Positions 1-64,000 of a DNA stretch of 64,000 bases are shown here, in pieces. The notes under the pieces were generated by a model. The model saw only the letters and a program-made list of their open reading frames with translations. It had not been told where the DNA came from and did not search any database. How positions within the stretch are numbered: the stretch's first letter is position 1; every line of letters starts with the position of its first letter. Both the position numbers and the translations under genes were made by a program. The stretch is from Candidatus Poribacteria bacterium (GTDB taxonomy: Bacteria > Poribacteria > WGA-4E > WGA-3G), in NCBI GenBank assembly GCA_965242965.1, contig OZ251518.1:1312001-1376000 (forward strand), given 5' to 3'.

Positions 1-117
1 TACAGTTGACGCGGAGATTGTCGCCTCATAAGCGTTTCTAACGAACAAAAAGTCTCCGACGAGACTGACATGTCCACGCTCACGCCGAGGCAAACGTGTT
101 TGAGAGCCATAGAAAAA

Positions 118-1290
118 ATGCGCCTAAAACCGAGCCAACTGCTCACCGCCTATCTACCAGCCTTGCTGATGGATTTCGCGTTTAGCAGCCTACTGACGAA
201 CACCTCCTTTTACACGAGTCATCTGCGTCTCTCAAACGCATTCCTCGGCGGGCTAATGGCGGTAACCACTGCCTTCTTCGCGATGCTCGCCATCCCGTTC
301 GGGCGGCTATCCGACCGGGGAGAGCGACGGTGGGTGCTTTACGCAGCGTGCATCCTCATCGGGGCTGTCAGCATCGGGCTACCGTTCTGCCGGAGCCGAC
401 TGCACCTCCTCCTCATCTTTCCGGGTGTCGGAATAGGGATGGCACTTTTTTGGCCGGCTTATGAAGCATGGCTCGCTGAACGGGAAGGCGAAGGCGAACT
501 GATTCATCGGGTGATGCTTTTCAATCTCTTTTGGAGTATCGGGATAACCCTCGGCCCGGCAGCCGCCGGCTATCTCTATCGCGATGCAAACCCGTTTACA
601 CCGTTCTACCTTGCAAGTATCTTCAGTGTGCTGACAGGCGCGACAATCTTTTCAAACAAACCCAATCCCGCTGTCCGCACGGAGGCGACTGAAGAAGAAA
701 CGGCAGAACCTGTCTTTCCGCCGCCTGCAGTGCGAACTACCTATCTCCACGTTGCGCGATGCGCGAATTTCGCGTCCTGGTTCGCGCTGGGAGTTCTGCG
801 CAGACTCGCGCCGAAACTTATCTTGGAGATGGGGCTCGCCGCCAAAGTTTTCGGGAATCTAATGCTCATCCTTGGCGGCATCCAAACCTTAACATTCATC
901 GGGCTCGGTGGCGGGTATTCAACCCGGTGGCACTATCGACTCGCACCCCTCCTCATCGTCCAAGCGGTGGCGATTATCAGTTTCATCGGCATCTGGCAGG
1001 TTCAGCATGCAACGTTATGGGCGTTTACCTTCGTCGGTATCGGCGTGTCTGTCGCCTTCACCTATTTCAGTAGCCTCTACTATGGGTTAGACAGGCAGGT
1101 AGACAAAGGCAATAAAAGCGGCTGGCACGAGGCAATTTTAGGCACTGGCATTCTCCTCGGTCCTTTTTTAGGCGGTATCGCCGCTGATTCGCAATTCGGC
1201 GTTCAGAGCCCTTATCTTCTCTGTGCCGCCGCGATTGCAATCGCTGTTGTCATAGAAATTTTCATTCACCAAAAGCGTCATAACCCATAG
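118..1290 (+). CDS. MFS transporter
   Basis: About 12 hydrophobic segments and MFS motif A-like GRLSDRGERR. ORF track starts at 70; ATG 118 is preferred but the start is uncertain. Confidence 0.85.
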   Translation: MRLKPSQLLTAYLPALLMDFAFSSLLTNTSFYTSHLRLSNAFLGGLMAVTTAFFAMLAIPFGRLSDRGERRWVLYAACILIGAVSIGLPFCRSRLHLLLIFPGVGIGMALFWPAYEAWLAEREGEGELIHRVMLFNLFWSIGITLGPAAAGYLYRDANPFTPFYLASIFSVLTGATIFSNKPNPAVRTEATEEETAEPVFPPPAVRTTYLHVARCANFASWFALGVLRRLAPKLILEMGLAAKVFGNLMLILGGIQTLTFIGLGGGYSTRWHYRLAPLLIVQAVAIISFIGIWQVQHATLWAFTFVGIGVSVAFTYFSSLYYGLDRQVDKGNKSGWHEAILGTGILLGPFLGGIAADSQFGVQSPYLLCAAAIAIAVVIEIFIHQKRHNP

Positions 1291-1329
1291 AGCCAATGCA
1301 GCCTCTTCCCGGTAAGGGACTTGTCAATA

Positions 1330-1790
1330 GGCGCGCCGGGTCTCCATACATCCCTGTAGGAGAGACCTCCCGGTCTCGATTGCTCCCTATAAGCGAGACC
1401 TCCTGGTCTCGATGTTCACCGGCGCGCGGGGGCCTGTCCCCCGCGCATCATCACCAAGAGGGGCGTTTTAGGTCCGTTAGTACCTTAATCATGAAAACAC
1501 GCTGCACAGCAAAATCTATTAAGGACCTAAAGGACTTTAGGGCTCTTCGCGGCCGCGCATGCTATAGACATGCAGGACCTAAAGGACCTGAAGAAAGAGA
1601 GAGACGTTTTTCCCTGTAGCGCGAGCGATCGCGAGGGACAGGCCCTCGCCCTACGATGAAGTGGGCTTTCTGCTGTCGCGGCCCCGGTAGGCGCGCCGCC
1701 CTATTGCATCGAGACCGGGAGGTCTCTCCTACCAAGAGGGCGCGGTATTCGGGGAGGATAAATGCCGAAACGGAGTTATGAAACACTCTC
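1330..1790. repeat. Composite REP-like array (GTAG REPs, ATAG module, GAGGGTGTTTCATAA-type end)
   Basis: GTAGGAGAGACCTCCCGGTCTCGAT, GAGGGACAGGCCCTCGCCCTAC, CTATAGACAT..GGACCTAAAGGACCT; ends gagttatgaaacactctc at about 1773-1790. Lies between convergent genes. Confidence 0.85.
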
Positions 1791-1792
1791 GG

Positions 1793-2917
1793 TTAAGTGG
1801 CTCTGAGAGGATGCTCCCTAATGTAATCCTCATCAGGCGTAACGCCGAGGCCAGGCATATCCGGCACCGTCACCTGATGCTCACGAATTTCCACGCCGCT
1901 GACTGCCAGCGTCGTTAAAAACGCCGGCGCATTCAACTCCGCCGGTAAAACCAAATCCAAGGTAGCGAACAGGTGCACAGACGCGATGAAACCGATACCT
2001 GCCTCTGTCAACCCGCTACCGAGCATCTCCAACGCATTCGCCTCGGCGACATGGACGCTCTTCAGGCATTCCGCCAACCCTCCCGATTTACACACTTTCA
2101 AAACGACAGCATCGGCGCATTCAAGTCGCGCAATCTTTGCCAAATCAAACGAGGTAAAACAGCCTTCGTCAATCGCAATCGGAAGAGACGCGTTATCCCG
2201 CACGCGCTTCATGCCGAACCAGTCTTGACTTGCAACTGGTTGCTCCATGCAGTAGATTTCACGAAGATCAGCGACTCGGTTGAGGAGTTCAACGGCTCTG
2301 GAGGGGACATAAGACTGATTCGCGTCAATCCAGAGCGTTGCATCCGGCATTGCCTCATGCACAGCGCGCAAACGTTCTTCATCTGCGCCTGGCTCTCCCG
2401 CGACTTTCACCTTAAAACAGCGGCACGGCGACAACGCTTTCGCCTTCAATCCCATTATCTCCGGTGTATCAATGCTTAGCGCATAACAGAGCGGCAAAGC
2501 ATCGTGGCGTTTTCCGCCGAAGAGCGTATGTAACGGCACGCCTAGGATGCGGGCACCCAAGTCATGCAAAGCGATATCAACGGAGGCTTTAGCGAAAGGA
2601 TGCCCGTTGCTGACAGCGGGTTTCAACGCCTGATACATCGCATCGTGGATTTTGTTGAGATGCAGGGGATTCTGTCCGATGAGAAGCGGCGCGAGATGAA
2701 ACTGAATCGTTGAGGTAATTGATTCCACCGTTTCATAACTCCACGAAGGAAGCGCGCGCTGTTCTCCCCAACCGATGTAACCGTCGTCTGTGGTGATTTT
2801 GACGAAGATATGGTGCCCTGCCGATGCCGCATCCCCGACAAAGCCGGTGCCGATAGTGAAAACATCTTTCATGCCGATGGCGGTAGGAAAAACGTCTACG
2901 TGTGCGATTTTACTCAT
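1793..2917 (-). CDS. Enolase superfamily enzyme (muconate cycloisomerase / dipeptide epimerase-like)
   Basis: FKVKV (KxK), IDANQ, MEQP, IDEG metal ligands, PGLG C-terminal motif. Confidence 0.9.
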   Translation of the reverse strand: MSKIAHVDVFPTAIGMKDVFTIGTGFVGDAASAGHHIFVKITTDDGYIGWGEQRALPSWSYETVESITSTIQFHLAPLLIGQNPLHLNKIHDAMYQALKPAVSNGHPFAKASVDIALHDLGARILGVPLHTLFGGKRHDALPLCYALSIDTPEIMGLKAKALSPCRCFKVKVAGEPGADEERLRAVHEAMPDATLWIDANQSYVPSRAVELLNRVADLREIYCMEQPVASQDWFGMKRVRDNASLPIAIDEGCFTSFDLAKIARLECADAVVLKVCKSGGLAECLKSVHVAEANALEMLGSGLTEAGIGFIASVHLFATLDLVLPAELNAPAFLTTLAVSGVEIREHQVTVPDMPGLGVTPDEDYIREHPLRAT

Positions 2918-3061
2918 AATGCTGTTTCCGTTGCGGGTTGAGAAATTGTGAATCTGTGAGAAAGCATACCACGATTCACGGAAATGATCAAAACGAATTT
3001 TTAACCTTTCATTTCGCGATTATGCTATAATGCAAAAAAGCACTCTTTACGGAGGCACCTC

Positions 3062-4243
3062 ATGTTGACTATCAAACGCCTTGAAGCCATCTCATTGAAC
3101 GTGCCGTTCTATTGCGAGCGCGTCAGTCGCCACATGCACCGCGCCTTGACACACGGCGAGCGCGTCTACGTCTATCGCGTTGAATTCAGCAACGGCACCG
3201 TCGGGTATGGCGAAAATTTAGCAGATGAATCGGATAACATCGAACGCCTCATCGGGCAGAACCCGTTTGCGATGATGAACGATGACAGCATCGGGTTCGG
3301 CATCCAGATGGCACTTTTTGATGCAATCGGGAAAGTCGTGGACGTGCCAGTCTATCAACTCGTTGGCACAAAGGTTCGCGAAAAATGCCCTATCTCGTGG
3401 TGGGATATCGACATGCCGCCCGAAGATTGGGTGGCGGAGGTAGAAGAATCGGTGCGCCGAGGCTATACTTCCGCGAAACTCAAAGCACGCCCATGGCGAG
3501 ACATCTTCGCGCAGGTAGACGCAGTCGGCGACGCTGTGCCGGCAGATTATCGGTTGGATATTGATTTCAACGGCTTCCTCCGCACGGCGGACAACGCCAT
3601 CCCGGTTCTACAACGGCTTGACGAACACCCGAACGTCGCCATTTACGAGAGTCCGTTTTATCTCGGTACCGATGTCACAGGTGCCGGGAGGTTGCAGGCG
3701 GCTGTCCAAAAACGCATCGTTGAGCATTTTAACGAGGCATGTTTGCATGCGCGCTGTTGCGGCGGGTTCGTTGTCGGCGGCGGCGTAACTGCACTGCGAA
3801 GGACTAACGCGCTCTGTGCATCCTTTGAGCAACCGTTCTGGTTACAAATGGTAGGCACCGGCATTACGACAGCGTATGCGGTGCATCTCGGAGCCGTGCT
3901 GTCGCAAGCCGAATTACCTGCGATTACCTGTCACGAGTTATGGGAGTCCGATCTCCTCAAAAACCGCCTCCCTGTTCTTAACGGAACAATTCAGGTTTCG
4001 GAGGCTCCTGGGCTCGGCATTGAGGTAGATGAGGCTGCCTTAGCGGCGTATCGCGTCGAGAAAACCGAACCTACCCCGCAGCAACGCTTCCGCGAAAGCG
4101 AGTATACGTGCCGGGTGCATATTCCGAATGCTGATGGCGGCGAACACATTCACGATTTCACAGGCGAAGATGTCTATTATCCGGCGTTTAGTGAGGGTGA
4201 GTATCCGGGGTTCGTGCCGGGGGTATGGATGGAAGTCGTGTGA
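3062..4243 (+). CDS. Mandelate racemase / muconate lactonizing enzyme family protein
   Basis: AKLK, DIDFN, YESP, APGLGIEVD; RBS GGAGG; divergent from the previous gene. Confidence 0.85.
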   Translation: MLTIKRLEAISLNVPFYCERVSRHMHRALTHGERVYVYRVEFSNGTVGYGENLADESDNIERLIGQNPFAMMNDDSIGFGIQMALFDAIGKVVDVPVYQLVGTKVREKCPISWWDIDMPPEDWVAEVEESVRRGYTSAKLKARPWRDIFAQVDAVGDAVPADYRLDIDFNGFLRTADNAIPVLQRLDEHPNVAIYESPFYLGTDVTGAGRLQAAVQKRIVEHFNEACLHARCCGGFVVGGGVTALRRTNALCASFEQPFWLQMVGTGITTAYAVHLGAVLSQAELPAITCHELWESDLLKNRLPVLNGTIQVSEAPGLGIEVDEAALAAYRVEKTEPTPQQRFRESEYTCRVHIPNADGGEHIHDFTGEDVYYPAFSEGEYPGFVPGVWMEVV

Positions 4244-4266
4244 TATGTCCCCGCTGCAATTGAGAC

Positions 4267-4626
4267 TCACAGATTGGGCATAGGTTTCGTTCGGATGCGA
4301 TTTTCATCAGCAACCGCAAAAACCCCTGCCCAATCGGTTTGACTTTCCAACACGCTCACCACGGTATGGACGGTGACAGTTGCGGAAGCAGATGGCAGAC
4401 GAAATAGAATTATCCCGAAAGGGGCGTTCAATCCAAAACGGTGGACTAATTCCCCAAAATCTTTATCAAAGGTAATCAGGGTTCGCTTTTGCGCTGTCGC
4501 GAGAGCCAGGACTTCCACATCATTGATACTCGGGTGCGCTTCCTTTATCCATAGGACATCGTGTCCACGGCCTCGAAGCGTTTGCACGAATAAACTCGGG
4601 AGGTTTTCATCAGCTATGATGCGCAT
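4267..4626 (-). CDS. DUF5615 / Mut7-C-like PIN-domain toxin
   Basis: MRIIADENL..GHDV..DVEVL..LITFDKDFGEL typical of the VapC45-like PIN family; 3 nt downstream of the DUF433 gene. Confidence 0.9.
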   Translation of the reverse strand: MRIIADENLPSLFVQTLRGRGHDVLWIKEAHPSINDVEVLALATAQKRTLITFDKDFGELVHRFGLNAPFGIILFRLPSASATVTVHTVVSVLESQTDWAGVFAVADENRIRTKPMPNL

Positions 4627-4629
4627 TGA

Positions 4630-5151
4630 TTAGTTCCGTAGCGGTTGGCAAGGCTTTGCCGCGGCCAGCATCGCACTCGCGTAAGCAAGGCAGGCGCGGA
4701 TATCCTCAAGCACAAGACTCGGATAATTCTCCAGAATCTCTGCCTCACTCCATCCGTTCGCCAGCAATTCAAGGATGAATTCAACGGTTAACCGCGTGCC
4801 TCTGACAGCCGGTCTGCCCATCACGATGTTTTTATCAGTGGCGATGCGACCTATTAACAGATGCGCGCGCTGATCTTTCATCTTGAGCCCGAGTTCCGTT
4901 ATCTGCCAATATCCGCGTTGGGGCGATGCGACGAAGCCCTCGGATTTCAAGTCCAGTCTGGCCCAATTGCAACGATGATAAAACCGCGACTGCCCACTCG
5001 ACAAACTTTCCTCTAACTCCGCCTTAGTCAGCGAAAAGTGCTCAACGAGGGTATCCACGAGTGCCTTCCAACACCACACTTTCCCATCGGCGAGACATTG
5101 GAGAAGGACAGGTTCAATTTCTTTGTTTGTCGGCAATGAACTCACAGCCAT
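4630..5151 (-). CDS. Mrr N-terminal winged-helix fused to DUF433 antitoxin
   Basis: N-half LVEHFSLT..SGQSRFYHRCNWARLDLKSEG..RGYWQITELG (Mrr_N); C-half GRPAVRGTRLTVEFILELLANGWSEAEILENYPSL (DUF433); ATG 5151 with RBS GAGGAG. Confidence 0.85.
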   Translation of the reverse strand: MAVSSLPTNKEIEPVLLQCLADGKVWCWKALVDTLVEHFSLTKAELEESLSSGQSRFYHRCNWARLDLKSEGFVASPQRGYWQITELGLKMKDQRAHLLIGRIATDKNIVMGRPAVRGTRLTVEFILELLANGWSEAEILENYPSLVLEDIRACLAYASAMLAAAKPCQPLRN

Positions 5152-5226
5152 TTTAAGTTCTCCTCTATCCATTGAAATGATGCCGCTGCTTTTCGGTGCA
5201 GCGACTGTTTCCAAAGTTTACCATAT

Positions 5227-5259
5227 AGGATACCACAATTTGACGCGTTTGTCAAATTG
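5227..5259 (-). promoter_or_regulatory. Sigma70-type promoter with overlapping palindromic operator
   Basis: TTGACA (5255-5250), 17 bp, TATCCT (5232-5227) with TG extension; perfect inverted repeat CAATTTGAC-N6-GTCAAATTG at 5236-5259. Confidence 0.65.
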
Positions 5260-5266
5260 GTACACT

Positions 5267-5818
5267 GGTAGGAGAGACCTCCCGGTCTCGATGTTCCCGT
5301 AGCGCGGGGCCCTCGGATGCCATACGCGCATCCGAGAGGGTTTCCCCCGCGATGGTTCAAAAACCGTTTTTTATCGTAGCGCGGGGGCCTGTCCCCCGCG
5401 ATCGCCATCGTCAAGAGGGGCGTTTTAGGGCCTTTGGGACTTACATGTCTATAGAAACACGTATCGCGCCGTTTTCAAGGGCCCTTAATAAAAACACGCG
5501 CGGCCCTGGCAAAACCTATTAAGGACCTAAAGGACCTTAGTGTTCTTCGCGATCGCGCGTGCTATAGACATTCAGGTCCTACAGACCTGAAGAGAATAAG
5601 AGACGTTTTTTCCGTAGCGCGAACGCTGGCGAGGGACAGGCCCTCGCCCTACGGTGAAGTGCAGTTTTTATCGTAGCGCGGGGGCCTGTCCCCCGCGAGC
5701 GTTGGAGTGCACCGACGCTGGCGAGGGACAGGCCCTCGCCCTACGTGAAGGGGCGGCGTTTTTTCACCGCAGCGCGGGGCCTGTCACCGCAACGTTGAGC
5801 GAGTTATGGAACACCCTT
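5267..5818. repeat. Composite REP-like array
   Basis: GTAG REPs, ATAG module at about 5425-5590, terminal gagttatggaacaccct at about 5801-5817. Confidence 0.85.
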
Positions 5819-5832
5819 AGTTATCCTGACTC

Positions 5833-7272
5833 CTAATCGCGCGAGGTAGCAGGTAATTCTAATTGATGTTCACTAATATGACGCTCGCTTTTGTTGCGAG
5901 TCCTGATAACCCACGGCACCTTGATGCGTTGGTTGATGGACTCAGGATTTGCGAAGTAGGCATCATCGATGTTCCAGAATTGGAGGCGATGATATCGCTG
6001 TCCATTATGTTCGATGTAGCCTTCTCTTTCACGTTGTTCCAGCATGCTTTTTGTCGCATTGCAGTTAAGCATAATGAAGATGCCGATATCTGCCTCTTGA
6101 TTACGCATGGAGGTGCAGAACGCTCGGACCTGGGCAATGCTTGGATTCCCTGACTTTACCTCGGCGACGACTTTGCCAACGTATTGTGCCATGTTGCTGG
6201 AGTCCCATATCTTCACTGGGAGTACCCCATCGATGCCACCATCGCCTACGTTGGTGGTAGGTTCTAATCCCAACCGTGTCACAGCCCAGTTAGCGAAGTC
6301 GTGATACTTTTTCTCGTCGCGGGCTAACTTGATTGCCTCTTGCACGGTTGTCGGATACCCCTCAATGTCATAATCAATGGAGGAATTGAATCCGTAACGC
6401 TCTCGTAGCCGTTTTTGCATCGGGTCGAGGGCGAGAATGGTTAAGTCAATGCCTATCCATTGCCGTTCTAATGCCTCGGCTGCATCAATGGTGGTGCCAC
6501 ACCCCGCGAACGGATCAAGCACAACATCGCCGGGGTTTGAGGACGCTTTGATGATGCGCTCGTAGAGGGCGCGAGGTTTCTGCGTAGGATAACCGAGTCG
6601 TTCGTGCGCCCTATTGTTTAAAGAGGGGATGTCCGTCCAATAATCAAGCATGCCTTTCTCTTTACCACCCATCCTCGCGCTTGTCGCGGGGACAGTTGGC
6701 TTGTCGAAATAATACTCTTCACCCTTTGAGTAGAAGAAAATAATGTCGTGTTTCTTCGAGAAACACCGCTTTGAACTACCGCCAAGTCCATAGCACCAGA
6801 TAATCTCGTTACGAAAATTCGCCGCGCCGAAAATCGCATCCATCATGCCCTTGAGGTAGTGACTCGCCGACGCATCGCAGTGCAGATAAATGCTACCGTC
6901 ATCGCGCAAGACCCGGTGCATCTCGGCGATACGCGGTCCCATGAATGCGAGATATGCTCGGAGCGACGCTGGCTGTCCACTTACGGCATTCTGTAGCACC
7001 ATATCATATCCCTCAAGGCAGTTGTTAAGTCGCTTGTAGGTGTTGTTCCCGCGTGCCAGTTGCCGAATCTCATCGCGCGCTTTTTCGGCGGGTTCGTCCC
7101 ACGTCCACGTATCCACGAACGCTTTTTTCATGGCATCGGATTCGGGGAGGAATGTGTTGTAGTTGCGCCCGCTATTGAACGGCGGATCCGTGCAGCAAAG
7201 GTTGACTGACTTGTCTGCGATAGCCTCGCGCATCACGGTGAGATTGTCTCCGAAAATCATTCGTCTTATCAT
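5833..7272 (-). CDS. Beta-class N4/N6 DNA methyltransferase fused to Mrr-like PD-(D/E)xK domain (copy 1)
   Basis: DPPFNS (motif IV) precedes DPFAGCGT (motif I); YPTQKP; C-terminal GDGGIDG..AEVKSG. ORF-track start 7347 lies in a repeat end, so ATG 7272 is preferred. Confidence 0.9.
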   Translation of the reverse strand: MIRRMIFGDNLTVMREAIADKSVNLCCTDPPFNSGRNYNTFLPESDAMKKAFVDTWTWDEPAEKARDEIRQLARGNNTYKRLNNCLEGYDMVLQNAVSGQPASLRAYLAFMGPRIAEMHRVLRDDGSIYLHCDASASHYLKGMMDAIFGAANFRNEIIWCYGLGGSSKRCFSKKHDIIFFYSKGEEYYFDKPTVPATSARMGGKEKGMLDYWTDIPSLNNRAHERLGYPTQKPRALYERIIKASSNPGDVVLDPFAGCGTTIDAAEALERQWIGIDLTILALDPMQKRLRERYGFNSSIDYDIEGYPTTVQEAIKLARDEKKYHDFANWAVTRLGLEPTTNVGDGGIDGVLPVKIWDSSNMAQYVGKVVAEVKSGNPSIAQVRAFCTSMRNQEADIGIFIMLNCNATKSMLEQREREGYIEHNGQRYHRLQFWNIDDAYFANPESINQRIKVPWVIRTRNKSERHISEHQLELPATSRD

Positions 7273-7334
7273 GTGTAATTCTCTTTTTGTTTGAGTGTGC
7301 GGGCGGCTCCACGCCGCCCGCCGGGGATTTGGTT

Positions 7335-7704
7335 GAGGGGGTTTCATAAATCGATGGCTTCCCGGTAGGAGAGACCTCCCGGTCTCGCTATCTTCCAGTA
7401 GGAGAGACCTCCCGGTCTCGATGAGGTAAGGCGTGCCCGCTCTTGCCCTGTTCGGGTGCGCGCCGCCTATAGTTCAGGAGCACCTGCTCCTGAACTGTTT
7501 GTGATGAGACGCTTGCAAACGACAGCAGGATGGCTCTCCTACGGGTGTGCATCGAGACCAGGAGGTCTCTCCTACGGGGACATCGCTCGCATTGTGACAG
7601 GGACGGTGCACCGCCTGGAAGAAGAAATCGAGACCAGGAGGTCTCTCCTACGGGGAAGAGGTGATGCGGGAATAGGAACTCCCGCACCACACCGAAATAC
7701 CGAA
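7335..7704. repeat. Composite REP-like array with left GAGGGGGTTTCATAAATCG end
   Basis: Several GTAGGAGAGACCTCCCGGTCTCG copies in both orientations and a partial GTGG hairpin at about 7661-7692. Confidence 0.8.
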
Positions 7705-9069
7705 TCATTCACCCTCTTCGGCGAAATAATCCGAATCCACCCGCTTAATCTCATAAGACTTGGTGACAGAAACGCCAACGTTGTAGTCGATCATGGACTG
7801 CGCGAGTTGATGGCCATCAATCAGGACAATCTTGGTATCCCTGGAGTCAATCGACGACACATATTCCCTGGCACGGTTGGAAAACGCCGAGGTTGTGATG
7901 AAAATCCCTTTCCGAGCACGCCGCCCTGACAATGCTCCGACAAAATCACGAACAGGCGGCTCACCAACGTCGGCCTGCCACCTTTTCGCTTGAACGTAAA
8001 TCACGTCAAGACCGAGGATGTCTTCGTTAATGACCCCGTCAATGCCGCCATCACCGCTGCCACCTACGGCTCTTCCGGCCTCTTCGCGCGAACCGCCGTA
8101 ACCCATCGCAACGAGCAGATCGATAACGAGTTCCTCGAAAAAGTCGGGCGAGTTATCCTGAATCCGTTGAAGCAGGTCTGCCGTTAGTGCGTCTTGAATC
8201 TGTTGATAGTTTGTCTCAATAGATTCCTCGGCGGCTTGGGCTAAGTTGTCTTCAACGGGAATATAATCACTAGCTGCAACGGCGGAGATCGAGGTAGCAG
8301 TGTCCGATTCAGACCCTTCGCGAATCTGTTCCGACTTAGCAAACCACCCTCTCCTAGGTTTCATCAGCTGCCCCGATTTGACTAAGTTATTCGCCGCGAT
8401 AGTTACCACATTGCGGAAAAGTTTGTAATAGTTGGACTGAGCCGACCCCCGAGCGTTCCTCTGCCGATCTGTCAGTGAAAAATGTTCCGCCAATTGATTC
8501 ACGACATCCTTGGTGGACATTCCGCGATCTGGATAGTCAAGTGCCAGCAAAGCAGCTTGCACGGCTTCGTTCGACGGTAACTCAACTTCATAATCCTGGT
8601 CGGTTTCAGGATCAAAAGCCGTTCTCGTCACGGTTGCAAAAATTCTATCTCCCGAAGCATCCGAGTTTCCTTCACTAGCGGACTCTCGTGAAGATTCGCG
8701 AACTCTTTCAAGTCCGCTCTCCGCGTGGCGATTAGAAATGCCACGCACGCCCTTCTGCGGCTGCGATTTGCGCCTCGGCGGCATGCAACCGTATTTCTTG
8801 AAGTTCGCGTCGGAGAGTTCCAACCCCTTATAGGTAAGAAACTCTTTGACGTGATCTCTCCAGATCGGTGCGCGGCGCATACGTTCCATTTGGACATAGG
8901 AAAGCCCAGCCCGAAGACATATGGTGTCGCCAGACGTGGCATACCAGGTTACCCCTTCATGCCTCAACTCAAGCATTTGGGGAATTGACAACTTGGAATC
9001 AATAGACGCTTCTGCGCCATCGATATCCACAAAATTAATCTGCATCGAGTTGTCCTGAATCCTCTGCAT
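7705..9069 (-). CDS. mrr: Mrr family restriction endonuclease with N-terminal extension
   Basis: PDFFEELVIDLLVAMGYGGS..GSGDGGIDGVINEDILGLDVIYVQAKRW..KGIFITTS..LIDG; Mrr_N domain mid-protein. Confidence 0.92.
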   Translation of the reverse strand: MQRIQDNSMQINFVDIDGAEASIDSKLSIPQMLELRHEGVTWYATSGDTICLRAGLSYVQMERMRRAPIWRDHVKEFLTYKGLELSDANFKKYGCMPPRRKSQPQKGVRGISNRHAESGLERVRESSRESASEGNSDASGDRIFATVTRTAFDPETDQDYEVELPSNEAVQAALLALDYPDRGMSTKDVVNQLAEHFSLTDRQRNARGSAQSNYYKLFRNVVTIAANNLVKSGQLMKPRRGWFAKSEQIREGSESDTATSISAVAASDYIPVEDNLAQAAEESIETNYQQIQDALTADLLQRIQDNSPDFFEELVIDLLVAMGYGGSREEAGRAVGGSGDGGIDGVINEDILGLDVIYVQAKRWQADVGEPPVRDFVGALSGRRARKGIFITTSAFSNRAREYVSSIDSRDTKIVLIDGHQLAQSMIDYNVGVSVTKSYEIKRVDSDYFAEEGE

Positions 9070-9194
9070 AAAATACCTCCATTTTAGCGCGATGTGGTGC
9101 AGGAATCAGGACCTCGCACCACATCGAAATTCGGCGGGCGCGTATTGTCGCGATGCCCGCGTTTCTCGGTTTTGATGTCAAACCGAATTAGCCG
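9063..9194. repeat. Structured intergenic direct repeat, copy A
   Basis: Near-identical to 10003-10127; stems GATGTGGTGC/GCACCACATC and GCGGGC/GCCCGC; includes RBS GGAGG and the ATG CAG start. Confidence 0.9.
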
Positions 9195-10009
9195 TGGAAA
9201 ACGTTGTACTCAAGCAGAAGCCGGGCGAGTTCCTCTCCATCAATGAGGCCAACGATCCGAAAGCCTTCCTCAGGGTTTTTTGCTGATGATTCTGCAGCCT
9301 CTTTAGCACGTTTGCTAAACCCCGAGGTGGCGACAAAAATGCCCATCCTTGCATCTCGCAATTTTAAGGCATTCTTGAAGTTGTCAATAGCCGTGTTTGA
9401 GACGTTTATTTGCTGACGTTTCGTTTGGATACAAACCTCATAGATGCCGAGCCTATGATCCTTAACGATTCCGTCAATACCACCGTCCCCAACGCGCCCC
9501 ACGTGTTCTCCGGTGCCATATCCCATTTTACTGATAAGATCGACAACCAGTTGTTCAAAAACAGTGGGATCCATTTGCCGGAGTTCTTGTAGCAACGCTT
9601 CCTCCAACGTCTTTCGGATTCCTTGATACGGTTTTTCAACAGGAACCGGGGGATCGGAATCTAGCACAGGCTCGGAATTCGGTGGGCGCGGTGTAGTTGG
9701 GGAGAGACAGTACGGTTTCCCCTTGCCATTCGGCTGCACTAACTCCCCTTCTCTTAAGAGGTTTTGAAACGCGGGGTGTACAACCCTATAGAGAAAAACG
9801 GTGCGCCCGGAACGGAACTCTGCTCTTCGCTGTCCATCAGTGAGCTGCAAATTATCAGCTAATGTATCTACTGTATCCTTCATCCGAATTCCCTCGGGCG
9901 GAAATTCAAGTTCAAGAATCGCGTTTTTGACTTCTTCAGGTGCAGGCATTTCTATCTCGTACTTTTGTTCCGTTTCAGGATCCAAAGCCCGTCGCTTTAC
10001 TGTCTGCAT
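9188..10009 (-). CDS. Mrr-like restriction endonuclease (second paralog)
   Basis: FEQLVVDLISKMGYG..GDGGIDG..IQTKR..GIFVATS..LIDG; Mrr_N-like N-terminus similar to the 7705 gene (ALDPETEQKYEIEMP vs AFDPETDQDYEVELP). Confidence 0.88.
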   Translation of the reverse strand: MQTVKRRALDPETEQKYEIEMPAPEEVKNAILELEFPPEGIRMKDTVDTLADNLQLTDGQRRAEFRSGRTVFLYRVVHPAFQNLLREGELVQPNGKGKPYCLSPTTPRPPNSEPVLDSDPPVPVEKPYQGIRKTLEEALLQELRQMDPTVFEQLVVDLISKMGYGTGEHVGRVGDGGIDGIVKDHRLGIYEVCIQTKRQQINVSNTAIDNFKNALKLRDARMGIFVATSGFSKRAKEAAESSAKNPEEGFRIVGLIDGEELARLLLEYNVFHG

Positions 10010-10127
10010 AAAATACCTCCATTTTAGCGCGATGTGGTGCAGGAATCAGAATCCCGCGCCACATCGAAATTCGGCGGGAGCGTAGTTCGCGCTGCCCGCA
10101 TTTCTCGGTTTTGATCCGAATTAGCCG
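10003..10127. repeat. Structured intergenic direct repeat, copy B
   Basis: Same sequence as 9063-9194 with substitutions mostly in loop regions. Confidence 0.9.
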
Positions 10128-10141
10128 CGATTAGGCGGTTT

Positions 10142-10456
10142 TCAATCGTGCCAATAGGGCGGAGGCGGCACAATGCCCGCCAATACGTCAAGTCCCCGCT
10201 TCGTTATCCGCCAAGATCCGTAACCGGCCGATTCCACAAAACCTGCTTCTTTCAAGTCCTGTTTCGCCCAATTACAGCGATGATAAAACCGCTTCAGACC
10301 GGCTGGTAATCTTTCAGCTAACTCTTGAACAGTCAATGAATAATGACCTGCTAGAGCGTCCACAAAGTCCTTCGTCCGCCATATTCTGCTATCACCGAGC
10401 AGTTCAAGAAGAACAGGCTCAATTTCTCTACTCGTAGGCAATGAACTCACAGGCAT
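10142..10456 (-). CDS. Stand-alone Mrr N-terminal winged-helix protein
   Basis: MPVSSLPT..IEPVLL..RFYHRCNWAKQDLKEAGFVES..WRITKRG; strongly similar to the N-half of 4630-5151; RBS GGAGGAG; TTGACA..TATATT upstream at 10495-10524. Confidence 0.85.
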   Translation of the reverse strand: MPVSSLPTSREIEPVLLELLGDSRIWRTKDFVDALAGHYSLTVQELAERLPAGLKRFYHRCNWAKQDLKEAGFVESAGYGSWRITKRGLDVLAGIVPPPPYWHD

Positions 10457-10617
10457 TATCACATCTCCTCCCAATCAATTCAAAATATGTCCATAATATA
10501 CCATATTTCCACTTTTTCTGTCAAACTAATTTTTCCGATGAAAAAAGACTTGCTATCCTCAAAACCTTATAGTATCCTTAAGAACGGTTTGCAGAGCTCT
10601 TTTGGAGGATACCAAAC

Positions 10618-11454
10618 ATGAACGAAGAACTTTTTGTGAGTCAAGAATGGACACCTGTCAACGGATGGACATCCGGAATTGAAGGACCGGCGTGCGATGC
10701 AGAAGGAAATCTATACGCCGTTAATTACGCTCGACAACACACCATCGGCAAGGTAACGCCGCAAGGCGAGGAGAGCGTTTTCGTTGAACTGCCCAACGGA
10801 AGCATCGGCAACGGCATCCGTTTTAATAGCGAAGGCTTCATGTTCATCGCCGATTATACCAACCACAACGTGCTGAAAGTGGACATGGAGACGCGAGAAA
10901 TCAGCGTCTACGCGCACGAACCCAACATGAATCAACCAAATGACTTGGGTATCGGCGCGAACGACATCCTCTACGCCAGCGATCCGAATTGGAGCGAATC
11001 CACCGGACAACTCTGGCGCGTGGATACAGATGGCAGCGTGACGTTGCTTGAAGCGGACATGGGCACCACAAACGGCATTGAAGTCAGTCCCGATGAACGG
11101 ACGCTCTATGTCAACGAATCGGTGCAACGCAATGTTTGGGCGTATGATTTGTCTGCGAACGGGGAAATCAGCAACAAGCGGTTGCTCATCCAATTCCCCG
11201 ATTTCAACATGGATGGAATGCGGTGCGATGTCGCGGGAAATCTCTACGTTACTCGGCACGGGAAAGGCACGGTGGCGAAACTCTCGCCTGATGGAGAAGT
11301 GCTGTTGGAGGTAGAATTAATAGGCAAACTTTGCACCAACATCGCTTTTGGTGGGCGTGATGGATGCACATGCTACGTCACGATGGCGGACCGGGGGAAT
11401 ATAGAGACGTTCCGCGTCGATTTGCCCGGCAGGAGTTGGCAGTTATTGCAATAA
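10618..11454 (+). CDS. SMP-30/gluconolactonase family protein
   Basis: IEGP, PND, NGIEVSPD, DGMRCD, TNIAFGG motifs. Confidence 0.92.
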   Translation: MNEELFVSQEWTPVNGWTSGIEGPACDAEGNLYAVNYARQHTIGKVTPQGEESVFVELPNGSIGNGIRFNSEGFMFIADYTNHNVLKVDMETREISVYAHEPNMNQPNDLGIGANDILYASDPNWSESTGQLWRVDTDGSVTLLEADMGTTNGIEVSPDERTLYVNESVQRNVWAYDLSANGEISNKRLLIQFPDFNMDGMRCDVAGNLYVTRHGKGTVAKLSPDGEVLLEVELIGKLCTNIAFGGRDGCTCYVTMADRGNIETFRVDLPGRSWQLLQ

Positions 11455-11466
11455 TGCGCATCTAGT

Positions 11467-11640
11467 CGTAGGGCGAGGGCCTGTCCCTCGCGATGCCTCG
11501 CGCACGCCAACGATCGCGGGGGACAGGCCCCCGCACTACGGGAAAAAAACGCCTCGCGTTACCGTAGGGCGAGGGACAGGCCCTCGCCAGCGTTTCGCGC
11601 ACTCCAACGATCGCGGGGGACAGGCCCCCGCGCTACGGTA
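11467..11640. repeat. GTAG REP doublets
   Basis: GTAGGGCGAGGGCCTGTCCCTCGC paired with inverted CGCGGGGGACAGGCCCCCGCGCTAC. Confidence 0.85.
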
Positions 11641-11685
11641 AAAAAAACGGCGTGCGTTACCCATGCCTCGGTTAAAAAAATAAAC

Positions 11686-11715
11686 TTGACAAATGCACGC
11701 GATTTTTGCTATTAT
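11686..11715 (+). promoter_or_regulatory. Sigma70-type promoter
   Basis: TTGACA, 18 bp, TGnTATTAT upstream of the LamG gene. Confidence 0.55.
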
Positions 11716-11745
11716 ATCCTCATACAATTCTAACGGAGGAAAATT

Positions 11746-12528
11746 ATGAAACAGTTAGCTCTGATTTTAATTCTCGCTGTGGCTTGCAGCACTTACGCAG
11801 CCGCAGATTTACTCGAAGGCCTCGTGCTTTACATGCCGCTTGACGAAGGCAACGGCAAAAGCACCGAAGACTTCTCGGAAAACGGGTTCACCGGCGAACT
11901 CAACGGCGGCGCGAAATGGGTAGATGGCAAATTCGGGAAGGCACTCGAATTCAGTGCCTCTTCCGATTTTGTCGCCGTTGAAGATGACGCGGCGTTTCAC
12001 ATCGAAGATGAAATCACGCAAGCGGCGTGGATTAACCTCGACAGACTGCCGAGCGCGCATGCCATTGTCTTCGGCACACGCATGGGCGGCGGCGGTAGAC
12101 ACATCGGCTTCGGATACGGTATGAACCCCGGAAACGGCATTAAGGTCTGGACGAACGGTGCCGGCGGCGGGTTCTTGGACATCAATGATAACAAAACCGC
12201 TCTGGATACCGGCAAGTGGTATTACCTCGCCTACACCCACACCTCGGATAACAAGGGGTTGGTGGAAATTTACGTTGATGGCAAAGTAACGCACTCGCAG
12301 GATTCCAACAATCCTGTCGCGCCCGCGGGGGCGACGAGTCAAATCCAGATCGGCACCTGGTCTGGCGAAGCGTGGCCCGGTATCGTTGATGAGGTTCGCC
12401 TCTGGAATCGTGCCCTCTCCGCTGACGAAGTGAAAGAGAGCATGGAACTCGGAATGGCAGAGTTCTTGGCTGTCGATCCGCAGGATAAGCTTGCCACTTC
12501 GTGGGGCAAAATCAAGCGGTTGCGTTAG
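11746..12528 (+). CDS. Exported LamG / concanavalin-like domain protein with C-terminal TSWGKIK tail
   Basis: Signal peptide; LVLYMPLDEG, WVDGKFGKAL, WYYLA, IYVDG, GIVDEVRLWNRALS; ends VDPQDKLATSWGKIK. Confidence 0.9.
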   Translation: MKQLALILILAVACSTYAAADLLEGLVLYMPLDEGNGKSTEDFSENGFTGELNGGAKWVDGKFGKALEFSASSDFVAVEDDAAFHIEDEITQAAWINLDRLPSAHAIVFGTRMGGGGRHIGFGYGMNPGNGIKVWTNGAGGGFLDINDNKTALDTGKWYYLAYTHTSDNKGLVEIYVDGKVTHSQDSNNPVAPAGATSQIQIGTWSGEAWPGIVDEVRLWNRALSADEVKESMELGMAEFLAVDPQDKLATSWGKIKRLR

Positions 12529-12551
12529 GGGGTTTTCCGCCGCCCAATCCA

Positions 12552-13612
12552 CCGTAGGAGAGACCTCCCGGTCTCGATTTCTGCCGCCGGGCGCGCATTG
12601 GGCCCACCTCTGTAGTTCGGGAGCGCCCGCTCCCGAACGGGTCAGGATCAGGCGATCCTGACCTACAGAGGTGAGGAGGTCTGACTCTCCTACGGCGCGC
12701 CATCGGACATTCGCGAGAATCAAGACCGGGAGGGCTCTCCTACGGGACGCTCGCGGGGGAAACCCGCTCGGATGCGCGTGTGGCATCCGAGGGCCCCCGC
12801 GCTACGGTAGCGTGAGGGTTTCTTCACAGCAGAACGGCCCCCCTTCATCGTAGGGCGAGGGCCTGTCCCTCGCCATGCTCAGGTCTATCAAACACCTCTT
12901 TTAGGTCCGTAGGACCTGAATGTCTATAGAAAACGTGCCGCACCCTAGCAAGGTCCGTAGGACCTTAATAAGGTTTATAGTGTTGCATTGAGACCGGGAG
13001 GGCTCGCCTACCGGAAGAAATTGAGACCGGGAAGTCTCTCCTAATGGGGAAACGAAATTGTTCAGGGGGGGCACGAAACCATTTTGACAACAACGAGTTA
13101 TGGATGCCTCTTTAGGTCCTTTAGGTCCTACATGTCTATAGCAGCACGTGTCGTTACGTTTTCAAGGGCCTTTAGGTCCTTAATAAAAACCACGCCGCAT
13201 CTCAAAATCTATTAAGGACCTAAAGGACCTTAGTGTTCTTCGCGATTGCGCGTGCTATAGACATTAAGGTCCTACGGACCTAAAAGACGTTTTTTCCATA
13301 GCGCGAACGATGGCGAGGGACAGGCCCTCGCCCTACGGTGAAGGGGACTGTTTTTTTTCCCGTAGCGCGGGGGGCCTCGGAGGTTTCTATACGCGCATCC
13401 GAGTGGGTTTCCCCCGCGATCGCAGCATGGCGAGGGACAGGCCCTCGCCCTACGATGGAGGGACTGTTTTTTTTCCCGTAGCGCGGGGGCCTGTCCCCCG
13501 CGATCGCAGCATGGCGAGGGACAGGCCCTCGCCCTACGTGAAGGGGAAGCGTTTTTTTCACCGCAGCGCGGGGCATGTCACCGCAACGTTGAGCGATTGA
13601 TGAAACACCCGC
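12552..13612. repeat. Large composite REP-like array
   Basis: At least five REP types, two ATAG modules (about 12900-12970 and 13110-13285), terminal gattgatgaaacacccgc. Confidence 0.88.
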
Positions 13613-13640
13613 ATATAATTGCAAAAGCAGAGAAACTTGA

Positions 13641-14198
13641 ATGAAACCTTACCAATCCATCTTAAAACGGCTAGAAAAAACGGCAAAACAGTATACCAAC
13701 ATCGCACCGGAGAACGGACAATTTCTCGCCATCCTGCTCCGCTCAATTCAGGCGAAAAACGTGCTTGAAGTCGGCACTAGCAACGGCTATTCCACGATTT
13801 GGCTCGCCGCCGCGTTGAAAGATACAGGCGGCAAACTGGTGACGCTGGAGTTTGACCCGGGACGCGCGGAGATGGCTCGCGCACACCTCGCTGAAGCGGA
13901 ACTTGATGACGTTGTGGAGATTCGCATCGGCAACGCGCTGGACGAAATCCCAAAGTGCGCGGGCCCGTTCGATCTGGTATTCCTCGATGCCGAGAAAGGC
14001 GAGTATCGACGGTATCTGGAATTGGCACTGCCGAATATCCGTTCCGGCGGCCTCATCGTCGCTGATGACACCGTCACCATGCGCGATGAAATGCCGGATT
14101 ACGTGGAGTTTGTTTTCAATACACCTCTCCTGCATTCCGTCGATATTCCTTTGGACGATGGCGTAATTCTGAGTTACAAAACTTCTTGCACCCCGTAG
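13641..14198 (+). CDS. O-methyltransferase (Methyltransf_3 family)
   Basis: VLEVGTSNGYSTIW, FDLVFLDAEK, GGLIVADD; stop TAG is the TAG of a GTAG REP at 14195-14217. Confidence 0.92.
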   Translation: MKPYQSILKRLEKTAKQYTNIAPENGQFLAILLRSIQAKNVLEVGTSNGYSTIWLAAALKDTGGKLVTLEFDPGRAEMARAHLAEAELDDVVEIRIGNALDEIPKCAGPFDLVFLDAEKGEYRRYLELALPNIRSGGLIVADDTVTMRDEMPDYVEFVFNTPLLHSVDIPLDDGVILSYKTSCTP

Positions 14199-14239
14199 GC
14201 GCGGTTTCAAACCGCACTTAAAAGGACCCTTAACTTCTC

Positions 14240-15415
14240 GTGAAATCCAAACTTTCAGACAAATCCATTCGCTTTACCGAATCCGTTATCCGCGAGATGA
14301 CGCGGCGCTGCTTGCAACACGATGCAATTAACCTCTCGCAAGGCACCCCTGCATACCATCCACCGGACGAGGTAAAAGCGGCAGCAGTCGCGGCGATTTA
14401 TGAAGGATATAACCAATATAGCATCACGTGGGGTGAACCTGAATTTCGCGAGGCGATTGCGCGCAAAATGACGACGTTTAACCGCATCCCCACCGATGCC
14501 ACTGCCAACGTCACCGTCACGTGCGGTTCGACTGAGGGTATGCTCTCCGCGCTCCTCGCGATTATCAACCCCGGCGACGAGGTAATCATCTTTGAACCGT
14601 TTTATGAGAATTACGGGCCCGATACCATCATCTCCGGCGCGACACCTGTCTATGTGCCGTTGCGAGAGACGCGCGCCTCCAACTTCACTTACGATACCAC
14701 CGAACTCAGAAACGCCTTCTCTGCCAACACGAAGGCGATTATCCTGAACACGCCGCACAATCCCCTCGGCAAGGTATTTACGCAGGACGAACTGCAACAG
14801 ATTGCGGATTTGTGTTGTGAATACGACTGCCTCGCCATCACCGATGAAATTTACGAGCAGATGATTTACGATGGCAACTCGCACATCAGCATCGGTTCTT
14901 TGCCGATGATGCAGGCGCGCACGATTACCATCTCCGGATTAAGCAAGATCTATTCGATGACAGGTTGGCGGTTGGGCTACGTTATCGCGCCTGAACCGCT
15001 GACAGCGGCTATCCGGAAAATGCACGATTTTTTGACAGTCGGCGCGCCGCATCCACTGCAACGCGCCGGCATCGCCGCCCTCAATTTGCCCCAGAGTTAT
15101 TATCAAGAACTCGTCGCAAAATATGATAAGAACCGTCGGCAATTCGCGAGTGTCCTGATGGAGGCGGGGTTTCGGTGTCAACCGCCTGCGGGTGCGTATT
15201 ACATCATGACAGACATCGCCGATTTCGGTTTCCCTGATGACGTGACGTTTGCGCATTGGCTGGTAGAGGAGATTGGCGTGGGCGGCGTGCCAGGCTCTAG
15301 TTTCTATAGCCGCCCAGAACTCGGCAAGACGAAGTTACGGTTTATGTTCAGCATGGCAGAAGAACGGCTCGCCGAGGCCGGCGAACGGCTCATGCAGGTT
15401 AAAGCGAGGATTTGA
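14240..15415 (+). CDS. PLP-dependent aminotransferase class I/II
   Basis: INLSQG, NTPHNPLG, TDEIY, SGLSKIYSMTGWRLGY. Confidence 0.95.
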   Translation: MKSKLSDKSIRFTESVIREMTRRCLQHDAINLSQGTPAYHPPDEVKAAAVAAIYEGYNQYSITWGEPEFREAIARKMTTFNRIPTDATANVTVTCGSTEGMLSALLAIINPGDEVIIFEPFYENYGPDTIISGATPVYVPLRETRASNFTYDTTELRNAFSANTKAIILNTPHNPLGKVFTQDELQQIADLCCEYDCLAITDEIYEQMIYDGNSHISIGSLPMMQARTITISGLSKIYSMTGWRLGYVIAPEPLTAAIRKMHDFLTVGAPHPLQRAGIAALNLPQSYYQELVAKYDKNRRQFASVLMEAGFRCQPPAGAYYIMTDIADFGFPDDVTFAHWLVEEIGVGGVPGSSFYSRPELGKTKLRFMFSMAEERLAEAGERLMQVKARI

Positions 15416-15477
15416 GGATGACGCTTTTGTAAAGGCGGATGCCTCTCTCCAAAGGAGACACCGATAGAGAATTCATC

Positions 15478-17010
15478 ATGGCAAACATTCCCCAACTCAA
15501 CTCTCTTCACTACGGCGATAATCTTCACATTATGCGCGCGTGGCCGGAACGCCTCGTGGACATCGTCTACGGAGATCCGCCGTTTAATTCCAAGCAGAAA
15601 TATCATCAACTTTACAGAATCGAGACCGGGAGGTCTCTCCTACCGGGAGACAACAAAGGCACGCGGTCTGCTTCTCTCAAAGCGTTCGATGATTCGTGGT
15701 TTTGGACACCCGCCGCGCACCAACGCGTGGAAGAACTTATCTCAATGTCCGCGCTCCCTATCCACAAAACGATCGAAGGGCTCTACACGATGCTCGGCGA
15801 TTGCGGACAGATGGCATACCTGAGTTACATGGCACTCCGCATCCTTGAGATGCATCGGCTTTTGAAGGATAACGGCAGTCTCTACCTCCACTGCGATATG
15901 ACGACGAGCCACTACATCAAACCCGTTCTGGACAGCATCTTCGGGCCAAAGATGTTTCGGAACGAGATTATCTGGAGTTACCATCGATTTTCGCGAAACT
16001 CCCGCAAGCAGTTCGCGCGCATGAACGACTCCATCTTCTTCTATTCCAAATCGGAAGATGGGAACACCTTCAACTTCCAGTATATCGAACCTCGCGATAC
16101 CACTCGGTACCAGAAAGGATATCACACCGCGTCAGACAAAGGTGTCAAAAAGTTGCTGGTGTATGACATGGAGAAGGTGAAGCAGGCGGGGGTAGATCTT
16201 GCCAAATACGGTAAGGTTGTGCAGACGCAAGCGCAACGCCCGCTGATGGGGCAAGTCTGGAACGACATTCCGATTCTCAATTCGCAGTCGAAGGAGCGGC
16301 TCGGCTATGATACCCAGAAGCCGCTCGCCTTGCTGGAGCGGATTATCAAAGCCTCTAGCAACGCAGGCGATGTTGTATTGGATCCGTTCTGTGGTTGTGG
16401 CACCACGATAGCGGCCGCACACAACCTCGGTCGGAAGTGGCTCGGCATCGATCTGAATCCGAGTGTGCTTGATGTCATCGTGAGTCAACGTCTCAAGGGG
16501 CATAAGGTGCCGATTACGGGTATCCCTGCGGATTTCGCCAGCGCGAGCCGCCTTGCCACCGATAACCGTCGCCATTTTGAGATATGGGCACTCAATCTGA
16601 TAGACGGCCTCGCGCCGAATGAGATGGGCGGTGCCGATGGCGGTATTGATGGCAAAGGTAACCCTGTCGAAAGCCCTGAGGGGGATTACAAAAAACTCAT
16701 CCTTGGGCAAGTCAAAAGCGGGAAGTATTCGCTCAGTCAACTCCGCGATTTCCTCGGCGTTGTGCAGAGTGAAAACGCCGTGATGGGTATCTATATCACG
16801 CTGGAGGCGTTGACACCCGTTGCGAAAAGAAACGCGGAGACGCTTCTGAGCAAGTTCGGCGAAGTCCAGATCGGGACAGAGGTTTTTCCACGCATCCAAC
16901 TCTTTTCCGTTGAGGCGTATTTTCGGGAGGGCAAACTTCCGCGCATGCCGCACATGAAGAATCCGTATACGGGGAAGCCTTATGAGCGGACGCTGCCGCT
17001 CGGTTTATAG
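15478..17010 (+). CDS. Beta-class DNA methyltransferase::Mrr-like nuclease fusion (copy 2) with in-frame REP insertion
   Basis: DPPFNS..YDTQKP..DPFCGCGT..GADGGIDG..GQVKSG; REP at 15619-15645 encodes IETGRSLLP. Confidence 0.9.
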   Translation: MANIPQLNSLHYGDNLHIMRAWPERLVDIVYGDPPFNSKQKYHQLYRIETGRSLLPGDNKGTRSASLKAFDDSWFWTPAAHQRVEELISMSALPIHKTIEGLYTMLGDCGQMAYLSYMALRILEMHRLLKDNGSLYLHCDMTTSHYIKPVLDSIFGPKMFRNEIIWSYHRFSRNSRKQFARMNDSIFFYSKSEDGNTFNFQYIEPRDTTRYQKGYHTASDKGVKKLLVYDMEKVKQAGVDLAKYGKVVQTQAQRPLMGQVWNDIPILNSQSKERLGYDTQKPLALLERIIKASSNAGDVVLDPFCGCGTTIAAAHNLGRKWLGIDLNPSVLDVIVSQRLKGHKVPITGIPADFASASRLATDNRRHFEIWALNLIDGLAPNEMGGADGGIDGKGNPVESPEGDYKKLILGQVKSGKYSLSQLRDFLGVVQSENAVMGIYITLEALTPVAKRNAETLLSKFGEVQIGTEVFPRIQLFSVEAYFREGKLPRMPHMKNPYTGKPYERTLPLGL

Positions 17011-17013
17011 GGC

Positions 17014-17042
17014 TTGACAAAAGCGCGGGTAAATGTTATATT
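17014..17042 (+). promoter_or_regulatory. Near-consensus sigma70-type promoter
   Basis: TTGACA (17014-17019), 17 bp, TGnTATATT (17037-17042). Confidence 0.65.
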
Positions 17043-17822
17043 AATGAGGGTGTTTCATAAATCGGTGCGTTCGGTAGGAGAGCCCTTCTGGTCTCGATGC
17101 GTTTGGTAGGAGAGACCTCTGGTCTCGATGTGCCCGTAGCGCGGGGGCCTGTCCCCCGCGATCGCCATCGTCACGATGTGTGTCTCCACCTCTGTAGTTC
17201 GGGAGCGCCTGCTCCCGAACGGGTCAGGATCGGGCGATCCTGACCTACAGGGCCTGGCGCATGAACGATGGCGAGGGACAGGCCCTCGCCCTACGATGAA
17301 GAGGGCCGTTTTTCGACTCAGAAACCCTCCCGTTATCGTAGCGCGGGGGCACTCGGATGCCATGCGCGCATCCGAGCGGGTTTCCCCCGCGAGCTTCCGG
17401 TAGACCGCAGCATGGCGAGGGACAGGCCCTCGCCCTACGATGAAGAGGGCCGTTTTTCGACTCAGAAACCCTCCCATTACCGTAGCGCGGGGGCCTGTCC
17501 CCCGCGATCGTTGGAGTGCGCGGACGATGGCGAGGGACAGGCCCTCGCCCTACGATGAAGGGGGCCGTTTTTCGACTCAGAAACCCTCCCGGTACCGTAG
17601 CGCGGGGGCCTGTCCCCCGCGATCGTTGGAGTGCGCGGACGATGGCGTGGAACAGGTTTTCCCACCGCCCTACGATGAAGGGGCTTTCTGCCGCCTATTG
17701 CATCGAGACCGGGAGGTCTCTCCTACGGGGACATCAAGACTAGGAGGTCTCTCCTACCGGGGATGCATCGAGACCGGGAGGTCTCTCCTACGGGAGAAAA
17801 CGAATTATGAAACACCCGCATT
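17043..17822. mobile_element. MITE-like composite REP element with terminal inverted repeats
   Basis: AATGAGGGTGTTTCATAAATCG ... CGAATTATGAAACACCCGCATT enclosing about 15 REPs and internal tandem duplications; no transposase. Confidence 0.75.
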
Positions 17823-17852
17823 TTAACAACAAACGTTCCCAAAGGAGGAACC

Positions 17853-18071
17853 ATGGACACTCCCCTTGAAAACGAAACGTTGAACATCTACAAAACCGAA
17901 GTTGAAGCGTTGCTTCAGCGAAACGAAAAATACCAGACGCTAGGAACGGCGGAATACGCCGCTGTCGTCCGCGCGTTTGAGTTTACATTGGCGCACGGAC
18001 GCGAAAGGGTGCGGGCGCAAATGCTTTACGATATGCTCCATGAAAATCGGGAAGACTCCAATGCAACTTGA
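17853..18071 (+). CDS. Small hypothetical protein (72 aa) overlapping the SMC-like ATPase start
   Basis: RBS AGGAGG; overlaps the next ATG by 11 nt. Confidence 0.7.
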   Translation: MDTPLENETLNIYKTEVEALLQRNEKYQTLGTAEYAAVVRAFEFTLAHGRERVRAQMLYDMLHENREDSNAT

Positions 18072-19914
18072 GAAAATCATCCTCCGCGACTTCGGCTGTT
18101 TTCAAGGCGAACGCGATTTTGAACTCACCGAAGGAGTCAATCTCATTTTCGGTCCGAATTTCAGCGGAAAAAGCACGCTAGTCAACACCATTTTTTTTAC
18201 GTTGACTGGCAAACCGATCTTCCCGCGCGTGGACGCGGCCGCGATAAAGAATCCTTATGCGAAACAAGGCACCGGCACTGCCGGGTTGCAGTTCGCCGAA
18301 AACGGCAGTCAGTATCAACTCTTTCGTGCAACAGGGCGACGCATCCTGCTCCGTTCTTCAAGTGATAGCGGTTGGCAGATTCACTTTGACGACAGCCGTG
18401 TCACGTTCGCCGCTTCACAGTTGCAAGAGCGGTTCGGGCTGTCGCATGAACATCTCGCGCTCACGGCGTTTCTCCGCGAAGGCGAAATTTTCGAGTTCCT
18501 CGCGCGGCAACCGGCAACGCGCCGCGATGTTCTCTACGCGCTCCTCGGCATTGATAGGCTCATGGAGGTGCGCGACCGTTTCATCGAAGCGCGCCGCCTC
18601 GCAAGAGGGGAAGGAAACCGCATCCGCGCGCATCAAAATAGCCTCCGAGTCAGGGCACAAAACCCCAACCAAGCCGAAATTCGGAAAATTGAGGCGAAAT
18701 TGAAGGAATTGGAGGCGGCATACGGCGCGGAAGCCGGCGACGCGGCGTTAATCGCCGAATGGATGCAAAGCCGCGAACGGTTGCAAACGCAATTGGAAAA
18801 CCTCACGCGCCAACAGGAAAACGCGCTGAACGGGTTTGACGATTTGGCGCAAATGCGTCAAATGATTTCCAAGATTGAGGCCGCCGTCGCGGAATCAGCC
18901 GGCATAGAGGGACATCGCGAAATCCTCCTCCAGCAGCTCGGCAGTCTGGAATCACATTTGACGACATTGACTACCGTCTGCGATACCCTCCGCGCGCTCA
19001 TTGAAAGTGAAAACGGACACTGCCCCACCTGTCATCAGAAAGTGGAACCTGCAGTGGTGCAACGCATCATTGACGAGAAGGAGGCGGAGAAGTTGAAGGT
19101 GGCTGCAGACTTGGAAGCGCGACAAAAGCAACTGAAAAAACAGACTGACGAACTGGGCAGTCGAAAGGCGTTGGAACGGCGGCTCCAAACCATTCAAGCG
19201 AACGCAACTCGCTTTGAACAACTCGCAAAAGCGATCGACGAAACGCAGCGCGAATTAGGCGCGCTAGAGGCGCGGTTAAAGGAGAGAGGGGTGGATAGCC
19301 GCGTGCAGGAGAGTCCGCATACCCCAAGAGATAAAGAACGACTGAAAGCGCAAATGGATAGCGAACGGCGGAGGCTTGTAAGCCTCAAGCAACAAGAGGC
19401 AGTGCGCATGGATAGGATGAACGAACTCCAGCGAGTTAATCGACAGGCTGGCAAGGTAGAACAGACACGGCTCAGCCTGGAATTGGCGTGCGAGGGGGTT
19501 GACAAAACCATCGCAACCCTCCAACGGCAAATCCTTCAGCCGGTTGAAGCGGAACTGCAGTCATGGCTTGAGCAGATGGAACTGTTCGGCAGAACGCGCA
19601 TTGACTTGCAGAAACAACACCTGCTCCCTTCCCTCACGATAGATGGCGTGGATAGAAGTCTCATGTTGCTCAGCGGCAGCGAGAAGATGTTCCTCTATCT
19701 CTGCTTCAAAGTTGCGCTTGCCAAGGTGTTGGGCAACCCCGGCTTCTTTGTATTCGATGATCCGACGCTCCATTTGGATGGCGAACGGAAGGCGTTGATG
19801 GTGGATTTTATTCGGCAACTCGCCGAAGAGCACCAGGTCATCGTGACGAGTTATGACGATGAGGTGCGCGCCGGTTTGAAGGACGCGCACCTCATTGAAA
19901 TGCACGCTTTGTAG
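18061..19914 (+). CDS. Rad50/SbcC-like SMC ATPase
   Basis: Walker A GPNFSGKST, long coiled coil with zinc hook CPTC, signature LSGSEK, Walker B/D-loop FVFDDPTLHLD. Confidence 0.9.
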   Translation: MQLEKIILRDFGCFQGERDFELTEGVNLIFGPNFSGKSTLVNTIFFTLTGKPIFPRVDAAAIKNPYAKQGTGTAGLQFAENGSQYQLFRATGRRILLRSSSDSGWQIHFDDSRVTFAASQLQERFGLSHEHLALTAFLREGEIFEFLARQPATRRDVLYALLGIDRLMEVRDRFIEARRLARGEGNRIRAHQNSLRVRAQNPNQAEIRKIEAKLKELEAAYGAEAGDAALIAEWMQSRERLQTQLENLTRQQENALNGFDDLAQMRQMISKIEAAVAESAGIEGHREILLQQLGSLESHLTTLTTVCDTLRALIESENGHCPTCHQKVEPAVVQRIIDEKEAEKLKVAADLEARQKQLKKQTDELGSRKALERRLQTIQANATRFEQLAKAIDETQRELGALEARLKERGVDSRVQESPHTPRDKERLKAQMDSERRRLVSLKQQEAVRMDRMNELQRVNRQAGKVEQTRLSLELACEGVDKTIATLQRQILQPVEAELQSWLEQMELFGRTRIDLQKQHLLPSLTIDGVDRSLMLLSGSEKMFLYLCFKVALAKVLGNPGFFVFDDPTLHLDGERKALMVDFIRQLAEEHQVIVTSYDDEVRAGLKDAHLIEMHAL

Positions 19915-20046
19915 CGCGAATGTATATGCGCAGTCCGGTAGGCGCGGTTTCAAACCGCGCCTCCGGAAAAATGCGCCGAGCATCTAACATGCCGACACCC
20001 TAATCCCCGTGGAAGTTCCCGTAGGAGAGACCTCCCGGTCTCGATG
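19911..20046. repeat. Three single GTAG REPs between convergent genes
   Basis: GTAGCGCGAATGTATATGCGC (TAG is the SMC stop), GTAGGCGCGGTTTCAAACCGCGC, GTAGGAGAGACCTCCCGGTCTCGAT. Confidence 0.75.
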
Positions 20047-20066
20047 CGAGCATGCCGCAACTACCC

Positions 20067-21023
20067 CTAGTCACCGTGGAAGATGGACAGAAGCATCCGT
20101 TCCACGTGTCTGGGGAAGGACGTGTCATAATTGTCCCAACTCGCGTACTGATCCAACTCAAGCGTCGTCGGCAGCGTATCCACCAGCCCGAAGACCGCGA
20201 AGAAACCCTGCTGTGCGATTGCCTCGTTAATCGCCGCAAACGTCGCGTCATACAAATCGTTGTAATACTGCGCGTTGTCGAAAAGAACCTGCGGGTCCGT
20301 TGAGATTGAGTGCGCATTCACGGCATGCACCAAATCCCACTCGCTGACAGTGTTCAGAATATGGCGAACGCCGGTGAAATTCTTATCGTCGACCCAATTC
20401 TTGTGCGTTAACTGCTTATCCTCATACATATCGGCAGTTACCACGATTTTTTCGTTGGGCAGATAGGTAATGGTAGTCGCCTCGCCATCACCGGGACCTA
20501 AGTGATGCAACTCCACCATTGTGTCACCGACAGGAATGCTCTCAAAATCGGTGAAGGTCTTGTCCAACTCAGGCACATCAATCAAATCCGACAAAGCGAA
20601 AACAGGGAGGCAGTTGACATGTCCGTAGACTGTCGCATCCGGAAAAATTCCCGTGCCGCCGATGTGGTCATAGTGCTCATGCGTGAGGACAATGTCCGTA
20701 ACCGGATTATCGGTGAGCGATGCAATAACGGCCGCTAACTTTTGTGCCCGGCCGTCATTCTGCGGATCCGTGATGAGCACATCCTGGCCGGAAATCACGA
20801 TTAGGCTGCTGCCAAAATCACCGAACCACTGGTAAATACCGGCGGCCAACTCTTTTGTATCTCCCTCAAGAGCTGCTGCCGCCTCTGCCGGTTCTGCTGC
20901 TTCTGCCGCCGCAGCGGCCTGCTGCAGCATCTTTTCCGGGGCTCGACTGCAACCGCTGAAAGCGATAACAGTTAGCAGGATACTAAAAAGGGCTAAACTC
21001 AGCCCCACGTTAAACTTCTTCAT
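20067..21023 (-). CDS. MBL-fold metallo-hydrolase, probable lipoprotein
   Basis: Lipobox FSGC; THEHYDHIGG motif; Ala/Glu-rich linker. Confidence 0.88.
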   Translation of the reverse strand: MKKFNVGLSLALFSILLTVIAFSGCSRAPEKMLQQAAAAAEAAEPAEAAAALEGDTKELAAGIYQWFGDFGSSLIVISGQDVLITDPQNDGRAQKLAAVIASLTDNPVTDIVLTHEHYDHIGGTGIFPDATVYGHVNCLPVFALSDLIDVPELDKTFTDFESIPVGDTMVELHHLGPGDGEATTITYLPNEKIVVTADMYEDKQLTHKNWVDDKNFTGVRHILNTVSEWDLVHAVNAHSISTDPQVLFDNAQYYNDLYDATFAAINEAIAQQGFFAVFGLVDTLPTTLELDQYASWDNYDTSFPRHVERMLLSIFHGD

Positions 21024-21305
21024 TTGTCATTTCCTTTTTTTAGATATAGGATGGACGCAGGACGGTTCCAATAGGCGCGGCTGCCAACCACGCTACCTAT
21101 GGAGAATGATGTCATTTGCTTCCACCCTGGACATATAGATAGGGCTCCAAAACCGAAGAGATGACGAAAACCAGTAAACGGTTGGTTTCCCCTCTTCTGG
21201 CATTTCAAGCCCTGGTTGTTACATCTTATTATTATACAGAAAATGTAATTTTAAGTCAAATTTTAAAAAATTGTGAATATGAATCGGGAACCGCTATTTA
21301 CAACA

Positions 21306-21620
21306 CGATCGCGAGGGACAGGCCCTCGCGCTACGGAAACGAAAACCGTTCTTTACAACGCGATCGCGAGGGACAGGCCCTCGCGCTACGGCAGCAGGAA
21401 CCCCTAATGCACCGTAGGGCGGGGGCCTGTCCCCCGCCATGCCTGGGGTTACTGAACGTTCGCGAGGGACAGGCCCTCGCGCTACGGAAACGGAAACCCC
21501 TATTTACACCGAACGATCGCGAGGGACAGGCCCTCGCGCTACGGCCCGGGCGGCGGTACTATTTCCAATACGTTCGCGAGGGACAGGCCCTCGCGCTACG
21601 GCCCGGGCGGCGGTTCTATT
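21306..21620. repeat. Tandem REP array (about 57-bp period), not CRISPR
   Basis: Five G(A/T)TCGCGAGGGACAGGCCCTCGCGCTACGG plus one inverted variant; spacers related to each other. Confidence 0.85.
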
Positions 21621-21712
21621 CGCGGTTTGTCATAAATCACGCGGAATTTTCTTGATAAATAAATCACTTTTTGGTAAAATTGAAACGTTAGATAAGGAGG
21701 AATAGAATTTTG

Positions 21713-23302
21713 ATGAACGTTACACCGCAAGTCAACACGCTCTACTACGGCGACTGCCTAGAGGTAATGCGTGGTTGGGGGGACGGCTGGGTAGACGAGG
21801 TCTATCTCGATCCGCCGTTTAACTCCAACGCTGACTATAACATCATTTACGGCACGGACAGCGCGGGCACTCGCACGGCACAAGTGCAGGCGTTTACAGA
21901 TACGTGGACATGGGATGAAGCCGCCATCTCGCGCGTCAATGACATTGAACTTGACGTGCTCCATCCCGCGCACCGAGCCGTTATCGTCTTAAAAACGGCA
22001 CTCGGCGAATCCGGCATGCTCGCCTATGTCAGTTATATGGCGGAACGCCTCGCCGAGATGCATCGGCTCCTGAAGCCAACAGGCACCCTCTGGTTACACT
22101 GCGACCAGACAGCGAGCCACTACCTGAAAATCGCGCTGGATCTTCTGTTTGGCGCGCGGAACTTTTGCAACGAGATTATGTGGAAGAAGACGAACTCGCC
22201 GAAGCCGCAGGCAACCTTCTTTGGCGCGCAGAAAGACGTTATCTTGGTTTACGCGAAGGATGTATCGCAGACCAAGTTCCACAAAATCTATCGCGAACAC
22301 GATGAGAAGGCATTGAAAATCTATCGCTACGATGACAACGATGGGCGTGGGATTTACCGCACAATTTCAATTGAGGCCCATGGATTACAGCGTTCTGCCG
22401 GCCGAAAACAGTTTGAGTTTAAGGGACGCGTCGCGCCTTATCTCTACAGTCTTGAGCGTTTGCAAGCGTGGGATGCTGAGGGACGTATCCATACCTCGCG
22501 GAACGGGTTGCATCGTCGAAAGCAATACCTGAATGAAAGTCCGGGCATCGTTTGCTCCGATATTTGGACAGACAATGAGGTAAACCCCATTCAGGGGAAA
22601 GAGCGGTTGTATCCGACGCAGAAACCACTAGCGTTGCTGGAACGCGTCATCAACGCTGCCACCGATGAAGGCGATATTGTGCTGGATCCGTTTTGCGGTT
22701 GCGGCACGACAATCGTCGCCGCACACAAACTCAACCGAAAGTGGATTGGGATAGACATCTCACCGTTTGTCGTCGACATTATTGGGACGCAGCGGTTCGG
22801 CGGCATGAAGTTGAACACCGATGGCATCCCAACCGATATGGAGAGCGCGAAGAAACTCGCGCGCGAAAAGCCGTTCCATTTTGAGGCATGGGCCGTTACA
22901 CGCGTCCCTGGGCTCGCCGCTAATGATGTGCGCAGCGGGGACCGGGGTATTGACGGCCGCGGCGTGCTTGTCACGAAACCGGCGGGGGCAACATCCAATG
23001 TCGTCTTGGCGCAGGTGAAAGGTGGTAGATTTCAGTTGAGTCATCTTCGCGACTTCCTGTGGGTGCTGGAACGCGAAAAGGCACTCTTTGGCGTATTTAT
23101 CACCTTGGAGCCGATTACGTCCGCGCAAGCGAAATCGGAAATGGCGCGGCTTGGGGAGATAACGGTGGGGGCATCGGTGTATCCGCGGGTGCAATCCTGG
23201 TCGATCCAAGATTACTTTGCGGGCCGTTTGCCGCAGCTGCCGCCCCTGAACGATCCCTATACGGGCAAACCGATGAGAACGGTGCTGCCGTTGGGGGTGT
23301 AG
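21713..23302 (+). CDS. Beta-class DNA methyltransferase::Mrr-like nuclease fusion (copy 3)
   Basis: DPPFNS..YPTQKP..DPFCGCGT..GDRGIDG..AQVKGG; RBS AAGGAGG. Confidence 0.92.
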   Translation: MNVTPQVNTLYYGDCLEVMRGWGDGWVDEVYLDPPFNSNADYNIIYGTDSAGTRTAQVQAFTDTWTWDEAAISRVNDIELDVLHPAHRAVIVLKTALGESGMLAYVSYMAERLAEMHRLLKPTGTLWLHCDQTASHYLKIALDLLFGARNFCNEIMWKKTNSPKPQATFFGAQKDVILVYAKDVSQTKFHKIYREHDEKALKIYRYDDNDGRGIYRTISIEAHGLQRSAGRKQFEFKGRVAPYLYSLERLQAWDAEGRIHTSRNGLHRRKQYLNESPGIVCSDIWTDNEVNPIQGKERLYPTQKPLALLERVINAATDEGDIVLDPFCGCGTTIVAAHKLNRKWIGIDISPFVVDIIGTQRFGGMKLNTDGIPTDMESAKKLAREKPFHFEAWAVTRVPGLAANDVRSGDRGIDGRGVLVTKPAGATSNVVLAQVKGGRFQLSHLRDFLWVLEREKALFGVFITLEPITSAQAKSEMARLGEITVGASVYPRVQSWSIQDYFAGRLPQLPPLNDPYTGKPMRTVLPLGV

Positions 23303-23311
23303 AGGATAAGA

Positions 23312-24895
23312 ATGAGCATCGTTACGCCGCAAGTCAACACATTTTATTACGGTGATTGTTTGGAGGTGATGCGCCGTTGGGAAGACAACTGCGTTGATGC
23401 AGTCTATCTCGATCCGCCGTTTAACTCCAACGCCGACTACAATATCATCTATGGCACGAGCGGCACGGCGCAGGTGCAGGCGTTTACGGATACGTGGACA
23501 TGGGATACGGAGGCGATTCAGCGCGTCCATCACATTGAACACGCTGCGAATCATCCGGCGCAGCAAGCCATAGTTGGGTTAAAAGTGTTACTCGGCGAAT
23601 CTGGCATGCTCGCCTATGTCAGTTATATGGCGGAACGCCTCGCTGAGATGCATCGGCTCCTGAAACCGACAGGCACGCTCTGGTTACACTGCGATGAAAC
23701 AGCGAGTCACTACCTGAAAATCGCGCTAGATCTCTTGTTTGGCGCGCAGAACTTCTGCAACGAGATTATGTGGAAGAAGTTGAGCTCACCGAAACCACAG
23801 GCAACTTTCTTTGGCGTGCAGAAAGATGTTATCTTGGTTTACGCGAAGGATGTATCGCAAACCAAGTTCCACAAAATCTATCGTGCACACGATGAGAAGG
23901 CATTGAAGCCCTATCGCTACGATGACAACGATGGGCGCGGGCCTTATCGCACTAATGCCCTTTCAAATAAGACCTCGTTAGGCGGCTTCGGGAAGATGCG
24001 GACGTGGGAGTGGCGAGGGGCAACGGCGCGCTGGATTTACAGTCTTGAGAAACTGGAAGCACTGTGGGCGGATAGGCGTATCCATACCTCACGGAACGGA
24101 CTGCATCGCATGAAGCAATACCTCCACGAGAGTCCCGGCATCGTCGTTTCCGATATTTGGACAGATAGCGATGTCAACCCGATTCAGGGGAAGGAGCGGT
24201 TATATCCGACGCAGAAACCGCTAGCCTTATTGGAACGCATAGTCAAGGCTTCCACCGATGAGGGAGATATTGTGCTGGATCCGTTCTGTGGTTGCGGCAC
24301 GACAATCGTCGCCGCACACAAACTCAACCGGAAGTGGATTGGGATAGACATCTCACCGTTTGTCGTCGACATTATTGAGACGCAGCGGTTCGGCGGCATG
24401 AAGTTGAACACCGATGGTATCCCAACCGATATGGAGAGCGCGAAGAAGCTCGCTCGCGAGAAGCCGTTCCATTTTGAAGCATGGGCTGTTACACGCGTCC
24501 CCGGGCTCGCCGCCAATGATGTGCGCCGCGGTGACAGGGGTATTGACGGCCGCGGCGTGCTTGTCACGAAACCGGCGGGGGCAACATCCAATGTCGTCTT
24601 GGCGCAGGTGAAAGGCGGTAGATTTCAGTTGAGTCATCTTCGCGATTTCCTGTGGGTGCTGGAACGCGAAAAGGCACTCTTTGGCGTATTTATCACTTTG
24701 GAGCCGGTTACGTCTGCGCAAGCGAAATCGGAAATGGCGCGGCTTGGGGAGATAACGGTGGGTGCGTCGGTGTATCCGCGGGTGCAATCCTGGTCTGTCC
24801 AAGATTACTTTGCGGGCCGTTTGCCATCGCTGCCGCCAATGAACGATCCCTATACGGGCAAACCGATGCGAACGGTGTTGCCATTGGGGGTGTAG
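23312..24895 (+). CDS. Beta-class DNA methyltransferase::Mrr-like nuclease fusion (copy 4, tandem duplicate of copy 3)
   Basis: Near-identical to copy 3 except two variable blocks; 9 nt intergenic. Confidence 0.92.
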   Translation: MSIVTPQVNTFYYGDCLEVMRRWEDNCVDAVYLDPPFNSNADYNIIYGTSGTAQVQAFTDTWTWDTEAIQRVHHIEHAANHPAQQAIVGLKVLLGESGMLAYVSYMAERLAEMHRLLKPTGTLWLHCDETASHYLKIALDLLFGAQNFCNEIMWKKLSSPKPQATFFGVQKDVILVYAKDVSQTKFHKIYRAHDEKALKPYRYDDNDGRGPYRTNALSNKTSLGGFGKMRTWEWRGATARWIYSLEKLEALWADRRIHTSRNGLHRMKQYLHESPGIVVSDIWTDSDVNPIQGKERLYPTQKPLALLERIVKASTDEGDIVLDPFCGCGTTIVAAHKLNRKWIGIDISPFVVDIIETQRFGGMKLNTDGIPTDMESAKKLAREKPFHFEAWAVTRVPGLAANDVRRGDRGIDGRGVLVTKPAGATSNVVLAQVKGGRFQLSHLRDFLWVLEREKALFGVFITLEPVTSAQAKSEMARLGEITVGASVYPRVQSWSVQDYFAGRLPSLPPMNDPYTGKPMRTVLPLGV

Positions 24896-24900
24896 AGATC

Positions 24901-25714
24901 AAGTGAGGGTGTTTCATAACTCGCTCAACGTCGCGGTGATAGTCCCCGCGATACGATGAAAAAACGCCGCCCCTTTACGTAGGGCGAGGGCCTGTCCCTC
25001 GCCATCGTTCGCGCGCCGGAAAAAACGTCTCTGGTTCTCTTCAGGTCCGTAGGACCTGAATGTCTATAGCACGCGCAGACGCGAAGAATGCTAAGGGCCT
25101 TTAGGTCCTTAATATTTTGCCAGGTCCGCGTGGTTTTTATTAAGGACCTAAAGGACCTTGAAAACGTAACGACACGTTTTTCTATAGACATGTAGGACCT
25201 AAAGGACCTAAAAACATAACTTGTCAATGGAGATCGCAGGGGACAGGCCCCCGCGCTACGGTGAAAAATGGGGAATTGCCGGTAGGCGAGTCCTCCCGGT
25301 CTCGATGCGAGCGATGTCCTCCCCGTAGGAGAGACCTCCCGGTCTCGATTTTTCGTATCGGGACAGGGATGTCCCTCCTACCGCCAAGGCATCGGGCCCA
25401 CCTCTGTAGTTCGGGAGCGCCCGCTCCCGAACGAGTCAGGATCAGGCGATCCTGCCCTACAGGGGTGAGGCGGTCTGCCAGCCAAACGCATGGCGAGGGA
25501 AACCCGCTCGCATGCGCGTGTGGCATGCGAGGGCCCTCGCCCTACGTGAAGGTGAAGGGGACTGTTTTTAACCGTAGCGCGGGGGCCTGTCCCCCGCGAT
25601 CGCAGCATGGCGAGGGACAGGCCCTCGCCCTACGTAAAGGGGTAGCGTTTTTTTCAACGTAGCGCGGGGGACAGGCCCCCGCGACGTTGGACGATTTAGG
25701 AAACACCCTCACTT
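24901..25714. mobile_element. MITE-like composite REP element with terminal inverted repeats
   Basis: AAGTGAGGGTGTTTCATAACTCGCTCAACGTCGCGG ... CCGCGACGTTGGACGATTTAGGAAACACCCTCACTT; includes an ATAG module at about 25040-25215. Confidence 0.78.
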
Positions 25715-25780
25715 AATAAGAGCGTCAGTCAAAAAGTCCAGATTCGATCTGCTATCTTTCAGGAATAAGCACAGCATGCG

Positions 25781-27232
25781 TTAAAACCGTTTCAGATAAA
25801 TATCTCCATTATCCCGCTGCGTATTACTCCAGACGACAACCCAATGTCCGTTCCCGACAGAGACGACAAACGGCGGATAATGCTTTCCCTCACGGATAGA
25901 GATGGGGACTCCGTTTTCTTTCCACAGTAAGTTCCCGTCTAAATCAAGCTGCTGTCCGTAGATGGCATCGCTGCTCTCTTCGCCGAAGTCTTCGCGGTAA
26001 TCCAGCCATGCGACGAAGAACCGATTCGCTTCCGTGCGGACGATGAACGGTTTATCTTGATGCCCACCGGCGGTGCAGAGAGGGATGCCATCTTTTTCCC
26101 AGGCCGCTGTCCCATCGGCACGGATGCGCTGCATATAGAGCTCGGAATAGACATCGCGTTCATCACGCCAAACGGCGATGAAACCGCCACTTCCATCGCT
26201 GACAACGGAGGCATGCTTCTGAATCCCCGGTGCCGTGCATAAAGCGATGCCGTTCTCACCCCACAACTTACTACCGTCGGGGGCGATGCGCTGCGCGTAG
26301 AGTTCATCGTTGATGAAATTCTCATACACCTGCCAGAGGACGATAACCCCGCCTTCACCATCGGCAATCATACGCGGTTCCCCTTGCATCCCATCCGGCG
26401 GAGAGACGAGGCGCGGGGTATCCCACAGCGGTTCCCCAGTGAAACTTAGCCGATACGCCATGATGTGCCACGCGTCGTAGCCGATAACGTCCCACCACAC
26501 AATATAAAAACCACCCCTACCATCGGCTATGAGCCCCGGGTCGCTCTGTAAGGATTCTGATGGAAAGACAGGAATGCCATCCTGCTGCCAGAGTGGCTGC
26601 CCCGTCGGGCTCAGCCGTTGAATGTAGAGATCTTGGAATTCGGAGCTCTGTCGTTCATCTTCCCAAACGCAAATAGCACCGCCTTCGTCATCGCTCAGGA
26701 GTGCTTGTGTCGACTGATCTGCAGTGTTAGTGCAGACAGGAATGCCATCGGTTTGCCATAACACTTCGCCGGCAAGATTCACCGCCTGCGCGTAGATATC
26801 CCAGTTAGTCCTGTCACGTCTATCATTCCAGACGACGATTGCATGCGTCTCGTGCCGAACCGTTCGCAAGCGGCGTTGGTTTCTGTCCGCGCGACAAAGC
26901 GGGATCCCATCTGCTTCCCAGACTGCTGTGCCGGTGTTATCCACGCGCTGCGCGTAAACGTCCCAATCCTTGCCGGTGCGGTAGTCTTCCCACATCACGA
27001 TAACGCCGCCATCGCCATCGGCAACCACCCACGGCAAAAATTGCCCATCTTGCGCAGTTGAGACTGCAATCTCAGTGGAGATTGGTAGGCGCGCTTTGAG
27101 AGTATGCTCTTCGCTTGAAGCAGAAAGACAAACGATAAGCATCCCTATCCAGAAGAGACAGAGCCAATAATAGATGCCATGACTTCTCGCCAGACGCACG
27201 GTTAATCGGATGAAAGCGTTTTGGGTGTCCAT
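25781..27232 (-). CDS. Exported repeat protein (probable beta-propeller; WxDxR / DIYAQR / W..GIP repeats)
   Basis: About 7 repeats of DGxGGxIxxWxDxR..DxYxQR..GxxxWxxxGIP; hydrophobic N-terminus; start uncertain. Confidence 0.75.
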   Translation of the reverse strand: MDTQNAFIRLTVRLARSHGIYYWLCLFWIGMLIVCLSASSEEHTLKARLPISTEIAVSTAQDGQFLPWVVADGDGGVIVMWEDYRTGKDWDVYAQRVDNTGTAVWEADGIPLCRADRNQRRLRTVRHETHAIVVWNDRRDRTNWDIYAQAVNLAGEVLWQTDGIPVCTNTADQSTQALLSDDEGGAICVWEDERQSSEFQDLYIQRLSPTGQPLWQQDGIPVFPSESLQSDPGLIADGRGGFYIVWWDVIGYDAWHIMAYRLSFTGEPLWDTPRLVSPPDGMQGEPRMIADGEGGVIVLWQVYENFINDELYAQRIAPDGSKLWGENGIALCTAPGIQKHASVVSDGSGGFIAVWRDERDVYSELYMQRIRADGTAAWEKDGIPLCTAGGHQDKPFIVRTEANRFFVAWLDYREDFGEESSDAIYGQQLDLDGNLLWKENGVPISIREGKHYPPFVVSVGNGHWVVVWSNTQRDNGDIYLKRF

Positions 27233-27696
27233 AGATTCACCACGGTTGCGTCTACCTCTCTGAGGACATCCCACCGTTGGGTGGGCAGCTCAAGGTGAGC
27301 GATTGCCGCTGTAGGCATCTGCCTATAGGTACTCGCTAAGGTGAGCAAGAGGGCTTCCAAGACAGGATTATGCCCAACGATTAAGACGCGTTCATAAGCA
27401 TTCGGCAGGACGTGCAAGGTTTTAATGTAGTTCCATGCTGATGTCTCATAAAGCACGTCTAGCAGCTCCGGTTCTCCATCGTACTGACAGGCTTGCGCGA
27501 CGTGGCTAGCCGTGTCGCGCGCACGCTTTGCCGATGAACTGAGGATAAGTTCCGGCGTTAACTTGTTTTCCAGCAGCAACTTGCCCATGCGCGGTGCATC
27601 GCGCAGCCCACGCTTGTTGAGCGGCCGCTCGTGGTCTGGGAGCTCTGGCTGGTCCCAACTTGATTTAGCGTGCCGCATCAGGAGTAATGTTTTCAT
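27202..27696 (-). CDS. sixA: Histidine phosphatase, SixA-like
   Basis: MRHAKS, RPLNKRG, SSAKRARDT, VGHNP. Confidence 0.85.
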   Translation of the reverse strand: MKTLLLMRHAKSSWDQPELPDHERPLNKRGLRDAPRMGKLLLENKLTPELILSSSAKRARDTASHVAQACQYDGEPELLDVLYETSAWNYIKTLHVLPNAYERVLIVGHNPVLEALLLTLASTYRQMPTAAIAHLELPTQRWDVLREVDATVVNLWTPKTLSSD

Positions 27697-27887
27697 TATC
27701 CCTCCCTTCCTCAAATGATGTTTTGTCATTAATCATAACAGAATTGAACTGAAAAAACAAGTGAAAAATTTTCTTGCATTCTCCGCGTTTTTGTGGTATC
27801 ATTTTAATAGTGCGGTATTTGTCAACGTTTTCAGAGGTAGATTCGTTAAAGCGTTCAGAAAACATACTTCAGAGGAGAAATAATATC

Positions 27888-28697
27888 ATGTTTGCCAAAA
27901 TCAACGAATTCACGAAACTCTTGAAAGCGGTGTGCTACCTGCTCCCGGCGGTGTTCATCCTCGGTTTCTATGGGTGCTCTATCGATTCCAACGACAGCGA
28001 CGATGACGAACCGCCCGCTGTCCCACGCGGGGTTTTCACCACGACAGGTGACGAGCAGATCAGCGTTGCGTGGTATCCTAACGCCGAATACGACTTGGCG
28101 GGTTACCGTGTCTGGCGCGGATACGACGGCACCAATTTCGACGAATTGCTGACAGAAACGGCATCGTCTCGCTACGTTGATACCGATGTGCGCAACGGCG
28201 AAACCTATTTTTACGCCGTGTCCGCCTACGATATTTACGGGAACGAAAGCGCGCTCAGTCCCGAAGACGCGCCGGATACCCCGCGGCCCGAAGGACGAAA
28301 CATCGTCCTCAACGACTGGCAGCTCATGCCGGGCCGCAGCGGGTTCGATGTTTCACGGCCCGAAAAAGGGAGCATTCACTGGGATACACCCCAAACCGAT
28401 TTCTATTTCGGCTTGGAGCCCGAAATCAACGTCACTTACTTTTATTCCGATAACGAGACGCTGATGCAGGATTTGGGGTATCACGAGAACTTTGACGCTG
28501 TCGATGTCGTCCCCGAAATGGGGTATACCACGCTATTTGTGGAAGCGATTGAGGGACATATCTACGCGTTCTATACACCCGATGGAAACTTCGCGAAGAT
28601 TCAGGTGCGCGAACTCTCCGACGACGAAGTTCTCTTTGACTGGGCATACCAGCCAGACCCCGAGAATGTCCAACTCGCGCCGGCTTTAAACCGATGA
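27888..28697 (+). CDS. Lipoprotein with fibronectin type III-like domain
   Basis: Lipobox FYGC; PPAVPRG..DLAGYRVWR..YFYAVSAYD..ES; RBS GAGGAG. Confidence 0.78.
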   Translation: MFAKINEFTKLLKAVCYLLPAVFILGFYGCSIDSNDSDDDEPPAVPRGVFTTTGDEQISVAWYPNAEYDLAGYRVWRGYDGTNFDELLTETASSRYVDTDVRNGETYFYAVSAYDIYGNESALSPEDAPDTPRPEGRNIVLNDWQLMPGRSGFDVSRPEKGSIHWDTPQTDFYFGLEPEINVTYFYSDNETLMQDLGYHENFDAVDVVPEMGYTTLFVEAIEGHIYAFYTPDGNFAKIQVRELSDDEVLFDWAYQPDPENVQLAPALNR

Positions 28698-28701
28698 GCA
28701 A

Positions 28702-28822
28702 ATTGCGCGGGAAACCTCTCCCGCGCAACATCGTCTTATCAACAACCGTATTGCGAGGGCCTGTCCCTCGCAATATCGTCTTAATAAACAACCGTATTGC
28801 GAGGGAAACCTCTCCCTCGCAA
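28702..28822. repeat. Three degenerate REP hairpins in tandem
   Basis: TTGCG(C/A)GGG..CCC(G/T)CGCAA repeated with a related spacer. Confidence 0.7.
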
Positions 28823-28835
28823 TGAGGAATGTCAG

Positions 28836-29525
28836 ATGAAAAAAAATCTTATGCACGATTTGCCTATCTTTTTCATCCTAATGCTCTTCGCCGTGTTAGG
28901 ACAGACGGTAGCCTTCGCCGCAACAACCGAAGGGTCCGCTGTCCAACCTGAAGCGGAAGCATCCAATATTGCCACAGGCGAAACCACTAAAGCGAGCACA
29001 CAGAATTATCAGTTGTTCGCCTCAAAGCGGACAGATACGCCTCAAAAACAACAGAATCAACCGGAGAAAACTTATCCGCTTTTCCGCGCACATGCGGAAC
29101 GGTATTACCCCGAACGCGATGTGCAAAAAGCGACGCGCCTCTCACTGATGATGCCCGGACTCGGGCAGGCTTACGCAGGCAATTACGGCAAAGCCAGTTT
29201 TTTCCTCGTCACCGAATTGGGGACATTCGCGCTTGCCGGTTATCACCTTGCGCGTGCCTTACACTATAACGCTCGGGATGGATTTGAGTCCGGTTTCCAC
29301 GACCCGAGGCTTGGCGAATTCTTAACTGCGAATCAGGCGCGCGTCCGGATGCGAAACCATAGCCTTTTCAGCGGGATCTTCCTCGTCACCGGCATCGGCT
29401 TGCATCTCTGGAACGTCTTTGATGCCTCAAAAACAACGGAGGCTGCCAATAACCGAAGATTTTCTGTGCGAATGCAACAAAGAGATAGTGGCATGCGTTC
29501 CGTTGTCTTCACGCATCAATTTTAG
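28836..29525 (+). CDS. Exported/membrane protein, DUF5683-like
   Basis: Signal peptide; SLMMPGLGQAYAG..K and WNVFDA motifs. Confidence 0.65.
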   Translation: MKKNLMHDLPIFFILMLFAVLGQTVAFAATTEGSAVQPEAEASNIATGETTKASTQNYQLFASKRTDTPQKQQNQPEKTYPLFRAHAERYYPERDVQKATRLSLMMPGLGQAYAGNYGKASFFLVTELGTFALAGYHLARALHYNARDGFESGFHDPRLGEFLTANQARVRMRNHSLFSGIFLVTGIGLHLWNVFDASKTTEAANNRRFSVRMQQRDSGMRSVVFTHQF

Positions 29526-29574
29526 AGTGTAACGGCGGATTTCTGCATCTGCCTGCTTCAAAAGGTAAAAAAAT

Positions 29575-30531
29575 ATGTTGCATGCAAAATTAAATAGGCA
29601 CCGCCTTCGGTTTGCGAGGTTTTCCTTGTTCCTGTGCCTCATCGTTTTTGGTGCCTTGATGGTATCACTCGGTGCAGTCGCGCGCCGCGGACAAATCCCC
29701 TCCCGGCCAGCCTCGGAACCCTCGCAAACCGTTCCTCACCGCGAGGGTGTCGCGGAAAGTCTCGTTGCGGCTGAAAATATGGATTCACTTCCCTATCAGG
29801 TGGGTGAAAAGTTAACTTACGGTATCAAGGTGCGCAGATTACCCGCTGGTAAACGGACGGACCAGGTCGTCGAAAAAACCGTTGTGAACGGACAGAGCGT
29901 CTATCATATCCGCTCCGATGCAAAGACGAAATCGATTTTCAGGCTCTACCATTTCCGGAACCGGCAAGAAACGTATATCGGGCGCGGCAGAGATGTCCCC
30001 GAATCGTTATTGCAAGGCGTGGAGTCAAACGCGGGGCTTTCACCCGTGCGGTTTCGGAATCGGGTGGAGGACAGGAAATACCGCGCCACCGTTGTCGCAA
30101 ATTTCCTGCCAGCGTCAAATGCGGAGGGGACGCAAGGAACGGGCGAAATAGTATACGAGAAAATTTCGCGAAGAAACCCAAAGTCGCCGCAACGGCAAAC
30201 TAAAAAAACTTTAACGATGCCCGATGGCACCCAGGACGAGTTGTCAATGCTCTACTTCCTACGCAGTAAATGCCTCACGCTTGGGAAAACCTATTTTTTT
30301 CCACTGCTTGCCGAGGGGAAGGTGCAGAAGGTAACGCTCACCGTTGAACGCCGCGACATCGTGAAAAATAAGGCATTAGGCAGAGTGAGGACCCTCGTGT
30401 TGCGCGCCTCAAATGGCTCACGGCTGTGGTTAACAGACGACACGCGCCGCATCCCCGTCCGCATTGAAGCGGAAAGCAAAATCGGCACCATGAAGGCAGA
30501 GTTAGAAAAAATAGAAACCGTCTCTAAATAG
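29575..30531 (+). CDS. DUF3108 domain protein
   Basis: GEKLTY, QDELSMLYFLR, LWLTDDTRRIPVRI. Confidence 0.8.
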   Translation: MLHAKLNRHRLRFARFSLFLCLIVFGALMVSLGAVARRGQIPSRPASEPSQTVPHREGVAESLVAAENMDSLPYQVGEKLTYGIKVRRLPAGKRTDQVVEKTVVNGQSVYHIRSDAKTKSIFRLYHFRNRQETYIGRGRDVPESLLQGVESNAGLSPVRFRNRVEDRKYRATVVANFLPASNAEGTQGTGEIVYEKISRRNPKSPQRQTKKTLTMPDGTQDELSMLYFLRSKCLTLGKTYFFPLLAEGKVQKVTLTVERRDIVKNKALGRVRTLVLRASNGSRLWLTDDTRRIPVRIEAESKIGTMKAELEKIETVSK

Positions 30532-30541
30532 GATTGACATC

Positions 30542-33500
30542 GTGACAGAACGCTTACGCAAGACCGAAAATTACCAAAAAATCCTCGCCGCCCTACAAAA
30601 CGGAGAAAGTCTACCGTGGCTCAGCGGCATGTCCACTGCAGCCACCGCGTATCTCTTGGCACACCTGGTGGCGGACTTTCCGGAAAAATCGTTCCTTATT
30701 GTGCTACCGACGCAACAGGAAGCAGAATCGCTGCGTGGTGACATTCAAACGTATCGCGCGCAGTGCCATGGCGGCGCACTGTCCGCCTTGCAAGAGGCAG
30801 AACACCTGATGTTCCCTGCCCGAAACGCCAGCGGTTCGCGCCTCAAGGTACTGTCAAAAAACACTATTGCCGCCCGGATACACTGCTTCCAACATCTGCT
30901 CCAGGCACAGCAACGTAGCGTCATTGTCACAACCAGCCGCGCTTTACAAGATGCGCTGCCAGCGCGCGATATTTTCTCCGCCGCCTTTCCTATCCTGAAA
31001 CAGGGTGATGAGGTTGAACCCGATGCTGTCGAAGCCCTACTCTGCCGAGGTGGTTACCAGCGCGTGGCACTCGTTGAAGTGAAAGGCGAATTTGCCCGCC
31101 GCGGGGACATCCTTGATGTCTATCCCCTCACCGCCGAATCACCCGCGCGCCTAGAGTTTTTCGGCGATGAACTTGACGCTATTCGCGCCTTTGACGCGAC
31201 GACGCAGCGTTCTATTGAACCATTGGACGCTGTTGCCTTATCCCCGATGCGTGAACTCCTCGCAACCGAAGTGTCTCTGGCGTTTTGGCAGGAGCAAACC
31301 CAGGAACTCCTGCAAACCAATGCAACGCCGCAGCTCGTCCAAATAGTCCAAGAGATGACACAGCGTCTCACCGATAGCCTCTCAAAAGAGAACGCGTCTC
31401 TTGGAGACGAATTGGAGGCATACTTACCGCTGCTCTGTCCGGAGACAGCACACCTCCTCGACTACCTGCCAGATGATTTATGCGTTGTCCGCGTTGAACC
31501 GCAGTGGCAAAAACGCGATGCAGCACAACGGTTTGAAGAAATGCAGGCGTTGTATCAACAAACCAATAAGAGAGAACTCTCGGAATCGATGCCTGAGGCA
31601 GTGCAGAAGAAGCAGGATTCCGAACTCGTCCTGCCACCGGCTAAACTGTTCGTCCCTTTTGCGGTGGTAGAAGAGCGGTTAGCGGCGTATCCTATGCTTT
31701 GCGCATCCGTGGCACCGCCGCGCGGAAACTTCGCCTCGGATGTTCTCTCATTTGGGATGAAACCGCTCGCGCTGCCGCGGGGCAGTTATCAGACGGTGCT
31801 GGAGCACCTTCAAAACTGGGTGCGAGAAGGGTATGATGTGGTTATGTTCTGTGAGAGCCCGCAGCAAGCGAAGCGCGTCGCCGAAATGTTAGCCGAACGC
31901 GACATGGTGCTGAAAAGTATCAACGTCGGGGCAATCAGCCACGGGTTTCTTGACGTGTCGCAACGTCTCGTCGTTATCTCCGAGGAGGAACTTTTCGGCA
32001 GCCACCGTTACAATCGGCCCCGTCGTCCGAAATCGGTGCCGGACGGCTCGCCTATTCTCAGCCTGATGGACTTGCAGGTGGGGGATTATGTCGTGCATGT
32101 CTCACACGGCATCGCGATTTATGAAGGCATTCGCCGCTTGACACTTGATGGCGGCTCGCAAGACAGAACGCTGCAGCAAGATTTTATTGTCCTGAAATAC
32201 AGTTCTGGCGATATCCTCTATGTCCCGACAGACCAGGTGGATATGGTTCAGAAGTATATCGGGAGCCAGGAAGACTCTCATAAACCGCGTATTGACAAAC
32301 TCGGCGGCACCGATTGGCATCGCCGAAAAGCGCGAGCGAAAGCATCTATTGAACAACTGGCAGATGAACTCCTGAAATTGTATGCCTTGCGGCAGGCACG
32401 CAAAGGATACGCTTTTCCGGAGGAGGTGCCGTGGCAAGCAGAATTTGAGACGCTGTTTCCTTACCAAGAAACGGAAGACCAGATCCGGGCCATTGAAGAC
32501 GTTACGGCGGACATGGAGACAGAACGCCCGATGGACAGACTCATCTGTGGCGATGTCGGTTATGGTAAAACCGAAGTGGCACTGCGCGCCGCCTTCAAAT
32601 CTGTCATGGCAGAGAAACAGGTGGCAGTGCTTGTGCCAACGACGATTCTCGCGTTGCAACACTATGACACTTTTGAAAAACGTTTCAAGCCGTTTCCTGT
32701 GCAGGTGGAGATTCTCAGCCGTTTCCGCACACGGAAGGAGATAAAAGAGGTAAAAGCCGGGCTCGCCAATGGCACCGTTGACATTGTCATCGGGACGCAT
32801 AGTCTCCTCTCCAAAACGGTTGAATTTGACAACCTAGGGCTCCTGGTTGTTGACGAGGAGCACCGGTTCGGCGTAAAGCACAAAGAGCGCATTAAGCAGG
32901 TGAATGAGACGGTAGACGTGCTAACGTTAACAGCCACGCCGATTCCGCGCACCTTGCACATGTCCCTCGTCGGCATCCGCGATTTCAGCGTGATTAACAC
33001 GCCGCCTGCGAATCGGATGTCCATTCAAACGCATGTCATGGCCTATGCGCCGGAGGTTATCCGCGAAGCGATTCTCGCCGAATTAGCACGCGATGGACAG
33101 GTGTTTTTTGTGCATAACCGCGTCCAGAGTATCCAGACTGTGGCGCAAACCCTTCAGCATCTCGTGCCGGAGGCGCGGGTGGCTGTCGCACACGGACAGA
33201 TGCCGGAACGCGAACTTGAAAGCGTTATGCTTGAGTTTGTCCGTCACAAGCACGATGTTTTGGTTTGCACGATGATTATTGAATCGGGACTTGATATCCC
33301 GAATGTGAACACTATCCTCATTGATAGAGCCGACGCGCTCGGTTTGGCGCAACTCTATCAACTACGTGGGCGCGTCGGGCGCGCCGATGTGCAGGCATAC
33401 GGGTATCTGTTCTACCCCCAGAATCAGGTGATAACCGAGGGCGCGATGAAAAGGCTCCGCGTGATTGAGGAATTCACAGACCTCGGTTCCGGTTTTAAAA

Positions 33501-34105
33501 TCGCCCTTCGGGATTTAGAAATCCGCGGTGCTGGCACACTCCTCGGCGCGGAACAGCACGGACACATCGTCACTATCGGCTATGAACTTTACTGCAAGTT
33601 GCTTGAAGAAGCCGTGCAGAAGTTGAAAGGTGAAGAGGTAGAGGAGCAGGTGGAAACCCGCATCCGTCTGCCGGTAGAGGCATATCTGCCCGATGACTAT
33701 GTGCCGGATAGCCGCCAAAAGGTGGCACTTTACAAGAAAATCGCCGCGTTAAAAAGCGACGAAGCACTTCAGGAACTGCGCGCCGAACTCATAGATAGAT
33801 ACGGCGCGATTCCGAAACCGGCAGCGATGCTGCTTGCCATTGCAAGCCTGAAACCGCTCTGTCAACGGCTCGGCATCACTGCAATTGTCGGCGGCCCCAA
33901 AAAAGGGCGAACATCAACCGTCAAAATCACCTTTGACGAACGAACGCCGAAAATCGATATCCACCGGCTGATGGAGGTAATCCAAAAAGACCCGAGCCTT
34001 CGATTGCTTCCGCCAGCCCATCTTGTTGTTCGCCTCCGGGAATCCCCAGGCGAAACAATGCTTTATGTCTTGGCACAGAAATTGAAAACGCTGCTGCCAG
34101 AATAA
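30542..34105 (+). CDS. mfd: Transcription-repair coupling factor
   Basis: GEFARRGDILD, GDYVVHVSHGI, CGDVGYGKTEVA, DEEHRFG, TATPIPRT, QLRGRVGR, TRCF C-terminus. Confidence 0.98.
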   Translation: MTERLRKTENYQKILAALQNGESLPWLSGMSTAATAYLLAHLVADFPEKSFLIVLPTQQEAESLRGDIQTYRAQCHGGALSALQEAEHLMFPARNASGSRLKVLSKNTIAARIHCFQHLLQAQQRSVIVTTSRALQDALPARDIFSAAFPILKQGDEVEPDAVEALLCRGGYQRVALVEVKGEFARRGDILDVYPLTAESPARLEFFGDELDAIRAFDATTQRSIEPLDAVALSPMRELLATEVSLAFWQEQTQELLQTNATPQLVQIVQEMTQRLTDSLSKENASLGDELEAYLPLLCPETAHLLDYLPDDLCVVRVEPQWQKRDAAQRFEEMQALYQQTNKRELSESMPEAVQKKQDSELVLPPAKLFVPFAVVEERLAAYPMLCASVAPPRGNFASDVLSFGMKPLALPRGSYQTVLEHLQNWVREGYDVVMFCESPQQAKRVAEMLAERDMVLKSINVGAISHGFLDVSQRLVVISEEELFGSHRYNRPRRPKSVPDGSPILSLMDLQVGDYVVHVSHGIAIYEGIRRLTLDGGSQDRTLQQDFIVLKYSSGDILYVPTDQVDMVQKYIGSQEDSHKPRIDKLGGTDWHRRKARAKASIEQLADELLKLYALRQARKGYAFPEEVPWQAEFETLFPYQETEDQIRAIEDVTADMETERPMDRLICGDVGYGKTEVALRAAFKSVMAEKQVAVLVPTTILALQHYDTFEKRFKPFPVQVEILSRFRTRKEIKEVKAGLANGTVDIVIGTHSLLSKTVEFDNLGLLVVDEEHRFGVKHKERIKQVNETVDVLTLTATPIPRTLHMSLVGIRDFSVINTPPANRMSIQTHVMAYAPEVIREAILAELARDGQVFFVHNRVQSIQTVAQTLQHLVPEARVAVAHGQMPERELESVMLEFVRHKHDVLVCTMIIESGLDIPNVNTILIDRADALGLAQLYQLRGRVGRADVQAYGYLFYPQNQVITEGAMKRLRVIEEFTDLGSGFKIALRDLEIRGAGTLLGAEQHGHIVTIGYELYCKLLEEAVQKLKGEEVEEQVETRIRLPVEAYLPDDYVPDSRQKVALYKKIAALKSDEALQELRAELIDRYGAIPKPAAMLLAIASLKPLCQRLGITAIVGGPKKGRTSTVKITFDERTPKIDIHRLMEVIQKDPSLRLLPPAHLVVRLRESPGETMLYVLAQKLKTLLPE

Positions 34106-34214
34106 TTTCGTTTTCTGTTTCTGTGCTAAAATATCGTAGGGCGGGGGCATGTCCTCCGCCACTCTTATCGCGAGGGAGCACCTGTCCCTCGTCATTTTAA
34201 AGGAGATACATCAC

Positions 34215-35180
34215 ATGAAAAAAACGCTTATTGTATGCGCAATTGTTGCCGTAGCCTGTCTCGCGACGTGGCAGTTCGTTCAATCCGAACATCATGAGCA
34301 GTCGGCAGCGGACGTTGCGCAAATGGACAGCCAGATTATTGTGGCTGAATACCAATGGAACGGTGAGCCCTATCAGATTTCGCTGGAGGCCCTGAACGCC
34401 GCCATCGCGGAATTGCCTGTCTACCGGCAGCAAAATTACGAGAGCCGGGCAGATAAGGCGGAATACTTGGAGGAACTGATTGAGGAGAAACTCAAAATCC
34501 TCCGCGCCGCCGACGAAGGGTTTGACAAACTCCCCGGGCACCTTAAGAAGTTAGATGACTACACGCATCAACTCATGGTTGAGAAGCTGACCGAGGCGGA
34601 AGTTGATGCGAAAGTCACCTATACCGATGAGGAACTCATGGCGCATTATCAGGAAAACCTGAGCGACTACATTGAGCAGGCGAAGGTGCGTGCAACCTGC
34701 ATTACGCTTGAAGACGAAGACCTGGCGAATGAAACGCTTGACGTAATCATCGCGGGGAAGGACATCGTTGTGAGCGCGACAGAACTCTCCGAAGCAGGCA
34801 AACTCGCCAGAGGCCCCGGCACCAATCGGGATGAACCGGGCAATACGTTCTTCTTCGCGAAATCTGACTCGGCGCAATGGGCGGAATTCATTGATGCCGC
34901 CTTCGCGCAAGAAATCGGCGAGATAACCGATACCGTCTTTGAAACCGAAGTCAGCGAGAAAACCTTCTATCTCATTTTCCGCAAAGAAGAACATCGGCCG
35001 GAGAGACAGAAGGAATTCGCTGAAGTGAAAGACGACATCCAGCGCGAAATTAAACGGAGCAAGAAGCGCGTCCGAATCAACGAATGGATAGAGGAAATCT
35101 CGGCGCGCGGCAAACTGCAACTCTTTCCTGAAAACATCCCTGCACCTCCCAAACCGGAGGAAGCAGAATCAGAACAGTAA
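34215..35180 (+). CDS. Exported parvulin-type PPIase / PrsA-like foldase
   Basis: Signal peptide; KVRATCI..FIDAAF..GEITD; RBS AAGGAG; paralog of the next gene. Confidence 0.8.
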   Translation: MKKTLIVCAIVAVACLATWQFVQSEHHEQSAADVAQMDSQIIVAEYQWNGEPYQISLEALNAAIAELPVYRQQNYESRADKAEYLEELIEEKLKILRAADEGFDKLPGHLKKLDDYTHQLMVEKLTEAEVDAKVTYTDEELMAHYQENLSDYIEQAKVRATCITLEDEDLANETLDVIIAGKDIVVSATELSEAGKLARGPGTNRDEPGNTFFFAKSDSAQWAEFIDAAFAQEIGEITDTVFETEVSEKTFYLIFRKEEHRPERQKEFAEVKDDIQREIKRSKKRVRINEWIEEISARGKLQLFPENIPAPPKPEEAESEQ

Positions 35181-35350
35181 GCGAGACTACCCGGGCTCGA
35201 TTGCTCCCCGGTAGGAGAGACCTCCTGGTCTCGATGCAATACCGGTAGGAAAGACCTCCCGGTCTCGATGCCGTAGGCAAAACCTCCCGGTCTCGATGCA
35301 ATATCGGTAGGCGAGACCTCCTGGTCTTGACAAACACCGGTAGGCGAGCC
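35180..35350. repeat. Tandem GTAGGAGAGACCTCCCGGTCTCGAT array
   Basis: Five to six degenerate direct copies inside the operon. Confidence 0.8.
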
Positions 35351-35397
35351 CCATTATTTCGCGAATGACGAAAACCTAACGTTGATAGGAGATAGAT

Positions 35398-36411
35398 TTG
35401 AAAATGATAAACAGAATTATGAAGACAACCGGCGGCGCGCTGTTACTCGCGATGCTTGCCGTGCTACCCTTCCTCACCGGCTGCGGGGACAAAGCCATCG
35501 GTGCCGATGGAACCGTCATCGCAGCCTATGAATGGGACGGTAAAAAGCACCACATCACGCTGGAGGAGATGCAGCAGGAGATTAGCGAGCTCCCGGCATA
35601 TAAGCAGCGTCAGTATCAGGACAAAGAGGGGTTGGAAACCTACATGCTCCTCATGGCGGAGAGTCGCCTCATCCTCAGCCTCGCTCGCGACCAGAAATTG
35701 AACGAAGACCCGGGTATCCTCAAGAAGGTCCAGGACTATCTTCACGAGCTCATGGTAAAGAAAATTACCACACAAGAGGTTGACGACAAACTTGCGTTGA
35801 CAGAGGACGACTACCTACGCTATTACGAAGCGCATAAGGAAGACTATGTCCGTCCCGCGCAGGTGCGGCTGTTGTGCATCACGATTACCGATAAAGCACG
35901 CGCCGATGAAGTTTTTGCCGAAATTAAGGCTGGCAAAGATATCGCAGAAGCCGCCCAAGAGCTCTCCGATAGAGGCGAACTCGTCGGGCCCGGCGCGAAT
36001 CCCGCATCACCCGGCGATACGGATTACATCAGCCGCGATGCCTTCCCGGAAGGAACTGAGCCGTTTCTTGATGCCGCCTTCGCCGCCGAGATTGGCGAAC
36101 TGCACGACGGTGTCATTGAAGTTGATGTCCAAGGACAGCAATATTTCATGATGTTCCGAAAAGACGAGGCACGGGATGCTTACCAGAAGCCTTTTGAGGA
36201 AGAGGATGTCCGGAAGAATGTCGTGCGGAAGGTGGAACGCGAGAAGCGGAATGCCCTCATGAAAGAGTGGGTAACCCAACTCCGCGACCGCGCGGAAGTC
36301 AAGACTTATACCGACCGGATTCCGGAGGCAGAAGAGGAAACTTCTGAACCCGAACCGGAGGAGACTGAAGAGGAGATGGAAGAGGCACCCGCGGAGAATC
36401 AGCTTAAATAA
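35398..36411 (+). CDS. Parvulin-type PPIase lipoprotein (PrsA-like)
   Basis: Lipobox FLTGC; QVRLLCI, AEAAQELS, FLDAAF..GEL; acidic tail. Confidence 0.82.
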   Translation: MKMINRIMKTTGGALLLAMLAVLPFLTGCGDKAIGADGTVIAAYEWDGKKHHITLEEMQQEISELPAYKQRQYQDKEGLETYMLLMAESRLILSLARDQKLNEDPGILKKVQDYLHELMVKKITTQEVDDKLALTEDDYLRYYEAHKEDYVRPAQVRLLCITITDKARADEVFAEIKAGKDIAEAAQELSDRGELVGPGANPASPGDTDYISRDAFPEGTEPFLDAAFAAEIGELHDGVIEVDVQGQQYFMMFRKDEARDAYQKPFEEEDVRKNVVRKVEREKRNALMKEWVTQLRDRAEVKTYTDRIPEAEEETSEPEPEETEEEMEEAPAENQLK

Positions 36412-36574
36412 TTCCGCGTGCCTGTAAGGCGGGGGGTTGTCCCCCGCCATCCTGCAGTCTGAATTGGGCATCGGAGCCGTAGGAGAGACCTCTGGTCTCG
36501 ATGCAGCAGCCTATTGTCGTCTCGGCGTTGTCCCAGGTCCCGATGCCCCTACGCACCCCCAAGGAGGTGTATCC

Positions 36575-37879
36575 ATGAAAAGCAAAATTACTGCAACACT
36601 CGTGCTGAGTCTGTGCTGCATCACTATCGGCATGCAGCACGCCACCGCACGCACCCTTGATAGAATCGTCGCGCATGTCAACGACGATGTCGTCACACAG
36701 TGGGAGTTGGACACTTTAGTGAAACAACGCGCGATGGAGTTACAGCAGGTCTACCGCTTCAGCGAGCGCGAGGCACAACAGGAAGCAGAACGGCAACGCG
36801 CCGAACTTTTGGACAGGCTCGTCCGGCAAATGCTTCTACTAGAAGCCGCACTCACCCTGAAAGTCACTGTCACCGACTCTGAAGTGGAGCAATATATCAA
36901 GGATTTTAAAAGCCGGTATCAGATTGAAACCGACGAAGCACTCCGGGAGCAGCTGAACCGGGAGGGCCTCACCCTCGTCGCGTTTCGCGAGCAATCGGAA
37001 CGGAACCTGAAATCTGAGAAACTGGTGATGGGCAGAATTGTCCCGCGGCTTCAGATTCGGGACAGCGAGGTCCAACAATTTTTTGAAGAGAATCGGGAGC
37101 AGCTGCCAACAAAAGCAGATAAGGTGCGGTTGCGGCATCTCTTTATCGCCTTCAAACCGACCGAGGCAGATCGGGATGCCGCGCGGGAGAAGGTGAACGC
37201 TGCGCGGGATGCTATCGCCGCAGAGCCCACCGAATTTGAAACTGTCGCCCAGCGTTATGCCCCATCGCAACACGTAAACTCGCAGGTAGGCAAGTTAATT
37301 GAGGCAGGCAAGGAAGAACTGAACAGTTTTCCGGAAACCTTCCAGACGGTGCTTGCAACGCTCAACGCAGGCGAGATGAGCGAACCGATCGAGGCAAACG
37401 AGGGACTCTATGTTTTCCGAGTGGAAACGAAAACTGACGAGATGACTGGATTTCGGTATTTCATCGTTCCGCTGGGACTGAGCGAGGCCGCCATCCAAGC
37501 CGCCCGCGAACACAGCGCGGAACTCTACAAGAAATTGGAGGCAGGCGCAGATTTCAACGCGCTCACCTCCCAACATTCCGACGATACAGAAACGAAGGAA
37601 AATGGGGGAGACCTCGGGGTTCGTTCCCTCGCCGAACTGAATCCTAAGACGCGACAAATCGTTGAGGCACTTGACACGGGGGCTTACAGTCAACCCGTTG
37701 AAACTTCCTCCGGACTGCACATCTTCAAAGTTGACGAACGGAATACCCCAGACCTGAGCGAGGCGGAGAAACGGCAAATCATCTCTATCCTGCGCCAACA
37801 ACGTTTTCAGGAAGAGTGGGCTGCTTACACCGACCGGCTCATGGAAAACGCTTACGTGAAAATCAAGTTGAATGAATAG
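36575..37879 (+). CDS. surA: SurA-like periplasmic chaperone (SurA_N plus two parvulin domains)
   Basis: DRIVAHVNDDVVT, VRLRHL, HSDD..NGGDLG, SQPVETSSGLHIFKV; RBS AAGGAGG; adjacent to lptD. Confidence 0.85.
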   Translation: MKSKITATLVLSLCCITIGMQHATARTLDRIVAHVNDDVVTQWELDTLVKQRAMELQQVYRFSEREAQQEAERQRAELLDRLVRQMLLLEAALTLKVTVTDSEVEQYIKDFKSRYQIETDEALREQLNREGLTLVAFREQSERNLKSEKLVMGRIVPRLQIRDSEVQQFFEENREQLPTKADKVRLRHLFIAFKPTEADRDAAREKVNAARDAIAAEPTEFETVAQRYAPSQHVNSQVGKLIEAGKEELNSFPETFQTVLATLNAGEMSEPIEANEGLYVFRVETKTDEMTGFRYFIVPLGLSEAAIQAAREHSAELYKKLEAGADFNALTSQHSDDTETKENGGDLGVRSLAELNPKTRQIVEALDTGAYSQPVETSSGLHIFKVDERNTPDLSEAEKRQIISILRQQRFQEEWAAYTDRLMENAYVKIKLNE

Positions 37880-40800
37880 GAAATCCGTGCCAAACCTTTT
37901 GCCCAAACTATTGAAATCCTGCCGATACTTTGTCTGCTGCGTTCTTGTAGCCATCGCGGGGCTCCTTGTTGTCCCGGTACCACTCATCGCGCAAGCCCCC
38001 GATGAGGTGCCGGAGACAGAGGAAAAAGCACTTCCGGACACCGGTGAGGAACCGCAGACAGAGGAAACCCCCCAGGCCCCATCTCCATCCCCATCTCCGT
38101 CTCCCTCTGAAGACGCAGCACCCGGAGAGGCGCAACCTGAAGGGGAGGAGAAGAGCGAACCGGGGGAAGAAGAGCAGAAACCTGAGGGGTTGGACCCGGA
38201 GCAGATGACTCCCGACCCGGGTGTCGTCATCGGCGATGGCGATGAGATGGTGATGCATGATAATTTCGTCCAAATCCACGGCAACGCGCTCATCAAATAC
38301 GGCGACATCATTTTGCGGGCGGACCACGTTTGGGCTGACTTCAACGAGAATCTCATGCGCGCATCGGGCAATGTCCATCTCATCTCTGGTAACGAGGAGA
38401 CCTTCTCCGATGAACTCGTGTTTAATCTGGAGACAAAAAAGGGCATCGCACGCAACGGGTTTACCTACACCGACCCTTGGTATTTCGGCGGCAGCGATGT
38501 CTTTAAAATCGACGAAAAGAAATCCTATATCCGTAGTGCGACTTTGACGACGTGCTCGCTGAAATATCCGCACTACTATTTCAGCGTTTCGCGCGTGATT
38601 GTCCGGGTTAATGAAGAGATGATTGCGAAGAATATCGTCCTGCGCATCGGTGGATATCCGCTCTTCTATTTCCCCGCTATCCGCCGTGATCTTCGGAAAG
38701 ACAAGGTTGCCAAAATCATTGTGAAAGTCGGCACCGATAGTTATCAGGGGCCCTATATCAGTATCATCCAACCTATCGCGCGCGAACGGCGTTACGATGG
38801 CGCGCTCCTCTACGACGAAAGCGCGAGACGCGGACGCGGCTTCGGATTTGAAGGCAAATATCGTTTCAACGACACGCAATTCCGCGAAATTTATATCCCT
38901 ATCCCGCCAGATGCAACGTCCGCGCAACGGACAAAACTGGAAGAAAAGGCGAAGGAGATACATGAACGGCTTGAGGGGGAACACGATAGGTATTGGCTCA
39001 AGCAACTCTTCCTCCCTTATGAGATTACGGAGGATGATGTCAACCGGGCCAAAGAGACAGCGGAAGAGCTCCTCAAGCAACTTAAAGAGGAAGATGCCGA
39101 CTTTGCGGAACTTGCGCAACGCAATTCGGACCACGATACTCGGTATGAGGGCGGCGATTTAGGGTTTGTCGCCCGTGGTGAACGCATTGAGGAAAAAACG
39201 CCTGCAACATCTAAAACGCAAAACGCGCCAGAAGCGAAGACAACACCGGAAACCGATGGAGAGGAAATCACGCCTGAAAGCAGTCCAGCAGAAACCACTC
39301 CTGAAGACACACCGACAGATGCGGAAACGGAAGCAACAGAGGCACCACCCGCCGGAAAACTTAAACTGGATCCGATTTTAGAGGAAGCCGCCTTTCAATT
39401 GGCAGAAGGCGAAATCAGTTCTGTCTTAAAGACAGAGTCTGCCTTTCACATCCTCAAAGTGGAGCGCGTGCTTGATGTCTACGGCGAACGCGAAATTCAA
39501 CTCCGCCGGATTGACATCGCCATCGCTGCCAGCGACGAAACACAGCAGAAACTCCGCGAAACAACCGATATGATTCACACACGCGCGCTGGAAGGCGAAA
39601 CTTTTGAGCAACTCGCCGCGGAATTCGATGAAGCGACATTATCGGAAGTGAACAATGGCGACGGACTACCGCTCAGCGAGATGGATGCCAGTTGGCGGTA
39701 TTCTGTCAGACGCTTGGAGAAGCCGGGCGACATCACGCAACGTCGGCCCGTTTCCACACCAGAAGGACTCTACCTCTTCCAATTGACTGAGAAAGAGGAG
39801 ACACCGGCTTTTGAGGAACTCGCTGAGGAACTTGACGCAGAATGGGAGACGTTCCTTGAAGAAGTGATGTCTTCAACGGAAGAACCAAAGGAAGGGGAGG
39901 AATCGCCTGAGCCCGACACCTCTGCAGAGACTGGGCCTGTTACAACTGAAGTAGCATCGCAGGAAAGTGCGGAAATCGCAAAAAGTGAATCGTCTGAACC
40001 GCCAGCTCTACCTGAAGAGGAGGAACCAGCAGAATTGAGTCCAGAGGACGAACCGCCTTCAGCGGAAGAGAACGCGGATTCTGAAGCAGACGCGCAAGAT
40101 GAATCGGACGAAGAAGGCGAAGAGGAAGAACCGTTTACCGTTTATCGAAAACACGGGTATCGCGGCAGGTGGGAAGACCCGAGTGCCGTCGCATCAGAAG
40201 CGCAAAGTCTATACGGCGGCGAATTTAGCAAAGTCATTCCCACTAAAAAATCGTTCCGGCTCATCAAGGTGGACAAAAAGCGCACCTATCGTGGAGATAT
40301 CTACTTCTATGGGGCAGACCACTATTCCTTTGACAGGCAAAGTCCCTCTCGCATCGGCAGACGCTGGAACATGCGGTGGGGACACACGCAATCGCTCTAT
40401 ACCCCGTGGGACAGCCGCCGAGAAGGCCGCAGGCCCATCAGTTTCACCGGACGGACAGAATGGCGCGCGCTCAATTACAAAGAGGAATTGAAACTACCCG
40501 GCGAATCCACGCTCAACACGTTTGGACTCCTCACTTACGGAGCCGCTTTCTCCGCCTTGGACGAAGGAGACCGGGATGAGAACGGCAACCTCCGGTTCTC
40601 TCGACAACCGACCGGGGATTTCACCGGACGGTTGGAGGTGCGGCATATCCACGACTTCACCGGCGAAGGCACAACATCGCTTCAAAAACTGCCGCAACTC
40701 ACCTTGAACTTTTCACGGATGCGGTTTAGCGGATTGCCGGTGTTTAGAACCATCAATTCCAATCTCGTGACGCTTGCGGAGAAAGCCGCCACAGACGAAC

Positions 40801-41969
40801 CCTTTCTCTCACTATTTGCTGTCCCTACCTTGGAAAACACCAGTTTCGATTTGGACATTGAGCTCGGCAATTTCTACCGGCAGGTTTACAAAAGCACACT
40901 CGTCGGAGATGAGAGGGACGTGTTTCTGCAAACGATGGACATGGGGTTCGATCTGCGCAAACAATCAACGCTGCTGATTACGCCTTTGCGTGAACTGCTC
41001 CTAAACATGAATCTCAATACGAATGTGATATGGCACGACCAGGACCAGGAGAAAAACCGCAACATTGTGCGCGGTGTCTATAGTTTCCGAGGCTCTGCCA
41101 CGAACACGCTCTTCCGTGTCTATAATATCAATTTCATCCCGCGTATGCGCAAACTGCGCCACGAGATGCAGTCCACGGTGACGTTTGATTATCAGCCGCC
41201 TATCGATGAGAACAAGAATCTCTATCCATTCGGACCGAGCACCTATTTCTATGAACGGAAATCGCTCTCCTACAATTTTGATACCAACATCGAGATTAAG
41301 ACGCAGCGGAGTCAATCGCCGCACCGCGTTCTCCAGCTTCGGACGCGGCTTCGCGCCGATTTTACCGAATTCGACCCGCTCTACAAACGGCGATATGAAC
41401 CGATTGAAAGCGATTTCACCTTCATCCCGCTGCCCAGTCGGAGTCTGAATATGACCGTGCGCTTCACGCACGATCCGAACCCAGATCCGGATGATAACAA
41501 GACTTTCAAGATGGTTGGGCTTCGTTCCAACATCCGTTATACGCGTCAGAGTTGGAATGTGAGTATCGGGAGTTCGTTTAGCAAACGGCTTACTTCGCGG
41601 CAAGCCTCCCGCTCCATCACGGCGAGTGGGCGGTACCGTTTTAGCGAACATCTCGATTTCGATGTCAGTCTCATCTATTATCCGATTGATAGGCAATTCT
41701 ATTCGCAGCGGGTTAGTATCAACCGGAACTTGCACGATTGGAACTTGCGGATTTCGTGGAGTCGTGTCGGCATCAAGCGCGGCGAACCGCCGTATAACAA
41801 TGTCCGCCAAGACTTTACGTTCCAAATTAGTCTGATTCCGGAGCCGGCTGTTTCGATGGGTGTTGGCTACGATGCGACGACGGACACTTGGGGTATCCGC
41901 ACGTTGCCAGCGGGTTCGCCTTACAATGCCTTTGGCGTTGGCAATTCGTTGGGACGTTCTTACTTCTAA
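37872..41969 (+). CDS. lptD: LptD-like LPS assembly protein with internal parvulin-PPIase insertion
   Basis: OstA-like jellyroll (LRADHV, ASGNV, FNLETKKG), TTCSLKYPHYY, GGYPLFYFP, barrel strands, C-terminal aromatic residue; insert about 38875-40285. Confidence 0.85.
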   Translation: MNRKSVPNLLPKLLKSCRYFVCCVLVAIAGLLVVPVPLIAQAPDEVPETEEKALPDTGEEPQTEETPQAPSPSPSPSPSEDAAPGEAQPEGEEKSEPGEEEQKPEGLDPEQMTPDPGVVIGDGDEMVMHDNFVQIHGNALIKYGDIILRADHVWADFNENLMRASGNVHLISGNEETFSDELVFNLETKKGIARNGFTYTDPWYFGGSDVFKIDEKKSYIRSATLTTCSLKYPHYYFSVSRVIVRVNEEMIAKNIVLRIGGYPLFYFPAIRRDLRKDKVAKIIVKVGTDSYQGPYISIIQPIARERRYDGALLYDESARRGRGFGFEGKYRFNDTQFREIYIPIPPDATSAQRTKLEEKAKEIHERLEGEHDRYWLKQLFLPYEITEDDVNRAKETAEELLKQLKEEDADFAELAQRNSDHDTRYEGGDLGFVARGERIEEKTPATSKTQNAPEAKTTPETDGEEITPESSPAETTPEDTPTDAETEATEAPPAGKLKLDPILEEAAFQLAEGEISSVLKTESAFHILKVERVLDVYGEREIQLRRIDIAIAASDETQQKLRETTDMIHTRALEGETFEQLAAEFDEATLSEVNNGDGLPLSEMDASWRYSVRRLEKPGDITQRRPVSTPEGLYLFQLTEKEETPAFEELAEELDAEWETFLEEVMSSTEEPKEGEESPEPDTSAETGPVTTEVASQESAEIAKSESSEPPALPEEEEPAELSPEDEPPSAEENADSEADAQDESDEEGEEEEPFTVYRKHGYRGRWEDPSAVASEAQSLYGGEFSKVIPTKKSFRLIKVDKKRTYRGDIYFYGADHYSFDRQSPSRIGRRWNMRWGHTQSLYTPWDSRREGRRPISFTGRTEWRALNYKEELKLPGESTLNTFGLLTYGAAFSALDEGDRDENGNLRFSRQPTGDFTGRLEVRHIHDFTGEGTTSLQKLPQLTLNFSRMRFSGLPVFRTINSNLVTLAEKAATDEPFLSLFAVPTLENTSFDLDIELGNFYRQVYKSTLVGDERDVFLQTMDMGFDLRKQSTLLITPLRELLLNMNLNTNVIWHDQDQEKNRNIVRGVYSFRGSATNTLFRVYNINFIPRMRKLRHEMQSTVTFDYQPPIDENKNLYPFGPSTYFYERKSLSYNFDTNIEIKTQRSQSPHRVLQLRTRLRADFTEFDPLYKRRYEPIESDFTFIPLPSRSLNMTVRFTHDPNPDPDDNKTFKMVGLRSNIRYTRQSWNVSIGSSFSKRLTSRQASRSITASGRYRFSEHLDFDVSLIYYPIDRQFYSQRVSINRNLHDWNLRISWSRVGIKRGEPPYNNVRQDFTFQISLIPEPAVSMGVGYDATTDTWGIRTLPAGSPYNAFGVGNSLGRSYF

Positions 41970-41981
41970 TAGGAAGGTATC

Positions 41982-42140
41982 GTGAACACAGCCCTAAAGG
42001 TTGCAACGGTTGATTTTGACTTTGTGGAACGCTTCGGCGCGCTCAACGAGGAATTAGTTGTGCTGAACGCCGAGGCGCGGCAGTTAGAAGAACGCATCGC
42101 GGAAAATGTTGCAAAGATGTTAGGAAACGTGGTATCATAG
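41982..42140 (+). pseudogene. 52-aa fragment resembling the C-terminal helix of Type I R-M HsdM
   Basis: [37 protein letters not shown]; family match from recall only; below the ORF-track cutoff. Confidence 0.55.
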
Positions 42141-42235
42141 ACGAACCGGCTCATTCCGCAATGCCGTAGGGTGAGGGCCTGTCCCTCGCGATGCCACGTA
42201 CCACCATACCGTAGGGTGAGGGCCTGTCCCTCACT

Positions 42236-42589
42236 ATGCCGATGAAAGAGATAAGCTGGGTTGGGGATTCTCGTGAGAAACTCCGAAACTTTCCTCAGTC
42301 CGCAAGAAGAACAATAGGTGAGGCGTTAAGTTTCGTACAAGAAGCACGTCAGCGACACCCAAACGCCAAACCGTTAAGAGGAATAGGTTCGGGCGTATGG
42401 GAAATCGTCGCGCGTTATGATACGAACACCTACCGGGCGGTTTATACCGTCAATATTGGCGAACGCATCTATGTGCTTCATGCATTCCAGAAGAAGTCTT
42501 CTCAAGGCATCCGCACGCCGAAACGCGAGATTGACTTGATTAAACAACGTCTGAAAATGGCGCAATGGATGGAGGCAAACAATGAGTGA
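42236..42589 (+). CDS. RelE/ParE family toxin (Gp49/HigB-like)
   Basis: AKPLRGIGSGVWEI..TYRAVY..YVLHAFQKKS..TPKREIDLI. Confidence 0.92.
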   Translation: MPMKEISWVGDSREKLRNFPQSARRTIGEALSFVQEARQRHPNAKPLRGIGSGVWEIVARYDTNTYRAVYTVNIGERIYVLHAFQKKSSQGIRTPKREIDLIKQRLKMAQWMEANNE

Positions 42590-42911
42590 AACAATCAAAA
42601 TTGAGGAAAGTTCCGGAAACGTGTTTCTGGACATAGGATTCCCCGAAGAGGAAGCGGAACGTCTACTACTGAGATCAAAACTCGCATGTGAAATCTATGG
42701 CCTTCTTGAGAAACACAAACTCACGCCGACAAAAGTGGAGGCACTCCTTGGGCTGGATGCGGTTGGTGTAACCCGTTTGAAGAACGCGGAGTTCGACCAT
42801 TTCAGTGTAGAACAGCTGTTCACGTTCCTGAACCGCCTAGGGCGTAATGTTGAGGTGCGCATCACGCCAGCAGAACATACTAGTGGACATCAGCGGGTTG
42901 TTCTCGCTTAA
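42582..42911 (+). CDS. XRE-family HTH antitoxin (HigA-like)
   Basis: SSGNVFLDIGF..FSVEQLFTFLNRLG; overlaps the toxin stop; toxin-first order. Confidence 0.88.
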   Translation: MSETIKIEESSGNVFLDIGFPEEEAERLLLRSKLACEIYGLLEKHKLTPTKVEALLGLDAVGVTRLKNAEFDHFSVEQLFTFLNRLGRNVEVRITPAEHTSGHQRVVLA

Positions 42912-43007
42912 CGCCAGACAAGCCTGCCGCGGAAACCTACATACATGTGCCGGTAGGCACGGCTTCAAACCTCGCCTACGGAGTTTGTTTGACGAAGGAG
43001 TAATAAC

Positions 43008-43805
43008 ATGTGCACAAATCCATGGGGCATGACGCGCTTTGAGGATAAAGTCGCCTTGATAACCGGCGGTGCCTCTGGCATCGGACGCGCCACCGCGAAC
43101 CGCTTGGCAGCCGAAGGCGCGCACGTCATCATCGCCGATAATAACACAGCGATGGCAAATCGGGCAGTCGCCGACATTGAAAATGCTGGCGGCAACGCCG
43201 TTTATATCGAAGTCGACCTGGGTGATGACGCAGCTGTCACCGCTGTCGGACAAGCCGTAGCCCAACAATTTCCTGCACTCCACATGCTCGTGAACAACGC
43301 CGCCATTTTGCGAACCGGCAAAATCGAAGATGGCACCTGGCTGCCCAATTGGGAACCCGAAACTGCCATCGGGCTCAGAGGATGGGTGCTGATGACGCAA
43401 GTGCTATTGCCCATGCTCAAGCGAGAGGGTGGTAGTATCGTCAATCTCTCATCTGAAGGCGGCTTCCTCGGCAGGCCCGGGCAGTGGGTATACGATGCGA
43501 TTAAAGCGGGATTAGTCTCTCTCACGAAGACGATGGCGTATGAATTCGTTGGATACGGCATCCGCGTCAACGCCGTCGCACCGGGTTGGATAGTCACAGA
43601 GATGCACTTTGGCAATGCGCCAGACCCGGGTGCTCGGAAGAAGGAGTTAGAGGAGTCTCCGATTAATTCCTGCATCATGAAACGCCGTGCCGGACCGGAG
43701 GAGGTGGCATCGGCTATTGCGTTCCTCCTCAGCGACGATGCCTCTTACATCACGGGGCAAACCATTCACGTTGATGGTGGACGGATGGGGATGTCCGTGG
43801 GGTAA
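43008..43805 (+). CDS. SDR family oxidoreductase
   Basis: TGGASGIG, NNAA, YDAIK, RVNAVAPG. Confidence 0.95.
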   Translation: MCTNPWGMTRFEDKVALITGGASGIGRATANRLAAEGAHVIIADNNTAMANRAVADIENAGGNAVYIEVDLGDDAAVTAVGQAVAQQFPALHMLVNNAAILRTGKIEDGTWLPNWEPETAIGLRGWVLMTQVLLPMLKREGGSIVNLSSEGGFLGRPGQWVYDAIKAGLVSLTKTMAYEFVGYGIRVNAVAPGWIVTEMHFGNAPDPGARKKELEESPINSCIMKRRAGPEEVASAIAFLLSDDASYITGQTIHVDGGRMGMSVG

Positions 43806-43816
43806 CATTAGAAGTG

Positions 43817-44220
43817 CCGGTGGGCTGGCCCTCCCGGGCTCGATGCCCTCCGAGTAGGAGAGACCTCCCGGTCTCGATTCCCGCGAACGGCCGATGGCGC
43901 GCCGTAGGAGAGTCAGACCGCCTCACCCCTGTAGGTCAGGATCGCCTGATCCTGATCCGTTCGGGAGCAGGTGCTCCCGAACTACAGAGTTATGAAACAC
44001 CCTCCGATTACCGTAGCGCGGGGGCCTGTCCCCCGCGATCGTTCGGTAGACCGGAGCATGGCGAGGGACAGGCCCTCGCCCTACGATGAAAGGGGCCGTT
44101 CTGCTGCCAAGAAACCGTCCGGTTACCGTAGCGCGGGGGCCTGTCCCCCGCGATCGTTGCACGGCGAGGGAAACCCGCTCGCATGCGCGTGTGGCATGCG
44201 AGGGCCCAAGCCCTACGGGG
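43817..44220. repeat. Composite REP-like array
   Basis: Several GTAG REP types; internal gagttatgaaacaccctc end at about 43987-44004. Confidence 0.85.
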
Positions 44221-44237
44221 AGGGGACGTTCTTCGGC

Positions 44238-47200
44238 CTACGCGAGGAGAGGCGGCAATTCCCCAACCAACCGCACCGTCTCTTCACTAACATGCATCAC
44301 TTGCCCAACCAAACGCACAATATATTGCCCATCTTCACCATTCGGATCGGAGACAATACCACTCCCATTCGGATCGGGTTTGACGCGATACCGATCGATG
44401 AGCCACTCTAATGCCGAACGAGTGCCCAAACGATAATCGAATACCGCCGGCGGAATGTCCACTACCGTCAAAGAATCATTGTAACGGAGTTGCGTTTTGT
44501 CGGCAGATAATTCCATCTTCTCGACGCGCCAATTGAGAGGAGGGGTTTCGATGAGGTTTGGCATCACGTCAAGGGTTTCATAATTGACGTGCAAATCTGC
44601 CAAAGCGCGCCCGATGTCAACAAATCCCCAGAAATCCGGTGCGAAAGGCAGATGTGGCAAGTCGTGCTTGAGGTTGACCTGATATGTCTCGCGGTATTCG
44701 GGATGATGCAAAATCGCGTAATTGTAGTGGAAAATGTCCCATTTGGTGATGGTTTCGTCACCGTAATGCGTTCGGAAGTGGGATAATGCCCAGTCGGTGA
44801 TGTTTTCGCGGCGATTAGTGCCATCTTCATCGTAAGTGTAGAAGGGAAAGCACTGCGTCTTTTCAAGAAAATCAATGCATGGAATCTTGTCTGTCATGAG
44901 TGCCTGAAACGGTTTGTTGCTGGCAGTGCCGCTGACGCAGATGACGCGATTTTCCTTTTCTGATGCAACCGTGGGAAAGATAGAAGGCATCACATAAACC
45001 CTTTGGGTCATCAACCTGTCAAAATAGAGATGCATTTTTGTGAACGGACGATACAGGGAGATGCGGCTCTTTTCGGGAGAAAACTCGACCCGCGTTCCCT
45101 TTCCCAATGCGGCTTTCAGCCGGTCTGTCCACTTAATGTTCCGGCGTTCTTGACTCACAAAATCGTTGACAGAGAGCTGCCGGTCGGTGCGCCGTTCCCA
45201 CCGAGATGTCTCGGCGTTGTAGAACTCTATCATTCGCGCCATGTTCGCTGCCAATGTTTCCGGATTAAAATGGTAAGCCCAGGCATCGCGCGCCGTTATC
45301 ACGCCGAGACTATAGGTTTTAAAAATCGTGCCTTCTGTCTCGCCTTTCGCTGCTTTCGCTGACTGGGTGCCCATCGGCAGGAACGTCTCAAAATCAGAAC
45401 GGAGCCCTTCGGTGAGCCATATCTGGCGCGCGTTCGGTTGAATCTCTCGCCACTTGACATTGCCGAGGTGCGCGTTTTCTGTGAGAAATTGAAACGTGTG
45501 TTCTTTCGGCAACGCCGCCGCCTCATCGCTATAGAGGATACTTGCGCTGCCCTCGCGCGGCTGCCCCGTTTTCACGAGGAAACTAATGCTCACCCCGACA
45601 GTAATCCCGAACACGTTGGAATTGCCCGGCTGTCCCTTGCGGATGTTGCCCCCGAGGTCTAGCACGTAAAGCCAGTCAAATTCCTCGGCGAGACACTGCC
45701 GCAAGCCATCGAACATTTCGCTGTGGATAAAACTATTGTTGGTGATGAGGGCGATGATGCCTTCTTTGCCGACTTTATCGGATGCCCAGCGGAGGGATTT
45801 GACATAAGGATCGTAGAGTTTGTTCTTGAGCCGCGCGGTGGAGGCGGCGACGTAAGTGGCGCGCACACGGTTATCAACAGCCTCGTGTTGCCGGTTCTGA
45901 TTGTTATCGTTCTCGTTTTGCTGTCCGGCATTGTAAGGCGGATTCCCGATGACGACGAACATTGGGGTTTCCTTCTGCTCTCGAACGCGCATCGTATTCT
46001 CTGGCGTAAAATAGGCGAATTCGCCAGTCTGATTCGGCGCATCCATGAGCCCGAAAGTATCAAACGTATCCACGAAGCAGATGTGCTTGAAGGGTTCGTA
46101 TCGCCCCATTTTTTCATAATAGGCGTGCTCAATGTTCATCGTGGCGATGTAGTAAGGCAACAACATTACCTCGTTGCAGTGGAGTTCGCCTTTATACTTC
46201 TTGTCCAGCGCGATGCCGGGGATGTCCTGCATCAAGCGCACGATGAAGTTGCCGGTGCCGACAAACGGATCGATGATATGGACACCGGTATCCGCGAGCG
46301 ATTTGCCGAAATGGGTTTTCAGGAGATGCTGAACGCTGTTTACCATGAAGTCGACGATGGGTTGCGGCGTGTAAACCACCCCGTGTCTATCGGCATCCTT
46401 GACAGAAAAGTCTTGGAAGAAGCGTTGGTAAAGGGTATTAAGGAAGTCTTGCTTCTGGGAATAATCTGTCAACGTCCGCGCCGTATTTTCCACCGCTTCG
46501 TAGAAGGGTTTGAGTTCGCTGAAAAATTGTGAGCGGTTGAGTGCCTCCCGGGTCAGGACATCAATCACCTTCTCAATCTCGCTTGCGATGACGTTTCGGC
46601 GCGTGAAATCGGGGTTATCAAAGACGGTGCGGAAGATGCGTTCCGTCATCAGGTGCTGCGCGAGCATGCGTTCCACCTCTGTCTCGGCGAGATTCGGGTT
46701 TATTGCGTCTCGGCACTGCTGATGGAAGTGCGTGAACGCCTCGCGGAATTCGGGGGTATTCTGGCGTTCGGTTTGGATGAGCGTCTCCAATTTCGCGCCG
46801 AGTTCGGGAATGGTATCTTGGAACGTTTCCACGGCATCATCCCACTCGGCGAGATTTTCCTCGGTGTAGGTGAAAAAAGTTTCAAGGAGTTGGATGAGAT
46901 TGCGCGGTTCGGTGATGTCCACATCCAAGATAAGCGCGCCGTTTTGGTAGAGGATGGCGCGGTGCGGCGTTTGGAAAATGATGTTTTTGGCGGGGTAGCC
47001 GGTGGCAAATTTCTGTTGGGTTTCGGTGGAGAGGTCATCGAGGAGATCTTTCGCTTCCCAGTGGCCGAAGATGAGTCCGAAGTCGGTGACGATTTCGCCG
47101 TCGATGCGGATGTGGTTTCCGTGTGGTGTGGTGCGGGTTTTCTCGCATATCAGCGTGAGGTTGCGTTGTCCGCAGTAGTATTGCAAGAGCGTTTGGAAGG

Positions 47201-47303
47201 CGACGCGGATGGCACCTTCATGTTGCGCGCCGAGTTTCGTGAACTGCTTGAGTTCGGCGTAATAGTTTTTTATGGGTTTGTGTGTGGGTTTGATGTTGAG
47301 CAT
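44238..47303 (-). CDS. Single-chain restriction-modification enzyme (Type IIG / Type ISP-like, no helicase)
   Basis: N-terminal IDG..WEAK nuclease, GVVYTP, DPFVGTG (motif I) before GNPPY (gamma-class order), C-terminal YRPF..YxLG..SALEW..RY as in LlaBIII-like TRD. Confidence 0.88.
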   Translation of the reverse strand: MLNIKPTHKPIKNYYAELKQFTKLGAQHEGAIRVAFQTLLQYYCGQRNLTLICEKTRTTPHGNHIRIDGEIVTDFGLIFGHWEAKDLLDDLSTETQQKFATGYPAKNIIFQTPHRAILYQNGALILDVDITEPRNLIQLLETFFTYTEENLAEWDDAVETFQDTIPELGAKLETLIQTERQNTPEFREAFTHFHQQCRDAINPNLAETEVERMLAQHLMTERIFRTVFDNPDFTRRNVIASEIEKVIDVLTREALNRSQFFSELKPFYEAVENTARTLTDYSQKQDFLNTLYQRFFQDFSVKDADRHGVVYTPQPIVDFMVNSVQHLLKTHFGKSLADTGVHIIDPFVGTGNFIVRLMQDIPGIALDKKYKGELHCNEVMLLPYYIATMNIEHAYYEKMGRYEPFKHICFVDTFDTFGLMDAPNQTGEFAYFTPENTMRVREQKETPMFVVIGNPPYNAGQQNENDNNQNRQHEAVDNRVRATYVAASTARLKNKLYDPYVKSLRWASDKVGKEGIIALITNNSFIHSEMFDGLRQCLAEEFDWLYVLDLGGNIRKGQPGNSNVFGITVGVSISFLVKTGQPREGSASILYSDEAAALPKEHTFQFLTENAHLGNVKWREIQPNARQIWLTEGLRSDFETFLPMGTQSAKAAKGETEGTIFKTYSLGVITARDAWAYHFNPETLAANMARMIEFYNAETSRWERRTDRQLSVNDFVSQERRNIKWTDRLKAALGKGTRVEFSPEKSRISLYRPFTKMHLYFDRLMTQRVYVMPSIFPTVASEKENRVICVSGTASNKPFQALMTDKIPCIDFLEKTQCFPFYTYDEDGTNRRENITDWALSHFRTHYGDETITKWDIFHYNYAILHHPEYRETYQVNLKHDLPHLPFAPDFWGFVDIGRALADLHVNYETLDVMPNLIETPPLNWRVEKMELSADKTQLRYNDSLTVVDIPPAVFDYRLGTRSALEWLIDRYRVKPDPNGSGIVSDPNGEDGQYIVRLVGQVMHVSEETVRLVGELPPLLA

Positions 47304-47379
47304 TGTTTTTCCTCCTGATTAAGTTGTAATCATTATCACATAATTCTCGAAAAATTGCAAGAAAAAAACGCCGCCCCTT

Positions 47380-48128
47380 ACCGTAGGGCGAGGGCCTGTC
47401 CCTCGCCATGCTGCGGTCTACCGGAAGATCGCGGGGGACAGGCCCCCGCGCTACGGTAAAACGGCGGTGTTCATTCGCGGCGGCGAAACCGCTTTTGAAA
47501 AGAACGGCTCTTCAGGTCCTTTAGGTCCTGCATGTCTATAGAAAAACGTGACAGGCCACGTCAAGGTCCTTTAGGTCCTTAATAGCATGCTAGCGATGCG
47601 GTGCGGCTGCACATTAAGGTCCTACAGACCTTAAGAGTCTTCGCAGGGTGAGGAGCTATAGACATTAAGGTCCTACGGACCTAGAAGAGCGGTTTGATAG
47701 ACCGGAGCATGGCGAGGGACAGGCCCTCGCCCTACGGTGATAGGGGCCGTTTTGTGAAGAAAATGTCGCGGTTCCGGTAGCGCGGGGGCCTGTCCCCCGC
47801 GATGCCTCTAGGTGTCTGAATCAGGATTCACAAGATTCTAGGATTTGCAGGATTATCTCCCTCGCGGCGGCGAAACCGCTTTTGAAAAAAGCGTCTCTTC
47901 AGGTCCTTTAGGTCCTGCATGTCTATAGAAAAACGTGCCTGCCACCCTTTTCAAGGTCCTTTAGGTCCTTAATAGCATACTAGCCACGCGGTGCGGCGCA
48001 CATTAAGGTCCTACAGACCTTAAGAGTCTTCGCCGGGCGAGGTGCTATAGACATTAAGGTCCTACGGACCTAAAGCCAGCGGACATCTCTCATCAGTTGC
48101 GACGTTGAACGAATTATGAAACACCCTC
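47380..48128. repeat. Composite REP-like array with duplicated ATAG module
   Basis: About 200-bp direct duplication (about 47476-47685 and 47863-48073), 9-mer CAGGATT run at about 47820-47855, terminal gaattatgaaacaccctc. Confidence 0.88.
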
Positions 48129-48153
48129 AGATAATTGCATACGGGGTGCCGCG

Positions 48154-49581
48154 TCAAATATCCGACCGGAAGAATTTCAGAAACGCCAGCGTCGTCAGCA
48201 CCACTGCCCAAAGACAGAGCAACAGCACATCAACAACCGAATGAATGAGCGTCTCTGACACCGAGGTAACCGGCAGCGCAGGTGCCGGCGGGAGTTTTTC
48301 TTCTGCCGCCGACCGGGTGGTGTCCATTCGAGCCGCCAAGCGGAGCAGTTGCGCAAGCTGATCATCGGAGATATTGCTGAAATATTCCGCCGCCAACTGC
48401 GTATAATACCGCTCCCCCGTATCAAAGTAGGCATTGCGTTTGAGCTTGCCTGTCTCTGTTAAATTCATGGCGACGTAACTTAAGGACGATGTCGGCGTGA
48501 GCCGCGACAGCGTTTCGCCCATCTCTTCTTGCCGCGCTTTTTGCCGCTGATACGCCCGGTCAAACTTTTCCGCTTGGCTCTGGAATTTCAGCCGATATTC
48601 TTCTTCAATCGGTGCTCTCATCTTCGCGAACTTTTCTTGTATCGCCGGTGTCATCTCAATACGCTGCCCCAGCGTTTCTGTCATCTTCTTACCGATTTTA
48701 TCCTGCATTTCCACGTTGAGGTTATTCCGCAAGGCGGTTTTCTGCAGAGAGACGCTTTGCGCTGTCTGCGTCGGCACCATCAACTTTGCCGCGAGAAAGC
48801 CCGCCCGCGGCGCAATCAGCACCGCAAACACCCAACACGTGAATGCCACGATGAGGGCCGTCTTGGAATTCTCTAAAAACGTTGAAATCAGCACGCCTAT
48901 CGCGAAAAACACGGCGATGTAAAGCAGCGAGACACCTGTCAGCGAGAGGACGCGCGGAAAAATGTCCGCTTCGCCGAGGGGGAAGCCTTGCCAGACAATC
49001 ACGAATAACCCCAACAGAAACGCCACCAAGAACGGCGCGACGAACACGAGATACCCGCCTATCAATTTGCTCCACAGGAACAGATCGCGGGGTAACGGAT
49101 TGGACAAGGTTATCCGAATCGTGCCCGCCTCTCTTTCGCCGGCAACGGCATCGAAGGTGAACAGCAGCGCGAGCAGACTGAAGACGGTGCTGACGACGAA
49201 GAGAAAGTCAAGCGTGCCGAGCGCGTAGGAGAGGGGTGCTTGTGCGAGGCCAGCGGCCCCTTGCCGCACACCGTTGCGCGTCATGCCGAGATAACTGGGG
49301 AGTGCTTCCTCTAACCCGTTCGCGAAGACGCTGAGGGGTGCCGGTTTGAGGAAGAGTTTTGCCACCTCGGTGTCGGGATTCTGTGCATCCGGCGGGTTTT
49401 CGTCTGCCGCGGCGCGAGCGCGTTTGACGGATTCTTGGTAATCGACGAGGTTGCGTTGATACTTTCCGTAGTTCGTGGAAAGGGTGAGAGGGATGAGCAA
49501 GACGCACATCAGCAGGAGCGCGACGAATCGCGCGCTCAGCACGTGATGCATCATCTCTTTTTGGATTAACGTGAAGAGCAT
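48154..49581 (-). CDS. ABC-2 type transporter permease
   Basis: LIQKEM..SARF, FDAVAGEREAGTI..LSNPLPR..SKLIG, C-terminal FFRSDI. Confidence 0.88.
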   Translation of the reverse strand: MLFTLIQKEMMHHVLSARFVALLLMCVLLIPLTLSTNYGKYQRNLVDYQESVKRARAAADENPPDAQNPDTEVAKLFLKPAPLSVFANGLEEALPSYLGMTRNGVRQGAAGLAQAPLSYALGTLDFLFVVSTVFSLLALLFTFDAVAGEREAGTIRITLSNPLPRDLFLWSKLIGGYLVFVAPFLVAFLLGLFVIVWQGFPLGEADIFPRVLSLTGVSLLYIAVFFAIGVLISTFLENSKTALIVAFTCWVFAVLIAPRAGFLAAKLMVPTQTAQSVSLQKTALRNNLNVEMQDKIGKKMTETLGQRIEMTPAIQEKFAKMRAPIEEEYRLKFQSQAEKFDRAYQRQKARQEEMGETLSRLTPTSSLSYVAMNLTETGKLKRNAYFDTGERYYTQLAAEYFSNISDDQLAQLLRLAARMDTTRSAAEEKLPPAPALPVTSVSETLIHSVVDVLLLCLWAVVLTTLAFLKFFRSDI

Positions 49582-49635
49582 AGCCTCTCTCCGCAGTGTT
49601 TGGCGGCGCGGTTTGAAACCGCGCCGACTCGGGGC

Positions 49636-51060
49636 CTATTCCATAAACGTCTCGATCTTCTCCAGAAGGGAGGGGAGTTCTGTGAGCACCGCTTCCACAA
49701 CCCCATCGGCCGTTAACACTATCGTGATGAGGCCTTCCACGTCGCGATTCAGGTGCGCGCGGAGTTGGGACGCTTTATCCACCCAGACCGGCAGCCGAGA
49801 GAGGTGGTGTTCCTTTTGGAAGGCCTCAATCGCCTGCACGGAAGTCTCACCGGTGTGAACAGCAACCGCCTGCACGCGCGCAGCATCCACGTCCGAGAGC
49901 GTCTCTTCAAGTCGTTGCAAGGCTGTCCCGCACGCGGCGTTGTCCGTGGTAAAGAGGTTCAGGAGCACCACTTGCCCGCGGAAAGATGCTAATGTGACAG
50001 GTTTCCCTGAAAGAGCGGTGAGTGCCAGCTCGGGCAGCGGTTCACCTATCAGCGGGGATGTCTCCGGCGGCTGTGGTGCCGGCGGCAGCAATGGTGCTAA
50101 CTTCTGGAGGATTTCTTTGCCAGCGGGTGACTTCAAAAACTCTTCGCCGAGTTGCGATTTGAGTTGCTCATATATGTCGCCGGAACCGTCCAATTGCAGC
50201 TGGAGGTTCATCCGATTGAGCGTATAGATGCCCCGCTGCGGGCCATTTCGATAGAGTTTGCCACTGACGCTGAGATTGAGCTGATGGTGTTGACAGCGGA
50301 CGAGCGGCACCATGTTCCCTTCCCGCGCCAAGAGGCTTTCCAGCCCGGCTTTTTCCGTAGGACGCGCTTCATAGAGATAACTACATGGCAGTGTCGGATC
50401 CGCCGCACCGTCGGTTAAAACCCCAGGGTTCCCCGCCGTCACATCCGCCGGACAAAGCAGTGCTTTCTTGTCCAGATAGTCGGGCGACAACACCGACAGC
50501 CACTCACACCACGCCGGGTTTCCCTCGGCACGCTGATAGGCCGCAAGGGCGGCGTTGATTTGCCGCAGATTCTCGCGGCAGTCCTCAATGCTTTTCTCTG
50601 CTGCCTCGCGAGGTTGCGCGTCGGGCGCGGCCACCTCCTGCGGATAAGCAGCGGCCAAGAGGCGGCGATTCAGACGAATGAGAGCGTCGCCGCGCTGCGG
50701 CTTTTTCTCAAGGAGAGCTCGTGTCTGTTCGCTGAGTTCAATCTCGGCGAACTGTTCGGCCTCGTAGAGCGTCGCGGTTTGGATGAGTCGATTCACATCC
50801 GTGAGGAGTGCGTTCTGCAAGGCAGGCGATGGGGTGCTGATACCATCGTATTCCTCCAACAGCCGCTGTGTTTCCACGGACAACTTCGCCGCGAGAGCGG
50901 CAGAGAAGGCGGCGCGCGTATCTTGGAGTTTCACCGCCAAACTGCCCGGGTCGGTCAGTGCATCCATTTGTAACAGGAGAGAATGCTCGGCACCATGGAT
51001 TGCAGGGGACAGATTTATTGTCATGAGCACACCGAGCGTGAGCAGCAAGCAGCCCGTCAA
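49636..51060 (-). CDS. Exported protein with C-terminal redoxin/TlpA-like domain (degenerate CxxC); true start possibly 51284 across a G8 tract
   Basis: GEPLPEL..GKPVTLASFRGQVVLLNLF; TTG start without an evident RBS. Confidence 0.65.
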   Translation of the reverse strand: MTGCLLLTLGVLMTINLSPAIHGAEHSLLLQMDALTDPGSLAVKLQDTRAAFSAALAAKLSVETQRLLEEYDGISTPSPALQNALLTDVNRLIQTATLYEAEQFAEIELSEQTRALLEKKPQRGDALIRLNRRLLAAAYPQEVAAPDAQPREAAEKSIEDCRENLRQINAALAAYQRAEGNPAWCEWLSVLSPDYLDKKALLCPADVTAGNPGVLTDGAADPTLPCSYLYEARPTEKAGLESLLAREGNMVPLVRCQHHQLNLSVSGKLYRNGPQRGIYTLNRMNLQLQLDGSGDIYEQLKSQLGEEFLKSPAGKEILQKLAPLLPPAPQPPETSPLIGEPLPELALTALSGKPVTLASFRGQVVLLNLFTTDNAACGTALQRLEETLSDVDAARVQAVAVHTGETSVQAIEAFQKEHHLSRLPVWVDKASQLRAHLNRDVEGLITIVLTADGVVEAVLTELPSLLEKIETFME

Positions 51061-51343
51061 AACGTGCCGGACTGTGGTGGTGTTTCGTCCCGTGCCGCCG
51101 TGCGCCGGTATCCTGCAACGCGTAGCGGTTAACGGGCGTAGATGAAGGGGGGGGTCAGGTTGGAAATGTCACCGGATAGCGCAAGCGCGCGGAAAACCTG
51201 CAGCGGGTGCTGCAATAACGCGGTGACGGTAGGTTTCAGGCGGACAGCAATGCCCGCGAAAAGGAAAGAGAATAGGATTCTCATTTGCTTTGTCCCCTTT
51301 AAATTGATGTGAAAAATGAAGTCGAACATTAAACGTTGTATTA

Positions 51344-51371
51344 ATTATACTATTTTTATGCTTTTTGTCAA
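51344..51371 (-). promoter_or_regulatory. Consensus sigma70 promoter
   Basis: TTGACA (51371-51366), 16 bp, TATAAT (51349-51344). Confidence 0.7.
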
Positions 51372-51385
51372 ATTAAAATTGCAAG

Positions 51386-52174
51386 CAGGATTTACACGAT
51401 TTTCAGGATTAGCAAGAGATGAGCAGGATTTACACGATTTACACGATTAGGAGCAGGATTTACAGGATTTACAAGATTAGCAAGAGACTGTAGTTCGGGA
51501 TCGCCTGATCCCGAACGAGTCAAGCGCGCGGCCGCCTCCCCAACCGGAGCGCGGGGGCCCTCGCATGCCACACGCGCATGCGAGAGGGTTTCCCCCGCGA
51601 GCGTTCACGTGAAAAAACCTCTTCAGGTCCTTTAGGTCCTGCATGTCTATAGCACCGTCGGACATGAAAAAGGCTAAGGTCCTTTAGGTCCTTAATTTGC
51701 AGCAGGTGCATCGCCGCAGAAAACATTAAGGACCTAAAGGACCTTGAGGGGTACTGCATCGGCGCATGCTATAGACATTAAGGTCCTACGGACCTTGAGG
51801 AGAACCTTCCTGGCCCGTAGCGCGGGGGCCTGTCCCCCGCGAGCGTAAGACCCGCGCGAAAAACGCACGCAGACCAACGCCGGTTCCCGTTCCGATCGAG
51901 GCACGGCGAGGGACAGGCCCTCGCCCTACGGGGAAACGGAGACTGCCTCCCCAACCGGAGCGCGGGGGCCCTCGCCTGCCACACGCGCAGGCGAGCGGGT
52001 TTCCCCCGTGATCGTAAGACCCGCGCAAAAAACGCACGCAGCCCCAGACCGGTTCCCTCCCGATCGAGGCACGGCGAGGGACAGGCCCTCGCCCTAGGGT
52101 GAAACGGAGACTGCCTCCCCAACCGGAGCGCGGGGGCATGTCCCGCGACGTTGAACGATTTATGGAACACCCTC
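51386..52174. repeat. 9-mer (CAGGATTTA-like) tandem run plus composite REP array
   Basis: 51386-51485 CA(G/C)GATTTA-type repeats; ATAG module about 51622-51800; end gatttatggaacaccctc overlaps the stop of the next gene. Confidence 0.85.
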
Positions 52175-52894
52175 CTTTAAACTTCCCCACGTTGTCGCGA
52201 TGTTTGCGCGAGGCGTTACCGAAAGCCCACCCTTGTCCGGGATACCCTCGCCGGTGATGGTGACGTTATCAAAACGCGCCGTATGATTGGAGAGCCCTAT
52301 CCCGCATCCCCCACGCGAAAAGTCGGGGAATGCGGCGAGTTCCGGCGCATTTTCAAGTTCAGGCAGTTTTCCAACTAGCACTTGTTTCCCGTTAATCCAG
52401 AACGTGAAGTGAGCACCCTGAACGCTCAACTTCAGTTGCGCCCATTTTTTCACTCGCAAGAGCGGGTGGAGTTCGCTGCCCAAGAGAAGAGCCTGATCCT
52501 CGTGCAAATTGCCGCCAAAACAGGTGGCCCTGGATTGAGGGACGGGCGCGGGAAATGCCAAGTCACCAATAACACACCAGAGTGCCCAAGTGCCTTCAAT
52601 GCGCGCGGCAATTGCAAGGTTCCCGGGGCCGTGTTTTTCAAGCGGCTTAACCTCAAAGACGATGACGTAATCTTTCCACGTTTCATCGCCGAGCGTCAGT
52701 AAACGCGTGAACCCGCCATGACTTATCGCCTGAAGTTCATTATCGATAATGTCCCACGAACCGGGGTTATCATTATGCTGGATAATTTCTTTCCAGGCAC
52801 CTAGTTCTCCATCATCAAAGGTTTCCGTGTACGTCCCTGCCCCGGCAGAGAGTGTTGTAAGAAACAGGAATCCCACAACGATTGCAAATTTCAT
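52160..52894 (-). CDS. Exported DUF1080 / concanavalin-like protein with TTWGSLK tail
   Basis: RBS GGAGG, signal peptide MKFAIVVG, TFDDG, WKDY, FWING, FDNVTITG; ends VTPRANIATTWGSLKEGVP. Confidence 0.78.
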   Translation of the reverse strand: MKFAIVVGFLFLTTLSAGAGTYTETFDDGELGAWKEIIQHNDNPGSWDIIDNELQAISHGGFTRLLTLGDETWKDYVIVFEVKPLEKHGPGNLAIAARIEGTWALWCVIGDLAFPAPVPQSRATCFGGNLHEDQALLLGSELHPLLRVKKWAQLKLSVQGAHFTFWINGKQVLVGKLPELENAPELAAFPDFSRGGCGIGLSNHTARFDNVTITGEGIPDKGGLSVTPRANIATTWGSLKEGVP

Positions 52895-53760
52895 CAGAGA
52901 CCTCCTTTGGTTTCCACACAAAGTCAAAGTGGACCGGATCAAACCACGCCCCGGGGCTATTCCAAATCCCGATATGCGTGAGTTGTTCCGTTTCTCCACC
53001 GTTCAATGCAACTTTGAAAATTTGAGCAGACCAGGGCGCATTGCCATCATGCTGCTGATAGTAGTTGTCTGCCTCGGCTGCCAAGGGTGTGCTATCCAAG
53101 AGCCTCTCATAATTAAAAATGTGAGCAGGATTATCACGATTATCAGGATTAGCAAGATTAGGAGCAGGAGACCGTAGTTCGGAATCGCCTGATCCCGAAC
53201 GGATGCATGGCGAGGAGAACCCCTTTCCGGGCCCGTAGCGCGGGGGCCTGTCCCCCGCGATCGTTCGATCTACGCGAAAAACGCACGCAGACAAACGCCG
53301 TTTCCCTCCCGATCGAGGCACGGCGAGGGACAGGCCCTCGCCCTACGGTGAAACGGAGACAGCCTTGCAAACTGTAGCGCGGGGGCCTGTCCCCCGCGAT
53401 CGCAAGACCCGCGCGAAAAACGCACGCCAACCAACGCCGTTTCCCATTCCGATCGAAGCATGGCGAGGGACAGGCCCTCGCCCTACGGTGATGACGCTAT
53501 AATCTTGCTAATCGTGATAATCTTGAAAATCCTGATCATATCTTGCTCTTATCCTGCGCCAGACAAAAAAAGCCAAACTTATATAGGCGGCTTTGCGTTA
53601 GAATTTATACTTTAGATAAATCTCGCGATTCCCATCGCGATTCGCACTAAAAACGATTTTGGCCGTCGCAGGCACTGCCATCACTTGATAAACTGATAAA
53701 CGCTAAAGGCCCCACGCCGCCGCTTAACATGCAAACAAAAGCAAGCTATCTCAGTTTCAT
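52890..53760 (-). pseudogene. Disrupted TolB-like paralog
   Basis: 5' part ATG AAA CTG AGA TAG then [22 protein letters not shown] (about 53612-53680); 3' part QIFKVALNGGETEQLTH..WFDP (about 52930-53030); middle occupied by repeats. Confidence 0.75.
53120..53557. repeat. REP array bounded by inverted 9-mer runs
   Basis: CAGGATTATCACGATTATCAGGATTAGCAAGATT at left; AATCTTGCTAATCGTGATAATCTTGAAAATCCTG at right. Confidence 0.8.
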
Positions 53761-53810
53761 CAGACGCGTCTCCTGCAGTCACTGAGCCACTCGCCGCCTT
53801 GGCGTAACAG

Positions 53811-54809
53811 TCAAGGCGATGTGGCTTTGAGGGCACCCCACTGCGTGGTTAACAGATGCGGTTGCGGCGATACCGGCAACGCATACGCCGGATCGAACCA
53901 CGACGCATCATGATTCCGCCCGAGGCCCGTGAGCTGCCGCGGGGCATCGCGCGCTAGAACACGTTTAAAAATTTGAACATCTTCAAAATTGAAGGGATCT
54001 TTCACTTTTTGCTGATAAAGAAGGGCATCACCGCGCGGGGACCAAACCGGCTTCGTTGCTGCTGCCCCCTTGCCGCCCACCACATGCTTCACCTCCGTCC
54101 CATCCCGATTTACGATATAAATCGCCCACAGATGACGCACATCCAGCAGGCCCATCGGATGCATCGGCAGTTTGATACCCGCAAACGCGAGCCGGTCTCC
54201 ATCCGGCGACCAGGCGGCATTTTGCATCACAAACCTCAACTGTGGCAGCAGCACGTCTACGTGGCGCGTCGGGACGTGGAGTTGCCGGATTCTACCCAGT
54301 TTCCAACTATCAAAGGCTATCTCGGTGCCATCCGGCGACCAGGTGGATCCGACGCGCTGAAAATCGATAGGCGCAAGGGATGTCTCCTCGTGCCCATCGG
54401 GGGTAGCGATGTTCAACGTCGCCGCGGCGGGGCGCGTGAAAACAATCCACCGGCCATCGGGAGACCAGCCCGGGTCTTCCCGCTGCGTTTTCTCCTCGAA
54501 CACGCGGCGAACATGCCCACCGTCAGCATCCATCAGATAGAGATCGCGGAGGCCATCGCGGTCGGACACAAACAGAATGTGTTCACCTGTCGGCGACCAG
54601 GCCGGATCGAAATCGTCGGCGGGGTGCGCGGTGAGATTGGTTTCGTCACTCCCATCGGGCTCCATGACATAGATGTCCCGTTGGTCCAGCCGCGAGGAAG
54701 TGAAGACGATTAGGGCAGTTTCGGGGGCTTTGGCCAACACCGCGTCCGGCAGACCTACACCGAGTGTTAAAGTCATCCCCAAAACGAGGATGAGGTATAT
54801 CGATTTCAT
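53811..54809 (-). CDS. TolB-like (PD40) beta-propeller, exported, TTQWGALK tail
   Basis: Signal peptide; repeated PxWSPxG; ends PVSPQPHLLTTQWGALK; ATG 54809 with RBS GAGGAG. Confidence 0.9.
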   Translation of the reverse strand: MKSIYLILVLGMTLTLGVGLPDAVLAKAPETALIVFTSSRLDQRDIYVMEPDGSDETNLTAHPADDFDPAWSPTGEHILFVSDRDGLRDLYLMDADGGHVRRVFEEKTQREDPGWSPDGRWIVFTRPAAATLNIATPDGHEETSLAPIDFQRVGSTWSPDGTEIAFDSWKLGRIRQLHVPTRHVDVLLPQLRFVMQNAAWSPDGDRLAFAGIKLPMHPMGLLDVRHLWAIYIVNRDGTEVKHVVGGKGAAATKPVWSPRGDALLYQQKVKDPFNFEDVQIFKRVLARDAPRQLTGLGRNHDASWFDPAYALPVSPQPHLLTTQWGALKATSP

Positions 54810-54914
54810 GAAACATATCTCCTCTACTGCAGCCGGCGAGGCCGCACAGCTCTTGAAAGAAATTATACCACACCTCGCACAAAAACGGCGCACAAAAATG
54901 TCAAGTGTTTTTCG

Positions 54915-55919
54915 TTACCGCACTTTGGCTTTGAGGGCACCCCACTGCGTGGTGAGCACAGCCGACTTGGGCTCCACCGGCAGCGTCGCCGGATCAAACC
55001 ACGCCGCCAATGTATTCGCCTGATACGTATCAAAGGCCACAGCCTGCGTGAGTTGTGTCGGCACCCGATGAACCACATCTATTTTGAAGAGTTGCAGTTG
55101 CCCCCCAATTTCTTGCTGATACAGCAGCGCATCACCCCGCGGGGACCAGACCGGATGAGCCGCTTTCGGACCCGCCTCGGGGACTACTAACTCTATCCCT
55201 GTCCCATCTCGATGCGCAATGTAGATTGTCTGCCGGTCAAAAAAGCCTACCGGCAATTTGCCACCCCGCAGCGGATGGGGAAACCAAGCAAACGCCACGC
55301 GGTCAGCGGTAGGTGACCAGGCAGGTTGCCACTGCCACGGGGGCAGCGGCGGCGGCAAGAGCAGCTGCACCACACGGGTGCGGCGGTTCAGAAGCCCGAT
55401 GCGGTTGTGGCCCGGCAAGCCCACCATAAACGCAATCGTTGTCCCATCGGGAGACCAGGCAGGACTTTGGCCCTTGGCGAGGCGTTCCTCCTGTGTGCCA
55501 GCAATTGTGGCGACATAGATGAACCACTCACTGCCTTCATAGCGTTGATAAGCAATCTGTTTGCCATCGGGTGCCCAGGTGGCATTGGTGCGATGCGCCA
55601 CCTTGCGGAACACTCGGCGCACATGCGCCCCATCGGCATCCATCACATATAAGTCACGGACTCGGACGCGATCGGAAGTGAACAGCAGCTGCGCACCAGT
55701 GGGAGACCAGGCTGGAAACAGGTCATCGGCGCGATGCCGGGTGAGGTTCACCTGGCCACTCCCATCCGGGTTCATCAGGTAAATCTCGCGATTCCCATCG
55801 CGCGCTGAGGTAAACGCGATTTTCCCCGTCGCGGGCGCACGTGTGAATCCCGGTCTCAGACTCAACAACCACAACACCACGACGAGCAACAGAAAAGGAC
55901 ATAACTGCAACTGTTTCAT
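54915..55919 (-). CDS. TolB-like (PD40) beta-propeller, exported, TTQWGALK tail
   Basis: [15 protein letters not shown], PAWSPxG repeats; ATG coincides with a repeat end. Confidence 0.9.
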   Translation of the reverse strand: MKQLQLCPFLLLVVVLWLLSLRPGFTRAPATGKIAFTSARDGNREIYLMNPDGSGQVNLTRHRADDLFPAWSPTGAQLLFTSDRVRVRDLYVMDADGAHVRRVFRKVAHRTNATWAPDGKQIAYQRYEGSEWFIYVATIAGTQEERLAKGQSPAWSPDGTTIAFMVGLPGHNRIGLLNRRTRVVQLLLPPPLPPWQWQPAWSPTADRVAFAWFPHPLRGGKLPVGFFDRQTIYIAHRDGTGIELVVPEAGPKAAHPVWSPRGDALLYQQEIGGQLQLFKIDVVHRVPTQLTQAVAFDTYQANTLAAWFDPATLPVEPKSAVLTTQWGALKAKVR

Positions 55920-56605
55920 AAATCGCCCAACGTCGCGGGGGACAGGCCCCCGCGCTACGGTGAAAAAAACGCCATCCCTTCACGTAGGGTAAGGGACAGG
56001 CCCTCGCCCTACGGTGAAACGGGGCCGTTCTTCCAAGAAAATGTCCCGTTACCGTAGCGCGGGGGCCTGTCCCCCGCGAGGCTGCGATAGACCCAGGCAC
56101 GGCGAGGGACAGGCCCTCGCCCTACGGTGAGGGGGAAGCGTTCTTCGGCTCAGAAACTCTCCGGTTACCGTAGCGCGGGGGCCTGTCCCCCGCGAGCGTC
56201 CCGTAGGAGAGCCCTCCCGGTCTCGATGCAATACCATATCGGGACAAGGATGTCCCGCCTACCGGGAAAACATCAAGACACCCAATTACGGTGAGGGGCG
56301 TTCTTCGGCTCAGAAACTCTCCGGTTACCGTAGCGCGGGGGCCTGTCCCCCGCGAGCGTCCTGTAGGAGAGACCTCCCGGTCTCGATGCAATACCGTATC
56401 GGGACAGGGATGTCCCGCCTACCGGGAAAACATCAAGACACCCAATGTCGTTTGTAAGCGTCTGAGCACAACCAGGGCAAACGCAGGTGCTCCTTACCTA
56501 TAGGCAGGGCGTACCCGAATAGGTCAAGATGGGCACGCCTTACCTCATCGAGACCGGGAAATCTCTCCTACCTGAAGAAATCGAGACCAGGAGGTCTCTC
56601 CTACG
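55912..56605. repeat. Composite REP-like array
   Basis: Truncated TGTTTCATAAATCG end; internal duplication of about 150 bp; similar to 57790-58050. Confidence 0.85.
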
Positions 56606-56644
56606 AGGTCTCATCACCTTGCACAAAAACGTCAAATGTTTTCG

Positions 56645-57637
56645 TCACGGCCCTTTGGCTTTGAGGGCACTCCACTGCGTGGTGAGCACATGCCGCCCCG
56701 GCGACACCGGCAACGCATACGCCGGATCGAACCAGTCCGCCAAGTCATTCGCCTGATACGAGATGCCGCCTGATGTCAGTTGGACCGGCGCGCCCCCTAC
56801 CAAAGCCTTTCTGAAGATTTGCAGGTAACCCATATCATCCTCCTGAGTATAGAGAAACTCGTCACCGCGCGGAGACCAGGCTGGATTCAGGGCCCGCGAA
56901 CCAGCCTCAGGCACCAGTTGCTGCAGCCCCGTGCCATCCTGATTGATGAGATAGATTGTCTCTGTCTCCTGAAAGTCTCTCAACGGCCGCCGGTGCAGCC
57001 AAGAAAACAGTAGCCTGTCTCCTGAAGGACACCACGCCGGTGTCCGAGCCGACGAAGGTGCCGCGCCCCGCGGCGGAAAAAATACCCGATGAGTTCGCGT
57101 GCGCACGCGGAGGAAACGGATTTGCAAGCGAAGTGGTACATCAAGACGCTGCAGGAAGGCTATCGTTGTCCCCGCCGGTGCCCAAACAGGTGCCATGCCA
57201 CTCGCAAAGCGCGTCTCCTTTTGCTGCCCAAGGGTCACGATGAAGACGAACCACGCGCCAAGTTCGCGGCGCGCATAAGCGATTTGTGTCCCATCCGGAG
57301 ACCAGGTCGGAAGGCTTCTATACGCCGACTTGCCGAAAACTTTTCGCACGTCAGTGCCGTCACTCGCCATGAGATAGAGGTCGCGGATGCCATCCCGGTC
57401 GGACACAAACAGAATGTGTTCACCCGTCGGAGACCAGACCGGCAAGAGATCATCGGCGCGATGCCGCGTGAGGTTCACCTGTTGACTGCCATCCACGTTC
57501 ATCAGGTAAATCTCGCGATTCCCATCGCGTGCCGAAGTAAACGCGATTTTCCCTGTCGCGGGCGCACGTGCCAAAACAGGGAAAACGCTCGCGATGAACA
57601 CGAGCAGACTCAAAAGACGCACACGTTGAAGTTTCAT
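56645..57637 (-). CDS. TolB-like (PD40) beta-propeller, exported, TTQWSALK tail
   Basis: Closest paralog of 54915-55919; RBS AAGGAG. Confidence 0.9.
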
Positions 57638-57670
57638 GAGTTGTTCTCCTTAAAGATGAGCTATTGAACA

Positions 57671-58172
57671 GAGAGTGTTTCATAAATCGCTCAACGTCAC
57701 CCCTGTAGGTCAGGATCGCCTGATCCTGACCCGTTCGGGAGCAGGTGCTCCCGAACTACAGAGATGGGCCCGATGCCTTCTGGAAGCATGGCGAGGGACA
57801 GGCCCTCGCCCTACGGTGAAACGGGGCCGTTCTTCCAAGAAAATGTCCCGTTACCGCAGCGCGGGGGCCTGTCCCCCGCGAGGCTGCGATAGACCCAGGC
57901 ACGGCGAGGGACAGGCCCTCGCCCTACGGGGAGGGAGGGGCGTTCTTCGGCTCAGAAACTCTCCGGTTACCGCAGCGCGGGGGCCTGTCCCCCGCGAGCG
58001 TCTTGTAGGAGAGACCTCCCGGTCTCAATGCAATACCGTATCGGGACAAGGATGTCCCTTCTACTGAGGAGGCCCGGTAGGAGAGACCTCCCGGTCTCGA
58101 TGCAATACCGTATCGGGACAAGGATGTCCCTCCTACTGAGGAGACCCGGTAGGAGAGACCTCCTGGTCTTGA
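57671..58172. repeat. Composite REP-like array with left GAGAGTGTTTCATAAATCG end
   Basis: Several REP types; tandem 63-bp units at about 58006-58172. Confidence 0.85.
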
Positions 58173-58180
58173 TTATCTCC

Positions 58181-59254
58181 CTAATCCTCTTTGACGTTCC
58201 CCCACGTTGTCGTTAACGAGCGCACCGAAGGCGAAACATCGCGCGCCGTCGGGTTCAACCAATCGGGACTCATATTAGTTCCCGCGCGCGTGAGTTGCGT
58301 TGGCGCACCACCCTTCAGGTCCGTTTTGAAGAGCTGAAGGGACAGATTGGGGACCCGGGAGAAGCCTGTGTAAATCAACTCCGTGCCGCGGGGTTCCCAG
58401 GTGTGAGTAGCGAGGGCTTCATCTTCCTCCTCGGTCAGCTGCTGAAGCCCCGCTCCCTCGCGAGTCACAAGGTGGAGCGTCGTCTGCTGAAACGCGAGAA
58501 ACCCATGGTTATCTAACTGCCCATCAATGGCAGCAAAACTGAGGAGGTCACCCGCAGGAAACCAGCGCGGCGAAAATGTCCACGGCATGTCCTTGCCGAG
58601 GAGCGTTTCTTGGGTGCGCGCCTCCAAATCGAAGAGCCCCAAGGGGGTGTGTTCCATGGCCAGGCCTCCCACGATGAAGGCTATCTCGCGCCCATCAGGA
58701 GACCAGGTGGGGAGAAATCCATCCGTTAATTTTTCAACGGTGTCGCCGGTGAGTGTCGCGACGTAAATCGCGAGGTGCGGATAGGGAACGAAGCGGATAC
58801 CGAATTGGAGAACGGCCTTTTGCGCATCTCCCGATGCATAGGCAATCCGTTTGCCATCGGGGGACCAGGCGGGGTTCATGCGATAGGCGAGGGTTTCAAA
58901 CACCTTCCGGACATTTGTGCCATCGGCATCCATCAGATACAGATCGAAAACGTCCGCATCCCGATTGGAACTGAACATAATCTGCTTGCCATCGGGAGAC
59001 CAGGCGGGGTCGTAATCTTCCGCCGGATGCTGCGTTAAATTGCGCTGCCCGCTGCCATCGGGATTCATGACGTAGATTTCGGCATTGCCATCCCGCTTGG
59101 ACATAAAGGCGACTGTCGCTGTCGCCGGGGTTTGTGCCATCACAGCCAGGCTGGTACTGAGCATGAAGAACCCACAACTGACGTAACTGAAGATGAGAAG
59201 TTTGAGGGAGGCACCCTCGGCACGAATTAGGCTAGATATGTGGTTCATTATCAT
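58181..59254 (-). CDS. TolB-like (PD40) beta-propeller, exported, TTTWGNVK tail
   Basis: RDGNAEIY, PAWSPDG repeats; ends DVSPSVRSLTTTWGNVKED. Confidence 0.9.
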   Translation of the reverse strand: MIMNHISSLIRAEGASLKLLIFSYVSCGFFMLSTSLAVMAQTPATATVAFMSKRDGNAEIYVMNPDGSGQRNLTQHPAEDYDPAWSPDGKQIMFSSNRDADVFDLYLMDADGTNVRKVFETLAYRMNPAWSPDGKRIAYASGDAQKAVLQFGIRFVPYPHLAIYVATLTGDTVEKLTDGFLPTWSPDGREIAFIVGGLAMEHTPLGLFDLEARTQETLLGKDMPWTFSPRWFPAGDLLSFAAIDGQLDNHGFLAFQQTTLHLVTREGAGLQQLTEEEDEALATHTWEPRGTELIYTGFSRVPNLSLQLFKTDLKGGAPTQLTRAGTNMSPDWLNPTARDVSPSVRSLTTTWGNVKED

Positions 59255-59426
59255 GGGAATACTCCACGCGTTCGTTTTGGTTTTTGAGAGGAGTTTCGTG
59301 GTTGAAAACCTTCGCAGTTATACCACCAAACTCCGATTGCTCAAATAATAACACGTTTTGCAAAAAATGTAAAGTTTGTGGAAATCAAGGATAGGCATTT
59401 AGTTTTGCAATTTTCTTCCGGCCCCA

Positions 59427-59840
59427 CCGTAGCGCGAGGGCCTGTCCCTCGCGTGCAGCAAGCCATGCTCTGGCAACCGTAGCGCGAGGGCCTGTCCCTC
59501 GCGATCGCACTTGCGCACGGACCTGCCCCGGCAACCCCCGAAAACCGTAGCGCGAGGGCCTGTCCCTCGCGAACGTTCACCGTAACATAGACATTGCGGG
59601 GGACAGGCCCCCGCACTACGATAACAGGACGGTGCCCTTTCATACCTGCGCACGGACCTGCCCCGGCAACCCCCGAAAACCGTAGCGCGAGGGCCTGTCC
59701 CTCGCGATCGCTCAATCACCGTAGCGCGAGGGCCTGTCCCTCGCGAACGTTCACTGTAACATAGACATTGCGGGGGACAGGCCCCCGCACTACGGTAAGA
59801 AGGCGGTGGCCTTGCGGGGGACAGGCCCCCGCACTACGGG
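59427..59840. repeat. Tandem GTAG REP array
   Basis: CCGTAGCGCGAGGGCCTGTCCCTCGCG x5 plus inverted TGCGGGGGACAGGCCCCCGCACTACG x3. Confidence 0.85.
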
Positions 59841-59864
59841 AAAACGGAGGTCCTTTCCTTATTA

Positions 59865-61766
59865 CTAACTCGCCCGATAGACTTCAACGATGTCCGTGAT
59901 AACACGCCGACGGTTCTTCCAATTCAGGCGCGCAGGTGGAATGAGATAGATACCGTCCACAGGCACGCTGTCTTGACTCCGAATCTCCTGAACCAGATCG
60001 AGCGTCAACTTCATTCCCAGTTCGTGCGCCGCTGTATCGCCGAGGTCGCGGAATTTATCAACGATGAACTGCGGGATATAAAGCCCCAGATTATCGCGTA
60101 GATAGGAGGCACTGCGAAAACCTGTCAAGGGAAGAATGCCGTAAAGGATTTTGATGCCGAGGTGTTCCGCCGCTTTCTGCGCACGCGCAATATCCTCAAA
60201 CGTCCAGACCGGTTGCGTATAGGCGAACTTTGCCCCCGCCGCCACCTTACTCGCCAGGTGCTTGACATGCGGGTTCAGGTTCTCCGCAATCGTAAAGCCG
60301 CCGCCGTAGTAAAACGCGCACGGTTCGCCGATTGACGAACCGTCGGCGAGTTCACCGCGATTCAGCCGGGCGATGAGTTTCATCAATTGCACCGCGCCGC
60401 GCACATCAGGCACGAGACTTGCAGTCTCATAAGGCCCCACCTTCGGATGGTCTCCTGAAAGTGCGACAATGCCTCGAATACCAAGGGTTTCTGCCTCTAA
60501 TAGGTGCGACTGCATGCTGATGAGGTTGCGCGAACGCGTCGTCCAATGGATGAGCGTCGGAATCTGCGTCGCCTGCTGCAGCCGATATGCCGTGCCTACC
60601 GCGCCGATATTCACCACCGCGCCGGAATTATCCGTTACATCAAACAGATCTACGCCGATAGCCGCTAAGGTTTTTGCCTCTTTGAGCAGTGCGCGCAATT
60701 GCGGGAACGTATTCGCGCGCGTCTCCACACTCACGATGCGTTCGCGCGTCTCAAATACCTGCTGGACAGGGTTTTCAATTGTCGGCAAGACAGCCCTGTC
60801 TCGATGCCGAATCCGGTGTGCTCTCGGCAGGACGAAAATGCGCGACTCGCGTTTGACAGGCGTTTTTCCGGGTGCCTGTCGCGCGACAGCCTGCCGAACC
60901 TTGGCGGTGTATTCTGGCGTTGTGCCGCAACAACCACCAATTATATTCGCGCCGAGTTCCACCAGTTTGCGCACGTAGTCGCTGAAAATCTCGGCATCGA
61001 CGGTGTAGGAGAGCGCGATTTCTCCCTGTTCCACCCTCGGATTGCCGGCGTTCGGTTGCACGACGAGCGGCACCTTAATAACAGGCGCGAGGAGCTCCAT
61101 GGCTTCCACCAGATCATGCGGGCCTCGGCAATTGATGCCAACAGCGTGCGCGCCGAGCTGCTCTAATTCTTGCGCGAAGACGCGCACATCAACACCTGCA
61201 CCAACGGTGCCTCCTGAAATGCCGCTAATTTCGGCGATGACCGGGACATCATAAGTGAGTGCCTGTTTCGTCGCGATTTTCGCCTGCTTCGGCGAGACGA
61301 ACGTCTCCAATAAAAGCAGATCTGCGCCTGCATCCACGAGGGCATCCATCTGCTCTCTGAAAAGTCGGCGAATCGTCTTAATAGTGGGTTCAGGCTGCGC
61401 GTGGAAGGGCAGCGGCCCCACCGAACCCGCTACGTAGCAGGTTTCCTCCGCGACTGCGCGAGCGAGTTGCACCCCGGCGCGATTAATCGCCGCAACTTGT
61501 TCTGCCAAGCCGTGGTGTGCCAACGCCTCTCTATTCGCCCGATAGGTGTTCGTCTGAATGATATCCGCACCCGCGTCGCGATAGGCACGATGGATTGCCT
61601 CCACGATAGGTGCGTAAGCGTCATCAATATTACAAGCATCGAGATACTGCAGATGCGCGGGGATACGTTTTCGGAGTTCCGTGCCGATGGCACCGTCGCA
61701 TATCAGAATTTGACGCGCGAGGGTTTCTAGGAAGTCGGTTTTGGAGAGTGGATTAGAAATCGCCAT
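59865..61766 (-). CDS. Bifunctional homocysteine S-methyltransferase / methylenetetrahydrofolate reductase (YitJ-like)
   Basis: DGAIGT, GADIIQTNT, GINC, PNAG, GGCCGTTP; MTHFR half DVTD, SGD, GAKFAYTQP; ATG 61766 preferred. Confidence 0.9.
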   Translation of the reverse strand: MAISNPLSKTDFLETLARQILICDGAIGTELRKRIPAHLQYLDACNIDDAYAPIVEAIHRAYRDAGADIIQTNTYRANREALAHHGLAEQVAAINRAGVQLARAVAEETCYVAGSVGPLPFHAQPEPTIKTIRRLFREQMDALVDAGADLLLLETFVSPKQAKIATKQALTYDVPVIAEISGISGGTVGAGVDVRVFAQELEQLGAHAVGINCRGPHDLVEAMELLAPVIKVPLVVQPNAGNPRVEQGEIALSYTVDAEIFSDYVRKLVELGANIIGGCCGTTPEYTAKVRQAVARQAPGKTPVKRESRIFVLPRAHRIRHRDRAVLPTIENPVQQVFETRERIVSVETRANTFPQLRALLKEAKTLAAIGVDLFDVTDNSGAVVNIGAVGTAYRLQQATQIPTLIHWTTRSRNLISMQSHLLEAETLGIRGIVALSGDHPKVGPYETASLVPDVRGAVQLMKLIARLNRGELADGSSIGEPCAFYYGGGFTIAENLNPHVKHLASKVAAGAKFAYTQPVWTFEDIARAQKAAEHLGIKILYGILPLTGFRSASYLRDNLGLYIPQFIVDKFRDLGDTAAHELGMKLTLDLVQEIRSQDSVPVDGIYLIPPARLNWKNRRRVITDIVEVYRAS

Positions 61767-61882
61767 ACTTCTGTTGGGAAGGTAGGCGCGCTTTGATGAA
61801 AATTCAGTAACAAAACGGAGTATCCGCAAAGTTATCCGTTTTAATGCTGAACCTTCATGCAAGCGCGCCTGAGGAGAACATC

Positions 61883-63556
61883 CTATTTAATCTGCTCCCC
61901 TGCACTTTCAGTCGGAATATAGTAATATCCGAAGATGATGCACATCTCGTCTTCAGACGAAAGCCCGAAACGGAGCGGCACAATCGTGTCGTAGTTGTTA
62001 TGCGTGCAACGGAACGTAAGCCCATCGTCCGATTCTAGGACGAGGCGCGGTTCAAACAGCGTAATCGGCGCATCGTCATACGCGACACTCCGATGCAACA
62101 GTTTGTCGGTGGACATCTGATCAATCTCAAACAACTCGCCGTGCCGATGCATGTGCGATGTGAGCAAAAAGACGTTCACCGCCGTATCCCGGGCGTGTCC
62201 TCGGCGTTCCAACTCATCTTCAATATACCAATCCATCGTGGCAACGCGTGTTTGGCCGGGCGGCACATTAATCTCCCGGTTCGAGACGAAAATCTCAACC
62301 GCCTCGTAACGCACCTCTTCCTCCGGAATCGTCCAGAGGTTGACGTAAGTTTCGCCGTAGAGGACATCATCGCCCAACAGGTTGATATAGTGCGAGTTCA
62401 GATCATAGACAGTGTCACCGGGGAGCCGGAGCGCGACACCGTCGGGAAAGTCAAACACGGTGTCATCGGTCTGCGTGCCGACGACGAAAAGCCTGTCAAT
62501 CCCGAAATTGCCGAGTGCCTGCGGGTCCGCCGTGTCAAGCACCCGGTATTTATTCGCATCTGCAGGATTCACGCCGATGCCGGGGACTACGCCGATCTCT
62601 GGAATACCGTTTACGATTCCTTCCTCTGTCAACCGATAGAGGATAAAGTGATGGCTGCCGGATGGATAGAAAATCTCAACTTTATTAATAAAGATGTCGC
62701 CGTCCACCGGTAACCCGTTCTCATCTCGGATCTGCGTTGCATAGAAGATCTCGCGTTCGGTGCCCGGTTCAATCTTAAAGGGCGGCAGGTGGAGCTGATA
62801 CCCCTGTCCCGGCGGTGGCGGTGCCGGCTTATCAAACGTTTCCTCCGGGTCGCGGAGGACAGAGAGATCGCCGATGCCAGAGAGAAGGGCATCTTCTGAA
62901 GCCCCCTCTTCAATCCATGTGCGAATTGCGTCTATCTTCGCCGCGTGGATAGAACCGGCATTGAACGGCATCTTCGCGCCGAATTCGGGTGCCGGCCCCA
63001 TCAACTTCGTCAAAAGGAAACTGTTATCAGGATTCCCCGGATCTACCAGTTTCATCCCTGCTGCCGCTGCGGCAGGGTTCTGTGGCGTGCGTCCGACGAG
63101 ATCTTGATAAGAGAGCCCATAGGTAAGATTTAAATTAGCGGAGTTCGCGGGGGCAGCGTGGCAGACGCTGTTCGCGCAACTCTTATCAAAAACGTAATCC
63201 TGAATGTCGTGGTACGTCGAATTGTCGACCTCGGCGGTTTCGCCGAAACTATTGCTGACACGCACCAGGTCAAGGACGTTGATGATGCCATCGCGATTGA
63301 CATCCGGGTTTGTTGCGGCGTTCCGGTCGGCGGCTTGCCCGAAGGAACCGGCGACAAGCACCAGGTCTTGGATATTGACTACGCCGTCTTTATTGACATC
63401 TTCTAGCAGCGTGGAAGCGTCACCGTGCCCGAACGCAATAGCGGGCGCGAAAACCACGCCAACAACGAGCAGTAGGAGGGACATCCCTGTCCCGATGCTT
63501 TCACGTAAGAGGGACATCCCTGTCCCGATAGTAGCCCCAAATTGTTTGAACATCAT
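61883..63556 (-). CDS. Exported dockerin-like + CX4CH cytochrome-like + copper type II monooxygenase-like protein
   Basis: DVNKDGVVNIQDL and DVNRDGIINVLDL; CANSVCH..MP..WI; GSHH, SHY, SHMH, DEMC; RBS GGAGG. Confidence 0.78.
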   Translation of the reverse strand: MMFKQFGATIGTGMSLLRESIGTGMSLLLLVVGVVFAPAIAFGHGDASTLLEDVNKDGVVNIQDLVLVAGSFGQAADRNAATNPDVNRDGIINVLDLVRVSNSFGETAEVDNSTYHDIQDYVFDKSCANSVCHAAPANSANLNLTYGLSYQDLVGRTPQNPAAAAAGMKLVDPGNPDNSFLLTKLMGPAPEFGAKMPFNAGSIHAAKIDAIRTWIEEGASEDALLSGIGDLSVLRDPEETFDKPAPPPPGQGYQLHLPPFKIEPGTEREIFYATQIRDENGLPVDGDIFINKVEIFYPSGSHHFILYRLTEEGIVNGIPEIGVVPGIGVNPADANKYRVLDTADPQALGNFGIDRLFVVGTQTDDTVFDFPDGVALRLPGDTVYDLNSHYINLLGDDVLYGETYVNLWTIPEEEVRYEAVEIFVSNREINVPPGQTRVATMDWYIEDELERRGHARDTAVNVFLLTSHMHRHGELFEIDQMSTDKLLHRSVAYDDAPITLFEPRLVLESDDGLTFRCTHNNYDTIVPLRFGLSSEDEMCIIFGYYYIPTESAGEQIK

Positions 63557-63702
63557 GAAAATTAACCTCCGGTTGTTCGCAAGGCGTTCCATCTCGGTTT
63601 TTAGTAGATGAACGTCTTGCTCCGTTTATCCGATATCAACATTGTTCGATTGTCGTTCAGTTGTCGATATCTCGGGTTTTTGTTATAGATTTTTGTCAAC
63701 CT

Positions 63703-64000
63703 CTAAAAAATCTTCGTTTTTGAAATGAACCGATACTTCAAGAGCGTCCACGCCGCAAACAAGCCGTCGGACCAGAAGCGGAGTTTTTTGCCCTCCTTTT
63801 TCGAGCGTGGAAAATAGGATACCGGCACTTCGTGGATGCGATACCCGGCGCGTAGCACCTTCGCCGTGACTTCGGGACAAAACTCAAACCCTTCGCACGT
63901 TAAATTGAGCTGCGTTATCAATTCGGTAGAAAACGCTTTGTAGCCGGTGGACTCATCGGTGATGCGGCATCCGTAGAGAACACGCGTCCAACCCGCAAGG
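63703..64000 (-). CDS. Glycosyltransferase family 2, C-terminal part (truncated by window edge)
   Basis: ITDESTGYKAF..GFEFCPEVTAK..EVPVSYFPRS..GKK..DG. Confidence 0.88.
   Translation of the reverse strand, partial: LAGWTRVLYGCRITDESTGYKAFSTELITQLNLTCEGFEFCPEVTAKVLRAGYRIHEVPVSYFPRSKKEGKKLRFWSDGLFAAWTLLKYRFISKTKIF

Follow-up and report, generated by a model that had tools for sequence, protein, structure and literature searches.

Within a 64,000-nucleotide stretch of a sponge-symbiont Poribacteria genome (contig OZ251518.1; hereafter the window), a DUF433 antitoxin is fused to an Mrr_N winged helix and stands directly in front of a PIN-like toxin gene, and comparative analysis identifies this fusion as a rare, recurring variant of the known wHTH-DUF433/PIN arrangement. 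Only one genus and its close metagenome relatives have the fusion, which is lineage-restricted but recurring. The best explanation, to which we would give about an even chance, is that of a working antitoxin with an added DNA-binding module, acting as a back-up of the restriction island in which it resides.

A defence hot-spot between two metabolic genes

As claimed in the original prediction, six co-oriented genes occupy positions 4267-10456, all on the minus strand (Table 1): a DUF5615 PIN toxin, the Mrr_N::DUF433 fusion, a DNA methyltransferase (MTase), two Mrr nucleases and a solo Mrr_N. Two conserved metabolic genes enclose the region, which is a variable chromosomal defence hot-spot. The MR_MLE flank gene (94-95% identity within the genus, 76-90% within the family) is present in 108 of 112 genomes, the SMP-30/gluconolactonase-like flank gene is 93-94% identical within the genus, and the same two flank genes surround the island in three genomes of the genus; in G069 the site is empty, with the SMP-30-like gene directly adjoining the MR_MLE gene. 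Comparison of islands across genomes confirmed that the genes co-occur in relatives.

Table 1. Coordinates of features in the window and at the borders of the island.
Feature	Position	Strand	Size	Evidence or remark
MR_MLE (enolase-superfamily) gene, left flank	3062..4243	+		Pfam; border of hot-spot
PIN-like toxin, DUF5615/COG4634 type	4267..4626	-	119 aa	DUF5615 79.4 bits
Mrr_N::DUF433 antitoxin fusion	4630..5151	-	173 aa	Mrr_N 74.2 bits, DUF433 81.2 bits (Pfam)
REP-like palindrome cluster 1	5215..5832	.		Outside the system
Sigma-70-like promoter ahead of fusion gene	5227..5255	-		TTGACA-17-TATCCT; 10/12 matches
N6/N4 DNA methyltransferase	5833..7347	-	504 aa	N6_N4_Mtase 162 bits (Pfam)
REP-like palindrome cluster 2	7348..7704	.
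Mrr-type nuclease paralogue	7705..9069	-	454 aa	Mrr_cat 117 bits; mREase_IV 219 bits
Element E, copy 2	9070..9194	-		Ends at RBS and ATG of 454-aa Mrr
Mrr-type nuclease paralogue	9188..10009	-	273 aa	Mrr_cat 96.8 bits; mREase_IV 121.7 bits
Element E, copy 1	10010..10141	-		Intercistronic hairpin between solo Mrr_N and 273-aa Mrr
Solo Mrr_N, canonical winged helix	10142..10456	-	104 aa	Mrr_N 71 bits; heads Mrr operon
Near-consensus sigma-70-like promoter ahead of solo gene	10495..10524	-		TTGACA-18-TATATT; 11/12 matches
SMP-30/gluconolactonase-like gene, right flank	10618..11454	+		Pfam; conserved

The MTase, originally counted as a member of the cluster, is a passenger, an unrelated insertion that fell in between clusters of REP-like palindromes, since it is missing from the islands of the relatives G065 and G066 and since this genome has 60 MTase-like loci, 30 of them near-full-length paralogues that include this gene. 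The three REP-like motifs have 1838, 2775 and 4180 matches genome-wide (up to 3 mismatches, both strands). The MTase::Mrr-like architecture assigned to this gene holds for its methyltransferase domain (PADLOC label MTase_II), whereas the nuclease-like tail at its C-terminus stays below threshold (Mrr_cat 18.4 bits vs. a cut-off of 21).

Mrr is a Type IV, modification-dependent restriction endonuclease composed of the Pfam domains Mrr_N and Mrr_cat. Judged by sequence, both Mrr paralogues of the island are of this type (mREase_IV in PADLOC), with a putative activity on modified DNA. Like Mrr, they carry Mrr_cat; unlike in Mrr, the canonical N-terminal reader resides not in the nuclease genes but in the solo and fusion genes, and the N-domains of the nucleases themselves are degenerate (Mrr_N 17.2 bits, sub-threshold, for the 273-aa protein; 30.2 bits, barely above the cut-off of 29.5, for the 454-aa protein). 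The larger paralogue has 145 extra N-terminal residues, its relatives aligning only from about residue 136-146, and family and atlas searches returned no match to residues 1-145/150. Orthologues of the solo Mrr_N occupy the corresponding position in G065 and in G066 (72-75% identity). Each nuclease gene has in front of it a conserved hairpin element (E), the two copies being 88% identical over 125 nt; copy 1 has a predicted long stem, in which G-U substitutions pair on the sense strand only and one compensatory pair is seen. Element E is island-specific, with only two loci genome-wide and two copies each also in G065 and G066.

Origin of the fusion gene

In the fusion, Mrr_N (about 4879-5109) and DUF433 (about 4678-4845) are joined by a short linker, and the true start is MAVSSLPT, common to all 11 family members. 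The near-identical stretches reported earlier for the solo gene and the fusion were recovered (53 of 95 residues, 56%, BLASTP E 4e-37), VSSLPT, EIEPVLL and RFYHRCNWA among them. The further claim, that one module is reused throughout the cluster, stands for these two genes, which belong to one canonical Mrr_N clade, but is only loosely true of the nucleases, whose N-domains make up a clade of their own, Mrr_N-like and very distant; only the 361-aa Mrr of G066 departs from this, with a canonical Mrr_N on the nuclease (62.8 bits).

The fusion arose once, its 11 Mrr_N domains grouping together (100/98) within the solo-type clade (92/89), and is by no means unique to this assembly, the family comprising 11 clusters at 90% identity and three species genomes (3/3 genomes of the genus). 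In sister genera, the antitoxin is plain (74-113 aa) and lies, together with PIN, directly behind a Mrr gene; such a compact Mrr/plain DUF433/PIN operon occupies the same site in G169, G175, G162, G151, G146 and G123. The fusion linker can be aligned with the sequence preceding the start codon of the plain antitoxin and varies in length, being about 30 residues shorter in the lineage of this window. We infer that only in this genus did a copy of Mrr_N of the solo type read through into the antitoxin gene, whose 5' leader became the linker.

Such a history could also be a neutral accident, in which a stop codon was lost between neighbours in a crowded island, leaving a functionless Mrr_N half on a decaying selfish toxin-antitoxin (TA) pair. 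The variable linker derived from a former non-coding leader, the narrow distribution of the fusion and the lack of PIN in G066 are all consistent with this account. Nevertheless, we consider it quite improbable, because both halves are conserved among members only 55-60% identical overall (84 invariant columns, many within Mrr_N, and no stops), because the fusion clade is old enough for deep internal branches, and because another family built on the same principle, HsdS::DUF433, has a wide distribution.

The putative toxin-antitoxin pair, known systems and promoters

The DUF433 antitoxin and the DUF5615 PIN-like RNase constitute a VapBC45-like type II TA pair, with presumptive toxicity and neutralisation. 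The PIN gene starts 3 nt past the antitoxin stop codon, is the sole copy found in the genome (tblastn, E<=1e-3) and retains the conserved E7, D36, T52, D54 and D56 of a 13-sequence alignment. A DUF5615-type PIN lies directly downstream in 96 of 157 DUF433 matches (146 unrelated loci), a further 15 of which have no room downstream. Complex prediction lends weak support to binding of fusion and PIN (score 0.40, best of three controls 0.00; contact agreement between runs at least 89%, partner pLDDT at least 82): of 80 solved complexes, 58 attained the mark applied, against 2 of 110 mismatched pairs, and at scores of 0.60 or less it was attained by just 7 of the 80 and by both of the passing mismatches.

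In the AF2 model of the fusion (pLDDT 80), the N-domain is predicted to be a PadR/MarR-like winged helix (Z 9-10), and the C-domain matches the DUF433 fold of 2GA1 (Z 10.8, rmsd 1.8, 64 residues). Foldseek ranked Rv2018 (5AF3) 3rd-4th with this model, a weak match (171-172 columns, E 0.017-0.022, TM 0.23-0.28), and 5AF3 was not recovered by the fusion-family sequence profile at E<=1.

The supposition that this architecture was undescribed holds only in part. Makarova, Wolf and Koonin (2009, PMC2701414) predict COG2442/DUF433-PIN as a TA pair and note wHTH fusions such as Rv2018, so that wHTH-DUF433 antitoxins beside PIN (e.g., Rv2018/Rv2019) are known; what differs is Mrr_N as the winged helix. 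Rv2019 is described in part of PMC5175181 as an RNase antagonised in vivo by Rv2018. The present locus resembles VapBC45 (Rv2018/Rv2019) in having a winged helix-DUF433 antitoxin gene just upstream of a Mut7-C/COG4634-like PIN, and differs in having as its winged helix a genuine Mrr_N (74 bits), copied from the neighbouring solo gene of a Type IV restriction operon. VapBC10 of Synechocystis PCC 6803, according to the abstract of PMC3834315, is a validated and co-transcribed TA pair of the PIN-COG2442 type, in which the antitoxin binds the promoter of its own operon; it shares the neutralisation of a PIN toxin by a DUF433 antitoxin, whereas VapB10 consists of a single domain with nothing fused to it and restriction genes play no part.

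The two best promoter-like sites in the region precede the solo and the fusion genes. The solo-gene promoter, the top site, is conserved in 3/3 genomes of the genus; downstream of the fusion promoter lies a conserved 5' leader that includes a short hairpin, a block invariant in three genomes, while the -35 region of this promoter is not conserved. Comparison of the two promoters revealed no common operator and hence gives no direct support for a regulatory role of Mrr_N. All 11 fusions and most solos carry the recognition-helix motif RFYHRC(N/A)WA, with a few of the solos departing from it at one to three residues; such constancy fits a generic ligand (e.g., modified DNA) better than a locus-specific operator.

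Possible coupling of restriction readers to an RNase

PrrC is an anticodon nuclease kept latent by the Type Ic enzyme EcoprrI. By analogy, and along the lines of the original prediction, the Mrr_N half could act as a sensor, modified phage DNA or a DNA-mimic anti-restriction protein causing DUF433 to let the PIN RNase go and the cell to be shut down after restriction has been challenged or evaded. The likeness consists in an RNase gene within a restriction locus, with proposed silencing via the DNA-recognition part and a back-up role; unlike PrrC-EcoprrI, there is no sequence relationship, the proposed link is covalent (reader on antitoxin) and activation by a phage factor is hypothetical. Though we regard this guard function as rather unlikely, the added domain is a canonical Type IV DNA reader (74 bits) and not a generic regulator HTH, and in six genomes of a sister genus the TA pair is tightly operon-linked behind Mrr.

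It also gains from relatives in the same phylum, in which the antitoxin domain is joined to HsdS, the specificity subunit of Type I systems; PIN follows, inside complete hsdM-hsdS-...-hsdR operons, at 4/4 loci inspected and in 78 of 80 database clusters. Open frames of 472-556 aa are listed in 15 genomes of three families. The HsdS::DUF433-PIN family is an independent, widespread fusion of the same logic and hints at a role beyond autoregulation for an antitoxin attached to a restriction DNA reader; its gene order, hsdM-hsdS-RNase-hsdR, resembles that of the prr locus.

Published precedents point the same way. Bell et al. 2020 (PMC7641849) describe EVE and ASCH, domains that read modified bases and occur alongside TA and Type IV systems; ASCH is also joined to HsdS. 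Common to both cases is the idea that a reader of nucleic-acid modifications is connected with toxin modules and restriction systems, whereas the EVE/ASCH reader is PUA-like and not a winged helix, its partners are GNAT/PIN fusions, and "Mrr" has 0 occurrences in the main text of that paper. In Belliella baltica, as reported by Matelska et al. 2017 (PMC5499597, section 17), DUF433-PIN_10 occurs with HsdM/HsdS and GmrSD, i.e., the same TA type beside a Type IV enzyme, the genes being separate, unlike in the fusion.

On the other side, 10 further loci in nine genomes (10 of 16 other loci examined) have the same TA pair (54-63% identity) and no Mrr up to a distance of about 7-8 kb, which disfavours obligate TA-Mrr coupling and indicates that the pair functions without Mrr. 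Every Mrr-linked case lies at one chromosomal site and may reflect a single historical event, and none of 145 DUF433 loci of other phyla had Mrr_N or Mrr_cat nearby. PIN was repeatedly lost beside a retained antitoxin (G066, G153, G164 and G067); in G066 the fusion gene is intact and PIN is gone from both island and genome (E<=1e-15), suggesting either a PIN-independent role or ordinary TA decay.

The architecture also parallels the reader-plus-nuclease layout of Mrr itself, so that DUF433 might be a docking adaptor bringing PIN to Mrr_N- or HsdS-bound DNA, as in a two-subunit restriction-like enzyme; section 17 of PMC5499597 reports PIN genes in hsdM-hsdS operons with no obvious restriction subunit. 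We find this highly improbable, given that the inspected HsdS::DUF433 loci hold a ~1055-aa hsdR-like gene (identified by inspection of its N-terminus and not through Pfam), that characterised PIN relatives act on RNA and are neutralised by a DUF433 protein (parts of PMC3834315 and PMC5175181), and that the DUF433-PIN pair stands alone at many loci.

Overall, the fusion is best read as still an antitoxin, whose DUF433 half would keep the PIN RNase inactive, while the Mrr_N half, an additional restriction-type module for binding DNA, would anchor the complex on DNA and probably contribute to transcriptional control. The HsdS::DUF433 parallel, circumstantial as it is, keeps alive the idea of a restriction-coupled RNase. 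Loss or titration of the antitoxin would free the RNase, and the pair may therefore back up the restriction island by addiction or abortive infection.

Gene content and regulation of the island

The island consists of six minus-strand ORFs encoding, in order of transcription, a stand-alone Mrr_N protein (solo), two Mrr nucleases, an MTase, the predicted Mrr_N::DUF433 antitoxin (fusion) and a predicted DUF5615 toxin (PIN), and their Pfam domains (see the table) bear out the co-oriented arrangement that the original prediction had read at 4267-10456. The near-identical stretches that it had noticed in solo and fusion fall within a 95-residue alignment at 56% identity (E 4e-37); its description of the MTase as an MTase::Mrr-like protein holds for the N6_N4_Mtase domain and less firmly for the Mrr-like tail, which stays below threshold (18.4 bits vs. 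a cut-off of 21). In the PADLOC analysis both Mrr genes were called mREase_IV (219 bits for the 454-aa and 122 bits for the 273-aa protein) and the MTase was called MTase_II, with no call from its models for PIN.

Table. Positions of the island genes and associated features (window positions unless a locus or contig is named; L104 and L105, islands of the two sister genomes; L004, L005 and L007, this genome; other L numbers, loci of relatives)
Feature	Position	Strand	Description
PIN-like toxin	4267-4626	-	119 aa; DUF5615 (PF18480) 79.4 bits (Pfam)
Fusion	4630-5151 (ORF to 5214)	-	173 aa; Mrr_N 74.2 bits, DUF433 (PF04255) 81.2 bits vs. cut-off 23.6 (Pfam)
Strain differences	4638, 4650		contigs of two sequencing runs without 1 and 3 bases (X1; at 4638 also X3)
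Long gaps	5215-5832, 7348-7704		clusters of REP-like palindromes
REP-like repeats	e.g. 5268-5293, 5368-5404, 5623-5653, 7365-7423, 7551-7656		three families
MTase	5833-7347	-	504 aa; N6_N4_Mtase 162 bits (Pfam)
MTase family	5833-7347, 15460-16923, 21731-24817 and 57 further loci of G000:C1 (this genome)		C-terminal nuclease-like domain; expanded family
Mrr	7705-9069	-	454 aa; Mrr_cat 117.3 bits, Mrr_N 30.2 bits (Pfam)
N-terminal extension of 454-aa Mrr	8635-9069		residues 1-145, in frame
17-nt repeat	8149-8165 / 9046-9062		within the 454-aa Mrr gene
Mrr	9188-10009	-	273 aa; Mrr_cat 96.8 bits (Pfam)
Solo	10142-10456	-	104 aa; Mrr_N 71 bits (Pfam)
Element E	10010-10141, 9070-9194; L104 12210-12334, 11192-11320; L105 12170-12291, 10555-10663		two or three hairpins
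Multi-Mrr_N frame	G000:C1:3984309-3985178 (L004/L005/L007)		326 aa; three tandem Mrr_N, no nuclease
DUF433-like stretch	L105:12856-13965 (G066)		in frame upstream of the SGL gene
P-loop-like protein	L187:10890-12530 (G067)		546 aa; nuclease-like C-terminus
Mrr_N-tail gene	L106:9434-10156 (G112)		solo-type Mrr_N (84 bits), 150-residue K/R/S/T-rich tail
HsdS::DUF433	L216:5983-7404 (G131)
HsdS::DUF433	L217:6763-8223 (G105)
HsdS::DUF433	L218:6483-7910 (G070)
HsdS::DUF433	L219:6018-7592 (G149)

Both nucleases carry the PD-(D/E)xK-type catalytic domain Mrr_cat, and in both sequences GDGGIDG and Q-x-K are seen, which we take to be motifs of this domain. Their own Mrr_N regions score barely above the cut-off of 29.5 bits in the 454-aa protein and below it (17.2 bits) in the 273-aa protein. 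The N-terminal extension of the former is absent from every relative's Mrr gene and gave no Pfam match and no usable ESM Atlas match. The opening codons of the 454-aa gene (MQRIQDNS) recur further inside it, and this 17-nt repeat hints at a rearrangement.

Within the region, the two sigma-70-like sites with the highest match precede solo (11/12 matches), the first gene of the operon, and the fusion (10/12 matches), the total number of such sites being not above that of shuffled sequences (8 vs. 5.6 +/- 2.1). The strong promoter of solo is conserved in all three genomes of the genus, and conservation upstream of the fusion is limited to a leader with a short hairpin; inspection of the promoter alignments by eye revealed neither an operator common to both promoters nor a repeated operator in that of solo. 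The controller (C) proteins of restriction-modification systems have an Xre-type HTH. Solo, a small gene at the head of a nuclease operon, has Mrr_N instead of the Xre-type HTH and no visible repeated operator. Solo could be a regulator, or else it could be a detached reader subunit for two nucleases with degenerate N-domains of their own; a hint of the Rosetta-stone kind toward the latter comes from the sister genome G066, whose single 361-aa Mrr has a canonical Mrr_N (62.8 bits), then a degenerate N-domain, then Mrr_cat. Multiple copies of the module in one protein also occur apart from the island, in tandem in a 326-aa frame of this genome and in multi-Mrr_N proteins of 604-938 aa from the representative search (P0051, P0052, P0085, P0147).

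Each Mrr gene is preceded by one copy of a hairpin element of 113-132 nt (element E), which in this genome occurs at these two places only and in each sister genome in two copies (88% identity between the copies within this genome, 81-84% between genomes). Because G-U substitutions in its long predicted stem pair on the sense strand only, and one pair is compensatory, the comparison points to an RNA element within the transcript of solo and the two Mrr genes. An Rfam search of the whole window returned nothing at the gathering score and, at E <= 1, chance miRNA-like matches on REP palindromes only, with none on element E.

Two components do not belong to the system. The REP-like palindrome clusters, which take up most of the window's longer spaces between genes and whose three motifs have 1838, 2775 and 4180 matches genome-wide, are outside it. 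The MTase is, to judge from its distribution, a passenger: the 5.7-Mb genome (2 contigs) holds 60 such loci, 30 of which cover almost the full length of the 504-aa protein, with tandem pairs in several cases, and the gene is absent from the matching islands of both sister genomes.

The fused antitoxin and its predicted toxin partner

Since all 11 family members open with MAVSSLPT, the start of the fusion is placed at the ATG at 5151. The protein is a single polypeptide with an N-terminal winged helix followed by DUF433, and an AF2 model (73-row alignment, pLDDT 80) that superseded a poor one from 11 rows (pLDDT 57) predicts a winged helix at residues 1-102 (Z 9-10) and a DUF433 fold at residues 101-164, the latter matching the solved structure 2GA1 (Z 10.8). 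The arrangement is like that of VapB45 (Rv2018; 5AF3) in joining a winged helix and DUF433 in one chain, and the N-domains of the two may be homologous: in a Foldseek search with the model 5AF3 ranked 3-4, a weak match spanning both domains at E 0.017-0.022, the fusion-family sequence profile found 2GA1 and not 5AF3 at E <= 1, and 5AF3 was missing from the best 50 rows of VIA-align. As a separate observation, contigs of two sequencing runs are short of 1 and 3 bases close to the 3' end of the fusion gene, so that some strains have a different C-terminal tail.

The order is antitoxin first, with a gap of 3 nt between the fusion stop and PIN, and this abutting two-gene arrangement recurs in unrelated genomes: a DUF5615-type PIN lies directly downstream in 96 of 157 DUF433 hits (146 loci, many phyla), a further 15 hits having no room downstream. 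The conserved residues (acidic E7, D36, D54 and D56, and T52) are all present in PIN. A predicted complex of fusion and PIN scored 0.40 (best control 0.00), with contact agreement between runs of >=89% and partner pLDDT >=82; this supports pairing weakly. Among 80 solved complexes 58 pass the mark, as do 2 among 110 mismatched pairs, and scores <=0.60 comprise just 7 of the 80 solved complexes, yet both mismatches that pass. Earlier work had predicted COG2442-PIN as a TA pair and noted wHTH fusions (PMC2701414), reported the structure of VapB45 and the PIN_10/COG4634 classification (PMC5499597), validated VapBC10 as a PIN-COG2442 TA (PMC3834315) and assigned RNase activity to Rv2019 (PMC5175181). 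That PIN is instead a recruited nuclease seems to us highly improbable.

The island in relatives and the origin of the fusion

The stretch is present in sponge metagenomes, and all parts of the island are seen in short contigs of four studies. Within the genus, the flanking MR_MLE and SGL (SMP-30/gluconolactonase-like) genes (Pfam) are 93-95% identical, and the island proteins only 51-76%. With 55-75% identity among the three genomes in these proteins, synonymous sites would be saturated for a dN/dS comparison. The sister genome G065 has the order PIN / fusion / Mrr / Mrr / solo, and G066 has fusion / one Mrr / solo, with PIN missing from the island and, at E <= 1e-15, from the genome. A stretch of G066 resembling DUF433 by eye (GTPVFKNTRVPIKNLIDYLEAG...) may be the remnant of another antitoxin.

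The phylum has 176 species genomes, and the left-flank gene occurs in 108 of the 112 genomes of the family. We have compared 18 of its sites (7 chosen for a nearby DUF433 match, 11 across genera, so that counts are biased for DUF433): 15 have an Mrr gene or remnant, four the order Mrr / plain DUF433 / PIN, two Mrr / DUF433 without PIN, and one (G067) only DUF433 plus the remnant of an Mrr N-domain. Between these two, G067 encodes a protein of 546 aa that has a P-loop-like motif. In G069 the flanks are 329 nt apart, i.e., the site is empty, and in G169 the three genes (Mrr, plain DUF433, PIN) abut or overlap.

PIN matches are found in 53 of 112 genomes at E <= 1e-15, and close orthologues (54-63% identity) form 19 loci outside the genus, 16 of which were covered (all but those of G130, G134 and G114). 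Because six of these 16 occupy this site, with Mrr or its remnant next to them (G169, G175, G162, G151, G146, G123), and ten (9 genomes) lie elsewhere with no Mrr within ~7-8 kb on each side, the TA pair is a mobile two-gene unit and its tie to Mrr a feature of one chromosomal site. No Mrr was found near any of 145 DUF433 loci of other phyla, many with short flanks.

The fusion itself is not unique to this assembly. In a search of 5.8 billion clusters, the two domains occurred together in 11 (55-99% identity, 173-216 aa, 100 member sequences), and within the phylum the fusion is present in the three genomes of the genus. Among 11,010 matches (E <= 0.001) in 1.84 billion representatives, one representative was covered at full length; ten two-stretch matches checked as possible fusions all proved to be tandem DUF433. 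Full-length fusions were found in 1 of 66 loci of a genome scan (a Candidatus Poribacteria MAG) and in none of the best 80 of 138 loci of a metagenome scan. The locus is a variant of the wHTH-DUF433 antitoxin and of the TA-in-restriction-island type, its general kind being already known and its distribution lineage-restricted. In G112, Mrr_N is joined to a low-complexity tail instead of DUF433, among genes of plasmid- or phage-like look.

When 37 Mrr_N domains are placed in a tree, those of the 11 fusions group as a single clade (100/98) nested in the solo-type clade (92/89), and the N-domains of the nucleases stand apart on a branch about 1.6-1.8 long. The long-form linker can be aligned with the translated sequence that directly precedes the start codon of the plain antitoxin in G169 (...KEENIMQGQIPRTLAERIV vs. 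...KAENI--EKTQRRLPKRIV), which fits an origin by read-through into the antitoxin gene from an Mrr_N ORF upstream of it; about 30 linker residues were later lost in the lineage of the window. That such read-through was a neutral accident and nothing further, we consider quite improbable.

DUF433 joined to restriction readers

Open frames of 472-556 aa with DUF433 matches occur in 15 genomes that belong to three families, and all four of the frames inspected are fusions of Methylase_S (HsdS) with a C-terminal DUF433, followed by a DUF5615 PIN. These loci sit in operons with hsdM-like and ~1055-aa hsdR-like genes (both named by eye), the HsdS junction keeps what appears to be the old antitoxin start (...GMQP...IPYPL..RLH.D.KIL.GKP), and of 80 database clusters matched by the linker and DUF433 part, 78 have both domains. 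Because this family stands beside Mrr_N::DUF433, the antitoxin domain has, by sequence comparison, been joined at least two times to a restriction DNA-recognition module. Neither fusion is described in the titles and passages covered of the literature on DUF433/DUF5615, Mrr_N and HsdS-antitoxin-PIN.

The original prediction, which saw in the added Mrr_N a possible coupling of DNA sensing to release of the PIN RNase, is partly supported as an interpretation. The best-supported reading, to which we give roughly even chances, is that a Type IV restriction operon has captured a TA pair of the VapBC45 kind, in which the DUF433 half would neutralise the PIN RNase and the Mrr_N half would add DNA anchoring and perhaps control. 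In PrrC-EcoprrI, an RNase stays latent within a restriction complex until an anti-restriction factor of a phage sets it free; the analogy to the island is architectural only (restriction-linked RNase genes), without homology to its genes. A PrrC-like guard, an RNase tied to a restriction reader and freed on challenge, would accord with the parallel HsdS::DUF433 family and with the gained domain being a canonical reader, but ten loci have the TA pair without Mrr, and we rate it as somewhat unlikely. By the same analogy, DUF433 of Poribacteria might be a covalent leash of a latent PIN RNase to a restriction DNA-recognition subunit (Mrr_N of Type IV here, HsdS of Type I in relatives), forming a built-in guard that would fire on modified DNA or on a phage anti-restriction block. 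This wider proposal we regard as unlikely; if true, the two independent DUF433 fusions to unrelated readers would be convergent solutions, not accidents.

The triggering of TA modules in defence islands is largely unsolved, and a 2017 PIN survey states that no direct physical connection of TA with restriction systems had been demonstrated (PMC5499597). In this locus the antitoxin and a restriction-enzyme-type DNA reader are covalently linked, and HsdS repeats the same logic in relatives, which raises the question of whether a common reader could connect restriction with abortive infection. Should the coupling not be real, the locus still documents domain fusion by read-through into a neighbour's leader; its interest would grow if the coupling is real.

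Follow-up and report, generated by a model that had tools for sequence, protein, structure and literature searches.

LptD is an essential protein and a target of antibiotics. In E. coli it ranks with the outer-membrane proteins that fold with the greatest difficulty and rely most heavily on the chaperone SurA, the gene of which adjoins lptD in that species. The same gene order is encountered in a window of 64,000 nucleotides from a Candidatus Poribacteria bacterium (assembly GCA_965242965.1, contig OZ251518.1, positions 1,312,001 to 1,376,000 of the forward strand; all coordinates below are those of the window). A reading of this stretch from the sequence alone had proposed that its LptD homologue holds parvulin-like sequence inside the beta-barrel, at 38875-40285. 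The locus therefore raises the questions whether the single LptD of an outer-membrane bacterium indeed carries parvulin domains within its barrel, at which side of the membrane these are located, and what they may contribute to the protein.

The gene occupies 37872..41969 (+) as one uninterrupted open reading frame without internal stop, which encodes 1365 amino acids (aa) plus the stop codon and is assigned as an LptD homologue with a parvulin insert on basis of its open frame, its Rotamase, LptD_2, and LptD N-terminal matches, and its being the sole LptD-type gene in the genome. In order, the protein consists of a signal peptide, an acidic linker, the LptD beta-jellyroll, four barrel strands, the 470-aa insert, and 22 further strands. 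The putative signal peptide (residues 1-41; 37872..37994, +), read from the translation, is hydrophobic and ends in ..PLIAQ. It is followed by an acidic, Pro/Glu-rich low-complexity linker ahead of the jellyroll (residues 42-118; 37995..38225, +; translation and alignment), which contains a 6-nt short repeat at 38077-38108 (repeat scan) and differs in length among relatives, alignment columns 140-250 being mostly gaps in the deep lineages. The N-terminal beta-jellyroll, or beta-taco (residues 119-273; 38226..38690, +), was delimited by the NCBIfam LptD model, by matches to canonical LptD, and by 12 strands in the AlphaFold2 model of a compact homologue of 1104 aa, P0276. Barrel strands beta1-beta4 (residues 283-333; 38718..38870, +) read IVKVGTD, GPYISIIQPIAR, YDGALLYDES, and GRGFGFEGKYRFN, and correspond to strands 210-216, 220-231, 235-244, and 248-260 of the P0276 model, and the 22 strands beta5-beta26 (residues 804-1321; 40281..41834, +) include the Pfam LptD_2 match. 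A helical segment is located in the beta10-beta11 turn (residues 956-983; 40737..40820, +; helices 711-727 and 733-736 of the model), and beta26 is followed by a C-terminal extension (41835..41966, +), conserved in the alignment, of two short strands (1069-1075 and 1080-1086 in the model) and a low-confidence tail, the pLDDT of the model remaining below 50 from residue 1086 on. According to boundaries mapped from the model, the insert spans residues 334-803, corresponding to nt 38871-40280, so that its length of about 470 aa agrees with the earlier estimate and its ends lie within a few nucleotides of those proposed. All quoted sequence strings were recovered in the translation; RRGRGFGFEGKYRFND finishes at residue 335, and YRGDIYFYG begins at residue 806 and is followed by RRWNMRWGH. 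Promoter and terminator scans returned sites no more numerous than in shuffled sequence, and a tandem-repeat scan showed that no DNA tandem repeats underlie the acidic linkers.

The assignment of the regions that flank the insert to LptD could be substantiated from both sides. Behind the insert, Pfam LptD_2 matched residues 987-1118 with 23.4 bits (cut-off 22.5), and ahead of it the NCBIfam LptD model matched residues 122-340 with an E value of 8.5e-8, far below its equivalog cut-off. PF03968 scored 12.9 bits for the window protein, below the cut-off; the jellyroll feature, of the LptA/LptC/LptD type, is weak at the sequence level and present at the fold level in P0276, and LptA (2r19) was among the Foldseek matches of the P0276 model (TMt 0.62). 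The top 14 matches listed for this model were all LptD structures (E 1e-17 to 4e-23), and the best structural matches were canonical LptDs of E. coli, Shigella, Klebsiella, Neisseria, and Acinetobacter (4q35, 9kn3, 5iv9, 7omm, 8h1r). From Pfam, P0276 itself received Rotamase matches alone. Most of the best 150 representative matches were proteins of 600-900 aa that align to the jellyroll-to-beta4 part and stop near query position 165-178, i.e., residue 331-343; one such representative, P0153, carries LptD_2, LptD, and LptD_N, and among the named Atlas clusters the closest ones are families of LptD. With a Poribacteria-only profile, no LptD was encountered among the 60 solved chains listed, of 67 matched, and the best solved match aligned positions 356-557 with residues 168-364 of E. 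coli SurA (E 6e-16). The genome, which is 94.7% complete, contains no other LptD_2 match and no paralogue of the barrel, and it encodes LptF/G (twice), LpxC, and seven Omp85 matches. Judged from these matches, the gene is the single LptD of this bacterium, its predicted outer-membrane LPS insertase. Like canonical LptD, it combines an N-terminal beta-jellyroll with a 26-strand barrel (homologue model) and is present as a single copy in an LPS-making genome. Unlike canonical LptD, it has diverged to the extent that LptD_2 barely passes, and it lacks the E. coli gate prolines at the aligned columns: those of P231 and P246 hold V/I and I, and an invariant Pro (P301 in the window protein) is found two residues further along beta2.

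The topology of the barrel was derived from the model of P0276, which is colinear with and 39% identical to the window protein, by mapping its features to window coordinates through the alignment. AlphaFold2 modelling of residues 166-1365 of the window protein itself, with 52 close homologues, reached a pLDDT of 44, and its topology consequently rests on the homologue and the alignment. The P0276 model (pLDDT 88, pTM 0.69) displayed four strands before the insert and 22 after it, and canonical LptDs were part of the multiple sequence alignment behind it, so that its barrel may be biased towards that of LptD. Registration with E. coli LptD was possible from both ends of the barrel: P231 and P246, which published work assigns to beta1 and beta2, fall within the first and second strands of the model in the alignment, and C724/C725, situated in the beta24-beta25 periplasmic turn, match the LH(C/D)W position, which lies after strand 24 and before strand 25 of the model. 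The insert site is the equivalent of the five-residue SQAGA turn between beta4 and beta5 of the E. coli protein, which bears out the short periplasmic turn that had been proposed for this position. In canonical terms, a parvulin array of 470 aa thus replaces SQAGA. The model accordingly places the insert in the predicted periplasmic beta4-beta5 turn, at a distance of four strands from the lateral gate formed by beta1 and beta26. Both beta4 and beta5 are predicted to extend out of the barrel, where they provide the first and the last strand, respectively, of one of the parvulin units, unit A.

Membership of the insert in the parvulin family and fold was borne out by Pfam (Rotamase, E 1.3e-25 in three stretches; Rotamase_3, 5.1e-19; Rotamase_2, 1.3e-8), by solved-structure matches that include PrsA, Pin1, and SurA chains, and by the P0276 model, in which pLDDT is at least 89 across the insert. 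Three units could be delimited, as the sequence-only reading had suggested. The N-terminal half of unit A (residues 334-367; 38871..38972, +) comprises a first strand continuous with beta4 and a long helix (strand 248-270 unbroken and helix 277-294 in the P0276 model), and matches positions 2-36 of a parvulin HMM weakly in 7 of 8 proteins (iE 0.013-0.32; 0.015 for the window protein). Unit B (residues 373-536; 38988..39479, +) is complete, as judged from the Rotamase match at 385-439, PrsA alignments at 389-438 and 499-531, and HMM positions 2-102 over residues 372-533. It is interrupted by linker 1 (residues 438-495; 39183..39356, +; alignment A3), a Thr/Pro/Glu-rich stretch predicted to be disordered, which is confined to the closest relatives (P0001, P0013, and P0017 among the 26 rows of that alignment). 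Unit C (residues 539-642; 39486..39797, +) is complete and degenerate: HMM positions 3-105 cover residues 541-644 (iE 2.1e-17), in agreement with the alignment, and its GGDLG-type motif reads NGDGLP in the window protein. The C-terminal part of unit A (residues 647-803; 39810..40280, +; HMM and P0276 model) is interrupted by linker 2 (39834..40133, +), about 100 acidic, predicted-disordered aa in place of the GGDLG region (alignment columns 860-1090, about residues 655-754), so that the earlier proposal of two units split by acidic linkers was correct. Linker 2 varies in length between strains, runs of four studies differing there by in-frame indels (3, 3, and 9 nt, located at 39893-39986). 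The C-terminal part of unit A covers HMM positions 39-103 in compact homologues (iE about 1e-13 to 1e-15) and positions 67-103 alone in the window protein (residues 768-804, iE 0.0015), and its last strand, SFRLIKVDKK, passes into beta5 (strand 562-586 in the P0276 model, continuous into beta5).

Since HMM positions 2-36 precede and positions 39-103 follow units B and C, and the secondary-structure pattern agrees, unit A appears nested around the other two, which sit between its first and second helices. The insert is thus modelled as a nested array in which unit A is split by the two complete units B and C, and alignment indicates that the genus concerned has added two acidic linkers and carries units C and A without the GGDLG-type motif. 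In the deepest lineages (P0279, P0280, and P0131) a fourth parvulin, circularly permuted (HMM order 24-104, then 2-38), is present at the beta10-beta11 turn. In a domain tree, the B units from the various lineages group into a single clade, as do the C units. This tree, which carries no support values, placed unit B near SurA P1, and no descent of the insert from surA is claimed. Both the nesting of the units and the phylum-wide occurrence of the trait go beyond the sequence-only reading.

The gene resides directly downstream of three other parvulin genes, as that reading had noted. The nearest is surA (36437..37879, +), assigned by Pfam and NCBIfam through SurA_N and two Rotamase stretches; its 3' end shares 8 nt with the beginning of lptD, and its product matches SurA_N, SurA_N_2, and SurA_N_3. 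Further upstream lie genes for a PpiD-like parvulin, the N-terminal region of which contains a lipobox-like LTGC (35398..36411, +; Rotamase_2, lipobox read from the sequence) and for a PpiD-like parvulin with an N-terminal hydrophobic anchor (34149..35180, +; Rotamase_2). SurA-like open reading frames are also located directly upstream in three deep lineages. In the genome itself, Rotamase matched SurA, the lptD gene, and one 660-aa open reading frame, and no other parvulin-bearing barrel was found. In comparison with SurA (1m5y), units B and C are colinear with P1 and P2, the predicted compartment is the same, and the genes are adjacent; the insert differs from SurA in being covalently part of a membrane protein and in having a third parvulin that encloses the tandem. 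Moreover, SurA_N, SurA_N_2, and SurA_N_3 of Pfam found no match in the 1365-aa protein, and the SurA chaperone core, as represented by its N-terminal domain, is consequently not seen in the insert. A large barrel with a folded domain in one of its periplasmic turns is known from the PapC/FimD chaperone-usher ushers, in which the plug gates the pore. The principle is the same, a globular domain in a periplasmic barrel turn, with another fold and another job, and there is no indication of parvulins entering the lumen.

We favour the reading, to which we assign an even chance, that the array is a non-catalytic, chaperone-like binding module by the lateral gate that would aid barrel assembly. Rather than being an enzyme, it would constitute a fixed binding module of the SurA-parvulin type, held in the periplasm beneath the barrel rim, where it could hold or guide unfolded beta-strand segments, above all those of LptD's own very large barrel. 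It would act during assembly at BAM, alongside the products of the three upstream parvulin genes, namely the free SurA and the pair of PpiD-like proteins. Active parvulins typically share a conserved His pair (Pin1 H59/H157). The first-strand His of this motif is absent from units A, B, and C in all 26 rows, F, I, or Y-type residues being found instead, and the last-strand His is sporadic (in unit B, H in the window protein and E/V/Y/F in the deep lineages); the motif is a weak test of activity. Against this favoured reading stands the strand-continuous mounting predicted for the module, which is unlike a freely swinging chaperone arm. The chaperone activity of SurA resides mainly in its N/C core, and the insert is without a SurA_N domain, which likewise speaks against this reading. 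The genome also keeps a complete free SurA, so that a built-in chaperone is not obviously needed. Considering the His pair, the missing SurA core, and the mounting together, and set against the self-chaperoning LptD or tethered foldase that the sequence-only reading had proposed, a chaperone-like role is plausible, catalysis is doubtful, and a structural role is a live rival.

Such a structural role is the alternative that survives best, and we regard it as possible, at clearly less than an even chance. The rigid parvulin module would then brace or position the beta-taco and the gate side, without a chaperone role, and do the job that disulfides and LptY/LptM do in E. coli. The predicted entry of beta4 and beta5 into unit A without a flexible linker, at a site four strands from the gate, is consistent with a brace. 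The loss of a cysteine points in the same direction: the jellyroll Cys (C228) is kept, and the beta24-beta25 turn Cys that pairs with it is lost in the window protein, where the position is Asp, as it is in 26 of the 35 other insert-bearing rows of alignment A4. Of 95 rows of canonical LptD, 87 contain both cysteines of the interdomain disulfide, versus 3 of 36 insert-bearing rows. These three rows are all from the deepest lineages, which possess both cysteines together with the insert and the fourth parvulin; a mere substitution of the insert for the disulfide is therefore not the explanation. A fold that binds clients, present in three to four copies, would, moreover, be an odd choice for a brace. 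PF04390 detected no LptE in the 94.7% complete genome, which would fit a brace, and this silence means little because the model was positive in only 3 of 14 control genomes and has low sensitivity beyond a few phyla. A complex prediction for the P0276 jellyroll (residues 40-205) and insert (residues 259-573) yielded 0.01 versus a mark of 0.32 and constitutes no evidence either way. In E. coli, the accessory lipoproteins LptY (YedD) and LptM belong to the translocon, and LptY is reported to bind and stabilise the beta-taco (10.1101/2025.04.10.648201). They resemble the insert in acting from the periplasmic side on the LptD beta-taco and gate region, and differ from it as separate small lipoproteins that are not known to be described as parvulins; no homology is claimed.

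A more far-reaching proposal, which we consider unlikely, is that the nested array is an obligatory built-in assembly and stability factor, which would assume the tasks that in Proteobacteria fall to separate proteins and bonds (LptE-assisted folding, the interdomain disulfides, and LptY/LptM) and would make this an LptE-less, self-sufficient LPS translocon with chaperone domains in cis. We doubt, rather strongly, that the array is an active prolyl isomerase, i.e., a foldase anchored in the outer membrane that would serve clients at its inner face. The PPIC-type family membership is clear, the compact units B and A (and C in some) of the deep lineages retain GGDLG-type motifs, and databases call the proteins 'peptidylprolyl isomerase', all of which would suit a foldase; the pattern of the His residues described above and the lack of GGDLG-type motifs in units C and A of the window protein argue against it. 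A location of the insert outside the cell, within a surface loop where it could, for instance, mediate the interaction of a sponge symbiont with its host, is highly improbable: long barrel insertions are in general commoner in outer loops and Poribacteria are symbionts, in keeping with 'sponge metagenome' labels, but four strands precede the insert and even-to-odd connections are periplasmic in LptD, a registration that was checked from both ends (P231, P246, and C724/C725).

An artefact, in which misassembly or a missed stop fused a SurA-like gene with lptD, is of negligible probability, as LptD parts are located on both sides of the insert in a single frame, the same frame is found in all but two of the 176 phylum genomes (174 matches), and independent contigs bridge both junctions. 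The possibility of a chimeric assembly, which the sequence-only reading had named as a risk, was thereby excluded: contigs from 4 of 4 independent studies bridged the 5' junction and those from 2 of 4 the 3' junction, without joints. Among the contigs listed none covers the entire 1901-nt stretch, and breaks fall solely in the acidic linker, at about 39895-40000.

Examination of conservation across the phylum, which had likewise been called for, revealed the architecture in 133 of 133 high-quality genomes among those 174, many of the matching genomes being assemblies of one or a few contigs, and the insert was in one frame in all five deep lineages examined. In a scan of 1.84 billion representative proteins the architecture was seen solely in sequences closest to Poribacteria lineages; distant representatives were placed by their identity to phylum genomes, and the confinement to Poribacteria is thus shown indirectly. 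This distribution points firmly to an architecture older than the diversification of Candidatus Poribacteria. Identity to eight deep-lineage rows amounted to 41-43% for unit B and the N-terminal half of unit A and 29% for unit C, versus 45% for the jellyroll and 34% for the barrel, and the linkers were not conserved; by this measure, the architecture shows the same degree of conservation as the barrel. No description of an LptD-parvulin fusion was found in the literature searched, in agreement with the earlier reading, and a phylum-wide LptD with a parvulin array in a barrel turn predicted to face inward is undescribed in that literature.

Database names of such proteins are 'peptidylprolyl isomerase' or 'hypothetical', and the Pfam LptD models match them barely or not at all, so that automated surveys would wrongly score Poribacteria as lacking LptD. 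The protein represents a rare case of nested domain insertion in a predicted periplasmic turn of an outer-membrane barrel. Finally, a whole phylum that keeps chaperone-type domains in its LptD barrel constitutes a natural experiment on the assembly of giant barrels, which bears equally on the organisation of the periplasmic side of the LPS translocon.

The lptD homologue occupies positions 37872 to 41969 of the forward strand; its 1365 codons form one uninterrupted frame, in which all peptide strings quoted in the sequence-only reading were found, and its insert was mapped at 38871-40280, in agreement with the 38875-40285 proposed there. Inside the insert, Pfam Rotamase (PPIC-type parvulin) matched in three stretches (E 1.3e-25), and Rotamase_3 (5.1e-19) and Rotamase_2 (1.3e-8) matched as well. 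The NCBIfam LptD model matched residues 122-340 before the insert (E 8.5e-8, far under the equivalog cut-off of the model), and Pfam LptD_2 matched residues 987-1118 behind it (23.4 bits against a cut-off of 22.5). The gene is preceded, in the same orientation, by mfd (30542-34105), genes for two PpiD-like parvulin proteins (34149-35180 and 35398-36411) and a complete surA (36437-37879), whose stop and the start of lptD share 8 nt. In line with the sequence-only reading, lptD does lie in a cluster with three other parvulin genes. The annotated TTG start of surA is probably too far upstream, because the signal-peptide-like MKSKITATLVLSL starts at residue 47; in this free SurA, the His pair typical of active parvulins is complete in neither parvulin domain (RHLFI ... 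LYVFRV in P1, RYFIV ... LHIFKV in P2). Acidic, Glu/Pro-rich low-complexity stretches occur at the LptD N-terminus (37995-38225) and in the C-terminal tails of both PpiD-like proteins, which suggests that recurrent acidic stretches in the envelope proteins of this cluster are a lineage habit and not LptD-specific. The genes 3' of lptD are unrelated. A Gp49 (HigB-like) gene overlaps an HTH_37 gene (42236-42911, forward strand), the two likely forming a toxin-antitoxin pair; an SDR is also encoded there and, nearby on the opposite strand (44238-47303), a Type ISP restriction-modification enzyme of 1021 aa.

By its fold, the gene content of the genome and weak sequence signals, the window protein is an LptD. 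In its own genome (5.7 Mb, two contigs, 94.7% complete) LptD_2 matched the window gene only, and searches with PF04453 and for a barrel paralogue found no match. With genes for two LptF/LptG proteins, for LpxC and for seven members of the Omp85 family, the organism makes and exports LPS. Outside the window gene, a single strong match of LptD_N/OstA type was found in this genome (G000:C1:4094442-4094750, reverse strand, E 4.5e-12); it falls in an ORF, L002, of 424 aa, unusually long for LptA or LptC.

A parvulin HMM built from units B and C alone gave strong full-length matches to both of these units, a weak match of HMM positions 2-36 to the segment right after beta4 (iE 0.013-0.32, in seven of eight proteins), and a match of positions 39-103 to the segment after unit C (iE about 1e-13 to 1e-15 in compact forms). 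The partial matches are complementary halves, so a parvulin A is split by B and C between its first and second helices. In the window protein, unit A begins with its N-terminal half at residues 334-367 and resumes at 647-803, with unit B at 373-536 and unit C at 539-642 in between; the proposal of up to three parvulin-like units, two of them split by long linkers, is upheld, the linkers lying in B and A. The 58-aa Thr/Pro/Glu-rich linker inside unit B is an addition of the window's genus (3 of 26 aligned rows), and some 100 acidic residues in unit A, in place of the GGDLG region, are an addition of the wider family. In the deepest lineages the beta10-beta11 turn serves as another insertion site and holds a fourth parvulin, seen in P0279 (L031 of genome G001, residues 788-915), P0280 (L032 of genome G003, residues 757-876) and P0131; it is circularly permuted (HMM positions 24-104, then 2-38), and the window protein has a helical segment alone at this site (40737-40820).

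A 1200-aa part of the window protein gave a poor model (pLDDT 44), and its topology was inferred through alignment to P0276, a compact homologue (1104 aa; 39% identical, colinear) that was folded with 121 sequences, canonical LptDs included (pLDDT 88, pTM 0.69). The P0276 model consists of twelve jellyroll strands, four barrel strands (210-216, 220-231, 235-244 and 248-260), the insert, 22 more barrel strands and two short C-terminal strands. Its strand 248-270 passes from beta4 directly into the insert and its strand 562-586 leaves the insert directly into beta5; the module is therefore carried by a ribbon of two strands and not by a flexible linker. The Foldseek list for the model opens with 14 LptD structures, all full-length (TM on target 0.49-0.62, E 1e-17 to 4e-23), followed by PPIase and SurA chains. 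As a caveat on the canonical LptDs in the alignment of the model, a Poribacteria-only profile searched against solved chains gave no LptD among 60 listed of 67 matches. The strand count was registered to E. coli LptD from both ends, with chain 9i9z_A (784 aa) as the E. coli sequence in a HMMER alignment. P231 (in FLIPNA) and P246 (in LPYYWNI), located in beta1 and beta2 in two papers, align into model strands 1 and 2, and the LH(C/D)W position, aligned to C724/C725, sits between model strands 24 and 25, corresponding to beta24-beta25, a periplasmic turn according to one of these papers. This register makes even-to-odd strand connections periplasmic, and the insert thus occupies the beta4-beta5 turn, a periplasmic site as the sequence-only reading had proposed; E. 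coli LptD has five residues there (SQAGA). The nearest principle is that of the usher plug domain, a globular domain that lies within a barrel's periplasmic turn.

Among solved chains, E. coli SurA matched the Poribacteria-only profile best, its P1-P2 tandem (residues 168-364) being colinear with units B and C (E 6e-16). Pfam gave no match in the window protein to the N-terminal domain of SurA, which belongs to the chaperone core, and identification of the protein as a SurA was rejected on this basis. The first-strand His of the Pin1 H59 type, typical of active parvulins, is missing from units A, B and C in all 26 aligned rows, the last-strand His is sporadic, and the GGDLG-type motif is lost from units C and A of the window protein. 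These results lead us to favor a non-catalytic client-binding module that aids barrel assembly, a reading with about an even chance of being correct. Fixed in the periplasm by the gate side of the barrel, such a module would help the very large LptD barrel to assemble at BAM, acting alongside the co-encoded SurA and PpiD-like proteins.

The main rival, considerably less probable, is that the insert is a structural brace of the beta-taco (the N-terminal beta-jellyroll) and the region of the lateral gate (beta1/beta26), and the rigid mounting of the module fits this role. Compared with proteobacterial LptD, the window protein has not only the insert but has also lost the turn Cys, lacks the gate prolines at the aligned columns, and comes from a genome in which LptE was not detected with an insensitive model. 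The LptE result and the turn Cys both speak for a brace, the latter occurring together with the jellyroll Cys in 87 of 95 canonical LptD rows, whereas the window protein has Asp there, as do 26 of the remaining 35 rows that bear the insert. At the corresponding place E. coli relies on disulfides and on two lipoproteins, LptY and LptM (10.1101/2025.04.10.648201). However, the three deepest Poribacteria rows retain both Cys and yet bear the insert. In the window protein the pair is half lost, with jellyroll C228 (38553-38555) kept and the turn occupied by D1289 in LHDW (41736-41738). That the insert is an active foldase, for all its Rotamase matches, is improbable in view of the His pattern that favors the non-catalytic client-binding module. 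Display of the insert on the cell surface ranks lower and is contradicted by strand parity.

An assembly artefact, the chimera foreseen as a danger in the sequence-only reading, is excluded, since contigs from four independent studies, aligned to 38600-40500, bridged the 5' junction in all four studies and the 3' junction in two of the four, with no joints seen. Contig breaks and in-frame indels of 3, 3 and 9 nt (strain-level GGT and GTT insertions and one 9-nt deletion) were confined to the acidic linker of unit A (39893-39986). The proposed fusion also holds across the phylum, being matched in 174 of 176 species genomes and in all 133 with completeness of 90% or more and contamination of 5% or less; the two non-matching assemblies consist of 600 and 730 contigs. 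Of 368 relatives retrieved by a word-indexed search, the top 120 share 60-98% identity at 1243-1417 aa. Five deep lineages, from other families and another class, have jellyroll, parvulin units and barrel in one frame of 1120-1319 aa, with a SurA-like ORF immediately 5' in three of them. Identity to eight deep-lineage rows was 41-43% for unit B and the N-terminal half of unit A and 29% for unit C, beside 45% for the jellyroll and 34% for the barrel, and the linkers are mostly missing from these rows. In a domain tree, drawn without printed support values, unit B forms a single clade over all lineages, as does unit C, so the array is older than the diversification of the phylum.

When 1.84 billion representative proteins were scanned exhaustively with HMMER, 11 of the best 150 matches contained a parvulin domain by phmmer, Pfam adding the protein P0130. 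Nine of the parvulin-bearing proteins were of LptD type, and the seven of these that were placed were each nearest (47-67% identity) to a Poribacteria lineage. Most others of the best 150 are proteins of 600-900 aa that match the jellyroll-to-beta4 part alone, and no parvulin was found by phmmer in the longer others with N-terminal extensions. Apart from the cluster of the protein itself, the closest Atlas clusters are LptD families from other phyla, and these lack Rotamase. Confinement of the architecture to Poribacteria is therefore well supported, albeit indirectly. Titles and abstract openings in a mostly non-subscription literature yielded no description of an LptD-parvulin fusion, and no paper on Poribacteria LptD or on Poribacteria outer-membrane peptidyl-prolyl proteins was found in such literature. 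The few named relatives, from Candidatus Poribacteria, are entered as 'peptidylprolyl isomerase' or as 'hypothetical protein'. Because such public names do not mention LptD and the compact homologue matches Rotamase only in Pfam, automated annotation would score Poribacteria as lacking LptD, and the insertion of parvulin units into LptD is of real interest for outer-membrane biogenesis.
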